A program made the translations under genes and the position numbers. A DNA stretch of 55,293 nt from an uncultured Candidatus Poseidoniales archaeon (GTDB lineage Archaea > Thermoplasmatota > Poseidoniia > Poseidoniales > Thalassarchaeaceae). Positions within the stretch are counted from its first letter, which is position 1. Every line of letters starts with the position of its first letter. The DNA lies in the NCBI GenBank assembly GCA_964598735.1, contig CAZRCY010000002.1, positions 1 through 55,293 of the forward strand, written 5' to 3'. Below the pieces are notes generated by a model. It was not told where the DNA came from. It did no database searches and worked only from the letters and a program-made list of their open reading frames with translations. This document shows positions 1 to 55,293 of this stretch, one piece after another.

Positions 1-55
1 GGATGAGGTCCTAGTGCGTAGTGCTTCGCAGGTTCAAATCCTGTCCTCTGCACCA
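1..55 (+). tRNA. 3' portion of a tRNA gene, truncated by the window edge, with encoded CCA
   Basis: T-arm GCAGG-TTCAAAT-CCTGT at 28-44. Acceptor 3' strand CCTCTGC at 45-51, discriminator A52, CCA at 53-55. The anticodon cannot be resolved from this fragment. Confidence 0.6.
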
Positions 56-101
56 CTGACGTCTAACCATGAGTTTGAAGGGGTAATGCTCTTCCCACGG
101 A

Positions 102-1571
102 ATGATTACAGTGAGGACTGTCTCTGCCGTGTTACTCACCATTTTGATGGTAGGAGGGAGTTTAAGTGGATGCTTTGGAGAAGATGAAGAAATTATTGAA
201 GAAGAGCCTTCTCCCTTTGATTTCGGAAAAGTAATTCCAGATACAACATGGTATCATTACTCAGGAGGTGTTGATGCTCAAAATTTCTCTGCCGTTGAAG
301 AAGCAAATATTTCTGCAAATTTAACTGGAGAAAACATTCCATATTGGACTCAAGGATCATATTATGGAATTGGAATGAGTACCTTTGAGCCAACTATTGG
401 TATCACCTCAATGGATAACATATACATGTCAAGTTGGGGTAATGGCCCTTCTGGATCTACGGCTGTCATACAATGCTCTGGTTTAATCGAAATGACTTCG
501 GTCGCGGAATATTCTTGTGAGAATGTGTACAATCCACCGTTGCCGGTTCCCAACAGTAATGACCCCTACATATACGTAGACAAATGGACTGACAGAATAA
601 TGAAATTCGATATGCATGCACTTCTAGGAATGACTGTTGAATTCTCCGATGATGAGGGCAATACATGGCAAGATGGACAATTGGCTACTTCGATATATTC
701 TGTCCAAGACCATCAAACAATAGGGTCGGCTTTACTTCCAGCCCCTGGATATGCTACTACCTGGTCATTTTGCATTAATGGAAATGCCCCCCATCCCCTT
801 TGTTCAACGAGCTTTGATGGGGGAAGAACTTGGACACCTGAAGTCTCTGGTGCACCGATTAATTGTCAAAGTGGTGGGCTCACTGCTCACATTGAAGGGG
901 GCGTTAATGGTAATCTGTACAGAGGAAACATTGGATGTAACGGAGAAGGGTACTCAATATACAGAAGTACTAACGGGGGTCTGACTTGGACTGAGCATCC
1001 GTTACCAACAGAGGAAACTGGCACAGCAGACACTTGGAACGGGGAAGAGGCTCAGGTAGCGGTAGACGACGATGGTAATGTACATGCAATGTGGAATGGG
1101 CTGGATAACATGCCGTACTATGCATACTCTAGAGATGCAGGAGAAACTTGGAGTAATGCAATGATGATTGCACCCCCTGCAAATTTAGTAGGAACTGGGT
1201 TTCCCGTTGTAACTGCAGGTGCTGCGGGTAAGGTTGCATTTGGATACGTAGGAGACAGTGGAAATAATACTTGGAACGGATACATGACCGTAATTACAGA
1301 TGCTTTCAATGAGAATCCATTGATGACAACTGTTCAAATCAATGAACCCGGAAATCCTCTAGATACTGAAGACGGATGTGGCTACAATAGATGTGGAGGA
1401 CTGGGAGATTTTCTAGACATGTCAGTAGATCAATACGGAAGACCTTGGTTTGGATTGTCGCATAATATCGCTGATATCGGTATTTTTGCTACTATATCTG
1501 AAGGTGCAGCACTAAGGGGTTCAAATGGAAATTTGAGTGTAATGCCCACTGGTGGAGAAGAAACCCTCTAA
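102..1571 (+). CDS. Secreted lipoprotein with BNR/Asp-box repeats (sialidase-like beta-propeller)
   Basis: N-terminal signal peptide ending in the lipobox-like LSGCFG. Four Asp-box motifs (SxDxGxTW type): SDDEGNTW, SFDGGRTW, STNGGLTW, SRDAGETW. Confidence 0.75.
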   Translation: MITVRTVSAVLLTILMVGGSLSGCFGEDEEIIEEEPSPFDFGKVIPDTTWYHYSGGVDAQNFSAVEEANISANLTGENIPYWTQGSYYGIGMSTFEPTIGITSMDNIYMSSWGNGPSGSTAVIQCSGLIEMTSVAEYSCENVYNPPLPVPNSNDPYIYVDKWTDRIMKFDMHALLGMTVEFSDDEGNTWQDGQLATSIYSVQDHQTIGSALLPAPGYATTWSFCINGNAPHPLCSTSFDGGRTWTPEVSGAPINCQSGGLTAHIEGGVNGNLYRGNIGCNGEGYSIYRSTNGGLTWTEHPLPTEETGTADTWNGEEAQVAVDDDGNVHAMWNGLDNMPYYAYSRDAGETWSNAMMIAPPANLVGTGFPVVTAGAAGKVAFGYVGDSGNNTWNGYMTVITDAFNENPLMTTVQINEPGNPLDTEDGCGYNRCGGLGDFLDMSVDQYGRPWFGLSHNIADIGIFATISEGAALRGSNGNLSVMPTGGEETL

Positions 1572-1951
1572 GGACAGGTCTTCAGCCCGCCTTGAATACT
1601 CAACATTATGATTTGACCAGAGGTAGCGGAACTATCGATTATATTCGGCGCTGTCGTTATCTCATTACCTTTGATGAGTATTTTGTCGCTGGTAATTTTC
1701 TAATCGAGATGGTGTAAAGTCTGACGATCTGATTGCTTACTTTGAGACTGTACTATACCTTATGTTGCCCCCGTTGACATTGTTTTCCCACAGCCCGTGA
1801 AGAGAGGATGAGATTTTTGGCCTTCATTGAGATTAGGAATAATTACTACAATCGTATTGTATGGAATTGGTGTTGCTATTGCTACAAAATTAGTTACAGG
1901 CGGACAAGCATGAAAAGCGACTTATCTTGAAAGACGTTTGGAGGAGTCGAA

Positions 1952-2746
1952 TTGCCGGGTGTTTTCGATCGTTCTAGAAAGAAAGCCTTAGTCCGAAATA
2001 TTTCTTCTAATTTCGATAGTGCTGTTTCTAAATTCTTTGGTAGTCGCCCCCCTAGAGTAGATGCTGCAAAGATACAACACCAAGGATACGTCGATGCATT
2101 ACGAACGTCTGGGGTTGTTGTTGAAATTCTTGAAGAATTACCTGGTCACCCAGATTGTTGTTTTGTGGAAGATACTGCTGTGATTTTTGATGACCTTGCT
2201 GTGATATGTAGACCAGGTCATCCATCAAGAGCAAATGAAGTACATACAATATCTGAACGATTGAGTAAGGATTTTGAGATTAAATTTCTCTCTTCAGAAG
2301 CAAAAATGGATGGGGGGGATATTGTGTTCACTGGGAATGGATTTTTGATTGGACGTTCCACAAGAACTAATGATATTGGAATTAATGAACTAAGTAAAAT
2401 TGCCTCAAGACTTGGATACTCCACACAAGTTATCGATGTACCTAATTCTACTCTACATTTAACAACAGTATGTTCTGTTCCCAAGAATGGAATGTTAATT
2501 GCTGCAGAAGGCCATTTGAGACCTGAACAAATTAATGGTTTTGATGATATCATATGGGTTCCCAATAGTGAAACATATGCTTCTAATACCATCGCAATGG
2601 AAAGTGGAATAGTACTGGTTAGTGCTGGATTCCCAATAACAAAACAGAGACTTGAAATGGCTGGGTTTGAAACTAAGGAAGTGGAAATGGACGAAATTAT
2701 GCAAGCAGATGGAAGTTTGACTTGTTTGTCTCTATTCATAGGATGA
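1952..2746 (+). CDS. Amidinotransferase-fold enzyme, dimethylarginine dimethylaminohydrolase (DDAH)/arginine deiminase superfamily
   Basis: TTG start with a strong SD (GGAGGAG, 1940-1946). Motifs DGGDIVF and LHLTTV, and the C-terminal catalytic-Cys motif DGSLTCLS typical of DDAH-like enzymes. Confidence 0.65.
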   Translation: MPGVFDRSRKKALVRNISSNFDSAVSKFFGSRPPRVDAAKIQHQGYVDALRTSGVVVEILEELPGHPDCCFVEDTAVIFDDLAVICRPGHPSRANEVHTISERLSKDFEIKFLSSEAKMDGGDIVFTGNGFLIGRSTRTNDIGINELSKIASRLGYSTQVIDVPNSTLHLTTVCSVPKNGMLIAAEGHLRPEQINGFDDIIWVPNSETYASNTIAMESGIVLVSAGFPITKQRLEMAGFETKEVEMDEIMQADGSLTCLSLFIG

Positions 2747-2756
2747 GTGCCATTTT

Positions 2757-3416
2757 ATGGAATCTGTACAGAAACTGAAAAGAGAGTCTCTCTATGTATT
2801 GACCATAGCAATCGGTCTCCCAATTTCAGCGTATATCTCTGAATGGCCAGTGAACGTTTGGTGTATTGGATTATTCGTCTATCTATTTCGTAAAGCTGAA
2901 AGAAAAGAACGGGTAGAAATGTTAGTAGTACTTTCATTTGCCACTCCAATGGAGTTATTCTTTAGTGAAATATGGTTGATTTATGAATATCAAAGAGAAA
3001 TTATGCCATTATACGTCCCTGTTGGTCACTGGTTTCTCTTCGATCTTGGAAGGAGAATTGCTACACGATTACCTAGTGGAAGAAAGGTTTCAGCGTGGAT
3101 GGTATTTCCTTTTATCCCGCTCACAATTTGGATGGCATTTACCGGAGTAGACACTTCTGGTGTTATTTTACTAATTATCATGTATTCTTTCGTTAAGTGG
3201 GGCCCTGCTCCAATGCTATACTCAGTAATGGGATGGTTGGCATTAGGAATGGAATTATGGGGAACCTGGTTAGGAACTTGGGCTTGGGATAGTAATGTCC
3301 CATGGACGGGACTTACTGCCTGGAATCCCCCATTACTTTGTGGTGCATTTTATGCGTTTGGTGACATGTTAGTAAATATTACAGCATCAAAATTGGAGTT
3401 ATATCGAGACCGTTGA
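2757..3416 (+). CDS. Integral membrane protein, unknown function
   Basis: 219-aa ORF with several hydrophobic helices, 10 nt downstream of the DDAH-like gene. No recognisable motif. Confidence 0.5.
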   Translation: MESVQKLKRESLYVLTIAIGLPISAYISEWPVNVWCIGLFVYLFRKAERKERVEMLVVLSFATPMELFFSEIWLIYEYQREIMPLYVPVGHWFLFDLGRRIATRLPSGRKVSAWMVFPFIPLTIWMAFTGVDTSGVILLIIMYSFVKWGPAPMLYSVMGWLALGMELWGTWLGTWAWDSNVPWTGLTAWNPPLLCGAFYAFGDMLVNITASKLELYRDR

Positions 3417-3446
3417 TTTGAACTGTTACCATCGATTCGGAAGGGT

Positions 3447-5216
3447 ATGAACTCGCGGCATGGGGCTGCAATTTTGATCATTGTCTTGATGGTTTTTGCT
3501 CCTTTATCGGGATGTTTTGGTAGGTCAAATGATATTGGGCCAAGTTCGTCTGACGACGTTATAATCACACCAGAGATATGGACGGGTGGGGTCTTCCAAG
3601 GAGTCACTGTTAGTGCTGAAACCGACCTTTCGGCCTTCGTTCCGTACTTGATTCAGAATCCAGAAACTGGATTTATTCAGAATTCTACTGTCGTTGATCT
3701 CAGGGCAGGTGAATCAGTCCTTTTGTCAGTATTAGCTCCACCACGAACAGACACCGCGGTTATTTTGATTGGTGATTATGGCCGTGAAGAGTGGCCAGTT
3801 CGGGAAATCAATGAATCTTGGAGAACTTGGTATGGACGTGGTGGTTTTGAACGGTCTGACAATCAAATTATTCAACGAGTAGATGGAGTGAATAACTCGC
3901 TAGATACAGTACAAATATCAAACAATACTGCCGGTCCAGTAATTGCGATTCAAATCCCAATCGTACGACCTATGGCTGCTGCCTATACTGATGCAATGGG
4001 AGGTAGACATTCAACAGGGCTCGTAGATGGACTAAACGTCTTCAATTATATCAGCCATATATCAGACGAGACCGAGGATTTGACCGATGGTGCCGACGGT
4101 GCTGTGGGTTATCTAGACAGGTGGGCTGGACAAGGAAATCTAGCCTACGAAGATGCCGCGCAATACCTTATCGGACAGATGGAAGATTTTGGTTTAGAGG
4201 TCATAAATCAGCGTTTCACCTACGATTCGCTCATGACTGGTGCCCAAAATCCTGAAGCATACAATATCTGCGGCTACCGATTTGGTGAAGTTGATCCAAA
4301 CAAGTGGATGGTTTTTGGTGCTCATTTCGACATCGCTCCACCTGTAAACGCAGGAATGTTAGATCCACATATTTTCGGAAGAACCTACGGAACTCGTGTC
4401 GGTGCTTATGATAACACGGCTGGAACAAGTATGGTTCTAGAAGTCGCCAGAGCTATGGCAAATTATCCAACACGTAATACTATGGTTTTCTGCCTCTGGT
4501 CCGGAGAAGAAGGCGGTAAACGAGGCAGTGACTTCTGGACAGATGAATGGGTGAAAGAAGACAATCCAGATGTAGAGGTCACAAATTACGTGAATCTAGA
4601 CATGGCTGGAGTAAATTGGCCTGGTGGAGGTGGGGCTCCCTGTGGCAATGGGCACGGAGGTGGAGATGGGAATTGCGATCCTCAGCCAGAAGTTGACCCC
4701 GACGGTTATCCAAAAGATGAGGAAGTGTGGCCAATGCGAGTATACATCGGCCCAAGTTTGGATCACGATGTCATGAATCAACCGGAGATGGTTGGGCTAG
4801 CAATGTGGATTGGGTCAGATGCAATCGGTGTTGAAGAACAAATGGCTCCTCTAATCGGAGTGGGACATTCGGAAGATACTTGGAAAGTTGATGATTGGAT
4901 GGCAAAAGATCGTCCAGAAATAATTGTCTATGAAGATACCACAGCACGTTCCGATCATGCTACTTTCCAAGATAATCTTGGCACAGTAACAATGGGCTTT
5001 GGCGGCCTTGTAGATGGATATTGGTGTTATCATCAAACATGCGATACGGTTGATGAAATGATAGACTGGATGGATACTACTGGAAAGGACTATGGTGAAC
5101 CACGTAGTGGAACTAGCAATCTTGTTGATGCGTTGGATACTATTACTTGGTGGGCAACATACTCTTTCTTTCACCTAGATGAGCAGCCAATTCGAAATTC
5201 ATATCTTGAAAGTTAG
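3447..5216 (+). CDS. Secreted M28-family zinc aminopeptidase lipoprotein
   Basis: Signal peptide with LSGCFG. M28 metal-ligand motifs GAHFD, YDNTAGTSMVLEVARA, SGEEGGKRGS and VNLDMAG. Gly/Cys-rich insertion GGGAPCGNGHGGGDGNCD. Confidence 0.75.
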   Translation: MNSRHGAAILIIVLMVFAPLSGCFGRSNDIGPSSSDDVIITPEIWTGGVFQGVTVSAETDLSAFVPYLIQNPETGFIQNSTVVDLRAGESVLLSVLAPPRTDTAVILIGDYGREEWPVREINESWRTWYGRGGFERSDNQIIQRVDGVNNSLDTVQISNNTAGPVIAIQIPIVRPMAAAYTDAMGGRHSTGLVDGLNVFNYISHISDETEDLTDGADGAVGYLDRWAGQGNLAYEDAAQYLIGQMEDFGLEVINQRFTYDSLMTGAQNPEAYNICGYRFGEVDPNKWMVFGAHFDIAPPVNAGMLDPHIFGRTYGTRVGAYDNTAGTSMVLEVARAMANYPTRNTMVFCLWSGEEGGKRGSDFWTDEWVKEDNPDVEVTNYVNLDMAGVNWPGGGGAPCGNGHGGGDGNCDPQPEVDPDGYPKDEEVWPMRVYIGPSLDHDVMNQPEMVGLAMWIGSDAIGVEEQMAPLIGVGHSEDTWKVDDWMAKDRPEIIVYEDTTARSDHATFQDNLGTVTMGFGGLVDGYWCYHQTCDTVDEMIDWMDTTGKDYGEPRSGTSNLVDALDTITWWATYSFFHLDEQPIRNSYLES

Positions 5217-5230
5217 ATGAATATATTTGA

Positions 5231-6127
5231 TTATCCATTTCGAAGGATACGTCTAAAAATCGATGGAATTCGGGAAGTGACAAACATCTTTTCTCCATTA
5301 GGATGAATAAATCGAAGAGAAGAGGCATGAAGACATAATCGCCCCGCTGAATTTCTACCCCTACCATACATTGTATCTCCTGAAACTGGAGCATTCAAAG
5401 CATTCATTTGTAATCGAATTTGGGCACGACGTCCGGTCATAATTGAAAGTGAAACAAGTGTTCTATCACCTACTACTTCTTCTACGTTCCAATGAGTAAT
5501 GGCTTCTTTGGAGTCTTTTGTATTTTTAGAAGATACAATTCTGACTCTCAAATCTTTACTTTGTTGAATCCAATCATGAGATATTCCGGACTGGGTAGGC
5601 AATATGCCCTCCAAAACGGCATGATAAATACGCTCGATGCTTCTCTCAAAGAATTGATGTTGTAACATCTCTTTGGTGTGAAAATCTTTTGCAAATAACA
5701 TGCATCCAGATGTTTCTCTATCTAGTCTATGTACAATGAAAATTCTGCCCTTTTCTCTACCTTTAACCCATTCAAAAACCCTAGAATGCATGGTATCTTT
5801 TTCGTTTCCAAAATCGGTAGATACCGACAATAATCCCACGGGTTTATTCACAACCAAAATTTGTTCGTCTTCGTATAGAATATCAGGATCTTTCTCTAAG
5901 GTTCGCTTTAATTTACGCGGAGCAGTCCCCTCACTTTTTGGAAGTACTGAAACTAATTGTCCTGGAATTACAGGAGTTTTTGCAATTCTACAGACGTTGT
6001 TGTCCAACAATATTCTTCCGGAATCAATCATCTTTCTAATGGAATTCTTAGAAGCAGTAGGATGAATCAGTACAACAGTAGAAAGTAGGTCTCCTTCTTC
6101 CGAAATTGTATGATTTATTCTAGACAT
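5231..6127 (-). CDS. RluA-family pseudouridine synthase with N-terminal S4 domain (RluD/RluC-like)
   Basis: Catalytic motif HRLDRETSGCMLFAK and GRRAQIRLQM (equivalent to GRTHQIRVH). The preferred ATG at 6127 lies 2 nt after the upstream stop. The ORF track extends to a GTG at 6139. Confidence 0.8.
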   Translation of the reverse strand: MSRINHTISEEGDLLSTVVLIHPTASKNSIRKMIDSGRILLDNNVCRIAKTPVIPGQLVSVLPKSEGTAPRKLKRTLEKDPDILYEDEQILVVNKPVGLLSVSTDFGNEKDTMHSRVFEWVKGREKGRIFIVHRLDRETSGCMLFAKDFHTKEMLQHQFFERSIERIYHAVLEGILPTQSGISHDWIQQSKDLRVRIVSSKNTKDSKEAITHWNVEEVVGDRTLVSLSIMTGRRAQIRLQMNALNAPVSGDTMYGRGRNSAGRLCLHASSLRFIHPNGEKMFVTSRIPSIFRRILRNG

Positions 6128-6129
6128 GA

Positions 6130-9100
6130 TCACAACCACTGAGCTAGTTCTGAAGCATTCTTGGCTACTCCAACGCCTAATGTCTCTTCTAGTGCTCTAG
6201 CAAGTAATGTAAAATCAGAATCTCGAGTTGCTACAATAACTGAGCCAATATTAGGATATGTAGATGAGGCAAGATGGGTGGCAGTTCTCATTATATCTAA
6301 ATCTCCAGATTCTGGATATATACTATCTCCATTAAATTCTGTTCTTTTATCCGCGGTTCCACGTTGATCTTTGAAATCTGTAACCCTTCTGTATATTTCA
6401 CTGTGAGATTGAATAAACGACTCGACAGCATTCAATTCACCTTCTACAGCATCTAAGAATTCTGATGATGATGGTTCCCAATCATGGAAGGACTCGAGAA
6501 TCTCGTAATGCATTTTCTCTAAAATTTCTGACGTGATTGCCTCACGATACGCATCTAGATTGATGTGTTGATTAGAGCCTGAAAACAGAGAAAGTGCTCG
6601 TTCAGGATCAAATTCACCGGTATCACTGCTACCAATCTTATTCATGAACTCGTGTTTAGCGGTCAAGGGTACATAGGTTCTAATACGCCGTTCAAGACGT
6701 AAATGACGAAGATTATGGTGAAATAAAAGGGACGAATTTGGATTAATAATTCCATTTCGATCCATAGCCATTTTTCTAAGAACTGCAGCGGATAAAGCAT
6801 CTATCAGTAAATTTGTATCAATGACTACCAACGGAGCTAAATCTACTGAACTTAAAATACGACGAGATCGTATTGGGATATTAGACTCGTGTTTTGAATA
6901 CAACGTTTTCATTGATGCAATCAATCTTGCCTTTTCCATACGACCAAGATAATTGCATGCCGATACAGCATGTTCTAGCATCCCTAATGCACGGATAGGA
7001 TCTTCCGATGCTATTTCATTGGCAATACTGAATAATTCCAAAGGTTCTTCTTCATCCTTGATAGCCTCTCGGAATCGATTCTCGATCCTTGTTCTTCCGG
7101 ACTTATTCTTTTCGCGGATGTGATTTAAAGCTGCACGAACACGGCCTACAAATGGTTCCTCAGGAAGATTACGTTTTGTAGGGTAAGTCATCAAAGACTC
7201 AATCAGATCTTCTTTTCTCCTATTCCTTTCTCTTTGGGATGAATATGCCGAATCTTCTTCTTCAGTAGATATATTTGGAACTTTTTCGTCCACGAAATCA
7301 AGTATAGCCTTTCGTGACATATCTCTGGTCTTTGAATTTCTTTTACCTCGATTTTGTTGTTGAATTTCAGCAGAATGAGAGACTTGTAAATACAATTTGA
7401 ACCTTGAGGTAATGGTAGTGGCTAATTCTTCATGACTGCTCAGTAATGCTACTGCTTCAGACCATCCTTGTGCCTGAGCAAAACCAATTAATGATTTACG
7501 ATATAAGCGAGTGGCTATCTCAAAATCACAATGTGGTTCAGCTTGAAAACGTGGGGCCGCTTGTTTGTATAAACGAGCTGCTTCTCTGTAACGTTGCGTA
7601 TTTACTTTAATTGCAGCATTTGCAACAGGAGACCATTCAGAACCGGGTCTATTTTCTTGTAACCACGAAACGAAACTTTGAGATGCAATTTCATGCTCTA
7701 GAAGCATTCGTTGTACTTGATTGAGAAAGATAGCTGAGAAATTATTTTCAATAATCTGATTAAGTAACTCTGATGCATGTTTTTTACGACTACTATCACT
7801 CATCTGAATTTCGTTATTTACCCTATTCATTCTCAGGAGATTCACAATTGCTTGAAATAATGAAGATTCTAAACTGGAAAGATTGGCTGTTGCTATTGAT
7901 TCTTCGAGAGTGTCAATTCTCTTTTCACTAACTAGTCCATCTCCTCCATCCATCAATGCTCGACGTGTTTCACGCAAAACCTCTGAGCCGGACTCTGGTA
8001 ATCGTCCAAGAAGTTCGTCCAGGTTTGCATTGCCCCCATCTAATAAACGAATCAAGGCAGCTTCATGTATGCTCAGGAATTCAGGTATATCTGAAGAAGT
8101 AATCGAGTCGTGAGCTTTGGCTCTTTCGTTCTGAAGCCATTGTATTGTCTCTTCACCAATATTTGCAGGTGCTAATGCACTACAAAGTAGAACTGAATAG
8201 GGTCTGGTAGAGCCATCTACCTTTGAGGAATACAATATCAATGATAAGGAAAAAATGTCTACCTGAGTTGAGAGTATCTCTATGGCTGAATCGAGAACAT
8301 CTGGTGGAAGTACTGTTCTTTCATTTGCAATTAATTTTGAACATGCGAGACGAATTAACATTGGATATTTTGAATCTGTTACAATTTCTGACCAAGTAAT
8401 CAAAGAAAAGTCTGGTGCTTTATCGACTAATCTGGTAATCAATAATTCGTTATCTCCTGCTAACGATGAGGCTTGGATAAATGACTCTTCATCATCAATT
8501 CTTGTTTCTAAAACAAGTTCTGTTGCTGATTCTAAATCCCCAGTTTCTGCGACCTGCTTAACCAGCATCCAACGAAGAGTATCAGATACGGGTTCCCCAT
8601 GTAATTCTAAAAGCATCATTCCTGACTCAATCTTTTTTGAATCGATTTGTCTATCGATAGGAGGGTTTTTCCATGCTTCCAAAAGCATAACAATTGACAG
8701 AGGATCTTTTCCTGTGACTTCTGAACAGTGATCCCAAGACGAACTATCCCCTGACCTAAGCCTAGTTAAGGCAATCATATCGTTTACTGATTCCATTAAT
8801 ATCTTATTTTCACTTTCAATTGACTGGAGAATTTTCAATGATTTTTCTAATTCACCGGCTGCTATCAAAAGATATGCCCCCAGCAACATGTGTTCTGGAA
8901 TTGTGGAGGAAAGAAGTTCTTCGGGGATACTCTTCTGAATTTGATTCATTCTCATCTTTTTGCCTTGAAGTCCTTTAGATAAACGTTGAATTTTGAGAAT
9001 TCCTGCTGAGCCAAGATTTAGTGTTGGGAATTTTTCTAACAAGTCACCAAGCGATGAAACGTCCACTGGGTCGATTCTAGAACCTTTTATCCAACTCTCA

Positions 9101-9600
9101 TCTACTTCTACAGACTGATTTTCAACTTCCAGAGAGGGAAATGCTCCTAATTGAGCGATTAATGGGCATTCTCGAGATGCTATTGACCAAACTGAGTGAA
9201 TGCCGGAAACGCAATCGTTTCTCAATTGGTCGATATTCAAATCAAATTTTGAGTCCCAGTTTTTTGGATCCTTACCCTTGTGAATCAGTAATGTTGCAAG
9301 TTGGAATGCTGGTAAGAAATTTCCAGAAATTACTTGAGGAGGAGAGGGTAGAGAATCCTCAATTCCAGAAAATCCTTTAGCACCTCGTCTTCGACCTCCC
9401 CGTCTTCTAGTTACCTTGACCTTTACTTCCTCATCTGGATTAACTGGTTCCTCTTTTCGAAGAATTGTAATAGCAATTGATTTCCATGGTTTTTCTAATA
9501 AATTGAAGGCATCGTTCCCAATTAGAGTCCTAATTCGTGTATTAGGATCGTCTCCAGAACGGAGGGCGTTTTCGATTGCTTCCTTGAGGCGGTCCTCCAT
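6130..9600 (-). CDS. Large helical-repeat protein with C-terminal split PIN-like nuclease domain
   Basis: ORF of 1171 aa as given in the track. The preferred ATG at 9600 (MEDRLKEAIE) has GGAGGG about 7 nt upstream. The C-terminus carries PIN-type acidic motifs VVIDTNLLIDAL, ESGDLDIMRTA and VIVATRDSDF, separated by a long insert. There is an Arg-rich patch, RRRGGRRRGAKG. The rest looks alpha-helical/TPR-like. Confidence 0.55.
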   Translation of the reverse strand: MEDRLKEAIENALRSGDDPNTRIRTLIGNDAFNLLEKPWKSIAITILRKEEPVNPDEEVKVKVTRRRGGRRRGAKGFSGIEDSLPSPPQVISGNFLPAFQLATLLIHKGKDPKNWDSKFDLNIDQLRNDCVSGIHSVWSIASRECPLIAQLGAFPSLEVENQSVEVDESWIKGSRIDPVDVSSLGDLLEKFPTLNLGSAGILKIQRLSKGLQGKKMRMNQIQKSIPEELLSSTIPEHMLLGAYLLIAAGELEKSLKILQSIESENKILMESVNDMIALTRLRSGDSSSWDHCSEVTGKDPLSIVMLLEAWKNPPIDRQIDSKKIESGMMLLELHGEPVSDTLRWMLVKQVAETGDLESATELVLETRIDDEESFIQASSLAGDNELLITRLVDKAPDFSLITWSEIVTDSKYPMLIRLACSKLIANERTVLPPDVLDSAIEILSTQVDIFSLSLILYSSKVDGSTRPYSVLLCSALAPANIGEETIQWLQNERAKAHDSITSSDIPEFLSIHEAALIRLLDGGNANLDELLGRLPESGSEVLRETRRALMDGGDGLVSEKRIDTLEESIATANLSSLESSLFQAIVNLLRMNRVNNEIQMSDSSRKKHASELLNQIIENNFSAIFLNQVQRMLLEHEIASQSFVSWLQENRPGSEWSPVANAAIKVNTQRYREAARLYKQAAPRFQAEPHCDFEIATRLYRKSLIGFAQAQGWSEAVALLSSHEELATTITSRFKLYLQVSHSAEIQQQNRGKRNSKTRDMSRKAILDFVDEKVPNISTEEEDSAYSSQRERNRRKEDLIESLMTYPTKRNLPEEPFVGRVRAALNHIREKNKSGRTRIENRFREAIKDEEEPLELFSIANEIASEDPIRALGMLEHAVSACNYLGRMEKARLIASMKTLYSKHESNIPIRSRRILSSVDLAPLVVIDTNLLIDALSAAVLRKMAMDRNGIINPNSSLLFHHNLRHLRLERRIRTYVPLTAKHEFMNKIGSSDTGEFDPERALSLFSGSNQHINLDAYREAITSEILEKMHYEILESFHDWEPSSSEFLDAVEGELNAVESFIQSHSEIYRRVTDFKDQRGTADKRTEFNGDSIYPESGDLDIMRTATHLASSTYPNIGSVIVATRDSDFTLLARALEETLGVGVAKNASELAQWL

Positions 9601-9709
9601 CCTTCGCCCTCCAACGAAGGGGTGCGCTCGTCCAGCATACATCAACGATTCGCCATAAAATGAGACATAAGACCCTCAGAATGATGTCCTAAGTCCCCGT
9701 CCAAGGAGT

Positions 9710-10192
9710 ATGGATGGTCTGGACATCGTTATCCTCTTGCTCCATCCGGTTGTAGCTACTGCTTTCATAATATGGATTCTGAATAAAAGGTCAAGGAAGC
9801 GGTTTGTAACTAGCCACAGTGAAATTAGTCATGGAAATAATGGTAAATCTGTTAGTCGATCGAGGATTTTTGTCATATCTTGGGCACTTGTAATCAGTGG
9901 CTTTGTCGCAAATTTTATTTTTAATTATCGGAATGGTAATACAGATATTGTTTCGATTTTGATACCAGCAGGTGTTGGAAGTTTACATTCAATTGGGGGG
10001 TTGTTAGGCATCTTTTTGCTGACTTTGATAACTATACGAAAGAGGCGTTCTTCAACTCATCATAATCATGAAATTAAGGATGCAAATAACAAGAATAAAT
10101 CTGGGCAACTATCCCAAAATTTAGTGACTATTGTGATAATTGGACATGCATTTTTGGGTTTTATTTGGTTGATTGAATTGATTTCAACATAA
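9710..10192 (+). CDS. Small integral membrane protein
   Basis: 160 aa with about 4 hydrophobic segments. Divergent from the large PIN gene. No family motif recognised. Confidence 0.45.
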   Translation: MDGLDIVILLLHPVVATAFIIWILNKRSRKRFVTSHSEISHGNNGKSVSRSRIFVISWALVISGFVANFIFNYRNGNTDIVSILIPAGVGSLHSIGGLLGIFLLTLITIRKRRSSTHHNHEIKDANNKNKSGQLSQNLVTIVIIGHAFLGFIWLIELIST

Positions 10193-10210
10193 GTTATGAA
10201 ATCTTATAAT

Positions 10211-11245
10211 TCAGAAATTGGGATGATGCTTGTCCCATATTTCCATCCATCGACTAACATTTTCATCAATATCATCAACAGACACCTTTCTATTTTCAGC
10301 GGTTCCAAATTTGTCTAACGGGATTATTCTGCAACCACATGCATTTGAGTGCCCTCCACCATCTACATCAAAAGCAGTTGCGAGTAGTGTAAGATCGACC
10401 AGTCCACCATTTTTGTGAAGAAATGAATTAGTATAAAATGAGGCACCTAATGGTGGGATTTCACCAGAAATACTTCCTTTTTCATCACCGTGAATAATTA
10501 TGCAAGCATCACAAGCCTCTCCAACCGAGGCCGTAATCCTATATCCTCCTGTACGAGTGCCTGTACCATCAAATCGAACGATAGCTAATCTATTCTCAAT
10601 ACGTAAAGTGCTATTTATTATGTCATCAATGATTTTTGATTCCTGAAATTTTTTTTGTACGAACCCCTCCACGATAGGATTACTCAGAATTTCTTCTATA
10701 GTCACTCCTTTGGATATTGACTTCGCTACCCAGAAAGCAGTAGATGGGGATTCTCGAGCATCAATGCTTCTACTCAATGTAACAATCGGATGATCGGAAA
10801 GGAAATCTTCCTTAGAAATTCCTCCACCATCTAAACGGTCGACCCATTCAATAAATTCCTCCAAATCATCTAGATTATGTTGAGTCTTAACAATGGAGTA
10901 GGTGATTCTTGCCGCAGACATTGTCGGCCTCCATAGATCTAAAACTTCAGAACTAGAGATTTGATTTGTCAAATGATGGTCAATAACTGCTCCTGCGGAT
11001 GGATGGAATGGTAAATCACAGATGATCGTTGATTTGTCAATAAATTTGTCAAAAACTCCTGAACGAATGCCTGGTGGATGTGCAAAAATCACTTCCGCAT
11101 CGGGAAATGCTCTAAGTAGAATCGCTGCAGAGGCGATTCCGTCTAAATCTCCGTCGGTTACAATTCTTGATGGTTTTAATTTTTGTAAATTAATGAGATC
11201 GAACTCGTCTGTATCGTGATTGGTTCGGTCCATATTACGTTCCAA
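10211..11245 (-). CDS. DHH/DHHA1 family phosphoesterase (NrnA/RecJ-like)
   Basis: Motifs DGDLDGIASA, IDHH and the DHHA1 motif DGGGHSNACG. Confidence 0.75.
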   Translation of the reverse strand: MERNMDRTNHDTDEFDLINLQKLKPSRIVTDGDLDGIASAAILLRAFPDAEVIFAHPPGIRSGVFDKFIDKSTIICDLPFHPSAGAVIDHHLTNQISSSEVLDLWRPTMSAARITYSIVKTQHNLDDLEEFIEWVDRLDGGGISKEDFLSDHPIVTLSRSIDARESPSTAFWVAKSISKGVTIEEILSNPIVEGFVQKKFQESKIIDDIINSTLRIENRLAIVRFDGTGTRTGGYRITASVGEACDACIIIHGDEKGSISGEIPPLGASFYTNSFLHKNGGLVDLTLLATAFDVDGGGHSNACGCRIIPLDKFGTAENRKVSVDDIDENVSRWMEIWDKHHPNF

Positions 11246-11307
11246 TGAATTTCTGTTAAGAGCGATTCGGACGAACTATGAAAGAATAGCGCCTCTTCGG
11301 AATTTAT

Positions 11308-11706
11308 ATGGAAACTTCATGTGGTTTAATACTTAGAAATGGTGATTTAATCTTATTACTTCGATATCCACAAGGTCATTGGGGATTTCCCAAAGGTCAT
11401 GTCGAAGAAAATGATTCATCGCATCAAGATACTGCTATAAGAGAATTGGAAGAAGAAACTGGAATAACTGATGTCGAAATTATTGGAAATTGGTTTACAT
11501 CTACAAAATATACCTATATGAAAAAAAATATTCCAACTGAAAAAGAAGTTCATTGGTTTCCCGCAAAAACAAATTCAATGGATATTTCTCTTTCAGAGGA
11601 ACATACTGATTACATATGGATTGACATGGATAGTGCTGAAGAGATAATTACGTTTAAAGAAGAAGTTGCAGTTTTACGAGAAGCACGTAGAATCCTAGGA
11701 TTCTGA
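11308..11706 (+). CDS. NUDIX hydrolase (Ap4A hydrolase-like)
   Basis: Nudix box GHWGFPKGHVEENDSSHQDTAIRELEEETGI. Confidence 0.85.
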   Translation: METSCGLILRNGDLILLLRYPQGHWGFPKGHVEENDSSHQDTAIRELEEETGITDVEIIGNWFTSTKYTYMKKNIPTEKEVHWFPAKTNSMDISLSEEHTDYIWIDMDSAEEIITFKEEVAVLREARRILGF

Positions 11707-12336
11707 ACCTCTGGATGAAAGAGGAATCCATAGTACCTCCTCCTCTCCTAAAGTAAATGTTGCATGACGACAAGCGACAAAAAGCCAGTCTGATAATCTA
11801 TTCAAATAAGCAAGTATTGCAGGCCTAACTGCGTCATCACCTTCGGATTGAGTTAATCTAACTGCACAGCGTTCCGCTCTTCTTGCTACTGTTCTTGCAA
11901 CATGTAATGCCACAATTACTGGAGAGCCGGCTGGTAAAATAAAGGAGTCTAGAGGTGGTGTGTTTTTTGTCCATTCATCCATTTCTGAAACTAGTCTATC
12001 TGCCTGTTCCATGCTAATCAAAGCCATTCCATCAGGAAGAGTTTTTGGATTTCCGGCACACTCGCCACCAACATCGAATAATTCTTGCTGGAGGAGTGAC
12101 AATTTTGGTTCAAGATCGGATTCAAGACGTATTGTTGCAATGCGTATCCCACCATCAGAAGCTTCTTTTGGAAGACGAGACAATTCCATTCTAACACCGC
12201 CTATTGATGAGTTTAATTCATCAATAGTTCCGAATAACTCGACCCTATCGATTGACTTAGCAACGCGTTCACCAGTCAAAAGACTGGTTTCACCACCATC
12301 TCCTCCACCAGTATGAACTCTTGTGATACGGACCAT
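11695..12336 (-). CDS. PduO-type ATP:cob(I)alamin adenosyltransferase
   Basis: N-terminal TRVHTGGGDGGETSL motif and a helical-bundle body typical of the PduO/MMAB family. Confidence 0.8.
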   Translation of the reverse strand: MVRITRVHTGGGDGGETSLLTGERVAKSIDRVELFGTIDELNSSIGGVRMELSRLPKEASDGGIRIATIRLESDLEPKLSLLQQELFDVGGECAGNPKTLPDGMALISMEQADRLVSEMDEWTKNTPPLDSFILPAGSPVIVALHVARTVARRAERCAVRLTQSEGDDAVRPAILAYLNRLSDWLFVACRHATFTLGEEEVLWIPLSSRGSES

Positions 12337-12349
12337 GTATTCTCAATAT

Positions 12350-12655
12350 TCACACGAAATCGGCGGCTTTTGAATCCGTGTGGTGCTCGTGTTGAGCGAT
12401 AATTCGAATTATCGTACGACGGAAAGCATAGACCAACAAAAATGTCCAAAGTATAATTTCTAAAACGGCAATAACCCACGCAATTGGGCCAAATGCTTCG
12501 AATAACATATTTGCATCAAGTGGATTTCCATAAGTACCAATCCAATATGCTTGAACAAGAAGATTTGCACCAAACCATGTTGATAATACCCACAATAGAA
12601 CATTACCCTTCCCCCATGCGGAATTTGGAATATCCCAAGCCATGTTATTATTCAT
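12350..12655 (-). CDS. Small membrane protein, unknown function
   Basis: 101 aa with 2-3 Trp-rich hydrophobic helices. Lies 13 nt upstream of the adenosyltransferase on the same strand. Confidence 0.45.
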   Translation of the reverse strand: MNNNMAWDIPNSAWGKGNVLLWVLSTWFGANLLVQAYWIGTYGNPLDANMLFEAFGPIAWVIAVLEIILWTFLLVYAFRRTIIRIIAQHEHHTDSKAADFV

Positions 12656-12704
12656 GCATAGTAGTTTATCAATCCCTGTTTAGTGTGCGTCGAAAAATGG
12701 CTAA

Positions 12705-13433
12705 TTATTCATCAGATTCAAGATTCGCATTTCCTTGCAATCGGGTACTGATTGCATCTAGCCATGAGGAATCTACTGAACCCCATCCACCAAATCTATC
12801 TAAACGATTAGCGTGAATTTCATAATTTTCAGTATCATCATTGAATTTGTAAATTAAAGCAAGGGCTGCATGAGCCATAGCACTCAATGCTGGATCTTCC
12901 ATATCCCATGATCTTTCAAAATGAGAGATTGCACCACGGTCGCCCATAATCAATCCTCGTTCTAGTTGACGTAATCCAGATTTGGACCATGTTATTCCTT
13001 GTATTCCTACAACTAAACCTCGAAAAAGTAAGTATATCTCTAAAAGAACGAAAACTGATGCTAAAATGAAATTCCCTATCTGTTCTGTAGTAGTTTGCAA
13101 AGTCCAATCCAAGGTCACTAATCCAAAAATTCCCGATACAAGGATGATACCTGAGAAGGGAGCCACAATTACATCACGTTGTGTTCTTCCCATATGATAA
13201 CCTCCGATAATTGTAAACCAGCCCCCCAATATTATTGCCAAAACAGGAGGTACGGGGCTACCTGGCAAGGTACCTGCAGTAGGCCTTGGGGCTTCCAGAG
13301 CCATATAGAGAACTAGAGCAGTTAATAGAAAAATAGAGGCTGCGATATTGCCATGCTCTGGGAATGGTTGATGGCGTGCATACCAAAATAACCCAATTGC
13401 AATAGTGATAAACAAAGTTACCCATATCAGCAT
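12705..13433 (-). CDS. Membrane protein with soluble C-terminal helical domain
   Basis: 242 aa with about 5 TM segments followed by a soluble helical tail. Same strand and cluster as the adenosyltransferase. Confidence 0.5.
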   Translation of the reverse strand: MLIWVTLFITIAIGLFWYARHQPFPEHGNIAASIFLLTALVLYMALEAPRPTAGTLPGSPVPPVLAIILGGWFTIIGGYHMGRTQRDVIVAPFSGIILVSGIFGLVTLDWTLQTTTEQIGNFILASVFVLLEIYLLFRGLVVGIQGITWSKSGLRQLERGLIMGDRGAISHFERSWDMEDPALSAMAHAALALIYKFNDDTENYEIHANRLDRFGGWGSVDSSWLDAISTRLQGNANLESDE

Positions 13434-13442
13434 AATTTCACC

Positions 13443-13841
13443 TCACAATTCAGTATTTGGAGAACCATCGTCTCCTCTCCACCCGGGCTTCCAAAATTCA
13501 ATATCATCTAACCATTGGAGCCATTCTTCAGATGTTGCTCTCAGTAACCGAAATGCCCTTCTATCTAATCCCTGCAATAAGTCATCACTAATTTCCCCCC
13601 TTGAATGTGCATCAGTCCATTCAATTTGCATTTCTCTGACTCTAGCCTGTCCAGAAGCGGGATTTTGATACTCTCGTTCACATACCTCTTGCAATTCAAT
13701 CAGCCACATTCTTGAGCCTTTGATGTGAAGATTGTCGACAAAGGTGTCCGAACTCTTCCTAGAGAATGGCCACCATGACATGATTGACCGTTGAGGGCGA
13801 GGCCTTTGAACCCTAAGTTTTGTAGAATGGATCAAGAACAA
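13443..13841 (-). CDS. Hypothetical soluble protein
   Basis: 132-aa ORF, first gene of the minus-strand cluster. An internal ATG (MSWWPF) at 13781 is an alternative start. No motif recognised. Confidence 0.4.
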   Translation of the reverse strand: MFLIHSTKLRVQRPRPQRSIMSWWPFSRKSSDTFVDNLHIKGSRMWLIELQEVCEREYQNPASGQARVREMQIEWTDAHSRGEISDDLLQGLDRRAFRLLRATSEEWLQWLDDIEFWKPGWRGDDGSPNTEL

Positions 13842-13860
13842 TTACTATTTCACCAAGAAT

Positions 13861-14292
13861 ATGGCACGTGTCAATGTACATCTCCATGGTAAAGCAAGAG
13901 ATGGTGCATATTCTACACTCATCGAAACTTATGCCAAGAGACTAGAAAGACGGGGGGTTAGTATCACTCGACATTCTGGAAGATTAAGTCTAGATGAATA
14001 TGTTTCAAAATTACAAAGAGAAAAAGGCAATCTAATTCTTCTTGATGAAAATGGACCTGCGATTAGTACAGAACAATTTGTACAAAAATGGAATTCATGG
14101 AAAAGGGGTTCAAAGACGATTCATCTCGCTGTAGGTCCTGTAGATGGCTGGAAAGAGGAGTTACCATTAAAATATGAAAAACTAGGATTGGGCCCATTGA
14201 CAATGACATATGAAATGGCAGCTGTGGTTCTGTTAGAGCAATTGTATAGATGCTCGGAAATAGAGCGTGGAAGTAGGTATCACCGACAATAG
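13861..14292 (+). CDS. rlmH: SPOUT methyltransferase RlmH-like (23S rRNA m3-pseudouridine methyltransferase family)
   Basis: The length and layout match RlmH. Motifs: LILLDENGPAISTEQF, IHLAVGPVDGW, LGLGPLTMTYEMAAVVLLEQLYR and a C-terminal YH. Confidence 0.7.
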   Translation: MARVNVHLHGKARDGAYSTLIETYAKRLERRGVSITRHSGRLSLDEYVSKLQREKGNLILLDENGPAISTEQFVQKWNSWKRGSKTIHLAVGPVDGWKEELPLKYEKLGLGPLTMTYEMAAVVLLEQLYRCSEIERGSRYHRQ

Positions 14293-14373
14293 TAAATGAA
14301 TGAATAATCAAGAATCTTGATAATTTCAAGGATTAGAGTTCAATAACCCTCGACTTGCAAGGTCTACAAACTT

Positions 14374-16635
14374 GTGAGTAGCCCTTCGACATCCGGTCGA
14401 AGGAGGACTACAGCAGGAGGTGGACAAATGGCAAGACGCGCGACTAGCACAATGAAGCAAGCCAGTATCAGCGAATTCTTTGAAAAGAACAAACATTTTC
14501 TAGGATATGATTCGGTACAAAGATCGATAATTACAGCTGTCAAAGAGGCTATCGATAATTCATTAGATGCTTGTGAAGAACATAGAATATTACCTACAAT
14601 TTCAATTGAATTACGACGTATACCAAACAAAACTGATAGGATATTGATGATAGCACAAGATAACGGACCAGGAATTCCTGCTAAGTCAATTGAGAAGGTT
14701 TTTGGTTCACTATTATTTGGGTCTAGGTTTCATACTATCAGACAAACTAGGGGGCAGCAAGGAATTGGTATTACTGGAGTTGTAATGTACAGTCAGTTAA
14801 CGACGGGCAAAACAACACATGTGGTTTCAAAAATTGCAAAAGATGCAACTGCATTGAAAATGGATATTGGCTTAGATACAAAAAAGAATGCTGCAATTGT
14901 CTCTAATCGAGAGAGAATTCATGGATTTGTCGATCATAATGGCTTACCTGTTGAACATGGCCTTCGGATCGAAGCTCCTATGAAAGCGAAATTTCAACGG
15001 GGGAAAAAAAGTGTAGGTCAGTATCTCAGAATGACTGCTATAGTTAATCCTCATGCTACGATACGTTTTCATGCATACAATGAAGAGAATGAATTGATAG
15101 ATAGTTTCGTCTCCGAAAGGGTCACTGACAGGTTGCCACGTCCGGTAAGAGAAATTAAGCCACATCCACATGGAATCGAAATTGGTTCATTGAATAGATT
15201 GCTAAGGGATTCTTCTGAAAGAAACATGAGAGGTTTTTTGCGCCATACATTTTCTGGAATTCCGATGAGAGCGATGAAGGAAATTCTTGAACGGTCTGAT
15301 GTGGATCAAAAAATCGCTCCTGGAAAAGTTACTCCGGAAGCATCTCAACAAATTCTTACATCGTTCAACGAGGTCAGACTGATGCCTCCCCCAACTGATT
15401 GTTTATCTCCAATCGAAGATTTGTTGATCAAAAAGGGACTAGAAAAGGGAGTTGATTCTGCCTTTGTCTCTACACTTACCAGAGCTCCTGGTGTAGCAAA
15501 TGGTAATCCATTTCAAGTTGAGGTCGGACTAATTTATGGAAATTCAGATGTATCTGCAGATGGACCTATCGAAGTCCTAAGATTCGCAAATAGAGTGCCT
15601 CTGATGTATCAACAAGGAGGGTGTCTTCTTACCAAAGGGATAGAATCCGTGAGTTGGAAAGGATATGGATTAGATCAACCAGGAGGTAAGGGGTTGCCCA
15701 AAGGAGCAGCTACGATATTGGTTCATCTTGCCAGCACGAATGTTCAATTTACCTCAGAAGCAAAAGAAGCAGTTGCTGAAAATGAAGTAGTAATGACTGA
15801 AATCCGTAAGGCATTACAGGAAATTGGTAGGCATTTGAAAAACCATAAAAAGAAGAGTGCTCAAAAAGCGAAAACAAGAGAAAAATTCGAATTAGTTAAT
15901 GAAATTCTACCTGCTATCGCCACAAAAGCATCTAGTCTCTTAGGTCGCACAGAGCCTGATTTAAGCCCCATTATTACAAAAATAATGAATGCTGTATTTT
16001 GTGAGGATAATGTTGTATGGGATAAGGAGGCTAAATTACATAGATGTGAGATAAAAATTCACAATTATTCCGCTAGGCCTAGAGCATATTCAATCCTTGC
16101 CCAATATCCTGAAAAAGATGGTGTAGAAATCATTGAGAATGAATTAGGAGGAAAGAGAGAAGTTAAAGGAATATGGTGTTGGAAATTAGAAACTATTCCT
16201 CCGAACGAAGAAGGAGTAATCCGATTTGCTCTGAAAGGCCTAGCACATAATGACTGGAATAGTACGGAGGTTTTCTTCCGTGGCGCTGGCGATATAATCG
16301 GGGCATCCAAAATAGATGAGGAAATTTTGATTGAAATTCAAAAAGAAGAAGAAAGAGCGTTGGAAGTAGCCAAAGAACAGGCTTCGATGATAGCAGAGGA
16401 TGCTATGGAGTCAGATCAAGATAATTCTGGTGACCTTAATGAATTGGAATTAGCAGATGCCATGAAAGGTGTGTTAGGAAATTCAATACCTCAAAAATTA
16501 CCTGAAGAGATTATCGATATACATGACCTAGATAATAGTGGAACATTAGATCAAAGTGAAGTTGAAAAGGCTATTTTACAATCTAACGAACCAAAAGAAT
16601 GGAGATTTGATGAATATGAGGAGAATGATGAATAA
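14374..16635 (+). CDS. top6B: DNA topoisomerase VI subunit B with C-terminal acidic EF-hand-pair extension
   Basis: GHKL/Bergerat motifs: EFFEKNKHFLGYD, AVKEAIDNSLDA, QDNGPGIP and GQQGIG. The track starts at GTG 14374; ATG 14428 (MARRATS) is an alternative start. The tail carries DQDNSGDLNELE and DLDNSGTLDQSE. Confidence 0.9.
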   Translation: MSSPSTSGRRRTTAGGGQMARRATSTMKQASISEFFEKNKHFLGYDSVQRSIITAVKEAIDNSLDACEEHRILPTISIELRRIPNKTDRILMIAQDNGPGIPAKSIEKVFGSLLFGSRFHTIRQTRGQQGIGITGVVMYSQLTTGKTTHVVSKIAKDATALKMDIGLDTKKNAAIVSNRERIHGFVDHNGLPVEHGLRIEAPMKAKFQRGKKSVGQYLRMTAIVNPHATIRFHAYNEENELIDSFVSERVTDRLPRPVREIKPHPHGIEIGSLNRLLRDSSERNMRGFLRHTFSGIPMRAMKEILERSDVDQKIAPGKVTPEASQQILTSFNEVRLMPPPTDCLSPIEDLLIKKGLEKGVDSAFVSTLTRAPGVANGNPFQVEVGLIYGNSDVSADGPIEVLRFANRVPLMYQQGGCLLTKGIESVSWKGYGLDQPGGKGLPKGAATILVHLASTNVQFTSEAKEAVAENEVVMTEIRKALQEIGRHLKNHKKKSAQKAKTREKFELVNEILPAIATKASSLLGRTEPDLSPIITKIMNAVFCEDNVVWDKEAKLHRCEIKIHNYSARPRAYSILAQYPEKDGVEIIENELGGKREVKGIWCWKLETIPPNEEGVIRFALKGLAHNDWNSTEVFFRGAGDIIGASKIDEEILIEIQKEEERALEVAKEQASMIAEDAMESDQDNSGDLNELELADAMKGVLGNSIPQKLPEEIIDIHDLDNSGTLDQSEVEKAILQSNEPKEWRFDEYEENDE

Positions 16636-17735
16636 TGTCTGAAGCAAAAAATAGAGAAGAAGTGATTCAGAGTTTGAATGAAGTTGTAGAAGAAATGCAT
16701 GACCGAATGTTAAAGGGTACTCCTCCAACAATGACCTTACCTGTACGAGCAAAAACAAATATAGAGTTTGATCAAAGATTAGGTGTTTACAAATATGGTA
16801 AGAAGAAAACAATACGTGATGCTAGTAGTCTAGGATCTGCTAGACAATTACTTCGTGCTTTACATGTGATTGAATTTATTGAAGAGATGATAGATAGTGA
16901 AAAATCATCTACACTCAGAGAAATGTATTACATTTCAGAGGGCTGGGGATTAGGGAAGTTTGATAATCAGAATGGAAGCAATAATCTTGCTGAAGATCTT
17001 GAAATCGTGACTAAGTGCATGAGAGAAGATTTCAAATTGCGACCCGAAGAAGATGGTGCTCGAATGATTGGAAATGTTACCATTGAAGAAAGAAACAGAC
17101 GTGGGGAATGGATGTCAATAAATTGTCGAGATGACGTAGGAGATTCAGGTTATGGTTTACCATATAATGTAGAGCCAGAAAAAATTAGACTAATCGATGA
17201 AGACATTGACTACATTATGGCTATAGAAACTGGTGGAATGTTCGATAGGTTGGTAGAAAATGGATTTGATGAAGATTCTAGGTGCGCATTAATTCACCTA
17301 AAAGGCCAGCCTGCAAGATCTACGCGTAGAATGATTAAGCGTATGTCAGAAACGTGGAATAAGCCTGTTATGGTTTTCGCTGACTGTGATCCTTGGTCAT
17401 TCAGAATTTTCGCTAGTATAGCATACGGTGCAATAAAAACCGCGCATATTTCCGAATATCTAGCAACGACCGGAGCAGAATATCTCGGAATTACAGCAGA
17501 TGATATTGAAGCATATGATCTACCAAGTGACAAATTAACTCCAAAGGACATTGAAGCGTTAAAGGCAGAGCTCAGTGATCCGAGATTTTCTACGGGAGCT
17601 TGGCAAGACCAGATTAATATGATGTTGGAAAATGGAAAAAAGGCTGAACAACAGTCTTTAGCCAAATATGGATTGGATTACGTTACTGATGAGTACCTTC
17701 CTCAAAAATTAGCAGAATTTGGTCTAGGTGGATAA
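16635..17735 (+). CDS. top6A: DNA topoisomerase VI subunit A (Spo11 family)
   Basis: The start overlaps the top6B stop (ATAATG). Motifs: [10 protein letters not shown] (catalytic Tyr region) and the Toprim [10 protein letters not shown] ... DCDPWS. Confidence 0.9.
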
Positions 17736-17766
17736 TTCAGCATACAACACTAGGGGTTTCATTTTC

Positions 17767-18642
17767 ATGACAAATGAACAAGAAAAGAAAAAGCCGTTGG
17801 GAAAATGGCTGGCCTTCATAGCAATGGGTTTGATTACAGTATCATTTATTTCATTTTCAAATTCAATGGATGATATTGAAAATCTTGTTGATCCTGGACA
17901 AAATAATTCTGGAATAATTGACCCCGATTCAAGCAAGGAAATTATGCTCGAAGATAATCGTATTTACACCATTTTGCGGATTGTTGAAAATATTAATGAT
18001 GAAGCTAAATTAGATTTAGAAATTACAAATTCTAATGATAAAATGATAGACATAGATGAACCTACATGGATGCAGCCACAAAGAACCGGAGAAGGTGGAA
18101 GTGTAGTTTATGACCCTGTAGGAACTATCTCTTTGACTCAATCAGGAGAGTATAATTTCAAAAATAGTAATTCTACATCTGCAATATATGTTGTAGATGA
18201 TCAGTCTGTTGACCTACAAGCATTTCAAGAACCAGGGATTTTAATTGCTTTTATTTCGTGTTGTTTTGGACTGATGATACTGCCCCTTTCACTTATAGTT
18301 CACTTATTTGTCAGAAGGGAAAAAGTCGAACAGAAAGTTATTATTCAAAAAATGCCAATGGATCGTATACCTACTACAGATGAATTATTTTTAATTCGCG
18401 AAGGTAAACTAGATTCGCAAAAAATACAAGGAACGAAACCGAAAAAATCTATTCCTCCCCCATTCACAGATATGTCGAATAAAAGAGTACATGCTCCTGC
18501 TTACAAGACACAGCCTGATTTTGAAGATGATAAAGAAACTAATCAGGGAATTGGTGCTGCAAAGAAAATCTCAAAGGCAGAAATCGAAAAACAAAACGAC
18601 CCCAAAGTGGATGAAGACTGGCAGACCTGGGATTCGGGTTGA
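17767..18642 (+). CDS. Membrane protein with two TM segments, unknown function
   Basis: ATG at 17767 is preceded by AGGGG; the track ORF starts at GTG 17728, overlapping the top6A stop. An N-terminal TM and a second TM (LIAFISCCFGLMILPL) are followed by a Lys/Asp-rich tail. Confidence 0.5.
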   Translation: MTNEQEKKKPLGKWLAFIAMGLITVSFISFSNSMDDIENLVDPGQNNSGIIDPDSSKEIMLEDNRIYTILRIVENINDEAKLDLEITNSNDKMIDIDEPTWMQPQRTGEGGSVVYDPVGTISLTQSGEYNFKNSNSTSAIYVVDDQSVDLQAFQEPGILIAFISCCFGLMILPLSLIVHLFVRREKVEQKVIIQKMPMDRIPTTDELFLIREGKLDSQKIQGTKPKKSIPPPFTDMSNKRVHAPAYKTQPDFEDDKETNQGIGAAKKISKAEIEKQNDPKVDEDWQTWDSG

Positions 18643-18710
18643 TTCAATCTTCGTTCCCAACGAGTTTTTACGAGAGGGGTGACTACCTAACCACAGGTTG
18701 GGATGTTATA

Positions 18711-19445
18711 ATGGACTTTGATCGTGCTATTGAAATCCTAAGTAACCCTACACGTCGTGAAATTTTGAAGCGATTAGTCCGTGAACCTCACTATCCCCTT
18801 CAACTCTCTGAACACCTAGATGTAAGTCAACAGGCTATTGTAAAACATCTTAATGTTCTGGAAGAGAATGGATTTGTTGAGTGTGAAAAGGTCGCGTCTG
18901 AAAAGGGGGGTCCTCCAAAAAAAATTTACACAGTTCAACAATCATTCAGTCTTCGAATGGATCTAGGACCAGATTTGTTTAGAATGAAACATACACCATT
19001 ACCTAAAGGAAGTCCGGTTAATCTTTCATTATCAAAATCTATGTCTGATTCTGCAGTAAAAATAGCTAATCAAATCAGTAGAAGAAGGAAGATGTCCATT
19101 TCAGAAGGGGCAGGATATATTGCTCATATCCAAGAAATGTTAGACAATATAGATGCAGAGAGGGATTCATTGGTTGCTCTTCATCAGCATGTATTGAAAC
19201 GTGTATCAAAAACAGTTGATGGTGAATTTGAATCATACAAAGAAAGATCTATTGTCCATACCATCTTGGAAGACCCAAGCAGACCATTAGATCTGGATAG
19301 AGTAGCAAGAGACTTGTTAATTCATTCAAGGGATATGCGAATGGTCATTGACGGAATCAGAGGACATTTAGCAAATACAAATACGGAAGAAATTTTCATG
19401 CCAGCTGACTCTACAACTCCTCTTCCTTGGTGGATACAAGGATAA
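18711..19445 (+). CDS. ArsR-family winged-helix transcription regulator with long C-terminal domain
   Basis: wHTH segment NPTRREILKRLVREPHYPLQLSEHLDVSQQAIVKHLNVLEENGFVE. The ATG at 18711 is preferred over the TTG at 18639. Confidence 0.7.
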   Translation: MDFDRAIEILSNPTRREILKRLVREPHYPLQLSEHLDVSQQAIVKHLNVLEENGFVECEKVASEKGGPPKKIYTVQQSFSLRMDLGPDLFRMKHTPLPKGSPVNLSLSKSMSDSAVKIANQISRRRKMSISEGAGYIAHIQEMLDNIDAERDSLVALHQHVLKRVSKTVDGEFESYKERSIVHTILEDPSRPLDLDRVARDLLIHSRDMRMVIDGIRGHLANTNTEEIFMPADSTTPLPWWIQG

Positions 19446-19451
19446 GGAAAA

Positions 19452-22400
19452 TCAGAATCTAGTTTCTTCATCAAGTCCTTGTAAAAGGCTACTTTGCTCA
19501 GCGACCCTATCCAATGCTTCCTTTCTTCGAGAAATCATCATCAGACCTGCGACTCCCAACAATCCAATTGTAGCAGCCATGATAATAGTTGGAACTGACC
19601 ACTTACTGACAACAACCATCGCCACATCAAGAACTGGGTTGTTCGACTGTAATTTTTCATCAACAGAAAGATAGTTGTCATCATCGCTGACTTCAACAAT
19701 ATTCAGTTCAGGATCAATTACAACAACAACGCTGTCACTACCTGCTGTAACTGGATAGAGGAGAGTGATTGTCACTCCGTCGTCTGTATTGTCACTTGGC
19801 ATTAATGCACCTATAACTCTACGATATACTACATCTTCTTCTTCACAACCCTCAGAACGGATGTCATCTTCATCCCCAACACACAGAATGATGTTGATAT
19901 CTGTAGCATGTACATTTCCTGTATTTTGAATTGTTACCTGTACAGGGATCATTTCGCCAACAGCAGCTGAGGCTTGTTCTTCAGAAATATCTACGCCACC
20001 AATGAAAACTAGATTTGGAGCCCTTAATCGAAGAGTGAGAATTTGTTCATTAGTATCGCACCCAAGATTGTTGTCTGCGAGACCATCATTGTCAGTATCG
20101 ATAGTACATGAGTCGACCCATTCTGGAGTTTCGTCATCATCTCCGCCATCTGCAGAACTACCAAAATCAGACAAAACTTTGATTCCAACATTTCGATTGC
20201 CTAACGCAGCATCAGAACCAACATTCACTATTGCAACTATTTGGACAGTAGTATATGCTGGCATGGGAGGGAAATACCATGTCCCGGAAAAGACATCATA
20301 ATAACAATCAAATTCAGGCTTCTCATCAGTGGAATTAACGTCTGAACATGCAAATTCAATTGGATATTCTGTCTCGAATCCATCCAATAGGGCAAATTCA
20401 ACTGCGTGTGGTGTTGCCCATCCTGCAAGTGCGTTCATTCCTGGCTCAGAATCCCAATTACCGTCACCTTTCTTGGTATGGTTATGCAATGTTGGGGTGT
20501 CGGCTACGTTTCCATTATTTGTTAAATTCATGATAAATCGAACGGTTCTTCCCGGTGCAGTAGTTTTCACAGCGCTTTCAACATATGGATCAAGTGTGAT
20601 TTGCATGTCATGATATTCATTTACATTAATTGTTAATTGAATTACGTCTCGAAGACGTGTGCCTTCCCATGCTTCCTCTGAGAATATTGAGATAGTTACC
20701 TGATATGTGCCTGCGGCTACTTGATCAGGAGTATCAACATGAACCATTACTGTTTGATTTTCATCACGCTGTAATTCTGACATGTCTGAACGGAAAATTT
20801 CTACATTCCAAGGTTGAGATAATCCATTAGAATCTGAAATCGAGGTGATTCTCATATCATAACGATCAGGTCCATTTCCTCCATTCATTATGTCAATAGG
20901 AACCGCCCAGGTTTCTCCGGGATTCATATCATTTTCAAGTGATTCTGTGTTAGCATCCAACTCATAGACGTGTTTTACCATTGTCGAAAGTGTTACTTCA
21001 TCTGATACCTTAGGCGAGCCCTGTAAATACGCTTTGATCTTTACAGCTGGACCTATTCCTGCATCTGCATTCGCTGGAGCGCAAACCGTTGCAAGAACAT
21101 CATAAGGAACCCCGGTTTGTGACCAAAATCGAGGGACTGTGGGGTCATATCGAGTTTCAACAGTGTAATCTGGAGCGTTTTTGAAATCTAATTCAACATA
21201 CCAATTTTCCTGACGCCATTGATTCAAATTCATTGTTTCATTTCTTTCCTCAGGACCACCGAGTACAGCGAATATTAGATGGCCTGGAGCGAAATTCTTC
21301 TTCACCTTGATTGTATATTGTGCACAACCTGCATCATCTGCTAAATCGGATTTTAACTCCCCTGGAAGTACTTCTTCTGTTCTATCAAATATCTCAAATT
21401 CAATGTTACCAGACGATCGAATTGATACGTTTATCCAAAGTTCGAGGACATCATATGTCCCCTTCTCTACAGACTTTACAGGTTCCCCAGTGGACCATCC
21501 TTTAACAAAGACAACCCAAGTTCCTGGCTCTTGAGTTGTTGGAACGTTCACTTCAAGATTTTTGGTTACAGAAGCGCCCGGTTCTAACGAAACTGTGAGG
21601 GGGAATTTAATCCCCCAGCCATATGGCAATAACCATTCTTGCTGACCTTCTAATGTATTTGGATCATAAAACTGGAAGGTATCGTAAACGTTACCAGTGT
21701 TGGTGATTGTGATTGAGAAAATTGCCGTTCCTCCTTGCTCAATGTCGCTCTGAGTATGACTAGTATCCAATTGAATGCCATGAACTACATCCATGAGTGT
21801 ACTTGTCAGTCTATCGCTACGAATAGCAGGATCCTTGTAAGAAATTGCTGAAACAATAATGTTAGCAACTTCATCCTCATTTGCTTGGTAAATTGAGGGG
21901 GCAATTACTCGCATGTAAATCTCAACCTTCTCTCCACCAGCGAGATAAATCGGAGTATCTGGGAAAATTGTTGTATGGTTGTTGGAGAAGTAAACTGTAG
22001 CTGACCAGTTCAAAGGAATTCCGCTCAAATTAATTGAGAAGGTATCAGCGACCAAATCAGGAGGTCCCGGTGTAGTATTGTTTACTGTGAGATTGTACAT
22101 CGTTTGTTCACTTGGTTCAATTACGTGATAGAATGTTTCTCCTTCTTGTAGCCCCACTTCTACTTGGCCTGTGAGCACATGAACATAACATAGAGTATAC
22201 GTATTCTGATTTGATTCCTCATTACATTTGTTAGTGTCAGACCATGCAATGTGAGCACCACTACCTAAATCATTAGCAAATGCAGGGGGTTGCCCTAGTT
22301 CAGGTGAATTACCAGAATTAGGACCTAATTTATCTGATTGCCATGTAGAAACTACAGTAGGCTCCCATGGATCTAAAACCGCTGCTGCTATCGAATTCAA

Positions 22401-24584
22401 CGGCCAAGATGGTTTATCGTTGGTATGATTCAGTCGGGCGTACATAATAGCTTCACCCTGCGTTGCATTGCTGTTATCGAGCCAAGTAATGTGGACATTG
22501 TCTCGTGCATCAGTTAGGATTGCTGGCATATATGATGATGGAGAATATGGAGTCCCTTGTGGTATTCCATTCGGCCCTTCGAAGTCAGAAATCCTAGTAT
22601 CTACAATTTGTTTGATTCCGTACGATGGTAATCCCTCTTCAACACCATCCCAAGTAGCAGCACCACGTAGTCTTAGACGGGAATAAAAGACTTCGTAATT
22701 CACATTTTTCTCGAATCCATATCCTCTACCATCCATCCATGTTAGGTGAGTATTTCCTTGACTGTCCACTGCAATCGATGGGTGGAAACTAAATGCGTCG
22801 TCTAATGTAATTCTTGTATCGTTAACTACAACCAAATGACCGTATCCATTTGAATCCATTTCTGGGCCTATATCTTCAGTATATGCATTTCCAGATGTAC
22901 TGGTTGCAGATGTACCCCTTGTCCACCCAGGAGATGGGTTATCGAGTAAGGCATGAGGAGCCAATACTGTCATGAAAATTTCACGTGAGTTATTTGTGGC
23001 TAGGTACACCATAGCCTCAACCAGTAATTGCATCTGTTGTGAACCGCCGCCGGAAGCAGGGAAATTGTAAACTTCGCCTCCTGCATCCGTGTTACGGATT
23101 GTAGAACCAGGACATATTCTAGGATTTGTGTTAACTACTCCATTCGGACAGTTGGCCAAATCAGACATATGAGACTGGATTTGTGTTCCTCCGCCCCATG
23201 TGCTGCCTGCCATTGGAACTGGGACTATGCCCGCTCGAACGCAAGCATCGTGAGCCTCGTTGATAGACGCAGTGTCATCCGCTTGCTGAGCAGGATCTCC
23301 ATTTCTAGGACCTTCGTCTGATATTGGAATTACAATCTTTGTAGCATTAGGATTCCATTTGTGATCGGCAGATGTAGGTGGGTTACCTGGAACGTTTCCA
23401 GCTGCATCTTTCCATGAGAGACATGCCCATGTAGATGATGGTCCCCAATCTTCGCCAGAACTTCCAGTGACTGCGCCACCATTGAATATGAAATTCTGAA
23501 GTTTTCTAATTCCTCCACTATCATCTCCGGGAAACTGACCGAGATGGGTGTTTCGAGGTCCTTGAGAACCGGACCCTCCAGTTTGATATGCTGTAGAACA
23601 GGTATTGCTTTGTCCAGCGGAAGGGATACCATATCCAAGAATTGCATAGATTGTCTCGTACACTGTGATATTAGCATCTTCTAACATTGGCTTGATTCCT
23701 CGGAAATATCCTCCACTGCTAAAACTACCACCATAGAATACAGTACATACGTCTGCCCATTCAGAATACATAGAACCAGAGGTGTCGATCGGTACAACCA
23801 TCTCTACCTTTCCTCCTCTTGTATCATCCCAAACAATCTGAACATAATCATCAGCGTCAACAGCAATATCTGGATGACCTTTATGTCCAATAACAGGAGT
23901 AATCATTGAATCGTCAATTGCTGTTATACCTGCGGTTCCATCAAATTCAATCATAGAATAGTAGATTTGAGGCTGGAAATAGAACTTCTCCAAAGGATCG
24001 AACGAATCCTCCCAGACAATATGTGCATTGTCCATCGAATCAACAGCTATCGCTGGCCAATCTCTGTCTTGTTGTCGTTGACTTACAATCATATCATTAA
24101 CAACTGAAATTACGCTTTCATCAGCTGCAGTACCATCTTGAGGATGTAAAGAGGGGTCTAGGACTGTATATTTGATAGCATGTTGACTTGATTTATCGGT
24201 CCAAGTAACGTGAACTCTGTCTTGGCTATCAATTGCAATATCGGGATGCCAAGCACGATGGATCCCAGCATTTGAAATCTGCGTAGCATCGATCAATGGA
24301 TCTGCTTGACCATCACCATCGGTGTCCGCCCTAGGATCGAGCATTGTGTAAAACAAATGCTGCGTATTTCTACTCCAAACAAAGTGAATGTTGCCTTCAC
24401 TGTCAGCTGCCATAGACACCATTCTTTCATTCATAGGTCCTCCATCGACAACACGAACTGCGTCTGTAATTACTACCTCGGCGGCCTCTACTTCGTCAGA
24501 GGGTACAATCAATGTCGTGCTCAAAACCATCAAGATTGTGAGCATTAGGCTATTGGTCTTCATTCTGTAAGTCATGGTATACAC
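19452..24584 (-). CDS. Giant (1710 aa) C-terminally anchored surface protein: repeat propeller, vWA-like insert and multiple Ig-like (CARDB/DUF11-type) domains
   Basis: Signal peptide at the N-terminus. Seven repeats of the N-x-H-[IV]-x-W-x-D type. A MIDAS-like DTSGS motif lies at 23772-23786. Repeated TNTGN/NNGN/QNTGN beta-sandwich motifs follow. A C-terminal TM (IIMAATIGLLGVAGLMMI) precedes a short cytoplasmic tail. Confidence 0.8.
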   Translation of the reverse strand: MYTMTYRMKTNSLMLTILMVLSTTLIVPSDEVEAAEVVITDAVRVVDGGPMNERMVSMAADSEGNIHFVWSRNTQHLFYTMLDPRADTDGDGQADPLIDATQISNAGIHRAWHPDIAIDSQDRVHVTWTDKSSQHAIKYTVLDPSLHPQDGTAADESVISVVNDMIVSQRQQDRDWPAIAVDSMDNAHIVWEDSFDPLEKFYFQPQIYYSMIEFDGTAGITAIDDSMITPVIGHKGHPDIAVDADDYVQIVWDDTRGGKVEMVVPIDTSGSMYSEWADVCTVFYGGSFSSGGYFRGIKPMLEDANITVYETIYAILGYGIPSAGQSNTCSTAYQTGGSGSQGPRNTHLGQFPGDDSGGIRKLQNFIFNGGAVTGSSGEDWGPSSTWACLSWKDAAGNVPGNPPTSADHKWNPNATKIVIPISDEGPRNGDPAQQADDTASINEAHDACVRAGIVPVPMAGSTWGGGTQIQSHMSDLANCPNGVVNTNPRICPGSTIRNTDAGGEVYNFPASGGGSQQMQLLVEAMVYLATNNSREIFMTVLAPHALLDNPSPGWTRGTSATSTSGNAYTEDIGPEMDSNGYGHLVVVNDTRITLDDAFSFHPSIAVDSQGNTHLTWMDGRGYGFEKNVNYEVFYSRLRLRGAATWDGVEEGLPSYGIKQIVDTRISDFEGPNGIPQGTPYSPSSYMPAILTDARDNVHITWLDNSNATQGEAIMYARLNHTNDKPSWPLNSIAAAVLDPWEPTVVSTWQSDKLGPNSGNSPELGQPPAFANDLGSGAHIAWSDTNKCNEESNQNTYTLCYVHVLTGQVEVGLQEGETFYHVIEPSEQTMYNLTVNNTTPGPPDLVADTFSINLSGIPLNWSATVYFSNNHTTIFPDTPIYLAGGEKVEIYMRVIAPSIYQANEDEVANIIVSAISYKDPAIRSDRLTSTLMDVVHGIQLDTSHTQSDIEQGGTAIFSITITNTGNVYDTFQFYDPNTLEGQQEWLLPYGWGIKFPLTVSLEPGASVTKNLEVNVPTTQEPGTWVVFVKGWSTGEPVKSVEKGTYDVLELWINVSIRSSGNIEFEIFDRTEEVLPGELKSDLADDAGCAQYTIKVKKNFAPGHLIFAVLGGPEERNETMNLNQWRQENWYVELDFKNAPDYTVETRYDPTVPRFWSQTGVPYDVLATVCAPANADAGIGPAVKIKAYLQGSPKVSDEVTLSTMVKHVYELDANTESLENDMNPGETWAVPIDIMNGGNGPDRYDMRITSISDSNGLSQPWNVEIFRSDMSELQRDENQTVMVHVDTPDQVAAGTYQVTISIFSEEAWEGTRLRDVIQLTINVNEYHDMQITLDPYVESAVKTTAPGRTVRFIMNLTNNGNVADTPTLHNHTKKGDGNWDSEPGMNALAGWATPHAVEFALLDGFETEYPIEFACSDVNSTDEKPEFDCYYDVFSGTWYFPPMPAYTTVQIVAIVNVGSDAALGNRNVGIKVLSDFGSSADGGDDDETPEWVDSCTIDTDNDGLADNNLGCDTNEQILTLRLRAPNLVFIGGVDISEEQASAAVGEMIPVQVTIQNTGNVHATDINIILCVGDEDDIRSEGCEEEDVVYRRVIGALMPSDNTDDGVTITLLYPVTAGSDSVVVVIDPELNIVEVSDDDNYLSVDEKLQSNNPVLDVAMVVVSKWSVPTIIMAATIGLLGVAGLMMISRRKEALDRVAEQSSLLQGLDEETRF

Positions 24585-24654
24585 CTACGGTTCAACAAGC
24601 ATACAACCGCATTGACACATACTTAAGCAAAACCTCTAGAGGTCACGTTTCAAG

Positions 24655-25266
24655 TCATACCCATTCATCAACATCAAAAGAAGAGCCGAATGACATTTCA
24701 TCCTTTATTTCAACTTCGGGTGCCTGTTCTGAATTTGGATCACGCTGTTTGTTTTCCCAATCATCTACAGGTCCAGGCTTTCCTTCCCCAACCCCATAAT
24801 TAAATCTAATTTCATGAATTATTGCTAATTTACTAAGCCAGATTGTCCTCAATGAATCCATGAATAAATGTTGATTGAGACCATCAAACCAAATTGGTCG
24901 AGAAATATTGAATGCTTGGAGAGGTCCACTATTCTCTGATTTTCGTCCGATGTGTAAGGTCCAATCAAATCCCCCCCTAATGAGTCCAAGTCTAGCTTCA
25001 TGTAACCACTCTTCCCATGCAACTGGATCTGATTCTGAATGTGACTTCATTTCCTCTTGTTGACCTGTATCAACTCTTGTAACAGAGCCTACGATAACTA
25101 GTGACCTTTTTTTGGGAATTACAACATTGAATAAATGTCCATTCCTAGTTGGTGGGTATCTTACATGTAAATGCATTTCTGCACGACTGTCTGATAATGT
25201 TTTGAATTCTAGGCCTTCTTCACTAAGCCATTGTTGGATAGATTTGATGGCGTCTCTAGTCTCCAT
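24655..25266 (-). CDS. Hypothetical cytoplasmic protein
   Basis: 203-aa ORF with no signal peptide, on the same strand between the acyltransferase and the giant surface protein gene. No firm motif. Confidence 0.45.
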   Translation of the reverse strand: METRDAIKSIQQWLSEEGLEFKTLSDSRAEMHLHVRYPPTRNGHLFNVVIPKKRSLVIVGSVTRVDTGQQEEMKSHSESDPVAWEEWLHEARLGLIRGGFDWTLHIGRKSENSGPLQAFNISRPIWFDGLNQHLFMDSLRTIWLSKLAIIHEIRFNYGVGEGKPGPVDDWENKQRDPNSEQAPEVEIKDEMSFGSSFDVDEWV

Positions 25267-25287
25267 ATATCACCCGGGTTGGCCAAC

Positions 25288-26829
25288 CTATTTCAGGAGT
25301 CCGAGAATTGAAGAGATATCCTCAGATATTGATTTAGCAGATTTTGAATTCCTCAATTGTCTACGATTAAATAAGTCGAATACATCACATACTGCATCAT
25401 ATCCTAATAAAAATAGAAGGTTTGCCATGTGCATGAAAGGCATTAGAAATAAAGCAATTAGGGGAGTCATAAGAAATACATAATCTGGGAAATAACACAT
25501 GGATAACCATATCCCTATTGGAATTGTAAAAAGTGGCCAAATGACCAAGGGAGAGAAAGTTACTGCCATCATGTGGAAGGTACTTCTAGCATCTAATCCT
25601 TCATCAGAGTTATTTCCTAACCACCAAGCAAGAATGGCTTGTGGTAATGTCATAATACTGAGTGGTAGCATAGATATCATCAATAAAAAACCAAAGATCC
25701 CTTTGAATGGAGTGGAAATATTCTCTCTTTTGATTCCCAAACAATCAATTGAACGGGCATCTAATTTTTTCAAACGAAGTTCACGTTCTATTCTGGCAGC
25801 GGGTTCCATGATTTCTTTGGGCAAATCTCCTGATCGAAGCCTGTCCCGGACTGTACGTATGCCATGAACTTCATCCTTCCACCTCTTGTGAGATTGATCT
25901 TGACTTGATTTCTCAATGTGAGATATTACAGACCAAGAATGAAATTCTTCCCAATTATCGGCATCAGGAGTCATAATATCTAGAGTGTTTTTAATGCGAT
26001 TTCTGAGTTCATTCACATTGTCTCTCGAAGGTTCTGCCCACCTTCCATCCATTAGTGACGAAACTACTGATTCATCGACTAAATCAGAAATTTGGATTTC
26101 TTCCCCATATTCAACGTAACAATCTGTTCTAAATTCCCAGGCTGTACGAAAATGTAGACCGACTGGCCTGATTGAAGGTAATTTATTCCCTGAAGATTGT
26201 GCTGCGGCTGCTGCATTCAATGCAATTCTCATTGGCCCTGAGCGTAGAGGCATCATTCTTGGTTCAACTTGGCTAGTACCCTCAGGCATTATCACGCAGC
26301 CATTACCACCTGCAATTGTATGTGCCACTGTAAGTAAACTACGTTCATTGATATGTTTAGCAAATTCAGCATCAGTTGTTCCCTCGTCTATTTCTCTTTG
26401 ACGTAAAACTGGTTGAGAACCGATTGCTCGTGCCCAACGACCTAAAATTGGACGAGTCATCAGATCGTGTCGTCCGACCATAATGTAACGCTTCCTTGAA
26501 GACTGAACTATCGCCATTGGATCAACTAAACCAGCCGTGTGCCATGACAAAGCAACTAATCCTCTGTCTTCTTCCACAGTTTCATATCCTGATTGTTCTC
26601 TTGTCCTGAATTGTGTATACCAAGATAAGCGAAGCATGGATCTGAGGACTTTCCAGGCTAATTTTGAACCAGGATGTATACCATCATGCCTCCATCTAAT
26701 TTTGTTCTTTAGTGCTTTACGATTCAATCGTCTAGATGATGCCGAGGTTTCGACATCTGGATCATATGGGGCCGAGGTGCGTTCTAGATCTTGACCAGAT
26801 GGAGATTGCATTTTTTCCCCACCACTCAA
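25288..26829 (-). CDS. PlsC-type (lysophospholipid/glycerol-3-phosphate) acyltransferase with C-terminal TM domain
   Basis: Acyltransferase motif I HX4D (SWHTAGLVDP, about 26521-26553). Motif III-like IMPEGTS. Four or more C-terminal TM helices. The start overlaps the HIT gene stop by 4 nt. Confidence 0.65.
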   Translation of the reverse strand: MSGGEKMQSPSGQDLERTSAPYDPDVETSASSRRLNRKALKNKIRWRHDGIHPGSKLAWKVLRSMLRLSWYTQFRTREQSGYETVEEDRGLVALSWHTAGLVDPMAIVQSSRKRYIMVGRHDLMTRPILGRWARAIGSQPVLRQREIDEGTTDAEFAKHINERSLLTVAHTIAGGNGCVIMPEGTSQVEPRMMPLRSGPMRIALNAAAAAQSSGNKLPSIRPVGLHFRTAWEFRTDCYVEYGEEIQISDLVDESVVSSLMDGRWAEPSRDNVNELRNRIKNTLDIMTPDADNWEEFHSWSVISHIEKSSQDQSHKRWKDEVHGIRTVRDRLRSGDLPKEIMEPAARIERELRLKKLDARSIDCLGIKRENISTPFKGIFGFLLMISMLPLSIMTLPQAILAWWLGNNSDEGLDARSTFHMMAVTFSPLVIWPLFTIPIGIWLSMCYFPDYVFLMTPLIALFLMPFMHMANLLFLLGYDAVCDVFDLFNRRQLRNSKSAKSISEDISSILGLLK

Positions 26830-27248
26830 TGTAATTGTAACTTCTTAGAGAGGGAAGCAAGTGTTTCAAAATCTGGCTTTGATTGAGATGGCGCCATTCG
26901 CCACATTGGACTAGAGCTATTGTCATCAGTCCTAGGGATGACATGGAAATGGACATGAGGTACTTCTTGACCCGCTAATGGGCCGTCATTCAAATTCACA
27001 CTGAAATCTGTTGTGTTAAACTCAATTGAAAGTCGACGTTGTACTTCTACAACACCATCAATCAAATCCCTTCTACTTTCTTTTGATAATTCTGCAATTC
27101 GTTGTGCCTCTTCTTTGGGAACTACTAGTGTATGACCTGGTCTTAATGGATTAATATCAAGGAAGGCATACCATGTAATTCCTTGAGCAACCATAGAAGA
27201 TGGGATCTCGCCTCGAATGATTTTAGTAAACAAACTAGGTTCGGACAT
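26826..27248 (-). CDS. HIT (histidine triad) family nucleotide hydrolase
   Basis: Histidine triad HVHFHVIPR and N-terminal FTKIIRGEIP. The ATG at 27248 (MSEPSLF) is preferred; the track ORF extends to 27329. Confidence 0.85.
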   Translation of the reverse strand: MSEPSLFTKIIRGEIPSSMVAQGITWYAFLDINPLRPGHTLVVPKEEAQRIAELSKESRRDLIDGVVEVQRRLSIEFNTTDFSVNLNDGPLAGQEVPHVHFHVIPRTDDNSSSPMWRMAPSQSKPDFETLASLSKKLQLH

Positions 27249-27354
27249 CAACCAGCGATAGAGGTTCTGCGAATGAATGCGACGGTGTTGATATGTCGGA
27301 TCAAAGAGTCTTAATGGCTGAGAGTTCAAGTATTGCCAAGGTATCGGTTTTATT

Positions 27355-27795
27355 GTGAAGTGGCTGAATAAGGAGTTTTTAGGGAGGCGAAAGAATAGGC
27401 CTAGTTCTCCTGATGAAGATGCAAAAAAGGCGCTTGAACGGGCTCGGAGAGCTGGTAGAATAAATAATCAAAAAAAGAAAAACAATGCGGCTGATGATGA
27501 ACATTGTCTGAAAGAGGCGATGGAAATTGTTGATTCTGGAGTTGGAAAAGAGTATGATACCGGGCAACGAACAGTTCCGTCAAAAATAATCCCCAAAACC
27601 GATCGTTCAGATAGGCCTGGTGAAGATAGAGAATTTATGGATCGGTTCAAAGCAGAAGAGGAGATTCGTAAAACAGGACTAGAATTATCGACACCAAATG
27701 TTGAGAAAATTATCGGAGAGAGAAAGGCAAAGAGAGAGGAATTAGATGAACTGCTTAGTAGTGTTGATGAATTAATTAATGATGATTATGAATAG
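27355..27795 (+). CDS. Highly charged hypothetical protein
   Basis: 146-aa Lys/Glu/Arg/Asp-rich ORF with a GTG start and no recognisable domain. Confidence 0.35.
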   Translation: MKWLNKEFLGRRKNRPSSPDEDAKKALERARRAGRINNQKKKNNAADDEHCLKEAMEIVDSGVGKEYDTGQRTVPSKIIPKTDRSDRPGEDREFMDRFKAEEEIRKTGLELSTPNVEKIIGERKAKREELDELLSSVDELINDDYE

Positions 27796-27809
27796 GTGCT
27801 GACAGAGAG

Positions 27810-28721
27810 ATGAGCGTTCGTGCACAAATTTTGTCCACTCTAATTCGCCCGAATAAATTCATTTATCGTTACATTCAACCGTCTGCTAAATTTATTCGTT
27901 TGTTTGTGCATCCTCCCTCTTGGTTGGGTGGACATTTATTTCGATCATTTGGAACAAAACATCAGAATACAGAATTTGGTGGTGTTCCTGGTGTCTCTTT
28001 TATGCCTAAAAAAATTCATAATGAAAATTCTTTGATCGTTTATTTTCATGGCGGAGGTTATTCTTTTGGATCTTCACTAACAACCCATAGAATCGGTCTA
28101 TCTAATCTAGCTAAAGTAACTGGTAGAGTATGTCATTCCGTAGACTATAGATTAGCACCGGAGCACCAATATCCTGCTGCATTAGATGATGCAGTAGCTG
28201 CTTGGAAAAATATTGTAGGGGAAAATTCAGAATCTGAAATTATATTGATGGGAGATTCCGCTGGAGGGGGTCTTAGTCTAGCACTATTGTTGTATCTTCG
28301 AGATAATAATGAGAAACTTCCAAATGGATTTGTATTGTTTTCTCCATGGACTAATTTGACATGTAATACTAATACATACTATTCGAAAGAAAAAGCAGAT
28401 CCAATGTTCACTAGGCAAATGCCCAAAGATGCTGCTGAACGTTATGTCCCAGAATCTATCGATAAATCACATCCATATGTTTCTCCATTTTTCGGAGACT
28501 TTACTGGACTTCCCAGAGGTTTGATTATCGCTGGAGAGAACGAAATATTACTTGATGATAGTCGAATTATTGGTGAAAACGCAAAGAAAGATGGGGTTGA
28601 TATTGAGCTCCAAATTTGGCCAAAAATTTTCCATGATTGGTGGTTGTTCGGACCACTACTTCCTGAATCGAAAAAATGTCTACTAGAAGTTCAAAAATGG
28701 ATGAACAATCTTGATGTCTGA
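27810..28721 (+). CDS. Alpha/beta hydrolase, hormone-sensitive-lipase-type esterase
   Basis: Oxyanion motif HGGGY and nucleophile elbow GDSAGG. The downstream Asp/His region includes the motif IFHDW. Confidence 0.8.
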   Translation: MSVRAQILSTLIRPNKFIYRYIQPSAKFIRLFVHPPSWLGGHLFRSFGTKHQNTEFGGVPGVSFMPKKIHNENSLIVYFHGGGYSFGSSLTTHRIGLSNLAKVTGRVCHSVDYRLAPEHQYPAALDDAVAAWKNIVGENSESEIILMGDSAGGGLSLALLLYLRDNNEKLPNGFVLFSPWTNLTCNTNTYYSKEKADPMFTRQMPKDAAERYVPESIDKSHPYVSPFFGDFTGLPRGLIIAGENEILLDDSRIIGENAKKDGVDIELQIWPKIFHDWWLFGPLLPESKKCLLEVQKWMNNLDV

Positions 28722-28738
28722 TTACTGGTAGAAATTGA

Positions 28739-29092
28739 CTATACAATTCCATTGAAATTAGTTACAAACCATGCATACATTAGCAACCAAATCAATGGTA
28801 CTATGAACGAAATAATATAGAATATTACAACAAACGTGGTGAGAGTATTGTTTTCTCTTCTCTGCCGAGTAATCTGGAGAAGATAGACTGCGTAAATTGG
28901 TAATAATAGCACTAGACACGCGCCACTAAATAAGTACAGACCAAATCCATCTAGCGGATCATCATAGAAGATTAACAAAATGATGACAAATGGAACATAT
29001 CCTAAAGCAATACTGGGTATCAGTAAAGAGCCTTTGATAGGACTTTGGCTATCTTTTTCATCAAGAGTAATCGTCTCGTCAGATTGAGCCAC
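28739..29092 (-). CDS. Small membrane protein
   Basis: 117 aa with three hydrophobic helices. No family motif. Confidence 0.4.
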   Translation of the reverse strand: MAQSDETITLDEKDSQSPIKGSLLIPSIALGYVPFVIILLIFYDDPLDGFGLYLFSGACLVLLLPIYAVYLLQITRQRRENNTLTTFVVIFYIISFIVPLIWLLMYAWFVTNFNGIV

Positions 29093-29113
29093 ATGAGTGG
29101 GTTTAGCATGTAG

Positions 29114-29932
29114 TTAATTGAGGTTTTTTTCTACATAATCAACAGCATTACGGAAGAGGATAAGTCCCTCACCTTCACCATGTTCAGTAGGTTCCAATTC
29201 TCTAGTCCATGTTGCTCCCAACCAAGTAGAATGATTTGCTTCAGGGTGAGGCATCAAACCAAATACGCGACCAGTGGGGTCGCATACTCCCGCAATATTT
29301 CTCATACTCGCGTTTGGAGAGAGTGGATATTTCAACAATTCATCGGAGGAAGATGGATAGGAATCATTTGGATCTACATACTTAACGACAATTTGGCCAT
29401 TTGCTGCCCAATGATCTAACAAGTTTGAATCAGTTGTAACGAATTTGCCCTCACCATGCCTAACAGGAACACGGATTCGTTCAATTCCTTTTGTCCAAAC
29501 ACAATGAGAATTAGTATCAAATTCTAAAGTAACCCATCTGTCCTCATAATGGCCTGAGTCATTCAATGCCAGTGATGCATTTTGAGTTAAACTAATTTCA
29601 TCATCTCCTGGTAAAAGTCCCATTTTTACCAATACTTGGAATCCATTACATATTCCAATCGCTAATCCACCGTTTTGGATGAATTCTCGAACTTGTTCTC
29701 TCATTCCGAAACGAAGGCGATTACCCAGCAATCGACCGCTTCCTAGGTGATCTCCGAACGAAAAACCCCCTGGAACGGCCATAATATGAAAATCACTCAA
29801 TTTTTTCTCACCGTTGACAAATCTATTGACATGAATTCTTTCAGATTCGGCACCCACCATATCAAACACTGCTGCAGTTTCACGATCACAATTTATTCCG
29901 AAACCTGTTAAAATTGCAACCTTAACTACCAT
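29114..29932 (-). CDS. purQ: Phosphoribosylformylglycinamidine synthase, glutamine amidotransferase subunit (PurQ)
   Basis: Class I GATase motifs GFSFGD, GICNGFQ and MPHPE. The ATG at 29932 (MVVKVAIL) overlaps the purL stop. Confidence 0.85.
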   Translation of the reverse strand: MVVKVAILTGFGINCDRETAAVFDMVGAESERIHVNRFVNGEKKLSDFHIMAVPGGFSFGDHLGSGRLLGNRLRFGMREQVREFIQNGGLAIGICNGFQVLVKMGLLPGDDEISLTQNASLALNDSGHYEDRWVTLEFDTNSHCVWTKGIERIRVPVRHGEGKFVTTDSNLLDHWAANGQIVVKYVDPNDSYPSSSDELLKYPLSPNASMRNIAGVCDPTGRVFGLMPHPEANHSTWLGATWTRELEPTEHGEGEGLILFRNAVDYVEKNLN

Positions 29933-32900
29933 TTGGAGCACCTCCATCTAGGGTTCCCTTCCAAGCAGTACGCAACTCATCAATAGATGCTGATAAAATT
30001 AGAAGTGATTTATCACTAATCGTTAATTTATTGCTATCATTCACAATTCCGATGCGTGTGTATGATACGTTTGCGAATAAGGATTCTATTTTTTCTGTAT
30101 TGTCTGGAGAGACGCTGATCATAATTCTGCCCAAGCTTTCACCGAATAATGCGCCCCATTTGTCAAGTTCATCATCAAATCCTCTGAGAGCAGATATCTC
30201 AATTTCTGCTCCGGAATCAATTCCAATACAAGATTCTGCAATTGCAACAGCAAGTCCCCCATCAGAACAGTCGTGGGCACTAGCAACTAAACCTGAGTGG
30301 ATGGCTTTTGTTAACGCTCTATATGTCGCAAGGTTTCGCTCCGGTTCAATTGATGGTACTATTCCACCTATGCCACTTTTTCCTCCAGATTCTTCATGAA
30401 ACATGTAGGATATTTCACTAGCTCCTAATTCTTGCCGGGTTTCTCCAATCAAATATATTACATCATTTTCATTTTTGAAATCTGAAGATACAGCAAAACG
30501 AACATCTGGATGGTCTCCCAATAAACTGAATAACAACGTAGGAGGAACACTGATTTTTTCTCCATCTAATGTTGCATCGTTTTTCATAGAATCTTTTCCA
30601 GATATACATGGTAAAGAATAGGCACGACATACGTCTTCAATAGCTCTATTTGCTCGAACCAATTGTGCTAATTTGAAACGCCCGTCTGGAGTCTTGTCAC
30701 TTTCAACAGGATCTGGCCAACAAAAATTATCTAATCCAGCAATTCGATCTAAATCCACGCCAACGCAGACTGCATTTCTCAATGCTTCGTCAACACTTGC
30801 AGCTGCCATAGCATAAGCATCAATATCTGAATATCTAGGCACAATTCCACAGGAAATCACTGCTCCTCGTGTTTCACCAGGAATTGGGGCGATTACTGCT
30901 GCATCCCCTGGAGCATCATGATTAACACCACCAAATGGCTTAATCACAGATTGGGCTATTACTTCGTGATCGTATGATCTGACCCACCACTCCTTACTAG
31001 CAATATTTGGTCTCGCCATCAGCCTACAAAGAATGCTTCCCATTTCCTTAGCATCTGATTCTTTGTCATTGGGGAAAATAATAGGTTGATGATTTGGGGG
31101 GTTCCATTCTGACTCTAATTGCAATTGAGGGCAGCCATCATGAAGAAAATCAATTGGTAAATCTGCTATTACATGTTCTCCATTTCGAACTAAAAAGGTG
31201 CCAGAATCTGTAAATGTTCCAATAGCAGTTGCTTCAACTTCGTGAAGTTTAGCCAGGGCCTCAAACGCTTCTGCATTTTGTTCTGTAACTCCGACTGTCA
31301 TCCTTTCCTGTGATTCAGAAACCAAAATTTCCCAAGGGCTCAATCCTGCTTGTTTTAGTGGTACTGCTGACAAATCTAAATCTGCTCCTTTAGTTAATTC
31401 AGCCATTTCTCCGACACTAGAAGATAGTCCCCCGGCACCATTGTCAGTTATGACCTGAATATATCCCAGATCTCTAGCTTCCAGTAACATATCCAACATT
31501 TTTTTCTGTGTAATTGGATCGCCAATTTGTACTGCGCTACTAGGGCTTTCTTCTGTCAATTCTAAACTGGAAAATGTTGCTCCATGTATACCATCGCTAC
31601 CTACTCTCCCCCCAACCATATAGACGAGATCTCCAGCTGAAGGGGTCTTGATATGGCTCTCTCTACCATCAGGAAGATATCGTGGTAATATTCCAACAGT
31701 ACCACAATAAACCAACGGTTTTCCTATGTATCTATCATCAAAAACAATGGCTCCATTGACAGTAGGTATTCCACTTTCATTTCCTCCTGCTCGGACACCT
31801 GCATGAACTCCTCGCATTACTCGAGACGGGTGGAACAGTCCTTCTGGTAGATGTCCTTCGTAATCTGGAGGGCCAAAACAAAACACATCTGTATTTGCAA
31901 TTGGTCGGGCGCCCAATCCTGTTCCTAATATGTCTCGATTAACCCCTACAATTCCAGTCATTGCCCCCCCAAATGGATCTAATGCTGAGGGAGAATTATG
32001 TGTTTCAGCCTTAATACACAAACTCCAATCCGGGGTCCATTCAATTACTCCTGAATTATCATGGAATAGTGAAAGAAGCCAATCGACCTCTTCCTGCATA
32101 TCCAATGCTGGTTTCATTATGTATGTCTTGAATAAAGAATCAATTTCTGAATCCTCACCAGTCTCATGATCGATATGATGTATTTTTGCTGCGAATATTT
32201 TGTGCTTACAATGTTCAGACCAAGATTGAGCGAGGCATTCTAATTCCACATCTGTTGGTGCATTTGGAGAAAGTCCTCTGGATTTCCTAATTGATTGGAT
32301 TTCAGGATTACGATAATGACTCTGAATTGCTTTCATCTCATTGAGATTTAGTGCAAGCAGTCCATCTTCACTAATTTTAATTAATTCCTGATCTGTTACT
32401 TCTAAGTCTATTATTGATGGAGGAGTTTGCACCAAATTAGGACGTTCTGGAAAATCCAGGGATGGCCAGGGTTCATTCGGATTAGTACGTCTGTCTGTTG
32501 ATTTAGCAAGCTCAATCAACGGGTTGTGGAGTTGTCCCATTAACCATTGTAAATCCACATCTGGAGGAACGTCCCAAAAATGATATCCGATAGTTGTTGA
32601 AACTGCCATTTGTTGATGAGTAGGAAAAAGTGTTTGTAGTCCATCCAATGCCGCCTGAGCACGATTATCTGTTACTCCAGGCTTATATCCAATCAAAATC
32701 GAAATATCTGGTAAAGATGTGAATTTTGATGAGGCAAGAATCGAGGAATTGATTGCGACATCTTCTAGAACTGGATCAGAAAATAATTCTATGGCTGCTC
32801 TATTTTTTTCGTTGTCTGTAAAATGCGCTTTCACTAGATATCCAAGTGTACTTCGAACTGTTCCAATTGTCACTGAGTGATCGAATTCTAATTGACGTCG

Positions 32901-32975
32901 GATAGATTCCCCTCTACTATCAATTAGGCCTTCACCTACATTTGGTAGAACCTCGAAACGATGTAACTCTACCAC
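29922..32975 (-). CDS. purL: Phosphoribosylformylglycinamidine synthase PurL with fused N-terminal PurS-like domain
   Basis: PurL motifs TDVELECLAQSWSEHCKHKIF, ETHNSPSA and DNGAGGLSS. The first 190 aa or so include a PurS-like segment (GLIDSRGESIRRQL). GTG start with an upstream GAGGA. Confidence 0.85.
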   Translation of the reverse strand: MVELHRFEVLPNVGEGLIDSRGESIRRQLEFDHSVTIGTVRSTLGYLVKAHFTDNEKNRAAIELFSDPVLEDVAINSSILASSKFTSLPDISILIGYKPGVTDNRAQAALDGLQTLFPTHQQMAVSTTIGYHFWDVPPDVDLQWLMGQLHNPLIELAKSTDRRTNPNEPWPSLDFPERPNLVQTPPSIIDLEVTDQELIKISEDGLLALNLNEMKAIQSHYRNPEIQSIRKSRGLSPNAPTDVELECLAQSWSEHCKHKIFAAKIHHIDHETGEDSEIDSLFKTYIMKPALDMQEEVDWLLSLFHDNSGVIEWTPDWSLCIKAETHNSPSALDPFGGAMTGIVGVNRDILGTGLGARPIANTDVFCFGPPDYEGHLPEGLFHPSRVMRGVHAGVRAGGNESGIPTVNGAIVFDDRYIGKPLVYCGTVGILPRYLPDGRESHIKTPSAGDLVYMVGGRVGSDGIHGATFSSLELTEESPSSAVQIGDPITQKKMLDMLLEARDLGYIQVITDNGAGGLSSSVGEMAELTKGADLDLSAVPLKQAGLSPWEILVSESQERMTVGVTEQNAEAFEALAKLHEVEATAIGTFTDSGTFLVRNGEHVIADLPIDFLHDGCPQLQLESEWNPPNHQPIIFPNDKESDAKEMGSILCRLMARPNIASKEWWVRSYDHEVIAQSVIKPFGGVNHDAPGDAAVIAPIPGETRGAVISCGIVPRYSDIDAYAMAAASVDEALRNAVCVGVDLDRIAGLDNFCWPDPVESDKTPDGRFKLAQLVRANRAIEDVCRAYSLPCISGKDSMKNDATLDGEKISVPPTLLFSLLGDHPDVRFAVSSDFKNENDVIYLIGETRQELGASEISYMFHEESGGKSGIGGIVPSIEPERNLATYRALTKAIHSGLVASAHDCSDGGLAVAIAESCIGIDSGAEIEISALRGFDDELDKWGALFGESLGRIMISVSPDNTEKIESLFANVSYTRIGIVNDSNKLTISDKSLLILSASIDELRTAWKGTLDGGAPNGS

Positions 32976-33041
32976 GATGGCTCATCCTCGGCATGGTGCC
33001 TTAGCGGGCCGTCCTTCAACGATGCGGCTGGAAAAATTATC

Positions 33042-34709
<1,668 letters not shown>

Positions 34710-34982
34710 TTAATCGTTAACCTTTGCTTGAAGGTCTTCAGATTTCATAAGTAAATATTCCAATCCTAGCCATTCAATCTTGGTTCCGCTGTATTGCCGA
34801 TAAATTACGCGATCACCGGCGGCAATAATAGATGATGCATCTGGCCCAACTGCGATTACAAGACCTACTGTCATTTTCTCTCTAGCTTCTTCTGGTAGTA
34901 GCAATCCCGATTGTGTCTTCTCAGGGGCGGCTTCCATTTGTACAAGTACCATTTCTCCTAGTGGTTCAATTCCTATGCTCAT
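34710..34982 (-). CDS. groS: Co-chaperonin GroES (Cpn10)
   Basis: 90 aa, immediately upstream of groEL. Typical GroES layout: IEPLGEMVLV, the mobile-loop region EKTQSGLLLPE, and GDRVIY. Confidence 0.9.
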   Translation of the reverse strand: MSIGIEPLGEMVLVQMEAAPEKTQSGLLLPEEAREKMTVGLVIAVGPDASSIIAAGDRVIYRQYSGTKIEWLGLEYLLMKSEDLQAKVND

Positions 34983-35015
34983 TCTATCACCTTCGGCTAT
35001 ACAACCTAGAGTTGT

Positions 35016-38000
35016 CTAATCGGCCATCTTTCTTAAACCTAACATTGATCGAAGGTGTTGGCCTGTGAATGAGTTTGGATTCTCTGAAATCAATTCAGGA
35101 GTGCCTTCTGCCACGATGCTTCCTCCTCCATCGCCGCCATCTGGACCTAGGTCGATAACCCAGTCTGATGATTTTACAACATCTAAATTATGTTCAATTA
35201 CAACTACTGTATGACCATTGTTTCTGAGACGTGTAAGAACTTTTACCAGTTGATGGACGTCGGACATTGCAAGTCCGGTTGTTGGTTCATCTAGAATATA
35301 CAATGTGTGCTTTCTAGCAGGACGATGTAGTTCTGTTGCTAATTTTACACGTTGGGCTTCACCACCAGATAGTGTCGTAGCAGGTTGGCCTAAACGGATA
35401 TAACCCAGGCCAACATCCACCAAAGTCTGTAAAATTCTGAATATTTTAGGTTGATTTTCGAAGAAGATTGCCGCATCTCCGATTGTCATTTCGAGGACAT
35501 CGTGGATGCTGTGTCCTTTCCAAAGAACTTCTTGTGTTTCACGATTGTACCTAGTAGCTTTACAGTTATCACATTCTATCCAAACATCTGGAAGGAAATT
35601 CATCTCTAGTTTTATTGAGCCTGCGCCTTTACAAGCTTCACATCTACCTCCTCGTACGTTGAAAGAGAATGTGCCTGGTGTGTATCCTCTTTCTTTTGAG
35701 AGGGGAACTTGGGAGAATAATGAGCGGATATGATCGAATGCTCCTGTGTAGGTAGCAGCATTAGATCTGGGGGTCCTCCCAATTGGACTTTGGTCGATTA
35801 CTATTGTTTTGTCAATTGTTTCAATCCCTTCAATTGATTTATGGCGACCAGGTGTAGAATCTGAATTGTGTAATTTTCGCAATAAAGCAGGTGCTAAAAT
35901 CCCAGTGACTAGAGAAGATTTTCCAGAACCTGAAACACCTGTTATTGAAATGAAGCATTTCAATGGAATTTTTACATCAATTTGTTGTAAATTATTGTGT
36001 GAGGCAGATTTGATAGTTAACCAATCTCCATTGGGCTTTTTTCGTTCTTTGGGAATTGGAATTTTCATTCTTCCTGAAAGATATTGCCCAGTTAGACTTT
36101 CCTCACTAGAAAGGAGTTTTTCTAAAGTACCATTCGAAACTACTGTCCCTCCTTGTCTGCCTGCTCCTGGGCCTAAATCAACTATCCAGTCAGCCTGTCT
36201 TAATGTCTCTTCATCATGTTCGACAACAAGAAGGGTATTTCCAATCTCTGTTAGTTCTCTTAAGGTCGAGAGTAGTCTTGAATTATCTCTTGGATGTAGT
36301 CCTATACTCGGTTCATCAAGAACATACATTACCCCTGTCAATCTAGTACCTATTTGACTTGCTAAACGTATTCGTTGACTTTCACCACCAGAAAGTGTAC
36401 TTGCTCTACGATCGAGGGTGAGATAATCTAATCCAACTAATGCTAAAAATCGTAATCTATTTTCTATCTCTTTAATCACTTCTCGACCGATGTACAAATC
36501 ACGTTCAGTCAGAGTTGTTACAGATTCTAAAACTGGCCCTGTAGGCACTTCTCTTTCTAATTCTGACCAGACCGGATCGGTAATCTCAGAGCGCCAGCGT
36601 TGAACAGTGGCTAATGACTCTAAAACTGAGCAGGATGATAATTCTGGTAAAGTGATATTCCCAACTGTCACCATCGATACAGCTCGATTCAATTTTTGAC
36701 CATTGCAATCTATGCACGGCTCGTCAGTCATATATGATGTCAATTTTGATCTTGTACGTTCAGACGAGGTGTCGGTTAATTGTCTCTTGAGACGGGGGAG
36801 AATTCCTTCCCATGGTTTTCGACTTTGATATATCGATCCCCTTTCCGATTCGAATCTGAAACTGATTTCAGTCGATCCTGTACCGTTCAACAAAATATCT
36901 TGCGCATCATCATCAAGGTCACCAAAGGGAATGGAAGGATCTATTCCATAATGAGTGCAAACCTGTTCCATATGCCTTCTGTACCAATTCGAATGCATGG
37001 AAAGACGGAATGGGATTACAAAATTTTGTTCGACTGAAAGCGTAGTATCGATTAACAAATCAATACTAAAACTACGTTGTACCCCCAACCCTTGACAGGT
37101 AGGGCATGCACCTAGAGGATTGTTGAAAGAAAATATTCTTGGGGACATTTCTGGTAAAAACGAGCCATGAGTGGGGCATGCAAATTCTTCCGAGTACGGG
37201 ATAATAGTGCCAACTGTCACATTTCTAGAATGGGTGCTTTCGACGTTAACGCCTTTTTGTGGTTCTTTCAATGATTCAATAGCAATTGCCCCAGCACCTA
37301 AACGTAAACCTGTCTCGACTGATTCTGTCAATCTTTGGCGATTTGTGCGTGATAATCTCATTCGGTCAACACGGACATCTATATTGTGACGAAGGTTCTT
37401 TTCTAACGTAGGAGGATTATCAAATTCAGCATCACGACCATTGATCTTTCCGTTAGTGTATCCCTGCTCTACCAATACACGAAATAAATCAACATGGGTT
37501 CCTTTCCTATCTCTAATTACAGGAGTCCATACTGAAATGGCATGCCCTTCAAAATTCCACATTACATCATCAACTATCTCCTGAACAGTTCGTGTGGCAA
37601 CCTCTATTCCACATTTAGGACAGTGTGGTTTCCCTATGCGGGCCCAAAGTAAACGAAGATAATCCATAATCTCAGTGACCGTTGCAACAGTGGATCTGGG
37701 GTTGTGAGAGCCTTGTTTCTGATCAATACTTATCGCAGGTGAAAGTCCGTCAATACTGTCGCAGTCAGGTTTTTTCATTTGGCCTAGAAATTGTCTGGCA
37801 TAGGAGCTCAAACTCTCTACATATCTGCGTTGGCCTTCTGCGTACAATGTATCAAATGCTAGACTGGATTTTCCAGATCCTGAGACCCCTGATACAACGA
37901 CAAAACAATCTCTAGGGATGTCCACATCAACGTCTTTCAGATTGTGGGTTCTGGCCCCTTTAACCCGAATCCAATCACGATGATTGGTTCGACGGTCAAC

Positions 38001-38018
38001 TGTCATATAAGAAATCAA
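35016..38018 (-). CDS. uvrA: Excinuclease ABC subunit A (UvrA)
   Basis: Two ABC modules: GVSGSGKSSL twice, LSGGESQR and LSGGEAQR. Zinc-finger Cys pairs: CPKCG, CPTCQG and CEACKGAG. A start at the MTVDRR ATG is also possible. Confidence 0.95.
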   Translation of the reverse strand: MISYMTVDRRTNHRDWIRVKGARTHNLKDVDVDIPRDCFVVVSGVSGSGKSSLAFDTLYAEGQRRYVESLSSYARQFLGQMKKPDCDSIDGLSPAISIDQKQGSHNPRSTVATVTEIMDYLRLLWARIGKPHCPKCGIEVATRTVQEIVDDVMWNFEGHAISVWTPVIRDRKGTHVDLFRVLVEQGYTNGKINGRDAEFDNPPTLEKNLRHNIDVRVDRMRLSRTNRQRLTESVETGLRLGAGAIAIESLKEPQKGVNVESTHSRNVTVGTIIPYSEEFACPTHGSFLPEMSPRIFSFNNPLGACPTCQGLGVQRSFSIDLLIDTTLSVEQNFVIPFRLSMHSNWYRRHMEQVCTHYGIDPSIPFGDLDDDAQDILLNGTGSTEISFRFESERGSIYQSRKPWEGILPRLKRQLTDTSSERTRSKLTSYMTDEPCIDCNGQKLNRAVSMVTVGNITLPELSSCSVLESLATVQRWRSEITDPVWSELEREVPTGPVLESVTTLTERDLYIGREVIKEIENRLRFLALVGLDYLTLDRRASTLSGGESQRIRLASQIGTRLTGVMYVLDEPSIGLHPRDNSRLLSTLRELTEIGNTLLVVEHDEETLRQADWIVDLGPGAGRQGGTVVSNGTLEKLLSSEESLTGQYLSGRMKIPIPKERKKPNGDWLTIKSASHNNLQQIDVKIPLKCFISITGVSGSGKSSLVTGILAPALLRKLHNSDSTPGRHKSIEGIETIDKTIVIDQSPIGRTPRSNAATYTGAFDHIRSLFSQVPLSKERGYTPGTFSFNVRGGRCEACKGAGSIKLEMNFLPDVWIECDNCKATRYNRETQEVLWKGHSIHDVLEMTIGDAAIFFENQPKIFRILQTLVDVGLGYIRLGQPATTLSGGEAQRVKLATELHRPARKHTLYILDEPTTGLAMSDVHQLVKVLTRLRNNGHTVVVIEHNLDVVKSSDWVIDLGPDGGDGGGSIVAEGTPELISENPNSFTGQHLRSMLGLRKMAD

Positions 38019-38061
38019 GTGATCCGCCGTTATTCAACTGATGTGTATCGTCATGAATATT

Positions 38062-38301
38062 TCAGGCTAAGTTTTCGTTTGAATTACTGGTAGTTTCTAT
38101 CTTACATGTATTAATTCCGAACATGGGATAAAATGGACAATATCCCATTATTGATGTAACTGTCAAGAAAATTGCCAGTCCCAGAGCGAATATTTCTATG
38201 ATTAGTTCTGCTGCGCCAAAAATCCCTGATAATTCAACAAAAGCAACGGATGTACCGGCCGAACCTCTCACTATTCGGTCTAGCCTACCCACATTCGCCA
38301 T
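38062..38301 (-). CDS. DUF2892/YgaP-like small membrane protein
   Basis: 79 aa. N-terminal NVGRLDRIVRG and the GYCPFY motif are characteristic of the YgaP-type TM domain. Confidence 0.6.
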   Translation of the reverse strand: MANVGRLDRIVRGSAGTSVAFVELSGIFGAAELIIEIFALGLAIFLTVTSIMGYCPFYPMFGINTCKIETTSNSNENLA

Positions 38302-38405
38302 GGTATCATTGACTTTTATGCGAATATAAGATGTCGTTCAGATTCTACGTACGAAATTATACTGAAATGAAGAAAAGATTAGAGAAGTAGGGCACGAGGA
38401 GGGTT

Positions 38406-39200
38406 ATGATGGCAGAAGATGCATGGGGTCTGAGATGGAGTTCCGTCAAAGATGGTTTTTCTAGACGATATATGCAGACTGCCGCTGAAAAGGAAACGCT
38501 AATTTGCTTTGCTGCGGACTTGCAAACAGTTGATGCTGTACGTAACACTGTTGAGTCTATTGGGCCATATATTGCGTGTCTGAAACTTCATGTGGATATT
38601 GTAGAGGATTGGACATATGATGGATGGATGGATGTTTGCGACTTGGCTAGGGAACTGGATGTATTGATTTGGGAAGATCGTAAATTTGCTGATATTGGTC
38701 GCGTTAGTCGGCAACAGATGGGAGGTTTAGTTGATATTCGTTCATGGGCAGATATTGTTACTGCACATTTAATTTCGGGCCCTGATATTGTCTATGGATT
38801 ACTCGACGGATGGAACGATGTTGGGAGAGATGGTGGCATTCTTCTTTTGGCTCAAATGTCCAGTAGAGGAAATCTTTTGCTTCCAAACTATACTGAGGAA
38901 GTAGTAAAACAAGGTAGAGAAATGGATGGAGTCATGGGATTCATTGGAAATGGTTCAAACCCAGATGATATCAAGTCGTTAAGACAATTAGTGGGAGAAC
39001 GAAAAATGATCTGGACACCTGGGATCAATCTGGATACAGAAGAGGGGGTTGCAGGTCAACAATATGGCCATCCTAGAGAAGCTGTTTTGGCCGGATCTGA
39101 TTGTTTGATAGTAGGTTCAGGGATTCACAAAAGTAACAATCCTATTGAGGCAGCAAAAGAGTATGCACGTGTTTCATGGGATGCGCTGCTCAAAAGATAG
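38406..39200 (+). CDS. pyrF: Orotidine 5'-phosphate decarboxylase
   Basis: Motifs LICFAADL, CLKLHVDIV and DRKFADIG, plus the C-terminal VGSGI. Confidence 0.85.
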   Translation: MMAEDAWGLRWSSVKDGFSRRYMQTAAEKETLICFAADLQTVDAVRNTVESIGPYIACLKLHVDIVEDWTYDGWMDVCDLARELDVLIWEDRKFADIGRVSRQQMGGLVDIRSWADIVTAHLISGPDIVYGLLDGWNDVGRDGGILLLAQMSSRGNLLLPNYTEEVVKQGREMDGVMGFIGNGSNPDDIKSLRQLVGERKMIWTPGINLDTEEGVAGQQYGHPREAVLAGSDCLIVGSGIHKSNNPIEAAKEYARVSWDALLKR

Positions 39201-39207
39201 GTGAAAT

Positions 39208-39456
39208 ATGGACCCAGCACAACTAATTGGATGGGTTTTTGCGATAATGTTCATCGGTTTTTTTTTCCTAAGCTTATTGTGGCTACGAGGAAGGATGATC
39301 ACCCTAGACAGAATGTTAGATGAAGGCGATATTGAGTTACTGAGTAAAGCAGGAATACAAACCGAGGTTCTCAATCATGCTCCAGTTGGAAGTCAAATAT
39401 TACCATACACCCCATATGTTGCATATGATGTAGTGATAAATGAAGGCCCAGACTGA
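39208..39456 (+). CDS. Small single-pass membrane protein
   Basis: 82 aa with one N-terminal TM (WVFAIMFIGFFFLSLLWL). Lies 7 nt after pyrF. Confidence 0.4.
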   Translation: MDPAQLIGWVFAIMFIGFFFLSLLWLRGRMITLDRMLDEGDIELLSKAGIQTEVLNHAPVGSQILPYTPYVAYDVVINEGPD

Positions 39457-39514
39457 GTTATTTCTCGTATAAATTTACTAAAAATAACTAGGTGTAATTT
39501 ACTACACTGGATTG

Positions 39515-39536
39515 TATAAAAAAATACGTTTTTTAG
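39515..39536. terminator. Candidate oligo-T/oligo-A bidirectional terminator
   Basis: AAAAAAA-TACG-TTTTTT (A-run 39518-39524, T-run 39529-39534), about 70 nt after the 39208-39456 gene. Archaeal termination commonly uses oligo-T tracts. Confidence 0.3.
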
Positions 39537-39577
39537 TCTAAATTGGGGTTTTTATTACCAATCTTTAAACCCCGATT

Positions 39578-39586
39578 TTTATAATA
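39578..39586 (+). promoter_or_regulatory. Candidate archaeal TATA box for the purine permease-apt-phr operon
   Basis: TTTATAATA lies about 26-34 nt upstream of the ATG at 39612. The SD GAGGAG at 39598-39603 lies 8 nt before the ATG. Confidence 0.45.
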
Positions 39587-39611
39587 GTCACAATTAAGAG
39601 GAGACTCAATT

Positions 39612-41090
39612 ATGGAAATTGAAGCATTAGACAAGTATTTCGGCTATACTGAAAAGGGTAGTTCGTTTGAAACAGAAATTAGAGCGGGAGTGGCAACATT
39701 CCTTACGATGGCATACATTTTAGTGGTAAATCCAGCTATGCTGTCGTTGGCAGGAATTCCATTCGATGATGCCTTGTTTGCTACAGCAATCGCCGCGTTT
39801 ATTGGATGTATGGTAATGGGATTGTGGGCGAACTTACCTTTTGCTCTAGCACCAGGGATGGGTTTGAATGCCTTTTTCGTTTTTGGTGTTGTATTTACAA
39901 TGGGTGCATCATGGCAACTAGCTCTTGCAGCAGTATTCGTTGAAGGAATAATATTCCTCATCATTTCATTACCACAAGTTGGATGGAGAAGTGCATTGAT
40001 GGATGCTATTCCTAAAGATCTGAAGATTGCAACTGGTGCTGGTATTGGTATGTTCCTTGCTATTATTGGATTACGTGAAATGGGTTGGGTAATCGACCAT
40101 CCGGCAACTTTAGTCTCACTTGGACCAACTGGTGCATTCAGTTATGACCACGGTGGTCTAATTGCTATGGTTGCTCTATTAGCAATTGCAGTAATGATGG
40201 CGCGTGGAATTAAAGGTGCGATTATTTACGGTGTGTTAGGTGCTTCAGTATTTGGATGGATTGTCGGAGCATACGATCCGTGGCTTGATAACAATGCAGG
40301 ACTAGGTACTGACGGATGGGTTTGTATCCCTGATGGGAATGGAGGGTATGTAGATCCTAGTTGTGTATATGCTGCTGCCCCTGATATTGCTGATGTTTTC
40401 GGATTTGTTGGGTTGCCTACTGAAAGTCTGGGTGCTGCTTTTGGCGCCTTTTCGACTATCGGAGACAATCTGGGTGACTTCTTACTGATTATGGTTGCAT
40501 TCCTCTTTGTTGATATCTTTGACACCACTGGTACTCTCTACTCTGTCGGACGTCAGGGTGGATATGTGGATGAAGATGATTCACTAGAAAATGCAGATGA
40601 GGCTTTCATGGCTGATGCTGCAGCAACAATTGTTGGTGCAGCTGTTGGAACAAGTACAACTACCACCTACATTGAATCCGCTGCTGGAGTCGAAGAAGGT
40701 GGAAAAACAGGACTGACCGCAGTTACTGTTGGTGTATTGATGCTGTCTGGGTTATTCCTAGCAGGATTATTCAAGGCAATCCCACAATATGCTGCAGCAT
40801 GTGCATTGGTTGCAATTGGTGCAATGATGATGAGGCAGGCTGCTGACATTGACTGGTCAAACAAAGAGATGGCTTTACCCGCTTTCTTGACCATTGTAAT
40901 GATGCCTTTCACTTACTCAATTGCTATTGGAATCGCTTGGGGTGTTGTTGCTTATGTGGCCATCAAGATGGGTATGCAGAAGTTCAACGAGGTGAGTCCA
41001 ATCATGTATGGATTGGCTGCGTTCTTGATTATGTACTATATGGGCCCTGGAGATGGAAACACTTTCCAATGGATAATTGGGCTAATCTAA
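39612..41090 (+). CDS. NCS2/AzgA-family purine (adenine/guanine/hypoxanthine) permease
   Basis: 492 aa with about 12-13 TM segments. The N-terminal signature FETEIRAGVATFLTMAYILVVNP is typical of PbuG/AzgA permeases. Confidence 0.8.
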   Translation: MEIEALDKYFGYTEKGSSFETEIRAGVATFLTMAYILVVNPAMLSLAGIPFDDALFATAIAAFIGCMVMGLWANLPFALAPGMGLNAFFVFGVVFTMGASWQLALAAVFVEGIIFLIISLPQVGWRSALMDAIPKDLKIATGAGIGMFLAIIGLREMGWVIDHPATLVSLGPTGAFSYDHGGLIAMVALLAIAVMMARGIKGAIIYGVLGASVFGWIVGAYDPWLDNNAGLGTDGWVCIPDGNGGYVDPSCVYAAAPDIADVFGFVGLPTESLGAAFGAFSTIGDNLGDFLLIMVAFLFVDIFDTTGTLYSVGRQGGYVDEDDSLENADEAFMADAAATIVGAAVGTSTTTTYIESAAGVEEGGKTGLTAVTVGVLMLSGLFLAGLFKAIPQYAAACALVAIGAMMMRQAADIDWSNKEMALPAFLTIVMMPFTYSIAIGIAWGVVAYVAIKMGMQKFNEVSPIMYGLAAFLIMYYMGPGDGNTFQWIIGLI

Positions 41091-41134
41091 GTCGATAGTC
41101 TAGACTTGATTTGGCCACATGTGGAGCGATTAGC

Positions 41135-41674
41135 ATGAAGGATATTCTTCTGAATGAATTGCAAAAGAATGTAAGGACTGTACCCAATTTTCCTATAGAA
41201 GGAATAATGTTTAGAGATATCACCCCAATCTTGGCGGATGGTAAATTATTGGCAGATGTTGTTGAAAGGATGGTGTTAGATATAGAGAGGTTAGGGTGGG
41301 AGCCAACTCATATTGTAGGTCCAGAGAGTAGAGGTTTCATCTTTGGTTCAATGGTTGCCTTGCAAATGGGGATAGGATTCATACCAGTTAGAAAACCTGG
41401 TAAACTTCCACATGAAATTGAACGTGTGGAATATAGTCTAGAATATGGCGAAAATGTTTTGGAAATACACAAGGATGCATTGACTCAAGATGATCGGGTT
41501 GTTATTGTGGATGACTTGCTTGCTACTGGAGGGACGGTGTCTGCATCTGCTCAGCTCTGTCAAAAGATTGGAGCGTCTGTCTCAGGAGGTATTTTTTTGA
41601 TTGAACTGGATGGGCTAAATGGGAGTGCGTTGGCAGGTATACCCACCCATTCTTTGTTGAATTATCCTGCATGA
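41135..41674 (+). CDS. apt: Adenine phosphoribosyltransferase
   Basis: PRPP-binding motif VVIVDDLLATGGT and FRDITP near the N-terminus. The ATG at 41135 has GGAG about 10 nt upstream; the track uses TTG 41111. Confidence 0.9.
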   Translation: MKDILLNELQKNVRTVPNFPIEGIMFRDITPILADGKLLADVVERMVLDIERLGWEPTHIVGPESRGFIFGSMVALQMGIGFIPVRKPGKLPHEIERVEYSLEYGENVLEIHKDALTQDDRVVIVDDLLATGGTVSASAQLCQKIGASVSGGIFLIELDGLNGSALAGIPTHSLLNYPA

Positions 41675-44097
41675 ATAACTATGGTTGTTGTGAACAGAAA
41701 TATATCAACAAAAAATGGCGTCGTTATTTCATGTCACACCTCCCAAGCCATTTGGAGGAACGTTGCAGATGGTTGACAAATAGTCGTGACATTACAAAGC
41801 CAGGCCCTATAATTGTGTGGTTAAAATCTACATTCAGAACACATGAAAACCCAGTTATTGATGTTGGTCGAACATTATCAGTAAAACATAATCGAGAGTT
41901 GTTGATTTATCACGGCGTTGATGAACGGTATCCAAATGCATCACTGAGACATCATAACATGATTCTTGATGCCGCTGTCGACATGCATGATGGTTGTGAT
42001 ATCATGAATCTAAAGTATGTTTTACACATTGCACGTGATGGTGCTCGCGAACCTGTGATGAAAAAACTATCAGATATTGCATCGATTATTGTTACAGATA
42101 TGATTCCACTTCCACCATGGTCTACCTGGGTACGATCTATCGCCGAATCAGGTACGATGCCTGTTGTCGAAGTGGATGCGCATTGTGTGGTGCCAATGCC
42201 GTTATTTGGGAAATCTGTAGAAAGGCCATACCAATACAGAAATGCAACCAAGAAGTTACGGATACGCCGCATTCAGAGAGAATGGCCGAATTGTGACATG
42301 AATGCTGAGCCGTATCTAGGCAAACTTCCATTCACTCCGATAAATATTGATGAGGATATTAGAAAAAAAGAAGACCGGTGGAATATTCTAAAAAAATGTA
42401 AAATAGACCCGACTGTCTATCCTGTTTGGCAAGAACGCGGTGGAGAGAAAACTGCATTAACAAGATGGCAAGACTTTCTCGACAAACGTATAGGTGGATA
42501 CGCTAGAAGAAGAAATAATGCCGCAGACTTTGAAGGAGTTTCGCGACTGTCTCATGCATTTCACTACGGCGCTCTTTCGCCAATGAAAGTTGCAAGGGAA
42601 GCATCACAGATTAACACAAAATCCGCTGAAAAATATTTAGATGAGTTGTTGATTTTTCGAGAACATGCATGGCATCATGCTGCATCACTAGAGTGCCCTT
42701 CGTCGTACGAAAATCTGCCTGAATGGGCCCGTTCATCATGGAATGATACTCAGTTCGATTCGCGTCCTATTTTGATAAGTAAGGAAAATCTAGAAATCAG
42801 TAAATCTCCAAGTCACCTATGGAACCTTTCCCAAACTTCACTGAGACATCATGGTGAATTACACAATAATCTACGTATGACCTGGGGGAAAGCATTCCCG
42901 TTGTGGACAAAAGATGCTGAAACTTCAATGTCATGGTGCTTAGACATGAATGATAAATACGCATTAGATGGGAGAGATCCGTCCTCGATAGCTGGTGTTC
43001 ATTGGTGTCATGGACTGTTTGATCGCCCATTTAACCCCAGAGTACCAATAATGGGTGTAATACGTCAGAGGGACTTACAAGCGCATGAATCTAGGTTAGA
43101 TATGAAGATGTATGAAGCACATATTGAAAGGGCTGTACTTGATGTTCAAAAACCAATATTAGTCATAGGGGCAGGATATGCTGGTGCAATGGCAGCAAGA
43201 TGTCTTACTAACCATGGAATTGAGGTTATTGTTATCGACAAGGGTAGTAAAATTGGTGGCAGGGCATCTGCAAGATCTTTGGAAAAAGAGCATCTTACTT
43301 ATGGAACATCCATGGCAGATGCCGTGCCAAAATGGCTGGATTGTACATTAGAGACGATTATTTCTGAAGAAGGAATCACACAAAACGGTGACCAACTAAT
43401 AATTGATAGGGGCCCCGTAATTGTTGAACATCTTTTGAGAGACATACAAGTACATTGTGGAACGAAAATAGTTAGTGTAGAGGCTTCTAATACTGAAATT
43501 GTGGTTCAATCTGACGAAGGAAAAATTTGGGAGGCGAGCGGTATAATACTAACTGCACCATTGCCTCAATCTGCTGATATACTAGGACAAATGGCACCTG
43601 ATGACTGGAAAAATAGCAACTATGAATCGATTTGGAGTGTGTTGTTTAGTAATGATTCAGTAATACCTCGAAGTGTTATCAAAGCTGCTCAGAATGCTGG
43701 ATTGATACCAGTGCATGGTAGCGATAATCCATCAAGTTGTTTGGTTCTTCACTCTAATTCTGAATGGTCTAAAAAACATCTAGAAAAATCTCGTGACGAA
43801 ATTGTAGAATTGATATTGCACCAATGTCGTAAATTTGCTGATAATGATGCCTTAGAATGGTTAGATTCTTCAAATTGCCAAGGCCACAGGTGGCGTTTTG
43901 CAAGAGCGATTCGGGTCGGTTCAAAGATCAACACCCCGCGGATTGTAATGGCTGGGGATGCATGGGGGGAACCGGTAGGCACAGTCGGGGGAGCGATATC
44001 ATCTGGAGCGTGGGCTGCCGCAGAATTGGTCTTTTATTTGAGCAACTTTTCCAAAAAAGGGCCAGAAATTCAATCATCATTATTAGATAAATGGTGA
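41671..44097 (+). CDS. phr: Class II CPD photolyase fused to a C-terminal FAD/NAD(P)-binding oxidoreductase (amine-oxidase/renalase-like) domain
   Basis: Photolyase motifs FHYGALSP, HNNLRMTWGK and DGRDPSSIAGVHWCHGLFDRPF. From about 43150 there is a Rossmann dinucleotide motif VIGAGYAGAMAARCL...VIDKGSKIGGR. The ATG overlaps the apt stop (ATGA). Confidence 0.8.
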   Translation: MNNYGCCEQKYINKKWRRYFMSHLPSHLEERCRWLTNSRDITKPGPIIVWLKSTFRTHENPVIDVGRTLSVKHNRELLIYHGVDERYPNASLRHHNMILDAAVDMHDGCDIMNLKYVLHIARDGAREPVMKKLSDIASIIVTDMIPLPPWSTWVRSIAESGTMPVVEVDAHCVVPMPLFGKSVERPYQYRNATKKLRIRRIQREWPNCDMNAEPYLGKLPFTPINIDEDIRKKEDRWNILKKCKIDPTVYPVWQERGGEKTALTRWQDFLDKRIGGYARRRNNAADFEGVSRLSHAFHYGALSPMKVAREASQINTKSAEKYLDELLIFREHAWHHAASLECPSSYENLPEWARSSWNDTQFDSRPILISKENLEISKSPSHLWNLSQTSLRHHGELHNNLRMTWGKAFPLWTKDAETSMSWCLDMNDKYALDGRDPSSIAGVHWCHGLFDRPFNPRVPIMGVIRQRDLQAHESRLDMKMYEAHIERAVLDVQKPILVIGAGYAGAMAARCLTNHGIEVIVIDKGSKIGGRASARSLEKEHLTYGTSMADAVPKWLDCTLETIISEEGITQNGDQLIIDRGPVIVEHLLRDIQVHCGTKIVSVEASNTEIVVQSDEGKIWEASGIILTAPLPQSADILGQMAPDDWKNSNYESIWSVLFSNDSVIPRSVIKAAQNAGLIPVHGSDNPSSCLVLHSNSEWSKKHLEKSRDEIVELILHQCRKFADNDALEWLDSSNCQGHRWRFARAIRVGSKINTPRIVMAGDAWGEPVGTVGGAISSGAWAAAELVFYLSNFSKKGPEIQSSLLDKW

Positions 44098-44101
44098 TTT
44101 T

Positions 44102-45031
44102 TTAGTTGTGAATTATTGTGTAAAATTCATCTAGTCGTTGACGGAACTCTTTCTCAGACAAGTTCAGTAACGACTCGGTCCCGAATGATTCTAATGTGAA
44201 TGATGCTGTTACCGTTGCTGCTTCCAAAGCTTGACGTAGTTCGTGTTTCAGTATAGGACCTTCTCCCTTTGCTAAATATGATGCTAGAGTGCCTGCAAAA
44301 GTATCCCCGCAACCCGTTGGATCGACCACTTTTGACGTGGGGAATGCAGGTATAGAAATTACGCCATCAGGGTGGAGTGCGAGTACTCCGTGTTCTCCCT
44401 TTTTAATTACCAAATATGTTGAACCTATTTTCGAACGGACAAAATGGGATGCTCGGACGAGGTTATCATCATCAGCCAACATTCGGACTTCTCCATCGTT
44501 AATGATTACCAGGTCGACTTTCTTCATTACGGAAAGAAGTTCGTCTTTAGCGATTTGAATCCAGAGATTCATCGAATCTAACATCGAAAGGCGAGAAGGG
44601 GGGGATTGATCTAATACATTTTCTTGAATTGACGGATGTAAATTCGCACAGAATGTGATGGTGGGTGTTCTCCAATTTTCAGGCACTTTTGGTTCAAAAT
44701 GCTCGAACACATTCAGGTGGGTTTCGTGTGTTTCTGCTTCACTCATTGACCCATGATATGAACCAGTCCAACGAAATGTTTCTCCCTGTACTATTTCTAA
44801 TCCAGTCAAATCTAATTCTGCATTTCTTAGTAATTCTCTATCTTCAAGTAAAAAATCATCTCCAACAACGCCAACAATGCCAACCGAACCAGCATTGGAA
44901 ATTCTACTGTGAAAAGCAGCAGCTAAACCACCATATGTTGCAGAGCCACCAAGTTCATTTTCTACTGATCCAGCAGGAGAGGTGATTGAGTCATATGCTA
45001 GACTACCGACAAGTAATACACTTTTATCCAA
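44102..45031 (-). CDS. PfkB-family sugar/nucleoside kinase (ribokinase superfamily)
   Basis: Motifs DPTGCGDTFAG and LVGSLAYDSI. A TTG start at 45031 overlaps the upstream stop (TTGGATAA) and is preferred over the ATG at 45103, which would overlap by 80 nt. Confidence 0.75.
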   Translation of the reverse strand: MDKSVLLVGSLAYDSITSPAGSVENELGGSATYGGLAAAFHSRISNAGSVGIVGVVGDDFLLEDRELLRNAELDLTGLEIVQGETFRWTGSYHGSMSEAETHETHLNVFEHFEPKVPENWRTPTITFCANLHPSIQENVLDQSPPSRLSMLDSMNLWIQIAKDELLSVMKKVDLVIINDGEVRMLADDDNLVRASHFVRSKIGSTYLVIKKGEHGVLALHPDGVISIPAFPTSKVVDPTGCGDTFAGTLASYLAKGEGPILKHELRQALEAATVTASFTLESFGTESLLNLSEKEFRQRLDEFYTIIHN

Positions 45032-45725
45032 GGTTTTCGACCGCCTGAAGAAGTATATCTTGGTAGCAATAGGCTGCTGTTCCGACAACACCAAGTAAAG
45101 CAATTAGAATGAGAATTTTAGCCCAACGTCGTTTCTTTTGTGGTTTTGTTTCAACGGGATTGATTGGCATTAGAGGTTCAGGTGGGGGAGGAAGATCTTC
45201 GGGGATGGGAAGAGGAGGCAATGATTCCACAGGTACCACTTCATCACCATCAATCGAGCGAACATCTGGATATAGTTCGTCTAAATCTGATACTCCTGGG
45301 GCAGCAGGTATATCTCCCATTATCTGAGGCCATGCTTCTTCTAAATCTGACATAGTAAACGGCATTTCTAAAATTGCAACAGCGCCTGCACTAAATGCAA
45401 CATCTTCTGCTGTCTTCCTTCTGATTCGAGAGCATACATACACTAATCGTGCATTGTCATCTGCTTCTCGAATCTCTAATCCAACTAAATGACCATTCAA
45501 TGGGCCTGCCACATCTAATGAAAGGAAAACAATGGGGGAGGAGGTTTTGCTCATTTTTACATAAGCATCTACAGCACGATCTCCGTTGGGCTCATTCTCT
45601 ATGTCATAGCCTCTTCTTCTGAGTAGATCATTGATACGACGGTGTGCGTTTCTCTCATTAATTACAACAAGAGTGGATGGTGTGGCGTCATCCGTCATGA
45701 TGTGAAGGGGTCGGTTCGTCCACAT
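45024..45725 (-). CDS. Tail-anchored protein with degenerate CheY-like receiver domain and Pro-rich linker
   Basis: The receiver-like layout runs LVVINE...FLSLDVAG...VYVCS...EMPF. The acidic pair is replaced by NE and the conserved Lys by Met. A PPLPIPEDLPPPPEP linker follows. The C-terminal TM is ILILIALLGVVGTAAY. Confidence 0.5.
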   Translation of the reverse strand: MWTNRPLHIMTDDATPSTLVVINERNAHRRINDLLRRRGYDIENEPNGDRAVDAYVKMSKTSSPIVFLSLDVAGPLNGHLVGLEIREADDNARLVYVCSRIRRKTAEDVAFSAGAVAILEMPFTMSDLEEAWPQIMGDIPAAPGVSDLDELYPDVRSIDGDEVVPVESLPPLPIPEDLPPPPEPLMPINPVETKPQKKRRWAKILILIALLGVVGTAAYCYQDILLQAVENLG

Positions 45726-45737
45726 GAAGGACGCGGT

Positions 45738-46127
45738 TCATTCTTCTTCTTGGGGATTGTCGGTGTGAATCACTTCAGTAGGGGCTGATGTAGGATCAGT
45801 GTATGTTTTCTTCAATTCTTCTTGTCTTGCCATCTCCGCCTCGATTAATTTTTGTTGTTCTGGGGCTTTGACAAAAATCATTCTAAGTTCTGAAAGGGTT
45901 CCTTTGAGTAATGTATCTTCCATTGATGAAAGATTTCCTGCTGTCTTAGATTGTACGGCCTCAATAGCATCGATGGCCGCTTTAGCTTCACCGAGATTGA
46001 AATGTATCATTCCCTCATAATCCGGAATTGCGCCCATATTCATTAATGCAGAACGTTGTAGCATTTGAATTACGGAAAACAATCGTTCGGAGTATTTATC
46101 TGAAAACATATCTGATGGGTTATTCAT
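45738..46127 (-). CDS. DUF1844-like small protein
   Basis: Pattern MLQRSALMNMG...NLGEAKAAIDAIEAVQSKTAGNLS...ELRMIFV. The ATG at 46127 overlaps the ftsY stop as ATGA. Confidence 0.5.
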   Translation of the reverse strand: MNNPSDMFSDKYSERLFSVIQMLQRSALMNMGAIPDYEGMIHFNLGEAKAAIDAIEAVQSKTAGNLSSMEDTLLKGTLSELRMIFVKAPEQQKLIEAEMARQEELKKTYTDPTSAPTEVIHTDNPQEEE

Positions 46128-47446
46128 TGAAACATCTCCTGAAGTAACCAATCTGGATCAAATGGATGGAGGTCAGCATATTCTTGTCCAACTCCTACCA
46201 TTACAATTGGCCTACCAGTAACATGAGCAATCGAAAGTGCAGCACCACCTTTTGCAGTATCTAATTTGCAAAGGAAAAAGCCATCAAAATCCAACATTTC
46301 TTGGAAAACGGTTGCTTGTTCAATTGCATCATTACCTGCCAATGCATCTGCAACAAATAAAACAAGATGAGGCTGAGCAATACGGTGAACCTTCCGCAGT
46401 TCTTCCATTAGGTTGCGTTTATTCTGCATCCTACCTGCAGTATCTACAATCACAACATCGGCATTTTTGGCACGGGCTGACTCTACAGCATCTCGTGCGA
46501 TTGCTGCTGGATCTCCCCCTCTCTGACTACTAACGCAACGAACGCCTAATCGGTCTGCGTGGGCTTGCAATTGATCTATAGCTCCCGCACGAAATGTGTC
46601 TGCTGCTGCCAGGAGTACTGTGTGGCCTTGTTGGGTAAACCTGTGTGCCATTTTAGCTACACTCGTTGTCTTTCCAACACCATTTACACCAACCACCATC
46701 AAGATAACTGGTCCATCCTCTTCTATTGACAATTTACGAATTGTCTCGTCTAGATCCCAATAACCAGAACGTAATAGAGATCGTAAAGCTCGTTTCAAAC
46801 TTGCCTCGAGAACTTTGGATAAATCTGCACCTCTGCGTAAGCGACTACCTACTAATTCGGCTTTCAACAAACTCAATACAAATTCGATTGCATCAATACC
46901 CATATCAGCCTCTAATAGAATCATTTCCATCTCTTCTAACATCGTATCTAGTGCAGATGATTCTTTGATTACTCTCCCACCTGTCTCTACAACGCCTCCA
47001 CCAAGATCTATCTCTAATTTAGCACCACTTTCCAAATCTATACTACTACTACCTATCGAGCCGCGTGGAGTGTTTTTAATCGACACCAATTGACGGCCTG
47101 TTGTAGAACGTAAAACGTGTAAGTCTACTTTACTACCTACTGGTCGAGTATCTGTAGGTTGCTTTTTTTTCGATTGAATCGTTTTCTTTGGTGTATTGTC
47201 TTCGAAGGGAGAATTGTTGTCCTCATCCTCAAAGTCATCCCATTCATCTTCGACGGGTGATTTAGATGGAGTAATTTCTTCGATATTGTCCCATTCGTCT
47301 TCAGTAGTCTCTTTTGACTCATGTTCAATTTTGGTTTCAAGTGCTTTCTTTGCCTCTTCGGTCCCTTCTTCTGCAGTTAATTCATTCTCGTCGAGTGAAT
47401 CACCTAAGTCTTTTACCTTGGAACGAAATATATCGAACAGACCCAT
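46124..47446 (-). CDS. ftsY: Signal recognition particle receptor FtsY
   Basis: SRP GTPase motifs GVNGVGKTT, DTAGR and TKLD-like CKLDT. An acidic N-terminal domain is present. The ATG at 47446 (MGLFDIF) is preferred; a TTG at 47458 is the alternative. Confidence 0.9.
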   Translation of the reverse strand: MGLFDIFRSKVKDLGDSLDENELTAEEGTEEAKKALETKIEHESKETTEDEWDNIEEITPSKSPVEDEWDDFEDEDNNSPFEDNTPKKTIQSKKKQPTDTRPVGSKVDLHVLRSTTGRQLVSIKNTPRGSIGSSSIDLESGAKLEIDLGGGVVETGGRVIKESSALDTMLEEMEMILLEADMGIDAIEFVLSLLKAELVGSRLRRGADLSKVLEASLKRALRSLLRSGYWDLDETIRKLSIEEDGPVILMVVGVNGVGKTTSVAKMAHRFTQQGHTVLLAAADTFRAGAIDQLQAHADRLGVRCVSSQRGGDPAAIARDAVESARAKNADVVIVDTAGRMQNKRNLMEELRKVHRIAQPHLVLFVADALAGNDAIEQATVFQEMLDFDGFFLCKLDTAKGGAALSIAHVTGRPIVMVGVGQEYADLHPFDPDWLLQEMFQ

Positions 47447-47454
47447 ATAATCAC

Positions 47455-47988
47455 TCAATCATCTAATGTGAGTTCTCCACCAATACCTCTCCGTCTACGA
47501 TTACGAGGTTTATCTCCAGTGGTTGGCTCCGGTTCCTCTACAGGTGCAAGTGTTTCTTCGGAAGGCGATGTTTCATTTTCAAGAATTGCGACTCCTTCAT
47601 TGAATGTAGCTGCTAAGGAGCGAACTGTTTCTTCTGATGTATCGAATTCTTGTTTTAATGAGTCAATTAATTCTGAAATTTCATTTTGTCGCTTCTCAAT
47701 TAAATCAGCAGCCTCATGTCGAGTCATTTCAGCTTGTATTGCAGTTCCAATATCAACAACTGCACCAGCATCTGATTGTACATCAACTACCAATTGAACA
47801 CCGCTCCCTAACGGAACGAGGATATTTTCCGCTCCCCCCTCAGGAATTGCTCGTACTGCCCTTACAACGTGGGTTTGTTCTTGATGAATAGCTTCCAATT
47901 TGGTAAGTTGTTGTTCAATACGTTCCATTTTCTGCCGATTTAGATCTACCATTCGAGCCAAGCGTTGCAACTCTTCTCGGTCAGCCAT
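47455..47988 (-). CDS. pfdA: Prefoldin alpha subunit with C-terminal extension
   Basis: Coiled coil, then beta hairpins (ILVPLGSGVQLVVDV), then coiled coil. The conserved archaeal pfdA-ftsY adjacency is present. Confidence 0.75.
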   Translation of the reverse strand: MADREELQRLARMVDLNRQKMERIEQQLTKLEAIHQEQTHVVRAVRAIPEGGAENILVPLGSGVQLVVDVQSDAGAVVDIGTAIQAEMTRHEAADLIEKRQNEISELIDSLKQEFDTSEETVRSLAATFNEGVAILENETSPSEETLAPVEEPEPTTGDKPRNRRRRGIGGELTLDD

Positions 47989-48034
47989 GAACTTCCGAAC
48001 ATATGCCTACGCATCAAACCGTCGTTGGTATTCG

Positions 48035-48715
48035 TCAAACTATAGGGCCAAGGGTCGCACCAACGATCAACAAAATTGTGGATGCAGTAGCAATCAATAC
48101 ATTATCATCTATCGGTCCAAATTCATATCGTTCTACAAATGATGCGAGAGCGCCACTCAAAACACCCCACAAAGGGATTGCGGTAATAGATTCCATTCCA
48201 ATAAACCAACCCATTGGGAGGCAAACAAAAGCCATAGCAACATTACCCCAGGCACTTTTTGTTCTTTTCGAGAACATTTTATTTCGAACAATTCCTGTTA
48301 CTCCATCACCAAATGCCATGAATAAAGATGGGAGTACTGCCAACCAAGGATCGTCAAAAAGTACCCATAACAAGTAAACCGATATTCCAAGCATGAAAGC
48401 AAATGAGGAGTCGTTCATGTTCTCAGGGTTCTGCATCCAATACATTCTACGCCCTGACTGATGCATGAATGCTGTAAATCCTCCAAGAGCAAAACCCCCG
48501 ATTAACGGAATGAGTGGTTCTGTGAACACAAATGGCATGATCAAAAGAACTACACCAGCAGCCAACATATGCACTATCTTTCGATTATAATAAACTGCTA
48601 CCATCTCTTCCATACCTTGGTCTGTCCAGTAATTGTAGGTCCACCGTGTTCCATAAATTACGAATAATGTCCAAATCGCCATGGTAGACGCCCAAATTAC
48701 TTGGCCTATGTCCAT
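48035..48715 (-). CDS. Polyprenol (dolichol/phytol) kinase family membrane protein (CTP-dependent cytidylyltransferase-like fold)
   Basis: Motifs RKIVHMLAAG, FGDGVTGIVRNKMF..KSAWGN and ERYEFGPIDDNV resemble the Sec59/VTE5 kinase family. About 6 TM helices. Confidence 0.55.
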   Translation of the reverse strand: MDIGQVIWASTMAIWTLFVIYGTRWTYNYWTDQGMEEMVAVYYNRKIVHMLAAGVVLLIMPFVFTEPLIPLIGGFALGGFTAFMHQSGRRMYWMQNPENMNDSSFAFMLGISVYLLWVLFDDPWLAVLPSLFMAFGDGVTGIVRNKMFSKRTKSAWGNVAMAFVCLPMGWFIGMESITAIPLWGVLSGALASFVERYEFGPIDDNVLIATASTILLIVGATLGPIV

Positions 48716-48770
48716 ATCATGTCCTGTACATATTAGTAAACAAAATTAGCCCGGAGGTTACCCCATTAAC

Positions 48771-49547
48771 ATGGGAATTGCAGCAATCTTACTTTGTGGT
48801 GGGAGAGGAACACGGATGATTGTAGGAGGTGAGCATACCCATAAGCCTCTGTTAGAAGTTGGAGGAGTGCCTGCAACAAAATTCGTTGCAAAGAAGTTAC
48901 AAGATGGGTTTTCTTTTTCTCAAACTCTTATTGTTGTCCCAAGTGGCAGAGAAAATGAGTATAAGATGGCAATGCAGGGCATCGATTGTCAAATAATTAC
49001 TCAACATTTACCATTGGGAACGGGTAATGCAGTATACGAATCATTGAAATTTCTGGATAGAGATATTGAAGATGTTTATGTTTCATTTGGGACCCAGCCC
49101 TTAATTAGAAATGAAACAGTACAAGGATGTCTTAATGTGCACAAAGAAATTAATTCTGATTTTACTCTGGCAACAGTAGTGATGGATTGTCCTTATGCTC
49201 CACTAATTAGAGATAATTTTGGTAATGTTACAGAGTCTTTGGAGACTCATTTAGACGGTGCTAATATGCCTTCCAGAGGAGAGACTAATGTTGGTTCATA
49301 TTGGGCATCAAGAAATGCACTGCAAGATATATTGGTTAAATTACATCAAGACTTATATTCGGAAAAAATGGGAAAATATGATACGATTTCTGGTGAATTG
49401 GGCTACCCAAATGAAATGGTAAAAGGATGTATACAAATGGGATTGAAGGTTGAAGGAGTGTGTATCGCAGATGAACAAGAAATGTTGGGAATTAAAACTC
49501 CTGAAACACTGACTGCAATAAGGGAAATTGTGGATGGGTACCTATAA
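48771..49547 (+). CDS. Sugar-phosphate nucleotidyltransferase (GlmU N-terminal-like)
   Basis: NTP-transferase motif AILLCGGRGTRM and LPLGTGNAV. Confidence 0.7.
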   Translation: MGIAAILLCGGRGTRMIVGGEHTHKPLLEVGGVPATKFVAKKLQDGFSFSQTLIVVPSGRENEYKMAMQGIDCQIITQHLPLGTGNAVYESLKFLDRDIEDVYVSFGTQPLIRNETVQGCLNVHKEINSDFTLATVVMDCPYAPLIRDNFGNVTESLETHLDGANMPSRGETNVGSYWASRNALQDILVKLHQDLYSEKMGKYDTISGELGYPNEMVKGCIQMGLKVEGVCIADEQEMLGIKTPETLTAIREIVDGYL

Positions 49548-50257
49548 TGTTAGAATCTGATATGCGAGTTGTTGTGCTTACTGGGGCGGGAATAAGTGCA
49601 GAATCAGGGATTAAGACGTTTAGGGCCAATGATGGGATTTGGGAAAACCATAGAATTGAAGATGTCGCTACACCCCTTGCTTGGGAACGCGACCCGCAGT
49701 TAGTCTGGGAGTTTTACCAGAATCGCCGAAGACAATTATTGAATGTTAATCCAAACCCCGCGCATAAGGCATTAGTCTCATTGGAGAGCTACCTACATGA
49801 GTTCTTACTTATTACACAAAACGTTGATGATTTGCATTCACGAGCGGGTTCAAAAAAATTAATTCATATTCATGGAGAGTTGCGTAAATTACGTTGTGAA
49901 ATGTGTGGTGAAATTGTTAATGCGATGGATGGTGAGCATTTACAAGATCAGTATGTAGAATGTGTTCAATGTGAAAATAAAAGATTACGACCACATATTG
50001 TTTGGTTTGGTGAAATGCCATTCAAAATGAATGAGATTTATCATGCTGTAGGGGAATGTGATGTCTTCATCGCTATCGGAACTAGTGGACATGTGTATCC
50101 TGCAGCGGGATTGTTGTCGATTGCCAAGGATGTAGGTGCCCATTGTATAGGAATAAACCTAGATCCTCCAGAGAATGTTGTCTTGTTTGATGAGTTCCAC
50201 CAAGGGCAGGCTGGGGAATTAGTTCCAGTATTGGTCTCTGAATGGATGGGTGGATGA
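49547..50257 (+). CDS. cobB: NAD-dependent protein deacylase, Sir2 family
   Basis: Motifs GAGISAESGIKTFR, TQNVDDLH and GTSG. Zinc Cys pairs CEMCG and CVQCEN. Confidence 0.9.
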   Translation: MLESDMRVVVLTGAGISAESGIKTFRANDGIWENHRIEDVATPLAWERDPQLVWEFYQNRRRQLLNVNPNPAHKALVSLESYLHEFLLITQNVDDLHSRAGSKKLIHIHGELRKLRCEMCGEIVNAMDGEHLQDQYVECVQCENKRLRPHIVWFGEMPFKMNEIYHAVGECDVFIAIGTSGHVYPAAGLLSIAKDVGAHCIGINLDPPENVVLFDEFHQGQAGELVPVLVSEWMGG

Positions 50258-50258
50258 G

Positions 50259-50516
50259 TTATTCTTCTTCATTTTTTGAAGAAAAATCATGAGAATCACG
50301 AAAGTGGGCTATAACTGCTGCTGCATTAGATGATGTGGGGTCAATTTCAGACACTTCCTCTATACTGATTAGTCTGCGTTGCACACGATGGCGACTTCCT
50401 ATAGCTGAATATAATCGATGTCTTGCGTCTACATCATCTGTGGCAATAAGATCGATACAGAAGTCTTGGGTATTCTTTCGAACTGGGTAATTTCCGGTTA
50501 ATCGAAAAGCCTTCAT
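50259..50516 (-). CDS. rplX: 50S ribosomal protein LX (L18Ae/eL20 family)
   Basis: A start at 50516 gives MKAFRLTGNY...RLYSAIGSRHRVQRRLISIEEVSEI, which matches the LX pattern. The longer track ORF (to 50669) would overlap the divergent protease gene. Confidence 0.65.
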   Translation of the reverse strand: MKAFRLTGNYPVRKNTQDFCIDLIATDDVDARHRLYSAIGSRHRVQRRLISIEEVSEIDPTSSNAAAVIAHFRDSHDFSSKNEEE

Positions 50517-50589
50517 CGGACACGCGACCAGTGACCCAAATAAAACACCGACGGTCAATAGGATGGTTGATGATGGATGATGTTTTGGA

Positions 50590-52860
50590 ATGGATATGCG
50601 ACGTGCTGCCCTATTTTTAGTGGTGCTTTTCATTGCACCATTATCTAGTGCATGGCCAATTCCTGACATCCCATTGACAGAGAGTGAATGGATTGTTGTT
50701 GAGAGCGATGGTTGGACTACCGAAGAGTGGAGTGATTTACGGAGTCAAGGACTGGAGCCATTGAGGCAAATTTCTGAAACAGAGATGGTTGTTTGGGGTA
50801 CTTTTGGGGATTTTCAATTGACTGACGAAATCGTTTTACGGGGTAAAATTGCTGATAGTTATCGTGTCATTTTAGAGCCTAGATTGCCTTCAAATGCTCA
50901 GTGGGATATCTTGAATTTATTTGATTTTCAAAATCTAATTCTAGCGGGTAGTATGAGTGCTTATCCAACATCGTTTGAAATTACTGGTGTTGAGCCAGAA
51001 ATCTTTGATTCAATACCTGGTATTTGGTGGGTTGAGCCGATATTGAAAACTGAAAGTAGGAGTAATGTCGCTGCTGAAATCATGCTTGGAATAAATAACG
51101 GTTCTAATCATCTCTCTAATTCTTTCGATGGAAATGGAGTTATCGTAGGAATGGCCGATTCTGGAATTGAATTAGATCATGAGTGTTTTCGACAAAATCA
51201 AACTGCAATTGGTGATATAGGAGTAAATCATCGAAAAATAATCCGGGTAAATACTTCAATTGACGATGGCGATCATCCAGGGCATGAAGATTTTAGGCAC
51301 GGGACTCATTTAGCGGGGGTGTTAATTTGTGACCTCTTTAATGGAATAGAAGGGAGAGGGGTTGCAAATCAATCTCAATTAATATTCCAAGATGTTGTAA
51401 ACGAAACTGGATGGAATGAACCTGAAATGGACTGGTTACTTGCCGAAGACTTGTCATACGGAGCAGTTATTCACTCATACAGTTGGGGGGATGTTACCGA
51501 AGCATATACTTCTCGAAGTTTTCTTCTGGATGCATGGCATCGTGAAATTCCTTGGTCTCTGGCATTTATTGCCCCCGGTAATAATCCAAACAAACTGTAT
51601 GAGCCGGCTAATGCAAGAAACGTAGTTTCAGTTGGGGGGACTATGAAGGACAATGGAACTGATCTTTTTACCGGTTCTTCTCATGGACCTACCGAAGAAG
51701 GATTGCGTGGTAATTTCATTGTTACGCCTGCAGTTGGAATCGTGTCCGCGGCTGCAGACGGTAATCTATCTTCATTCAATAATGACATGAGAAGCAGTAC
51801 AGGAACGAGTAGTTCTACAGCATTAGGAGCCGGGGTATCCGCAGTAATTCAACAGATGGTGCAGGAAGGTTATTTTATTCAAAATGGGAATTTTACTCCT
51901 TCGGGTTCACTGTTGAGAGTGCTGTTAGCCATGTCTGCGCAATCACTAGAAGGAGGAGAACAAGGTGGAGAATATGTAGGTGCTGCTCCAAATGCTATGC
52001 AAGGGTGGGGTAGACCAAATCTAAACAATATAGGTCGGGGAGATGTTTGGATTCATGATTCATATCAAATGAATGAAATTCAAAGATTAGAGATGGTTCA
52101 AGATTGGTTAGAAATTAACGGATCAAGACCATTCGAATCCGTGGAAAAGAAAATGTGGGATGGAAGTGGAGCAAGTGGGCCATTTCTCAAGAATGGGGAG
52201 AGTGTAGATTGGAATTTTACATTAAAAAACAATAGTGATTTTGAAGCGTTTCTTTCATTCGATCAACGTCCATTCGGACAGTTTTCTGATGATCTTAATC
52301 TTGTTGTAACCCTACCTAACGGAACACAATATGAAACAAATGATTCTCTAGAGGGAACTGAAGCATTGAGAATTAACCTAAACAAATTGAATGGAGTTGA
52401 ATGGGTTACTGTGAAAGTTAGGGCAAAGAATGTAGGAATTGGAAATTACACCGAGATGCTTGGAAATGATGGAGACAAGGTTGGTTTTGCCTTGGCTGTA
52501 AGTGGCGTCGAAGGGATTAAGATTAATCCTGTATTAGGTAATGATGAATTATGTTGTACAAATACATCTGAAGAGAATGGTAGTTTACCAGCCACTAACG
52601 TTGGCGATAACCCTGACCCAGTTTTCGAAAAAGGAGAATGGGGAGGAGATAAAGGTGAAATTTACGATAAGACAAGTGATGAGGGAAAAGCTTGGTATTT
52701 GGATAGAAAGTTGTTTTGGAATTATGGTGCTGTTTGCGTTGTCATGATTTTGATTTTAGTTATGGGAGTGGCTGTTACTTCGTATTCATGGGATAAAAAG
52801 AAAAAGAAAAAAGAAATCGACGAGCAGGCGTCAATTTCTGAGAAAATATTAGAAAAATAG
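50590..52860 (+). CDS. Secreted, C-terminally anchored subtilisin-like (S8) serine protease
   Basis: Signal peptide at the N-terminus. Catalytic triad motifs GMADSGIELDH, HGTHLAGV and GTSSSTALGAG. A C-terminal TM is followed by a KKKKKKE tail. Confidence 0.8.
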   Translation: MDMRRAALFLVVLFIAPLSSAWPIPDIPLTESEWIVVESDGWTTEEWSDLRSQGLEPLRQISETEMVVWGTFGDFQLTDEIVLRGKIADSYRVILEPRLPSNAQWDILNLFDFQNLILAGSMSAYPTSFEITGVEPEIFDSIPGIWWVEPILKTESRSNVAAEIMLGINNGSNHLSNSFDGNGVIVGMADSGIELDHECFRQNQTAIGDIGVNHRKIIRVNTSIDDGDHPGHEDFRHGTHLAGVLICDLFNGIEGRGVANQSQLIFQDVVNETGWNEPEMDWLLAEDLSYGAVIHSYSWGDVTEAYTSRSFLLDAWHREIPWSLAFIAPGNNPNKLYEPANARNVVSVGGTMKDNGTDLFTGSSHGPTEEGLRGNFIVTPAVGIVSAAADGNLSSFNNDMRSSTGTSSSTALGAGVSAVIQQMVQEGYFIQNGNFTPSGSLLRVLLAMSAQSLEGGEQGGEYVGAAPNAMQGWGRPNLNNIGRGDVWIHDSYQMNEIQRLEMVQDWLEINGSRPFESVEKKMWDGSGASGPFLKNGESVDWNFTLKNNSDFEAFLSFDQRPFGQFSDDLNLVVTLPNGTQYETNDSLEGTEALRINLNKLNGVEWVTVKVRAKNVGIGNYTEMLGNDGDKVGFALAVSGVEGIKINPVLGNDELCCTNTSEENGSLPATNVGDNPDPVFEKGEWGGDKGEIYDKTSDEGKAWYLDRKLFWNYGAVCVVMILILVMGVAVTSYSWDKKKKKKEIDEQASISEKILEK

Positions 52861-52868
52861 TTTCTAAT

Positions 52869-52876
52869 TTTATAAT
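52869..52876 (+). promoter_or_regulatory. Candidate TATA box for the actin-like operon
   Basis: TTTATAAT lies about 60-70 nt upstream of the ATGs at 52937 and 52946, in an AT-rich gap after the protease gene. Confidence 0.4.
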
Positions 52877-52945
52877 ATTCAATGAGTGCAACATTCATAC
52901 CCATTGACTGATTGCGTTTCAAATGTTAAACCGGAGATGATTCAA

Positions 52946-53950
52946 ATGAGCGAGAGACTGTATATCGGAATAGACCTAGGAACATACCAATCGACCGTAA
53001 TGTCTTCAGAAGGCGTACAAACAACAATAGAGACTGTTGTTGGGCGACCAAAAGACCCAGTAGCACGCAATTTCTTGGGTAGAGATGTTGTGTTTGGTGC
53101 AGAAGCTATCAAGCATAGACTAGCATGTAATTTATTCCGTCCTTTGGAACATGGCGTCGCACAAGATGATGAAGATAATTTGAGTGCCGCAAAAGCTTTC
53201 GTGACTCACCTAATTGAAAACTGTGATCCTGAAGAATTCGATGAGGTTCTTGGAGTAATTTGTAGCCCCTCTCATATCAGTTTCACAGATAAGACAAATT
53301 TGGTTTCAATTCTAAGAGGTCTTGTGAATGGAATTATGGTTGTCTCTGAACCTTTTGCAGTTGCATTCGGACTAGATCAAATTGCTGGAAGTATTGTTGT
53401 AGATATTGGAGCGGGTACAACAGATATTGCGCGCATTTACGGAACATTCCCTACAGATGATGACCAATTAACCATTGAAGAGGCGGGTGACTGGCTCGAT
53501 CATCGATTGATGGAACTTATTCAGAAGAAATATGCTGGTGCGCAATTAACTCAATCAATGGTACGAAGATGGAAGGAAGAAGGGTCCCATGTAGGCGACA
53601 CTGGAAATGAATTTATGGTAGACCTGTCTGTCGAAGGTAAAAAACAACATGTCGACATCGGTGATTTGATTCGTATTGCTTGTAATGATTTAGTTCCACA
53701 CCTTGTCGAGGGACTAAAAAAGATAGTTGCGGGTGCTGATCCAGAATACCAATCCGCTCTTAGAAACAATATCATTCTCGCTGGTGGTGGATCTTTAATT
53801 GAAGGATTGGCAGATCGTGTTGCTCAGCAATTAGCTGATATTGGTGACGTAACTGTGTGGTGCGCAGAAGATCCAGTGGTCAGAGTTGCAGACGGGGCAT
53901 TAAAACTAGCTTCAGCGATGCCAGATGAAATGTACACAGCAATCGAATGA
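52946..53950 (+). CDS. Actin-fold ATPase of the bacterial-actin MreB/MamK family (MamK-like signature)
   Basis: Phosphate-1 motif LYIGIDLGT, phosphate-2 motif VVDIGAGTTDI and adenosine motif ILAGGGS. VVSEPFAVAFGLD and GAGTTD look MamK-like rather than like MreB (EEP, GGGTT). GGAG at 52933-52936 fits the ATG at 52946. The track GTG at 52886 lies too close to the TATA box. Confidence 0.75.
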   Translation: MSERLYIGIDLGTYQSTVMSSEGVQTTIETVVGRPKDPVARNFLGRDVVFGAEAIKHRLACNLFRPLEHGVAQDDEDNLSAAKAFVTHLIENCDPEEFDEVLGVICSPSHISFTDKTNLVSILRGLVNGIMVVSEPFAVAFGLDQIAGSIVVDIGAGTTDIARIYGTFPTDDDQLTIEEAGDWLDHRLMELIQKKYAGAQLTQSMVRRWKEEGSHVGDTGNEFMVDLSVEGKKQHVDIGDLIRIACNDLVPHLVEGLKKIVAGADPEYQSALRNNIILAGGGSLIEGLADRVAQQLADIGDVTVWCAEDPVVRVADGALKLASAMPDEMYTAIE

Positions 53951-53968
53951 TGGCTTTTCGTTTAGAGG

Positions 53969-55195
53969 TTGAAATTAGGCCTCAAAGGGGCCACCACACA
54001 CCGAAGGTTCAAGAATGCGGTTTCAACGATGCTACCTGTTGACATGACTGCCCAAGATGCACCTGTGCCCGAAGGAGCCGATAGAGAAGCATTGGCTAGT
54101 ATGTTGAATAGCTATGCTTCAGACCAATTAATCCAAGAAGTCTTGAGTGCATGGGAGAACCTGTCAATCATCAACCAAGAAGTTGCTGGTCTAAGGCAAC
54201 AAAACCGGGTTTTGGAATTAGATTTGAAAGAAAGAGAAGATATCGGTTCACCAGATCGTGCGCGATTAATTCGATTGGAAGAAGACTTGAGAGATAGGGA
54301 GGCTCAAATTATTCACCTTGAAAGATTGGTAGATGATGGTCGTGCAGAAATTGAGGAAATTTCTGTTGGTAGTGGTGCGATGAAAGTTGACTCGCTTGAA
54401 AGAGAAAATTCTGCCATGTCCGCTGAATTAGATGAGAAAACCGCATTGTTAGTGGAGATGGAAGAAAAAGTCGCTACATTAGTAGATGCATTAGAAAAGG
54501 CAGCAGAGGCAGGATTGACGTCTGTAACTGCTGAAGAGGTTAGAGCCTTAAATCAAGAATTAGAGGGAGCCCACAAAGAACTTCAAAGTGAGAAAATTGA
54601 GAAAGACTCGGTGATGGAGGAGAGGGATCGATTGAGAGAACTTGTTGAGCAAGTTAGGAATCATTTGGAGATTCGAGATGATCGGATTCGAGAATTGGAG
54701 GAGCAATTGCAGCGAGTAATGTCTGGTCCCCGAAGTGTATCTGCTGAACATGAATATCTAACTGAACAGATTGAAGAATTGAAGAGACGACTAGTAGATC
54801 GAAATAGAGAATATGAAGCTCTGAGAAGAAGAGAGAGAAGATTACATCGAGAGGTATTCGACAGAGATGAAAGAATTGCTCAACTTCAGTTAACCATGCA
54901 AGACATCGAGGCGGGCCTTTCAGATCGTACTGCAGAATTGAAGGCTCTAGAGGAGAGTCACGACCGACTAGTAGGAGAAATGGGTGCTTTAAGGCGTTCA
55001 GAAAGTACCAGAGAAGTTGTCAATAAAGCATTCAGAGATTCGTTGAATGTTGTTCGTGCTCATGAACAGGTTCAAGCCAGAAGAGAGGCGGCCGGTCTAC
55101 CTACTGGATTAGAACCAATTGAAGGACCGGGGGGAGATGTTCCATCTCCAGGTGGAAGTGCTCCACCCGCTCTAAGAGATATTGATGATGAATGA
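53969..55195 (+). CDS. Long coiled-coil protein (408 aa) with Pro/Gly-rich acidic tail
   Basis: Glu/Arg/Leu-rich heptad-like sequence runs through most of the protein. The tail is GLPTGLEPIEGPGGDVPSPGGSAPP. The start is uncertain: TTG 53969, ATG 54029 or ATG 54044. The gene is tightly linked to the actin-like gene. Confidence 0.6.
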   Translation: MKLGLKGATTHRRFKNAVSTMLPVDMTAQDAPVPEGADREALASMLNSYASDQLIQEVLSAWENLSIINQEVAGLRQQNRVLELDLKEREDIGSPDRARLIRLEEDLRDREAQIIHLERLVDDGRAEIEEISVGSGAMKVDSLERENSAMSAELDEKTALLVEMEEKVATLVDALEKAAEAGLTSVTAEEVRALNQELEGAHKELQSEKIEKDSVMEERDRLRELVEQVRNHLEIRDDRIRELEEQLQRVMSGPRSVSAEHEYLTEQIEELKRRLVDRNREYEALRRRERRLHREVFDRDERIAQLQLTMQDIEAGLSDRTAELKALEESHDRLVGEMGALRRSESTREVVNKAFRDSLNVVRAHEQVQARREAAGLPTGLEPIEGPGGDVPSPGGSAPPALRDIDDE

Positions 55196-55209
55196 TTGGG
55201 GGATTGAAA

Positions 55210-55260
55210 ATGAATAACTGCAACTGTTGTAATGATTGTTCAAATTGTGATGATTGTTGA
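55210..55260 (+). CDS. Candidate 16-aa Cys-rich micropeptide MNNCNCCNDCSNCDDC
   Basis: An ATG lies 14 nt after the coiled-coil stop, with the SD-like GGGGGA at 55198-55203. Six Cys are spaced by Asn/Asp. The ORF is too short for the track, and an overlapping alternative frame exists. Confidence 0.25.
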   Translation: MNNCNCCNDCSNCDDC

Positions 55261-55293
55261 ATGGATTTGAAAGATAATGAATGAAATTATCTT

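Follow-up and report, generated by a model that had tools for sequence, protein, structure and literature searches.

Topoisomerase VI genes and the layout of subunit B

The window, by which we mean the whole stretch of 55,293 nucleotides analysed, belongs to an uncultured Candidatus Poseidoniales archaeon of the Thalassarchaeaceae. Its forward strand carries adjoining genes for both subunits of DNA topoisomerase VI. The features of this locus are given below, with residues of subunit B numbered on its 753-aa reading.

14374-16635, + strand: top6B ORF, 753 aa from GTG 14374 and probably 735 aa from ATG 14428; stop codon TAA at 16633-16635.
14415-14430, + strand: Shine-Dalgarno-like AGGAGGTG (14415-14422), 5-nt spacer and ATG 14428-14430, which is M19 of the long ORF.
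14428-15945, + strand: canonical Top6B body, aa 19-524, with GHKL ATPase, H2TH and transducer with a long stalk helix (Pfam, PRK04184, M. mazei match, AF2).
15946-16308, + strand: predicted all-beta CTD of the M. mazei (Ig-like) type, aa 525-645 (AF2 and structural alignment).
16309-16413, + strand: acidic connecting helix, aa 646-680, net charge -8 (AF2 helix at aa 649-680, conservation, charge).
16414-16464, + strand: EF hand 1, with loop DQDNSGDLNELE at 16414-16449 (aa 681-692) and exiting helix ELADAMKG, aa 690-697 (pattern, AF2, conservation).
16465-16500, + strand: inter-hand linker, aa 698-709, with a GxLG motif and a short helix at aa 700-704 (AF2, conservation).
16501-16584, + strand: EF hand 2, with entering helix EEIIDIH, aa 710-717, loop DLDNSGTLDQSE at 16525-16560 (aa 718-729) and an exiting helix to aa 737 (Pfam, AF2, conservation).
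16585-16632, + strand: C-terminal acidic/aromatic tip NEPKEWRFDEYEENDE, aa 738-753, net charge -6 (predicted disordered, pLDDT below 50).
16635-17735, + strand: top6A, 366 aa (TOP6A-Spo11_Toprim E=5e-57, Topo_VI_alpha, TP6A_N).

The ORF at 14374-16635 encodes DNA topoisomerase VI subunit B (Top6B). It scores 588.9 bits against the NCBIfam PRK04184 equivalog (cut-off 274) and 460.5 against TIGR01052 (cut-off 380.7), contains Topo-VIb_trans (E=2e-51) and matches HATPase_c (GHKL ATPase). M. mazei Top6B is a match both by sequence (2q2e_B, E=7e-137) and by Foldseek comparison of the modelled protein (9o0g_D, E=2e-52 over 618 columns; 2q2e_B, E=4e-42). The initial annotation had named a 753-aa Top6B. 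Its identity stands, but its length hangs on the GTG start, and the true start is probably the ATG at 14428, giving 735 aa, because AGGAGGTG lies 5 nt upstream of that codon. The consensus of the relatives' Top6B alignment also begins at this methionine, residues 1-36 of the 753-aa form have an AF2 pLDDT below 50, and the NCBI cluster holding 750-aa Top6B calls also lists 732-aa versions. The stop codon of top6B and the ATG of top6A overlap (TAATG), which makes co-translation of the two genes as an operon probable. In a metatranscriptome check, none of the sampled sequence words was found in the listed RNA runs.

Alignment with Methanosarcina Top6B, suggested at the outset as a way to place the end of the canonical protein, located that end. 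In the long-form M. mazei protein with its Ig-like CTD (2q2e, 9o0g), whose gene likewise adjoins top6A, the GHKL, H2TH, transducer and CTD regions align with the window's Top6B at 37% identity over 618 columns. The structural alignment reaches all 603-606 modelled residues of M. mazei Top6B, CTD included. The modelled M. mazei chain ends before the tail and therefore holds no counterpart of it, whereas the window protein runs on for ~108 residues (acidic helix, EF pair and tip). The tail had been placed directly after the transducer, which turned out to be incorrect. In the AF2 model the stalk helix (aa 471-523) is followed by the all-beta CTD, with strands between aa 541 and 636 (pLDDT 74-89), and then by a 32-residue helix (aa 649-680). 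Pfam Top6b_C matches the CTD weakly (E=0.014, 16 bits, under the cut-off of 28.6). The last ~110 residues of Top6B are thus, in the predicted model, an appendage on the putative Ig-like CTD that comprises an acidic helix, an EF-hand pair and a disordered tip. The net charge of the whole tail is -25 and that of the Top6B body is +17.

The EF-hand pair of the acidic tail

The two 12-residue loops first noticed at 16414-16449 and 16525-16560 are present exactly as described, on the + strand of the top6B ORF. Both DQDNSGDLNELE and DLDNSGTLDQSE fit a PROSITE-style EF-hand pattern, including the hydrophobic position 13, which is stricter than the D-x-D-x-S-G-x-L-x-x-x-E consensus. Each loop offers oxygen ligands at positions 1, 3, 5, 9 and 12, with Gly6 and a hydrophobic residue at position 8. 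In the stop-free translation of the window (22,497 aa), only these two loops fit the PROSITE-style pattern. The start of loop 1 lies 37 residues from the start of loop 2, and the corresponding distance in the N-lobe of calmodulin is 36 residues.

Profile searches with the tail alone detect EF-hand_1 at 27.9 bits (cut-off 25.4) and EF-hand_6 at 25.7 (cut-off 25), while the pair model EF-hand_7 reaches 26.3, under its cut-off of 30. Within full-length Top6B, the three models score 21.3, 19.4 and 18.5, all under their cut-offs. The best Pfam EF-hand stretch covers aa 711-734 in EF hand 2. EF-hand_6 is found at E<=1e-3 in the tails of 12 of the 13 relatives (best 1e-8), and the profile evidence is borderline in strength but consistent. 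By phmmer, both loops align with the EF lobes of CDPK and calmodulin (1s6i, E=1e-5). A search with a profile of the tail returned 1588 proteins at E<=1e-3; the five large ones examined are multi-EF-hand proteins that look eukaryotic and share generic EF similarity only.

Structure prediction gives two confident helix-loop-helix units joined by an inter-loop beta-bridge. The helices around the loops span aa 649-680, 690-697, 710-717 and 727-737, the pLDDT of the EF lobe in the tail-only AF2 model is 82-93, and DSSP assigns the bridge to aa 687-688 and 725-726. When the EF lobe was compared with the PDB by Foldseek, the best 50 matches were all EF-hand proteins (calmodulin, troponin C, centrin, CDPK), with TM-scores up to 0.63 when normalised to single-lobe targets and a probability of ~1; the E-values are only ~1e-2 because the domain is small. 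AF2 places the C-terminal tip in no confident contact (pLDDT below 50).

The window's lobe shares with those of calmodulin, troponin C and CDPK the 12-residue loops, the ligands at 1, 3, 5, 9 and 12, Gly6 and the hydrophobic position 8, and it shares, as predicted, the doubled helix-loop-helix with its beta-bridge. It differs from a calmodulin-type sensor in being a single lobe on the C-terminus of a topoisomerase, not a free four-hand protein. Its first entering helix is formed by the last turns of the 32-residue acidic connecting helix and fits the canonical hydrophobic pattern poorly (Ser at -1, Asp at -5). An invariant His stands immediately ahead of loop 2, and Ca2+ binding by the window's lobe is putative.

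A dockerin-like module had been considered as an alternative. Dockerin loops also match DxNxDG. Weighed together with it was the possibility that DxDxSG arose by chance in acidic sequence of low complexity, since a tail rich in Asp, Glu and Ser makes such matches likelier. Type I dockerins consist of two ~22-residue repeats, each a loop with one helix (an F-hand) that lacks an entering helix and carries Asp or Asn at position 12. The window's tail instead has predicted entering helices, an invariant Glu12 and loop starts 37 residues apart. No dockerin Pfam family matches the tail even at E<=10, and only EF-hand families are found in the 13 tails at E<=1e-3. Type I dockerins are moreover secreted, cohesin-binding modules, in contrast to a cytoplasmic Top6B whose gene probably shares an operon with top6A; on inspection, the N-terminus of the window's Top6B shows no hydrophobic signal. 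When the tail was shuffled 200,000 times with its composition preserved, one loop or more arose at a frequency of 0.002 and two loops never, and the loop positions are conserved across species. The shuffles and the cross-species invariance exclude a chance motif, the dockerin comparison is rejected, and we consider the two together extremely improbable. Collectively, the HMMs, the fold predicted by AF2 and recognised by Foldseek, and the conservation in close relatives bear out a canonical EF-hand pair fused to the C-terminus of Top6B and confirm, at the level of the predicted fold, a genuine pair of the calmodulin-lobe type.

Conservation, decay and origin of the module

The survey of orthologues revealed that close relatives of the window's Top6B keep the tail. 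The module was found in 12 GTDB species-representative genomes and at 27 metagenome loci, and in every case it sits on Top6B of the Thalassarchaeaceae (Marine Group II). Both loops are intact in 11 of these 12 representatives, and the remaining one (L005) has ambiguous bases in loop 2. The metagenome scan gave 29 confirmed matches, 27 of them Top6B C-termini and two unrelated. Four independent marine metagenome runs yielded Logan contigs across 16000-16900 that span the CTD, the tail and top6A without indels or joints. This continuity and the recurrence of the architecture in the 12 genomes and 27 loci rule out an assembly artefact or a frameshift fusion.

Although identity to the window's tail is only 38-75%, loop positions 1, 3, 5, 8 and 12 do not vary across 15 tails, and in EF hand 2 the invariant set comprises positions 1, 3, 5, 7, 8, 9 and 12. 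The module lies within an acidic tail whose other parts are variable. Outside the ligand set, the Met of DAM, the GxLG motif and the His before loop 2 are also invariant; the two linker glycines are G54 and G57 in the numbering of the tail alignment. The motif KIDEEILxEIxxEE in the first half of the connecting helix is kept in all Poseidoniales Top6B. Synonymous codon variation is seen at Ser5, Leu8, Glu12 and the Asp residues of the loops, and pairwise omega (dN/dS) ranges over 0.05-0.40 in the loops and 0.17-0.43 in the lobe. These codon comparisons show purifying selection on the ligand residues. With an omega of 0.2-0.4, the lobe changes at a far higher rate than the CTD (0.02-0.03).

Two clades differ in how well the module is kept. 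In clade A, which holds the window, both loops are intact in every readable sequence, comprising 12 species-level genomes and more than 20 metagenome loci. In clade B the module erodes: Gly6 is replaced in four members (P0011, P0012, P0014 and P0015), the EF lobe is fully decayed in three (P0020, P0021 and P0025), and the module is lost in a further three (P0022, P0028 and P0032). HMM scores fall in parallel from 89 to 36, 22 and 13 bits and then to none, and the complete losses are nested among EF-bearing sequences. Most Poseidoniales Top6B proteins have a plain acidic tail without the module. Judging by this distribution, the EF module is dispensable in evolution. The graded decay and the nested losses would suit a drifting relic, in which an EF fold gained once is now neutral baggage heading for loss. 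The intact loops throughout clade A, where ligand codons turn over synonymously at a loop omega of 0.05-0.40, argue against such drift, and we regard it as very unlikely. Relics of the lobe in EF-less tails were rejected, as the clade A HMM gives at most 5.6 bits there, and the likeness of FDAVRxRSGL in the EF-less tails of P0016, P0024 and P0031 is unsupported.

A single gain with A and B as sister clades was also rejected. Bootstrapped neighbour-joining on the Top6B core joins them in 0 of 200 replicates and groups clade B with the EF-less P0017 and P0018 in 200 of 200. Because the core tree never joins the two clades, the module may have been lost many times, or the tail may have been transferred long ago. 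In all genomes Ser5 is encoded by TCN in loop 1 and by AGY in loop 2, which makes it unlikely that one hand was recently duplicated in tandem. No donor of the EF tail was found by word search, profile search or metagenome scan: the word-based search returned Top6B fragments only, and among the 150 matches listed from the exhaustive profile search, P0007 is the sole full-length Top6B and the remaining whole-profile matches are fragments of 55-110 aa.

The extreme C-terminus was compared with the archaeal PIP consensus QxxLxxFF (PMC4929162). Most Poseidoniales Top6B tails end in a PIP-box-like RQxxLxEW(G)DE after an acidic linker. In the relatives' RQTGLGEWGDE, the Q, the L and the first aromatic residue match the consensus and the second aromatic is absent. 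In the window's own subclade the Q and L are replaced, and the tip NEPKEWRFDEYEENDE does not match Qxx[LIM]xx[FYW][FYW]; a PIP box was thus rejected for this tip.

Possible calcium control of topoisomerase VI

From the predicted fold and the conservation, we infer that the lobe binds metal and regulates Top6B. Our preferred reading, at a probability of roughly 0.55, is that a Ca2+-binding EF lobe, set in an acidic tail (-25) with a conserved aromatic/acidic tip, switches the interactions of the tail with calcium. Each loop would bind one Ca2+ through Asp1, Asp3, Ser5, the backbone carbonyl at position 7, Asp/Asn9 and a bidentate Glu12. Binding would order and partly neutralise the tail, may open a hydrophobic cleft in the lobe, and would alter the contacts of the tail and the aromatic tip. 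In cis, the tail and tip may target the basic surface by which the +17 body binds DNA (Stalk/WKxY, H2TH); these surfaces of Top6B are basic and are required for DNA binding and activity (PMC5922973). In trans, the tail or tip may contact a partner, for example PCNA. Overall, the activity or recruitment of topo VI would come to depend on free Ca2+. Consistent with such control, Ca2+ has a direct effect on topo VI chemistry, seen as more double-strand cleavage than with Mg2+ in an M. mazei Top6 mutant (PMC13040014), and a modulating Ca2+ site is reported from a type IIA enzyme (PMC3479174). Points against it are the Pfam scores under cut-off in full-length Top6B, the atypical first entering helix, the tip's lack of a confident predicted contact, the dispensability of the module and the rapid evolution of the lobe.

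The lobe could instead be a structural module, always loaded with Ca2+ or Mg2+, that serves the acidic tail as a folded spacer or for solubility and takes no part in signalling. A structural metal site would need a conserved fold and ligands too, related lineages live without the module as they would without a non-essential embellishment, and omega is above that of the catalytic body. Many prokaryotic EF-hand proteins also have buffering or structural roles. However, micromolar Ca2+ affinity is typical of canonical loops that combine Glu12 with four acidic ligands, so at typical prokaryotic resting Ca2+ the loops would be largely empty, which favours a switch. The invariance of residues beyond the ligand set (the Met of DAM, GxLG and the His before loop 2) further suggests that a specific surface is maintained. 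We consider a purely structural role possible but lean against it.

A fuller version of the preferred calcium switch is a Ca2+-regulated topo VI in this Marine Group II clade. The EF sensor would move the tail and tip between auto-inhibition, in which they touch the basic DNA-binding surface of the enzyme, and a state in which they are free or bound to a partner. Cytosolic Ca2+ transients would in this way be coupled to decatenation, supercoil relaxation or replisome recruitment. We propose this scheme tentatively, as its full form is on the doubtful side.

In type II topoisomerases, Ca2+ supports cleavage but religation is poor, and seawater contains ~10 mM Ca2+. As a special case of regulation, the lobe may sense an influx of seawater Ca2+ and restrain the enzyme, or mop up Ca2+ near the DNA gate, so that double-strand breaks are avoided. 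The host is marine, and the CTD that bears the tail sits beside the Top6A/DNA-gate end of the enzyme, the M. mazei holoenzyme being the best structural match. In a M. mazei Top6 mutant, Ca2+ occupies the TOPRIM site and gave more double-strand cleavage than Mg2+ (PMC13040014). Such a guarding role is purely inferential; two sites per subunit are too few to buffer a real influx, and sister lineages live in the same seawater without the module. It is therefore unlikely.

Acidic and calcium-binding elements have counterparts on other type II topoisomerases. The acidic C-terminal tail of E. coli GyrA, a subject that Tretter and Berger are said to have treated in 2012, is reportedly auto-regulatory and modulates DNA binding and coupling. 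It is likewise a very acidic tail on the CTD of a type II topoisomerase subunit; unlike the window's, it is disordered and has no metal-binding module. In M. tuberculosis GyrA, an EF-hand-like Ca2+ element in the linker beside the CTD of this type IIA subunit was proposed to regulate activity (Karkare et al. 2012, PMC3479174). According to its authors it is a single non-canonical motif without helix-loop-helix, and it is internal (PMC3479174). Cation sensing on a type IIB topoisomerase had been taken as undescribed, and our literature search found no paper describing an EF hand on Top6B or joining topoisomerase VI with EF hands; because of the M. tuberculosis GyrA site, calcium on a type II topoisomerase is not wholly unprecedented (PMC3479174). 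Calmodulin-like EF-hand dyads serve in bacteria as add-ons to enzymes and membrane proteins, and the fusions described in the parts of that survey consulted include 7TM domains, haem oxygenase, NOS, NADPH oxidase, sulfatases and similar proteins, with no topoisomerase or archaeal example found there (Schaffer et al. 2020, PMC7016017).

In conclusion, the EF-hand tail on Top6B is a new domain architecture built from known parts. Type IIB topoisomerases, and likewise the Spo11 machinery by which meiotic recombination is initiated, have their archetype in topo VI, whose regulation is little understood; an EF lobe hard-wired to Top6B suggests a direct second-messenger or environmental-ion input. 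The host, one of the most abundant archaea in surface seawater, lives in 10 mM external Ca2+, an ion that can itself turn type II topoisomerases into DNA breakers. The series from intact through eroded to lost modules provides natural material on how folded modules arise in, or vanish from, disordered acidic tails. If the module binds metal only structurally, the finding would be a modest note on domain architecture. If topo VI is indeed regulated by Ca2+ in this clade, no earlier EF-hand-controlled topoisomerase would be known, and archaea would offer one of the rare concrete examples in which intracellular Ca2+ signals act on DNA metabolism.

The top6B gene and the anatomy of its product

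The ORF at 14374-16635 encodes DNA topoisomerase VI subunit B (Top6B). It scores 588.9 bits against NCBIfam PRK04184 (cut-off 274), carries the Pfam domains Topo-VIb_trans (E=2e-51) and GHKL ATPase, and matches M. mazei Top6B (2q2e_B) with E=7e-137. The nearest database proteins all bear the plain name 'DNA topoisomerase VI subunit B' and come from MAGs labelled Thalassarchaeaceae, Poseidoniales or Euryarchaeota, namely Marine Group II archaea.

14374-16635, + strand, top6B, 753 aa from GTG (PRK04184, Pfam and M. mazei matches)
16414-16449, + strand, EF loop 1, aa 681-692, DQDNSGDLNELE, read from the sequence
16525-16560, + strand, EF loop 2, aa 718-729, DLDNSGTLDQSE, read from the sequence
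16585-16632, tip of the Top6B tail
16635-17735, + strand, top6A (Top6A subunit), Toprim, all-beta and TP6A_N domains

The initially annotated length of 753 aa holds for the ORF from the GTG at 14374, from which residues are numbered here, but the protein probably starts at the ATG at 14428 and comprises 735 aa, in which case every residue number drops by 18. This ATG follows a strong Shine-Dalgarno-like AGGAGGTG (14415-14422) after a 5-nt spacer, the consensus of the relatives' alignment begins at its Met, and residues 1-36 of the long ORF have an AlphaFold2 (AF2) confidence below 50. The NCBI protein cluster with 750-aa calls also lists 732-aa versions.

The top6B stop codon overlaps the top6A ATG in TAATG (16633-16637). 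The start of a 304-aa ORF without Pfam match (17728-18642) shares 8 nt with the end of top6A (17728-17735) and this ORF is overlapped by an ArsR-type HTH gene (18639-19445); the four genes may form an operon. The neighbours of top6B are ordinary chromosomal genes, including those for a SPOUT methyltransferase, the ArsR-type regulator and a large, probable CARDB surface protein, as well as purL and uvrA. Two very large ORFs lie on the minus strand of the window. The 1171-aa ORF (6130-9645) has no Pfam match at E<=1e-3, and the 1710-aa ORF (19452-24584) is probably a surface protein, judging from weak CARDB, DUF7507 and NPCBM-associated matches found only near its C-terminus.

In the AF2 model of full Top6B, built on an alignment of 39 relatives, the body ends in a long stalk helix (aa 471-523), after which comes an all-beta domain whose strands lie within aa 541-636. 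Foldseek aligned this model with the whole chain of M. mazei Top6B (618 columns versus 603-606 modelled residues, 37% identity, E=2e-52), so the canonical long-form protein, including a predicted Ig-like C-terminal domain (CTD), stops at around aa 645 and the tail lies beyond it. The tail is C-terminal of the transducer, as first described, but the CTD intervenes between the two. Solved Top6B structures have no counterpart to these last ~108 residues. A 32-residue helix (aa 649-680) leads into loop 1, which is followed by a helix (690-697), a short helix (700-704), a third helix (710-717), loop 2 and a final helix (727-737), and aa 739-753 are predicted to be disordered. Beta-bridges of one residue pair (aa 687-688 and 725-726) lie in the second half of each loop, and the pLDDT is 72-87 across aa 650-735. 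The tail has a net charge of -25 (acidic helix -8, EF lobe -11, tip -6), and the GHKL-H2TH-transducer body one of +17.

EF-hand identity of the tail

Both loops of the initial annotation were confirmed exactly in the sequence, and they are the only two matches to the strict EF-loop pattern in the 22,497 aa stop-free translation of the window. When the acidic tail was shuffled 200,000 times with its composition kept, one loop appeared at a frequency of 0.002 and two loops never. The tail stretch recurs in 20 or more marine metagenome runs, which come from several studies, and contigs of four of these runs cover the CTD, the tail and top6A with a few substitutions but neither indels nor joints, which excludes an assembly or frameshift artefact as the origin of the fusion.

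Searched alone against Pfam, the tail passes the cut-offs of EF-hand_1 (27.9, cut-off 25.4) and EF-hand_6 (25.7, cut-off 25), and the pair model EF-hand_7 stays below (26.3, cut-off 30); all EF-hand scores fall under the cut-offs when full-length Top6B is the query. The tails of 13 relatives matched EF-hand_6 (12/13), EF-hand_1 (9/13) and EF-hand_7 (8/13) at E<=1e-3, with a best E of 5e-9, and matched no family outside EF-hand. In phmmer alignments with PDB sequences, both loops are in register with EF lobes, namely those of soybean CDPK (E=1e-5), calmodulin and CaBP1 and that of an EF protein from a cyanobacterium. The loop starts are 37 residues apart, against 36 in the calmodulin N-lobe. 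A tail-only AF2 model has a pLDDT of 82-93 over the lobe, and its best 50 PDB fold matches are all calmodulin, troponin C, centrin, CDPK and similar proteins (probability ~1, TM-score up to 0.63 against single-lobe targets); their E-values of only ~1e-2 are as expected for a small domain of 70 residues. Helix-loop-helix geometry occurs twice in the model, in line with the helix-prone flanks first noted. Together, the sequence matches and predicted structures uphold the proposed EF-hand pair at the Top6B C-terminus and identify within the tail a folded, paired, canonical EF-hand lobe. The alternative first raised, a dockerin-like segment, is rejected: the tail matches no dockerin model even at E<=10, Glu occupies position 12, an entering helix is predicted for each hand, and the enzyme that carries the tail is cytoplasmic.

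Conservation and history of the module

The tail is kept in close relatives, being found in 12 GTDB species-representative genomes, 11 with both loops intact and one with ambiguous bases in loop 2 (L005), and in 27 metagenome loci, where it sits on Top6B with the CTD motif wherever the contig is long enough. Among 15 aligned tails with 38-75% identity to that of the window, positions 1, 3, 5, 8 and 12 of loop 1 and 1, 3, 5, 7, 8, 9 and 12 of loop 2 are invariant, as are the Met of DAM, the GxLG motif and the His directly preceding loop 2, which are not ligands; loop positions 2, 4, 10 and 11 are free to vary. The ligand codons vary synonymously (Ser TCT/TCA/TCG, Leu CTT/CTC/TTA, Glu GAA/GAG, Asp GAT/GAC). 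Pairwise omega (Nei-Gojobori) is 0.05-0.40 for the loops, 0.17-0.43 for the lobe and 0.02-0.03 for the CTD, with deeper pairs saturated at synonymous sites. These patterns indicate that the metal-ligand residues are kept by selection. The Ser5 codon differs between the hands in every genome, being TCN in loop 1 and AGY in loop 2, which makes a recent duplication of one hand into the other unlikely.

Two metagenome loci, L037 (MDSV01241027.1) and L034, have an EF-lobe stop-to-stop frame of just 90-94 aa without the CTD motif. The L034 match begins 42 bases from the contig end; in L037, 2.5 kb of sequence lies upstream of the short frame, so its top6B may contain a frameshift, stop codon or sequencing error. 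Another locus, L008 (NZVR01000136.1, a 13.8-kb contig), stands in a MAG that carries the label of a planctomycete, Blastopirellula sp. NAT61. Its Top6B EF tail is of the Poseidoniales type and almost the same as the L007 tail, and the contig is probably archaeal and mis-binned into a bacterial MAG.

Two groups within the 120 closest Top6B clusters carry the module, and NCBI labels members of both Thalassarchaeaceae. Clade A comprises the window protein and database relatives P0001-P0010, all with both loops intact. Clade B (P0011-P0015, P0020, P0021 and P0025) forms a decay series in which Gly6 of one loop becomes Glu, Lys or Asp, then ligands are lost, and then the module is absent; the EF-less P0022, P0028 and P0032 nest within it. 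This erosion shows the module to be dispensable. For clade A, a reading of the lobe as a drifting relic is unlikely, as the selection signal speaks against it. A clade A HMM scores 73-89 bits on clade B tails, 36, 22 and 13 bits on the decayed ones, and at most 5.6 bits on all remaining tails; the tails of all other Poseidoniales Top6B proteins are comparable in length, acidic and of low complexity. In neighbour-joining trees of the Top6B core, clades A and B are sisters in 0/200 bootstraps and clade B joins the EF-less P0017 and P0018 in 200/200, which leaves either a single old gain with many complete losses or an ancient tail transfer between lineages. No donor protein was found by word search, profile search of representative proteins or metagenome scan. 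Against 1.8 billion representative proteins, the tail profile gave 1588 matches at E<=1e-3, including five large multi-EF-hand proteins of eukaryotic appearance.

A possible link between calcium and topoisomerase VI

The EF lobe is placed between the conserved acidic helix and the conserved acidic/aromatic tip, suspended from the CTD at the Top6A end of Top6B. Good Ca2+ sites have Asp1, Asp3, Ser5, Asp/Asn9 and Glu12 as ligands, and from this ligand set we infer that each loop would bind one Ca2+. Binding would order and partly neutralise the tail, the lobe may open, and contacts of the tail or tip may thereby be altered. G-segment binding and activity depend on the basic Top6B surfaces Stalk/WKxY and H2TH, and charge reversal there abolishes or strongly reduces relaxation (PMC5922973); the -25 tail beside them would be a natural competitor for that surface. 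Ca2+ also has a direct effect on topoisomerase VI chemistry: in a mutant M. mazei enzyme, double-strand cleavage is greater with Ca2+ than with Mg2+, and the TOPRIM site is occupied by Ca2+ (PMC13040014). For a type IIA enzyme, GyrA of M. tuberculosis is reported to have a tuning Ca2+ site, although that site is single and non-canonical, unlike the canonical pair of the window Top6B (PMC3479174). With these three points from the literature, a link between Ca2+, the tail and topoisomerase VI activity is plausible. In the main rival explanation, the lobe is purely structural, permanently loaded with metal and not involved in signalling.

Comparison of the tip (window 16585-16632) with the tails of P0004-P0032 and of L004-L039, the genome and metagenome loci, revealed that many or most Poseidoniales Top6B tails, whether EF-bearing or EF-less, finish in RQxxLxEW(G)DE, a partial PIP-box (Qxx[LIM]xx[FWY]). 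The window protein and its closest relatives have NEPKEW[RK]FD[EQ][YF]EExxE instead, and tails without RQxxLxEW(G)DE still have an aromatic residue amid acidic ones close to the end. The pattern points to a short linear motif through which the tail could bind a partner, PCNA for example, or the enzyme itself. In P. abyssi, topoisomerase VI subunits co-purified with NucS, a PCNA-binding nuclease (PMC4929162), which we regard as a lead only.

The component parts, the EF lobe and an M. mazei-type Top6B with CTD, are already known. Their combination was not known to be described, and our literature search bears this out: a full-text search for 'topoisomerase VI' and 'EF-hand' found no description of an EF hand on Top6B, a 2024 survey of topoisomerase VI distribution contains neither 'EF-hand' nor 'calcium', and passages from a survey of calmodulin-like EF fusions in prokaryotes list other partners. 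Automated Pfam tables mark an EF-hand on P0007, P0009 and P0010, so the feature was detectable yet unremarked. A demonstration that Ca2+ regulates topoisomerase VI would give this EF-hand module considerably greater weight.

Follow-up and report, generated by a model that had tools for sequence, protein, structure and literature searches.

Crenactin, an actin of the Thermoproteota from a subfamily close to eukaryotic actin, is encoded in the 'arcade' cluster beside lineage-specific arcadins, one of which is a coiled-coil protein. One partner from this cluster binds the crenactin filament through a short terminal peptide. The haloarchaeal actin homologue salactin affects DNA partitioning. In Desulfovibrio magneticus RS-1 the coiled-coil proteins Mad20, Mad23, Mad25 and Mad26 act with the actins MamK and Mad28, and cargo is organised (PMC12748827). 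BeeR (PDB 8r2n) is a three-stranded tubular MamK relative of non-magnetotactic Verrucomicrobiota whose cellular function is unknown (PMC11929497). MamK is reported to be the closest subfamily to salactin (PMC10746226).

The window analysed here is a whole stretch of 55,293 nt from an uncultured Candidatus Poseidoniales archaeon (Thermoplasmatota; Poseidoniia; Poseidoniales; Thalassarchaeaceae), namely positions 1-55,293 of contig CAZRCY010000002.1 in assembly GCA_964598735.1, forward strand. The Poseidoniales, or Marine Group II, are uncultured and rank among the most abundant archaea of the surface ocean. We find that Marine Group II carries a strongly conserved gene pair encoding a MamK-related actin and, after it, a long helical rod protein. 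The pair is probably a hitherto undescribed cytoskeletal system that the databases label "MreB". A first-pass annotation had placed three ORFs here, for the actin, the rod protein and a Cys-rich micropeptide, and all three were found at those positions. It had not recognised the module as a described system; a literature search outside subscription journals likewise returned no description of a MamK-like actin/rod system in Poseidoniales. The signals at the locus are far beyond chance, given an E-value of 2e-108 to the MamK model, 1360 rod homologues and dN/dS of 0.01-0.03. The G+C content is 0.43-0.44 for the gene pair and 0.41 for the window, in which ARAGORN found no tRNA.

MamK (NF040964; PDB 5jyg, 5ljv, 5ljw) is the best-matching characterised family, with a full-length alignment (E 5e-70), equal length, the same five actin-fold motifs and equivalents of E143 and D161. 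The Poseidoniales actin differs in scoring under the family cut-off at ~37% identity, in forming a separate clade, in its archaeal host, in lacking magnetosome genes among the neighbouring genes scanned, and in its partner, a new rod protein instead of MamJ or MamY. The D. magneticus network also joins a MamK-type actin to dedicated coiled-coil proteins, but the interaction is demonstrated there, whereas we infer it for the actin and rod protein, and the Poseidoniales genes have no magnetosome context. The likeness is one of logic. In sequence, neither Pfam, NCBIfam nor PDB offers a credible match to the rod protein. BeeR, the second-best model for the Poseidoniales actin, is likewise a MamK-related actin from outside magnetotactic organisms; it differs in lying on another branch of the tree and in its defining disordered N-terminal domain. 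Salactin and volactin share an archaeal origin, but belong to the Methanotecta lineage and lack a conserved neighbouring gene for a rod protein. Crenactin resembles our locus in being an archaeal actin next to lineage-specific partners that include a coiled-coil protein. Its arcadins are unrelated in sequence to the Poseidoniales rod protein, and no crenactin structure was among the matches listed (60 PDB) for the actin.

Table 1. Positions of the genes and sequence elements of the locus within the window.
Feature	Position	Strand	Evidence or remark
Membrane-anchored S8 (subtilase) peptidase	50590..52860	+	Pfam Peptidase_S8, 4.5e-24
Promoter-like motif AACATTCATACC ahead of the actin gene	52890..52901	+	11 aligned loci share it as AAC[AC]TTCA[TA]A
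Shine-Dalgarno-like GGAGATGAT, 4 nt ahead of the actin ATG	52933..52941	+	Read off the sequence
Actin-like ATPase, 334 aa	52946..53950	+	Poseidoniales-specific subfamily of the MamK superfamily (HMM, PDB and tree evidence)
Invariant element AAGGTTCAAG, 30 nt before the ATG of the rod gene	54004..54013	+	Identical in 12/12 loci
Alpha-helical rod (coiled-coil) protein, 383 aa	54044..55195	+	New family, presumed filament partner (homologues, AlphaFold2, dN/dS)
Cys-rich micro-ORF of 16 codons, encoding MNNCNCCNDCSNCDDC	55210..55260	+	Accessory, in part of the clade only
Single-pass membrane microprotein, 36-39 aa	55277..55293	+	First 17 nt only, cut by the window end

The actin-like ATPase

The motifs IGIDLGT, VVSEPF, VVDIGAGTTD and LAGGGS, claimed for this protein in the first-pass annotation, are all present. 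In the alignment to 5jyg, E135 (in SEPF) and D153 (in VDIGAGTTD) are the conserved equivalents of the catalytic MamK residues E143 and D161, and GIDLGT and AGGGS are kept as well. The NCBIfam MamK model scored highest (362.2 bits, E 2e-108), followed by BeeR (212.9) and MreB (80). The protein falls below the cut-offs of both MamK (NF040964, 400 bits) and BeeR (NF053558, 530 bits). On NF040964 two other Poseidoniales actins scored 324-339 bits, an AMB-1 MamK relative 508 and Nitrospira MamK 425. Sequence matches in PDB were MamK 5jyg (E 4.8e-70), BeeR 8r2n (1.1e-38) and MreB (2e-15). The N-terminus begins 6 residues ahead of the phosphate-1 motif, which leaves no BeeR-type disordered N-terminal domain. 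Salactin models matched weakly, at 41.8 bits in NCBIfam (cut-off 400) and 34 bits in Pfam (PF25229), with 31 bits for volactin (PF25216).

Many homologues are named MreB by NCBI and JGI, and the protein passes the gathering score of Pfam MreB_Mbl (85.6 vs 27), a broad model that includes MamK. That it is an ordinary MreB, the 'rod shape-determining protein' of public annotation, is nevertheless highly improbable. It lies far under the cut-offs of MreB-specific models (70.9 vs 365.75 and 80 vs 293; TIGR00904 / PRK13927) and scores 3-5 times higher on those for MamK and BeeR; identity to solved structures is ~37% for MamK against 28% for MreB. mreC, mreD and rodZ were found neither in the window nor in any related locus examined, and Poseidoniales are not known to have a peptidoglycan elongasome. 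The HMM, PDB and tree results effectively refute an MreB identity.

In a rough neighbor-joining distance tree (not maximum likelihood), the Marine Group II actins were monophyletic in 100/100 bootstraps and joined the Magnetospirillum AMB-1 MamK clade in 0/100; this tree does not fix their sister group. The likeness to MamK rather than MreB, proposed from motifs in the first-pass annotation, was upheld by the profile HMMs (362.2 vs 80 bits) and the PDB search, as was its exclusion of crenactin and Ta0583 by the HMM, PDB and tree results. The phylogeny places the protein outside MreB in a clade of its own, never as sister to Magnetospirillum MamK. The actin is therefore a member of the MamK superfamily, yet not an orthodox MamK. 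It is under strong purifying selection (dN/dS ~0.01), the protein being ~99% identical while synonymous sites are near saturation. An AlphaFold2 model from a 31-sequence alignment (70-78% identity) was poor, at a pLDDT of 55.7, and was set aside for the fold search.

The rod protein

The mechanical ORF after the actin gene (53969-55195) has a TTG start and encodes 408 aa. An ORF of this length, 18 nt past the actin, had been noted before. The ORF exists, but its start most likely lies later, at ATG 54044, while ATG 54029 also fits the alignments, so that 78-93 nt really separate the actin stop from the rod gene. The protein has 1360 homologues, and among the matches listed (best 120 of 1360) identity is 54-93% and length mostly 383-388 aa. 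An alignment of 49 sequences (54-93% identical) holds >100 invariant columns, and the gene has a dN/dS of ~0.03 with dS of 1.2-1.7, indicating strong purifying selection.

AlphaFold2 (pLDDT 82) predicted helices at residues 26-156, 163-226 and 232-350, broken at two hinges that are invariant in the alignment (AGLTS and GPRS motifs) and followed by a predicted disordered Pro/Gly tail ending in the conserved peptide PPALRDID. The earlier description as a nearly uninterrupted coiled coil fits only approximately. No credible family was found in Pfam, NCBIfam or PDB; the family profile gave 0 matches to PDB sequences, and Foldseek of the model against PDB returned nothing (best E 7.9). JGI names the protein 'chromosome segregation ATPase', a label that reflects coiled-coil similarity only. 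An SMC identity was rejected, as matches were coiled-coil hits of 20-29 bits against cut-offs of 567-729, and the model, helical except for termini and hinges, has no Walker A/B head domain.

An alternative is that the pair segregates DNA or the chromosome in the manner of ParM, AlfA or salactin; the actin filament would then push or pull DNA, with the rod protein as its DNA-binding adaptor. Its residues 241-275 form an invariant Arg-rich block (KRRL..RNREYEA.RRRERRLHR), through which DNA would be bound. Salactin, with MamK reported as its closest subfamily, is the nearest characterised archaeal actin (PMC10746226). The actin also has a weak match to a PHROG 'partition protein' (4.7e-07), and the JGI label on the rod points the same way. 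We regard segregation as quite improbable. The salactin model gives the actin only 41.8 bits; the rod protein is strongly acidic overall (89 D+E vs 55 K+R) and showed no ATPase or known DNA-binding domain in the Pfam, NCBIfam and PDB searches. Centromere-like repeats were not found near the genes, which occupy a chromosomal housekeeping site and no plasmid.

Gene order, regulatory elements and small ORFs

The surroundings of the actin gene are chromosomal and housekeeping in character, with genes for ribosomal protein LX, Sir2, prefoldin, FtsY, topoisomerase VI and the thermosome. No parR/parC-like repeats were found, an iteron search of 50200-55293 being empty; on this ground and the chromosomal housekeeping setting, ParM/ParR/parC plasmid partition was rejected. 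Neither an mreBCD nor a ParMRC context, either of which the first-pass annotation had said would refute its reading, was found, and its statement that no mreC or mreD is adjacent stands. Matches in PHROGs and PADLOC were weak, limited to coiled-coil or generic actin entries, and pointed to neither a viral nor a defence origin.

Of all genes near the actin, that for the S8 peptidase on its upstream side is the most constant; it is missing from the earlier account. The peptidase combines a C-terminal transmembrane helix with a short, charged tail in the cytoplasm. In 20/20 loci with upstream sequence, rod-less ones included, its gene immediately precedes the actin on the same strand, and in one locus (L021) it runs 11 nt into the start of the actin gene. 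Any functional link between the two is putative.

Synteny of the coiled-coil gene with the actin, which the first-pass annotation had named as a check, is conserved in most sampled Poseidoniales loci. The actin is followed by the rod gene in L001-L009, L015, L018-L023 and L036-L038, directly and on the same strand across loci with 71-99% actin and 46-95% rod identity. A Poseidoniales subgroup (L010-L014) keeps the S8 and actin genes and has msrA in place of the rod gene, so the partner is either dispensable there or encoded elsewhere. The adjacency of actin and rod is kept despite rearranged flanks: the window clade has Sir2 and an NTP-transferase upstream, as well as an insert of ~2 kb, made up of small genes, that separates the rod gene from PcrB, and L037 has an ABC transporter and rhodopsin downstream of the pair. 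The order LX-S8-actin-rod-PcrB-...-UvrA is collinear in several Poseidoniales lineages, which makes adjacency weaker evidence of function.

Each gene of the pair has its own upstream motif, and the two motifs are related to each other. The TATA-like TTTATAATA at about 52868, which the first-pass annotation took as a single element for all three genes, is not conserved, and AACATTCATACC is the better promoter candidate for the actin. The pattern NNTTCAWR occurs at -70..-20 in 8/43 window genes, compared with 6% of random 50-nt windows. The sequence GGAGATGAT, identical in the six closest loci, may serve as the ribosome-binding site of the actin gene. The motif AAGGTTCAAG is kept even where the rest of the spacer is unalignable, has no other exact copy in the window, and is probably the promoter or a regulatory element of the rod gene itself. 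A single shared promoter is unlikely because both genes have conserved promoter-like motifs, and the rod may therefore be expressed independently.

These observations bear on whether the two genes are simply independent, adjacent through the conserved order of streamlined genomes, with a separate role for the rod in, for example, division or the envelope. The rod gene's invariant motif and 78-93 nt spacer, the actins without an adjoining rod gene (L010-L014) and the collinear LX-to-UvrA order would all fit. We nonetheless think independence unlikely, since the pair stays intact while both flanks change (window clade, L037) and actin/coiled-coil pairing recurs in an ANME-2 relative. In that relative, 25 nt after the actin gene, lies a gene for a 1940-aa coiled-coil protein unrelated to the rod protein. 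The ANME-2 actin homologues carry the database label 'rod shape-determining protein', and KSB1 relatives of the actin are fused to long N-terminal extensions. With hhalign, the rod family showed no detectable homology to the N-terminus of the 1940-aa ANME-2 protein (probability 0.3%) or to the KSB1 extension (0.2%).

The micro-ORF contains six Cys codons and begins 14 nt past the stop of the rod gene, with 33 nt left between its own end and that of the window, as first described. It does not form a conserved triad with the pair, being present in 3/8 unbiased close loci and none of the more distant ones. L006 and L008 also have it at this site, and a clean ~70 nt indel removes it in L001, L005, L007, L009 and L015. 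Nine metagenome copies were found, all directly after the rod-gene stop and with 7 peptide variants; 4/12 matches to the pattern (L027-L030) were discarded as poly-Cys low-complexity repeats. The Cys codons show synonymous changes only, and the ORF has an internal 18-nt duplication. The micro-ORF looks like a real coding sequence, and its peptide is probably metal-binding. It is an accessory element outside the core pair, for which it would be an optional add-on. The suggestion that further components may lie beyond the window end proved right in relatives, where 15 loci have the full transmembrane microprotein ORF (36-39 aa, consensus ME-E-I..CC..AF.IA.SKGW[YF]KEAL.IL) after the rod gene or micro-ORF.

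A proposed role for the pair

We favour, at somewhat better than even confidence, a chromosomal cytoskeletal pair of most sampled Poseidoniales that consists of an actin filament and a rod-shaped binding partner. The actin would form ATP-dependent filaments of the MamK superfamily; polymerisation is suggested because nucleotide-binding and catalytic residues are retained and because MamK and BeeR behave in this way. The rod protein would dimerise and bind the filament, which it would either bundle or tether to cargo or membrane, by analogy with the coiled-coil and adaptor proteins of MamK and the arcadins of crenactin. Envelope or membrane organisation is our preferred guess for the role of the pair, because a membrane-anchored S8 peptidase is constantly upstream and a small membrane protein is downstream in the clade.

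A wider reading, which we offer as speculation, is that Poseidoniales own a dedicated cytoskeleton in which MamK-type filaments and a co-evolving rod position envelope or membrane components, such as the anchored S8 protease or the small membrane protein, or else an intracellular structure. In that case the pairing of MamK-like actins with large coiled-coil proteins, as in ANME-2, would be ancient and widespread among archaea, and the optional Cys peptide would hint at a connection with metals. MamK-like actins outside magnetotactic bacteria are repeatedly paired or fused with coiled-coil or extended partners. The actin-rod pair is among the most conserved loci of Marine Group II, yet it is mislabelled MreB in public annotation. 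If it is a filament and partner system, it would give a first handle on the intracellular organisation of Marine Group II, would add another archaeal lineage to the MamK radiation besides the ANME-2 homologues, and would provide a new, compact rod protein that binds filaments and is open to tests in vitro and in heterologous hosts.

Genes and their chromosomal setting

All three ORFs of the first-pass annotation, encoding an actin, a coiled-coil protein (here the rod protein) and a Cys-rich micropeptide, were found where it had placed them. Since rod-protein homologues are mostly 383-388 aa long, and alignments agree only from about 'MT(A/T)QD' onward, the rod gene likely starts at ATG 54044 (383 aa) or ATG 54029. 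With these homologue-supported ATG starts it begins 78-93 nt after the actin stop, rather than after the 18-nt spacer first proposed.

Coordinates of features in the window
Feature	Coordinates	Product or sequence	Remarks
tRNA-like stretch	1-60	GGTTCAAATCC ... CCA	resembles tRNA 3' half, cut by window start
Gene preceded by TTCAWR-centred motif	14374-16635 (+)
Gene preceded by TTCAWR-centred motif	27355-27795 (+)
Gene preceded by TTCAWR-centred motif	33042-34700 (-)
Large protein gene	6130-9645 (-)	1171 aa	no Pfam match reaching E 1e-5; C-terminal end PIN-like by eye (VVIDTNLLIDAL ... RDSDF)
S8 peptidase	50590-52860 (+)		upstream neighbour of actin
First proposed TATA-like element	about 52868	TTTATAATA
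Motif upstream of actin	52890-52901	AACATTCATACC	conserved as AAC[AC]TTCA[TA]A in 11 loci
Actin	52946-53950	334 aa	motifs YIGIDLGT, VVSEPF, VVDIGAGTTD, ILAGGGS
Rod gene, mechanical ORF	53969-55195	408 aa	TTG start
Motif upstream of rod gene	54004-54013	AAGGTTCAAG	identical in 12/12 divergent loci
Micro-ORF	55210-55260	MNNCNCCNDCSNCDDC	14 nt past rod-gene stop, 33 nt short of window end
Direct repeat in micro-ORF	55227-55261	TTGTAATGATTGTTCAA / TTGTGATGATTGTTGAA	18 nt
Membrane microprotein gene	55277-55293		first 17 nt only

Close homologues of the actin and rod protein came from MAGs named Candidatus Poseidoniales, Thalassarchaeaceae or 'marine group II/III euryarchaeote'. Other genes of the window encode topoisomerase VI A and B, a thermosome subunit, UvrA, FGAM synthase, FtsY, prefoldin and ribosomal protein LX (L18Ae). 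G+C content was 0.43 for the actin gene and 0.44 for the rod gene, near the window mean of 0.41. PHROGs and PADLOC gave weak, non-specific matches only, with no viral or defence signature. The actin/rod region is an ordinary archaeal chromosomal region. ARAGORN identified no complete tRNA within the window.

The single TATA-like element first proposed for all three genes was unsupported. That element was poorly conserved and was missing from two related loci (L008 and L009), and the actin and rod genes were each preceded by a motif. The rod-gene motif, whose sole exact copy in the window this is, was kept even where the remaining spacer could not be aligned. The pattern NNTTCAWR occurred at -70 to -20 of 8/43 window genes, including the thermosome gene, versus 6% of random windows, on which ground it was read as a TATA-like promoter element. 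This TTCAWR-centred motif, found 30-55 nt before start codons, may serve this Poseidoniales lineage in place of a TATA box. On that reading the actin and rod genes would each have their own promoter-like site, and read-through transcription is possible.

Relationship of the actin to MamK

The actin scored 362.2 bits against the NCBIfam model for MamK, the bacterial magnetosome actin (cut-off 400), 212.9 bits against BeeR (cut-off 530), and 80 and 70.9 bits against two MreB models (cut-offs 293 and 365.75). The broad Pfam model MreB_Mbl gave 85.6 bits (cut-off 27). Among solved structures, residues 3-330 were aligned to MamK of Magnetospirillum (5jyg, 5ljv, 5ljw) at E about 5e-70; matches to BeeR (8r2n, E 1e-38), MreB (E 2e-15 or weaker) and eukaryotic actins (E 1e-7 or weaker) followed. 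MamK was top among both family models and structures, and the MamK resemblance stated in the first-pass annotation was correct. Residues E135 and D153 are the aligned counterparts of MamK catalytic residues E143 and D161. Its catalytic motifs are intact, and the protein is an ATPase of the MamK superfamily. Compared with L005 and L006, two close loci, it showed a synonymous divergence of 0.8-1.6 and a dN of 0.008-0.017 (dN/dS about 0.01), and is under extreme constraint.

Two further Poseidoniales actins likewise scored under the MamK cut-off (324-339 bits), consistent with the public annotation of Poseidoniales homologues as 'rod shape-determining protein' or 'hypothetical'. HMMER, run exhaustively against 1.84 billion cluster representatives, found 1218 relatives. 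Outside the Poseidoniales cluster (71% identity), identity in the nearest remaining relatives fell to 36-44%; those identified are a KSB1 bacterium, a Nitrospira 'MamK family' protein and ANME-2 archaea. The KSB1 protein is the sole named one among 14 grouped proteins that carry N-terminal extensions of about 200-900 residues fused to the actin domain.

A neighbor-joining distance tree of 90 sequences was rooted on a solved MreB. The Poseidoniales actins were monophyletic in 100/100 bootstraps, joined the Magnetospirillum MamK clade in 0/100, and had no settled sister group. Identity was 37% to MamK, 33% to BeeR and 28% to MreB. Strict MamK family membership was rejected on the curated score, the phylogenetic position and the genomic context. 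The most apt description of the actin is a separate, Poseidoniales subfamily within the MamK/BeeR radiation.

Salactin, a haloarchaeal actin, is among the closest known systems to the actin-rod pair (PMC10746226). The NCBIfam salactin model gave 41.8 bits (cut-off 400), and neither iterons nor inverted repeats were found around the actin and rod genes. We regard DNA segregation of the salactin or ParM type as quite unlikely.

The rod protein and its gene neighborhood

Pfam and NCBIfam offered no credible family for the rod protein, only coiled-coil matches of 17-29 bits, and no PDB relative was found by sequence profile or by fold. Its own family comprised 1360 matches, of which the best 120 had 54-93% identity and varied little in length. 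When 49 members were aligned, over 100 columns were invariant, and these clustered in three places: residues 153-167 (AxEAGLTSxxAEEVR), residues 224-276 (RVMxGPRSxSAEHxYLxEQxEELKRRLxxRNREYEAxRRRERRLHRxVFxRDE) and the C-terminus (PGGxAPPALRDID). AlphaFold2, run on this alignment (pLDDT 82), predicted helices at 26-156, 163-226 and 232-350, with breaks coinciding exactly with the invariant AGLTS and GPRS and a disordered Pro/Gly tail. The protein is acidic (89 D+E versus 55 K+R), and its gene has a dN/dS of about 0.03. The invariant blocks, the modeled helices and breaks, and the constraint point to a helical rod that is divided into segments and bears specific conserved surfaces, rather than a generic coiled coil.

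On a single strand, S8 peptidase, actin and rod gene follow one another in this order in L001, L005-L009 and L015 (actin 92-99% identical to the window), L002-L004 (actin 78%, rod protein 65%), L018-L023 (rod protein 55-58%) and L036-L038 (actin 71-72%, rod protein 46% over full length). In the window clade, Sir2 and NTP-transferase genes lie upstream of the pair and about 2 kb of small genes separate the rod gene from PcrB; in L037 an ABC transporter and rhodopsin lie downstream. The pair persists despite these changing surroundings. Only L010-L014 (actin 64-66% identical) depart from this pattern: S8-actin is kept, a gene classified as MsrA-like from a sequence motif takes the rod-gene position, and no rod-gene homologue was found inside the 13-kb loci. 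That actin and rod gene are mere neighbors is unlikely.

An S8 peptidase lay upstream of the actin in 20/20 loci with upstream sequence available, always with a transmembrane helix at the C-terminus and a short, charged tail in the cytoplasm. This membrane-anchored protein, whose length in relatives varies from about 750 to 1340 aa, accompanies the actin more constantly than any other neighbor. Its tail is often acidic at the end, like that of the rod protein, and in L021 its gene overlaps the actin start.

The triad of the first-pass annotation was conserved in part: a constrained rod protein is encoded beside the actin across most sampled Poseidoniales lineages, while among eight close loci, chosen without reference to the micro-ORF, it was intact in 3/8 (the window, L006, L008) and missing from 5/8 owing to a clean indel of some 70 nt. 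A metagenome collection scanned with M-N-x-C-x-C-C-x2-C-x2-C-x2-C-stop gave 12 matches. Nine were the micro-ORF, each directly after the rod-gene stop; the remaining 3-4 were poly-Cys repeats and were rejected. Seven peptide variants were obtained (MN[NEK]C[NKD]CC[ND][DN]C[SAVL]NCD[DN]C), in which non-Cys positions interchange among small polar residues. Cys codons showed synonymous changes only (TGT/TGC, codons 4, 13 and 16), a pattern partly imposed by the search for the metagenome copies and seen equally in the unbiased copies. Ahead of the micro-ORF lies a G-rich run resembling a Shine-Dalgarno sequence. We concluded from these sequence features that it is probably a real coding element, but optional. 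Its CxCCxxCxxCxxC pattern, typical of metal-binding peptides, suggests metal binding. The micro-ORF, with its internal direct repeat, appears to have grown by duplicating a C-x-D-C unit.

Further components downstream had been suggested as possible, and 15 related loci bear this out: a single-pass membrane microprotein of 36-39 aa, restricted to the window's sub-clade, directly follows the micro-ORF, or the rod gene where the micro-ORF is absent. In more distant loci PcrB follows the rod gene immediately or after one small ORF. In the window clade, the microprotein is followed by one membrane protein, or two paralogous ones, of about 117-130 aa (MEEGPKPxILTENPKIPIQ...; L005-L007 and L015 about 8400-8800, L001 2952-3308), then by a GATase-like gene and PcrB. 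This block of about 2 kb is an insertion relative to other Poseidoniales.

Relatives outside Poseidoniales and a proposed role

On an ANME-2 contig (L040 6001-12925), 25 nt separate a MamK-like actin, 36% identical to that of the window, from a downstream gene for a 1940-aa protein, almost wholly repetitive coiled coil with units of about 100 aa, which had no Pfam match and no detectable homology to the rod protein. P0245, among the closest non-Poseidoniales relatives (43% identity), neighbored the Poseidoniales clade in the tree, a grouping found in only 19/100 bootstraps. It lies inside a chemotaxis cluster (L039 1-5478; cheA, cheC, cheD, actin, 291-aa protein, cheC). The KSB1 bacterium (L043 5001-11322) has a MamK-like domain with a fused 376-aa N-terminal extension; next come another actin-like gene, three Roadblock/LC7 genes and a gene for a Ras/Arf-like GTPase. 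The set resembles a module of the polarity type. Thus, outside magnetotactic bacteria, MamK-like actins recur in combination with cell-organization genes and with partners that are extended or coiled-coil.

Crenactin with arcadins and MamK with its adaptors are among the closest known systems to the actin-rod pair. In Desulfovibrio magneticus, coiled-coil Mad proteins act with MamK and Mad28 (PMC12748827). BeeR, a MamK-related actin of Verrucomicrobiota, is also among them (PMC11929497). We lean towards a polymerizing actin with a dimeric, filament-binding rod. The actin would polymerize with nucleotide; the rod protein would dimerize, bind filaments via an invariant surface or terminal peptide, and bundle them or tether them to cargo or membrane. 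Given the membrane-anchored S8 peptidase invariably present upstream and the membrane microprotein downstream, a role in envelope or membrane organization is our preferred guess.

The literature covered, which was incomplete, held no paper that connects Poseidoniales or Marine Group II with MamK or another actin; this is absence of evidence only. What is new is an actin subfamily and a partner family, both in one archaeal order, and that order comprises ecologically dominant, uncultured archaea.
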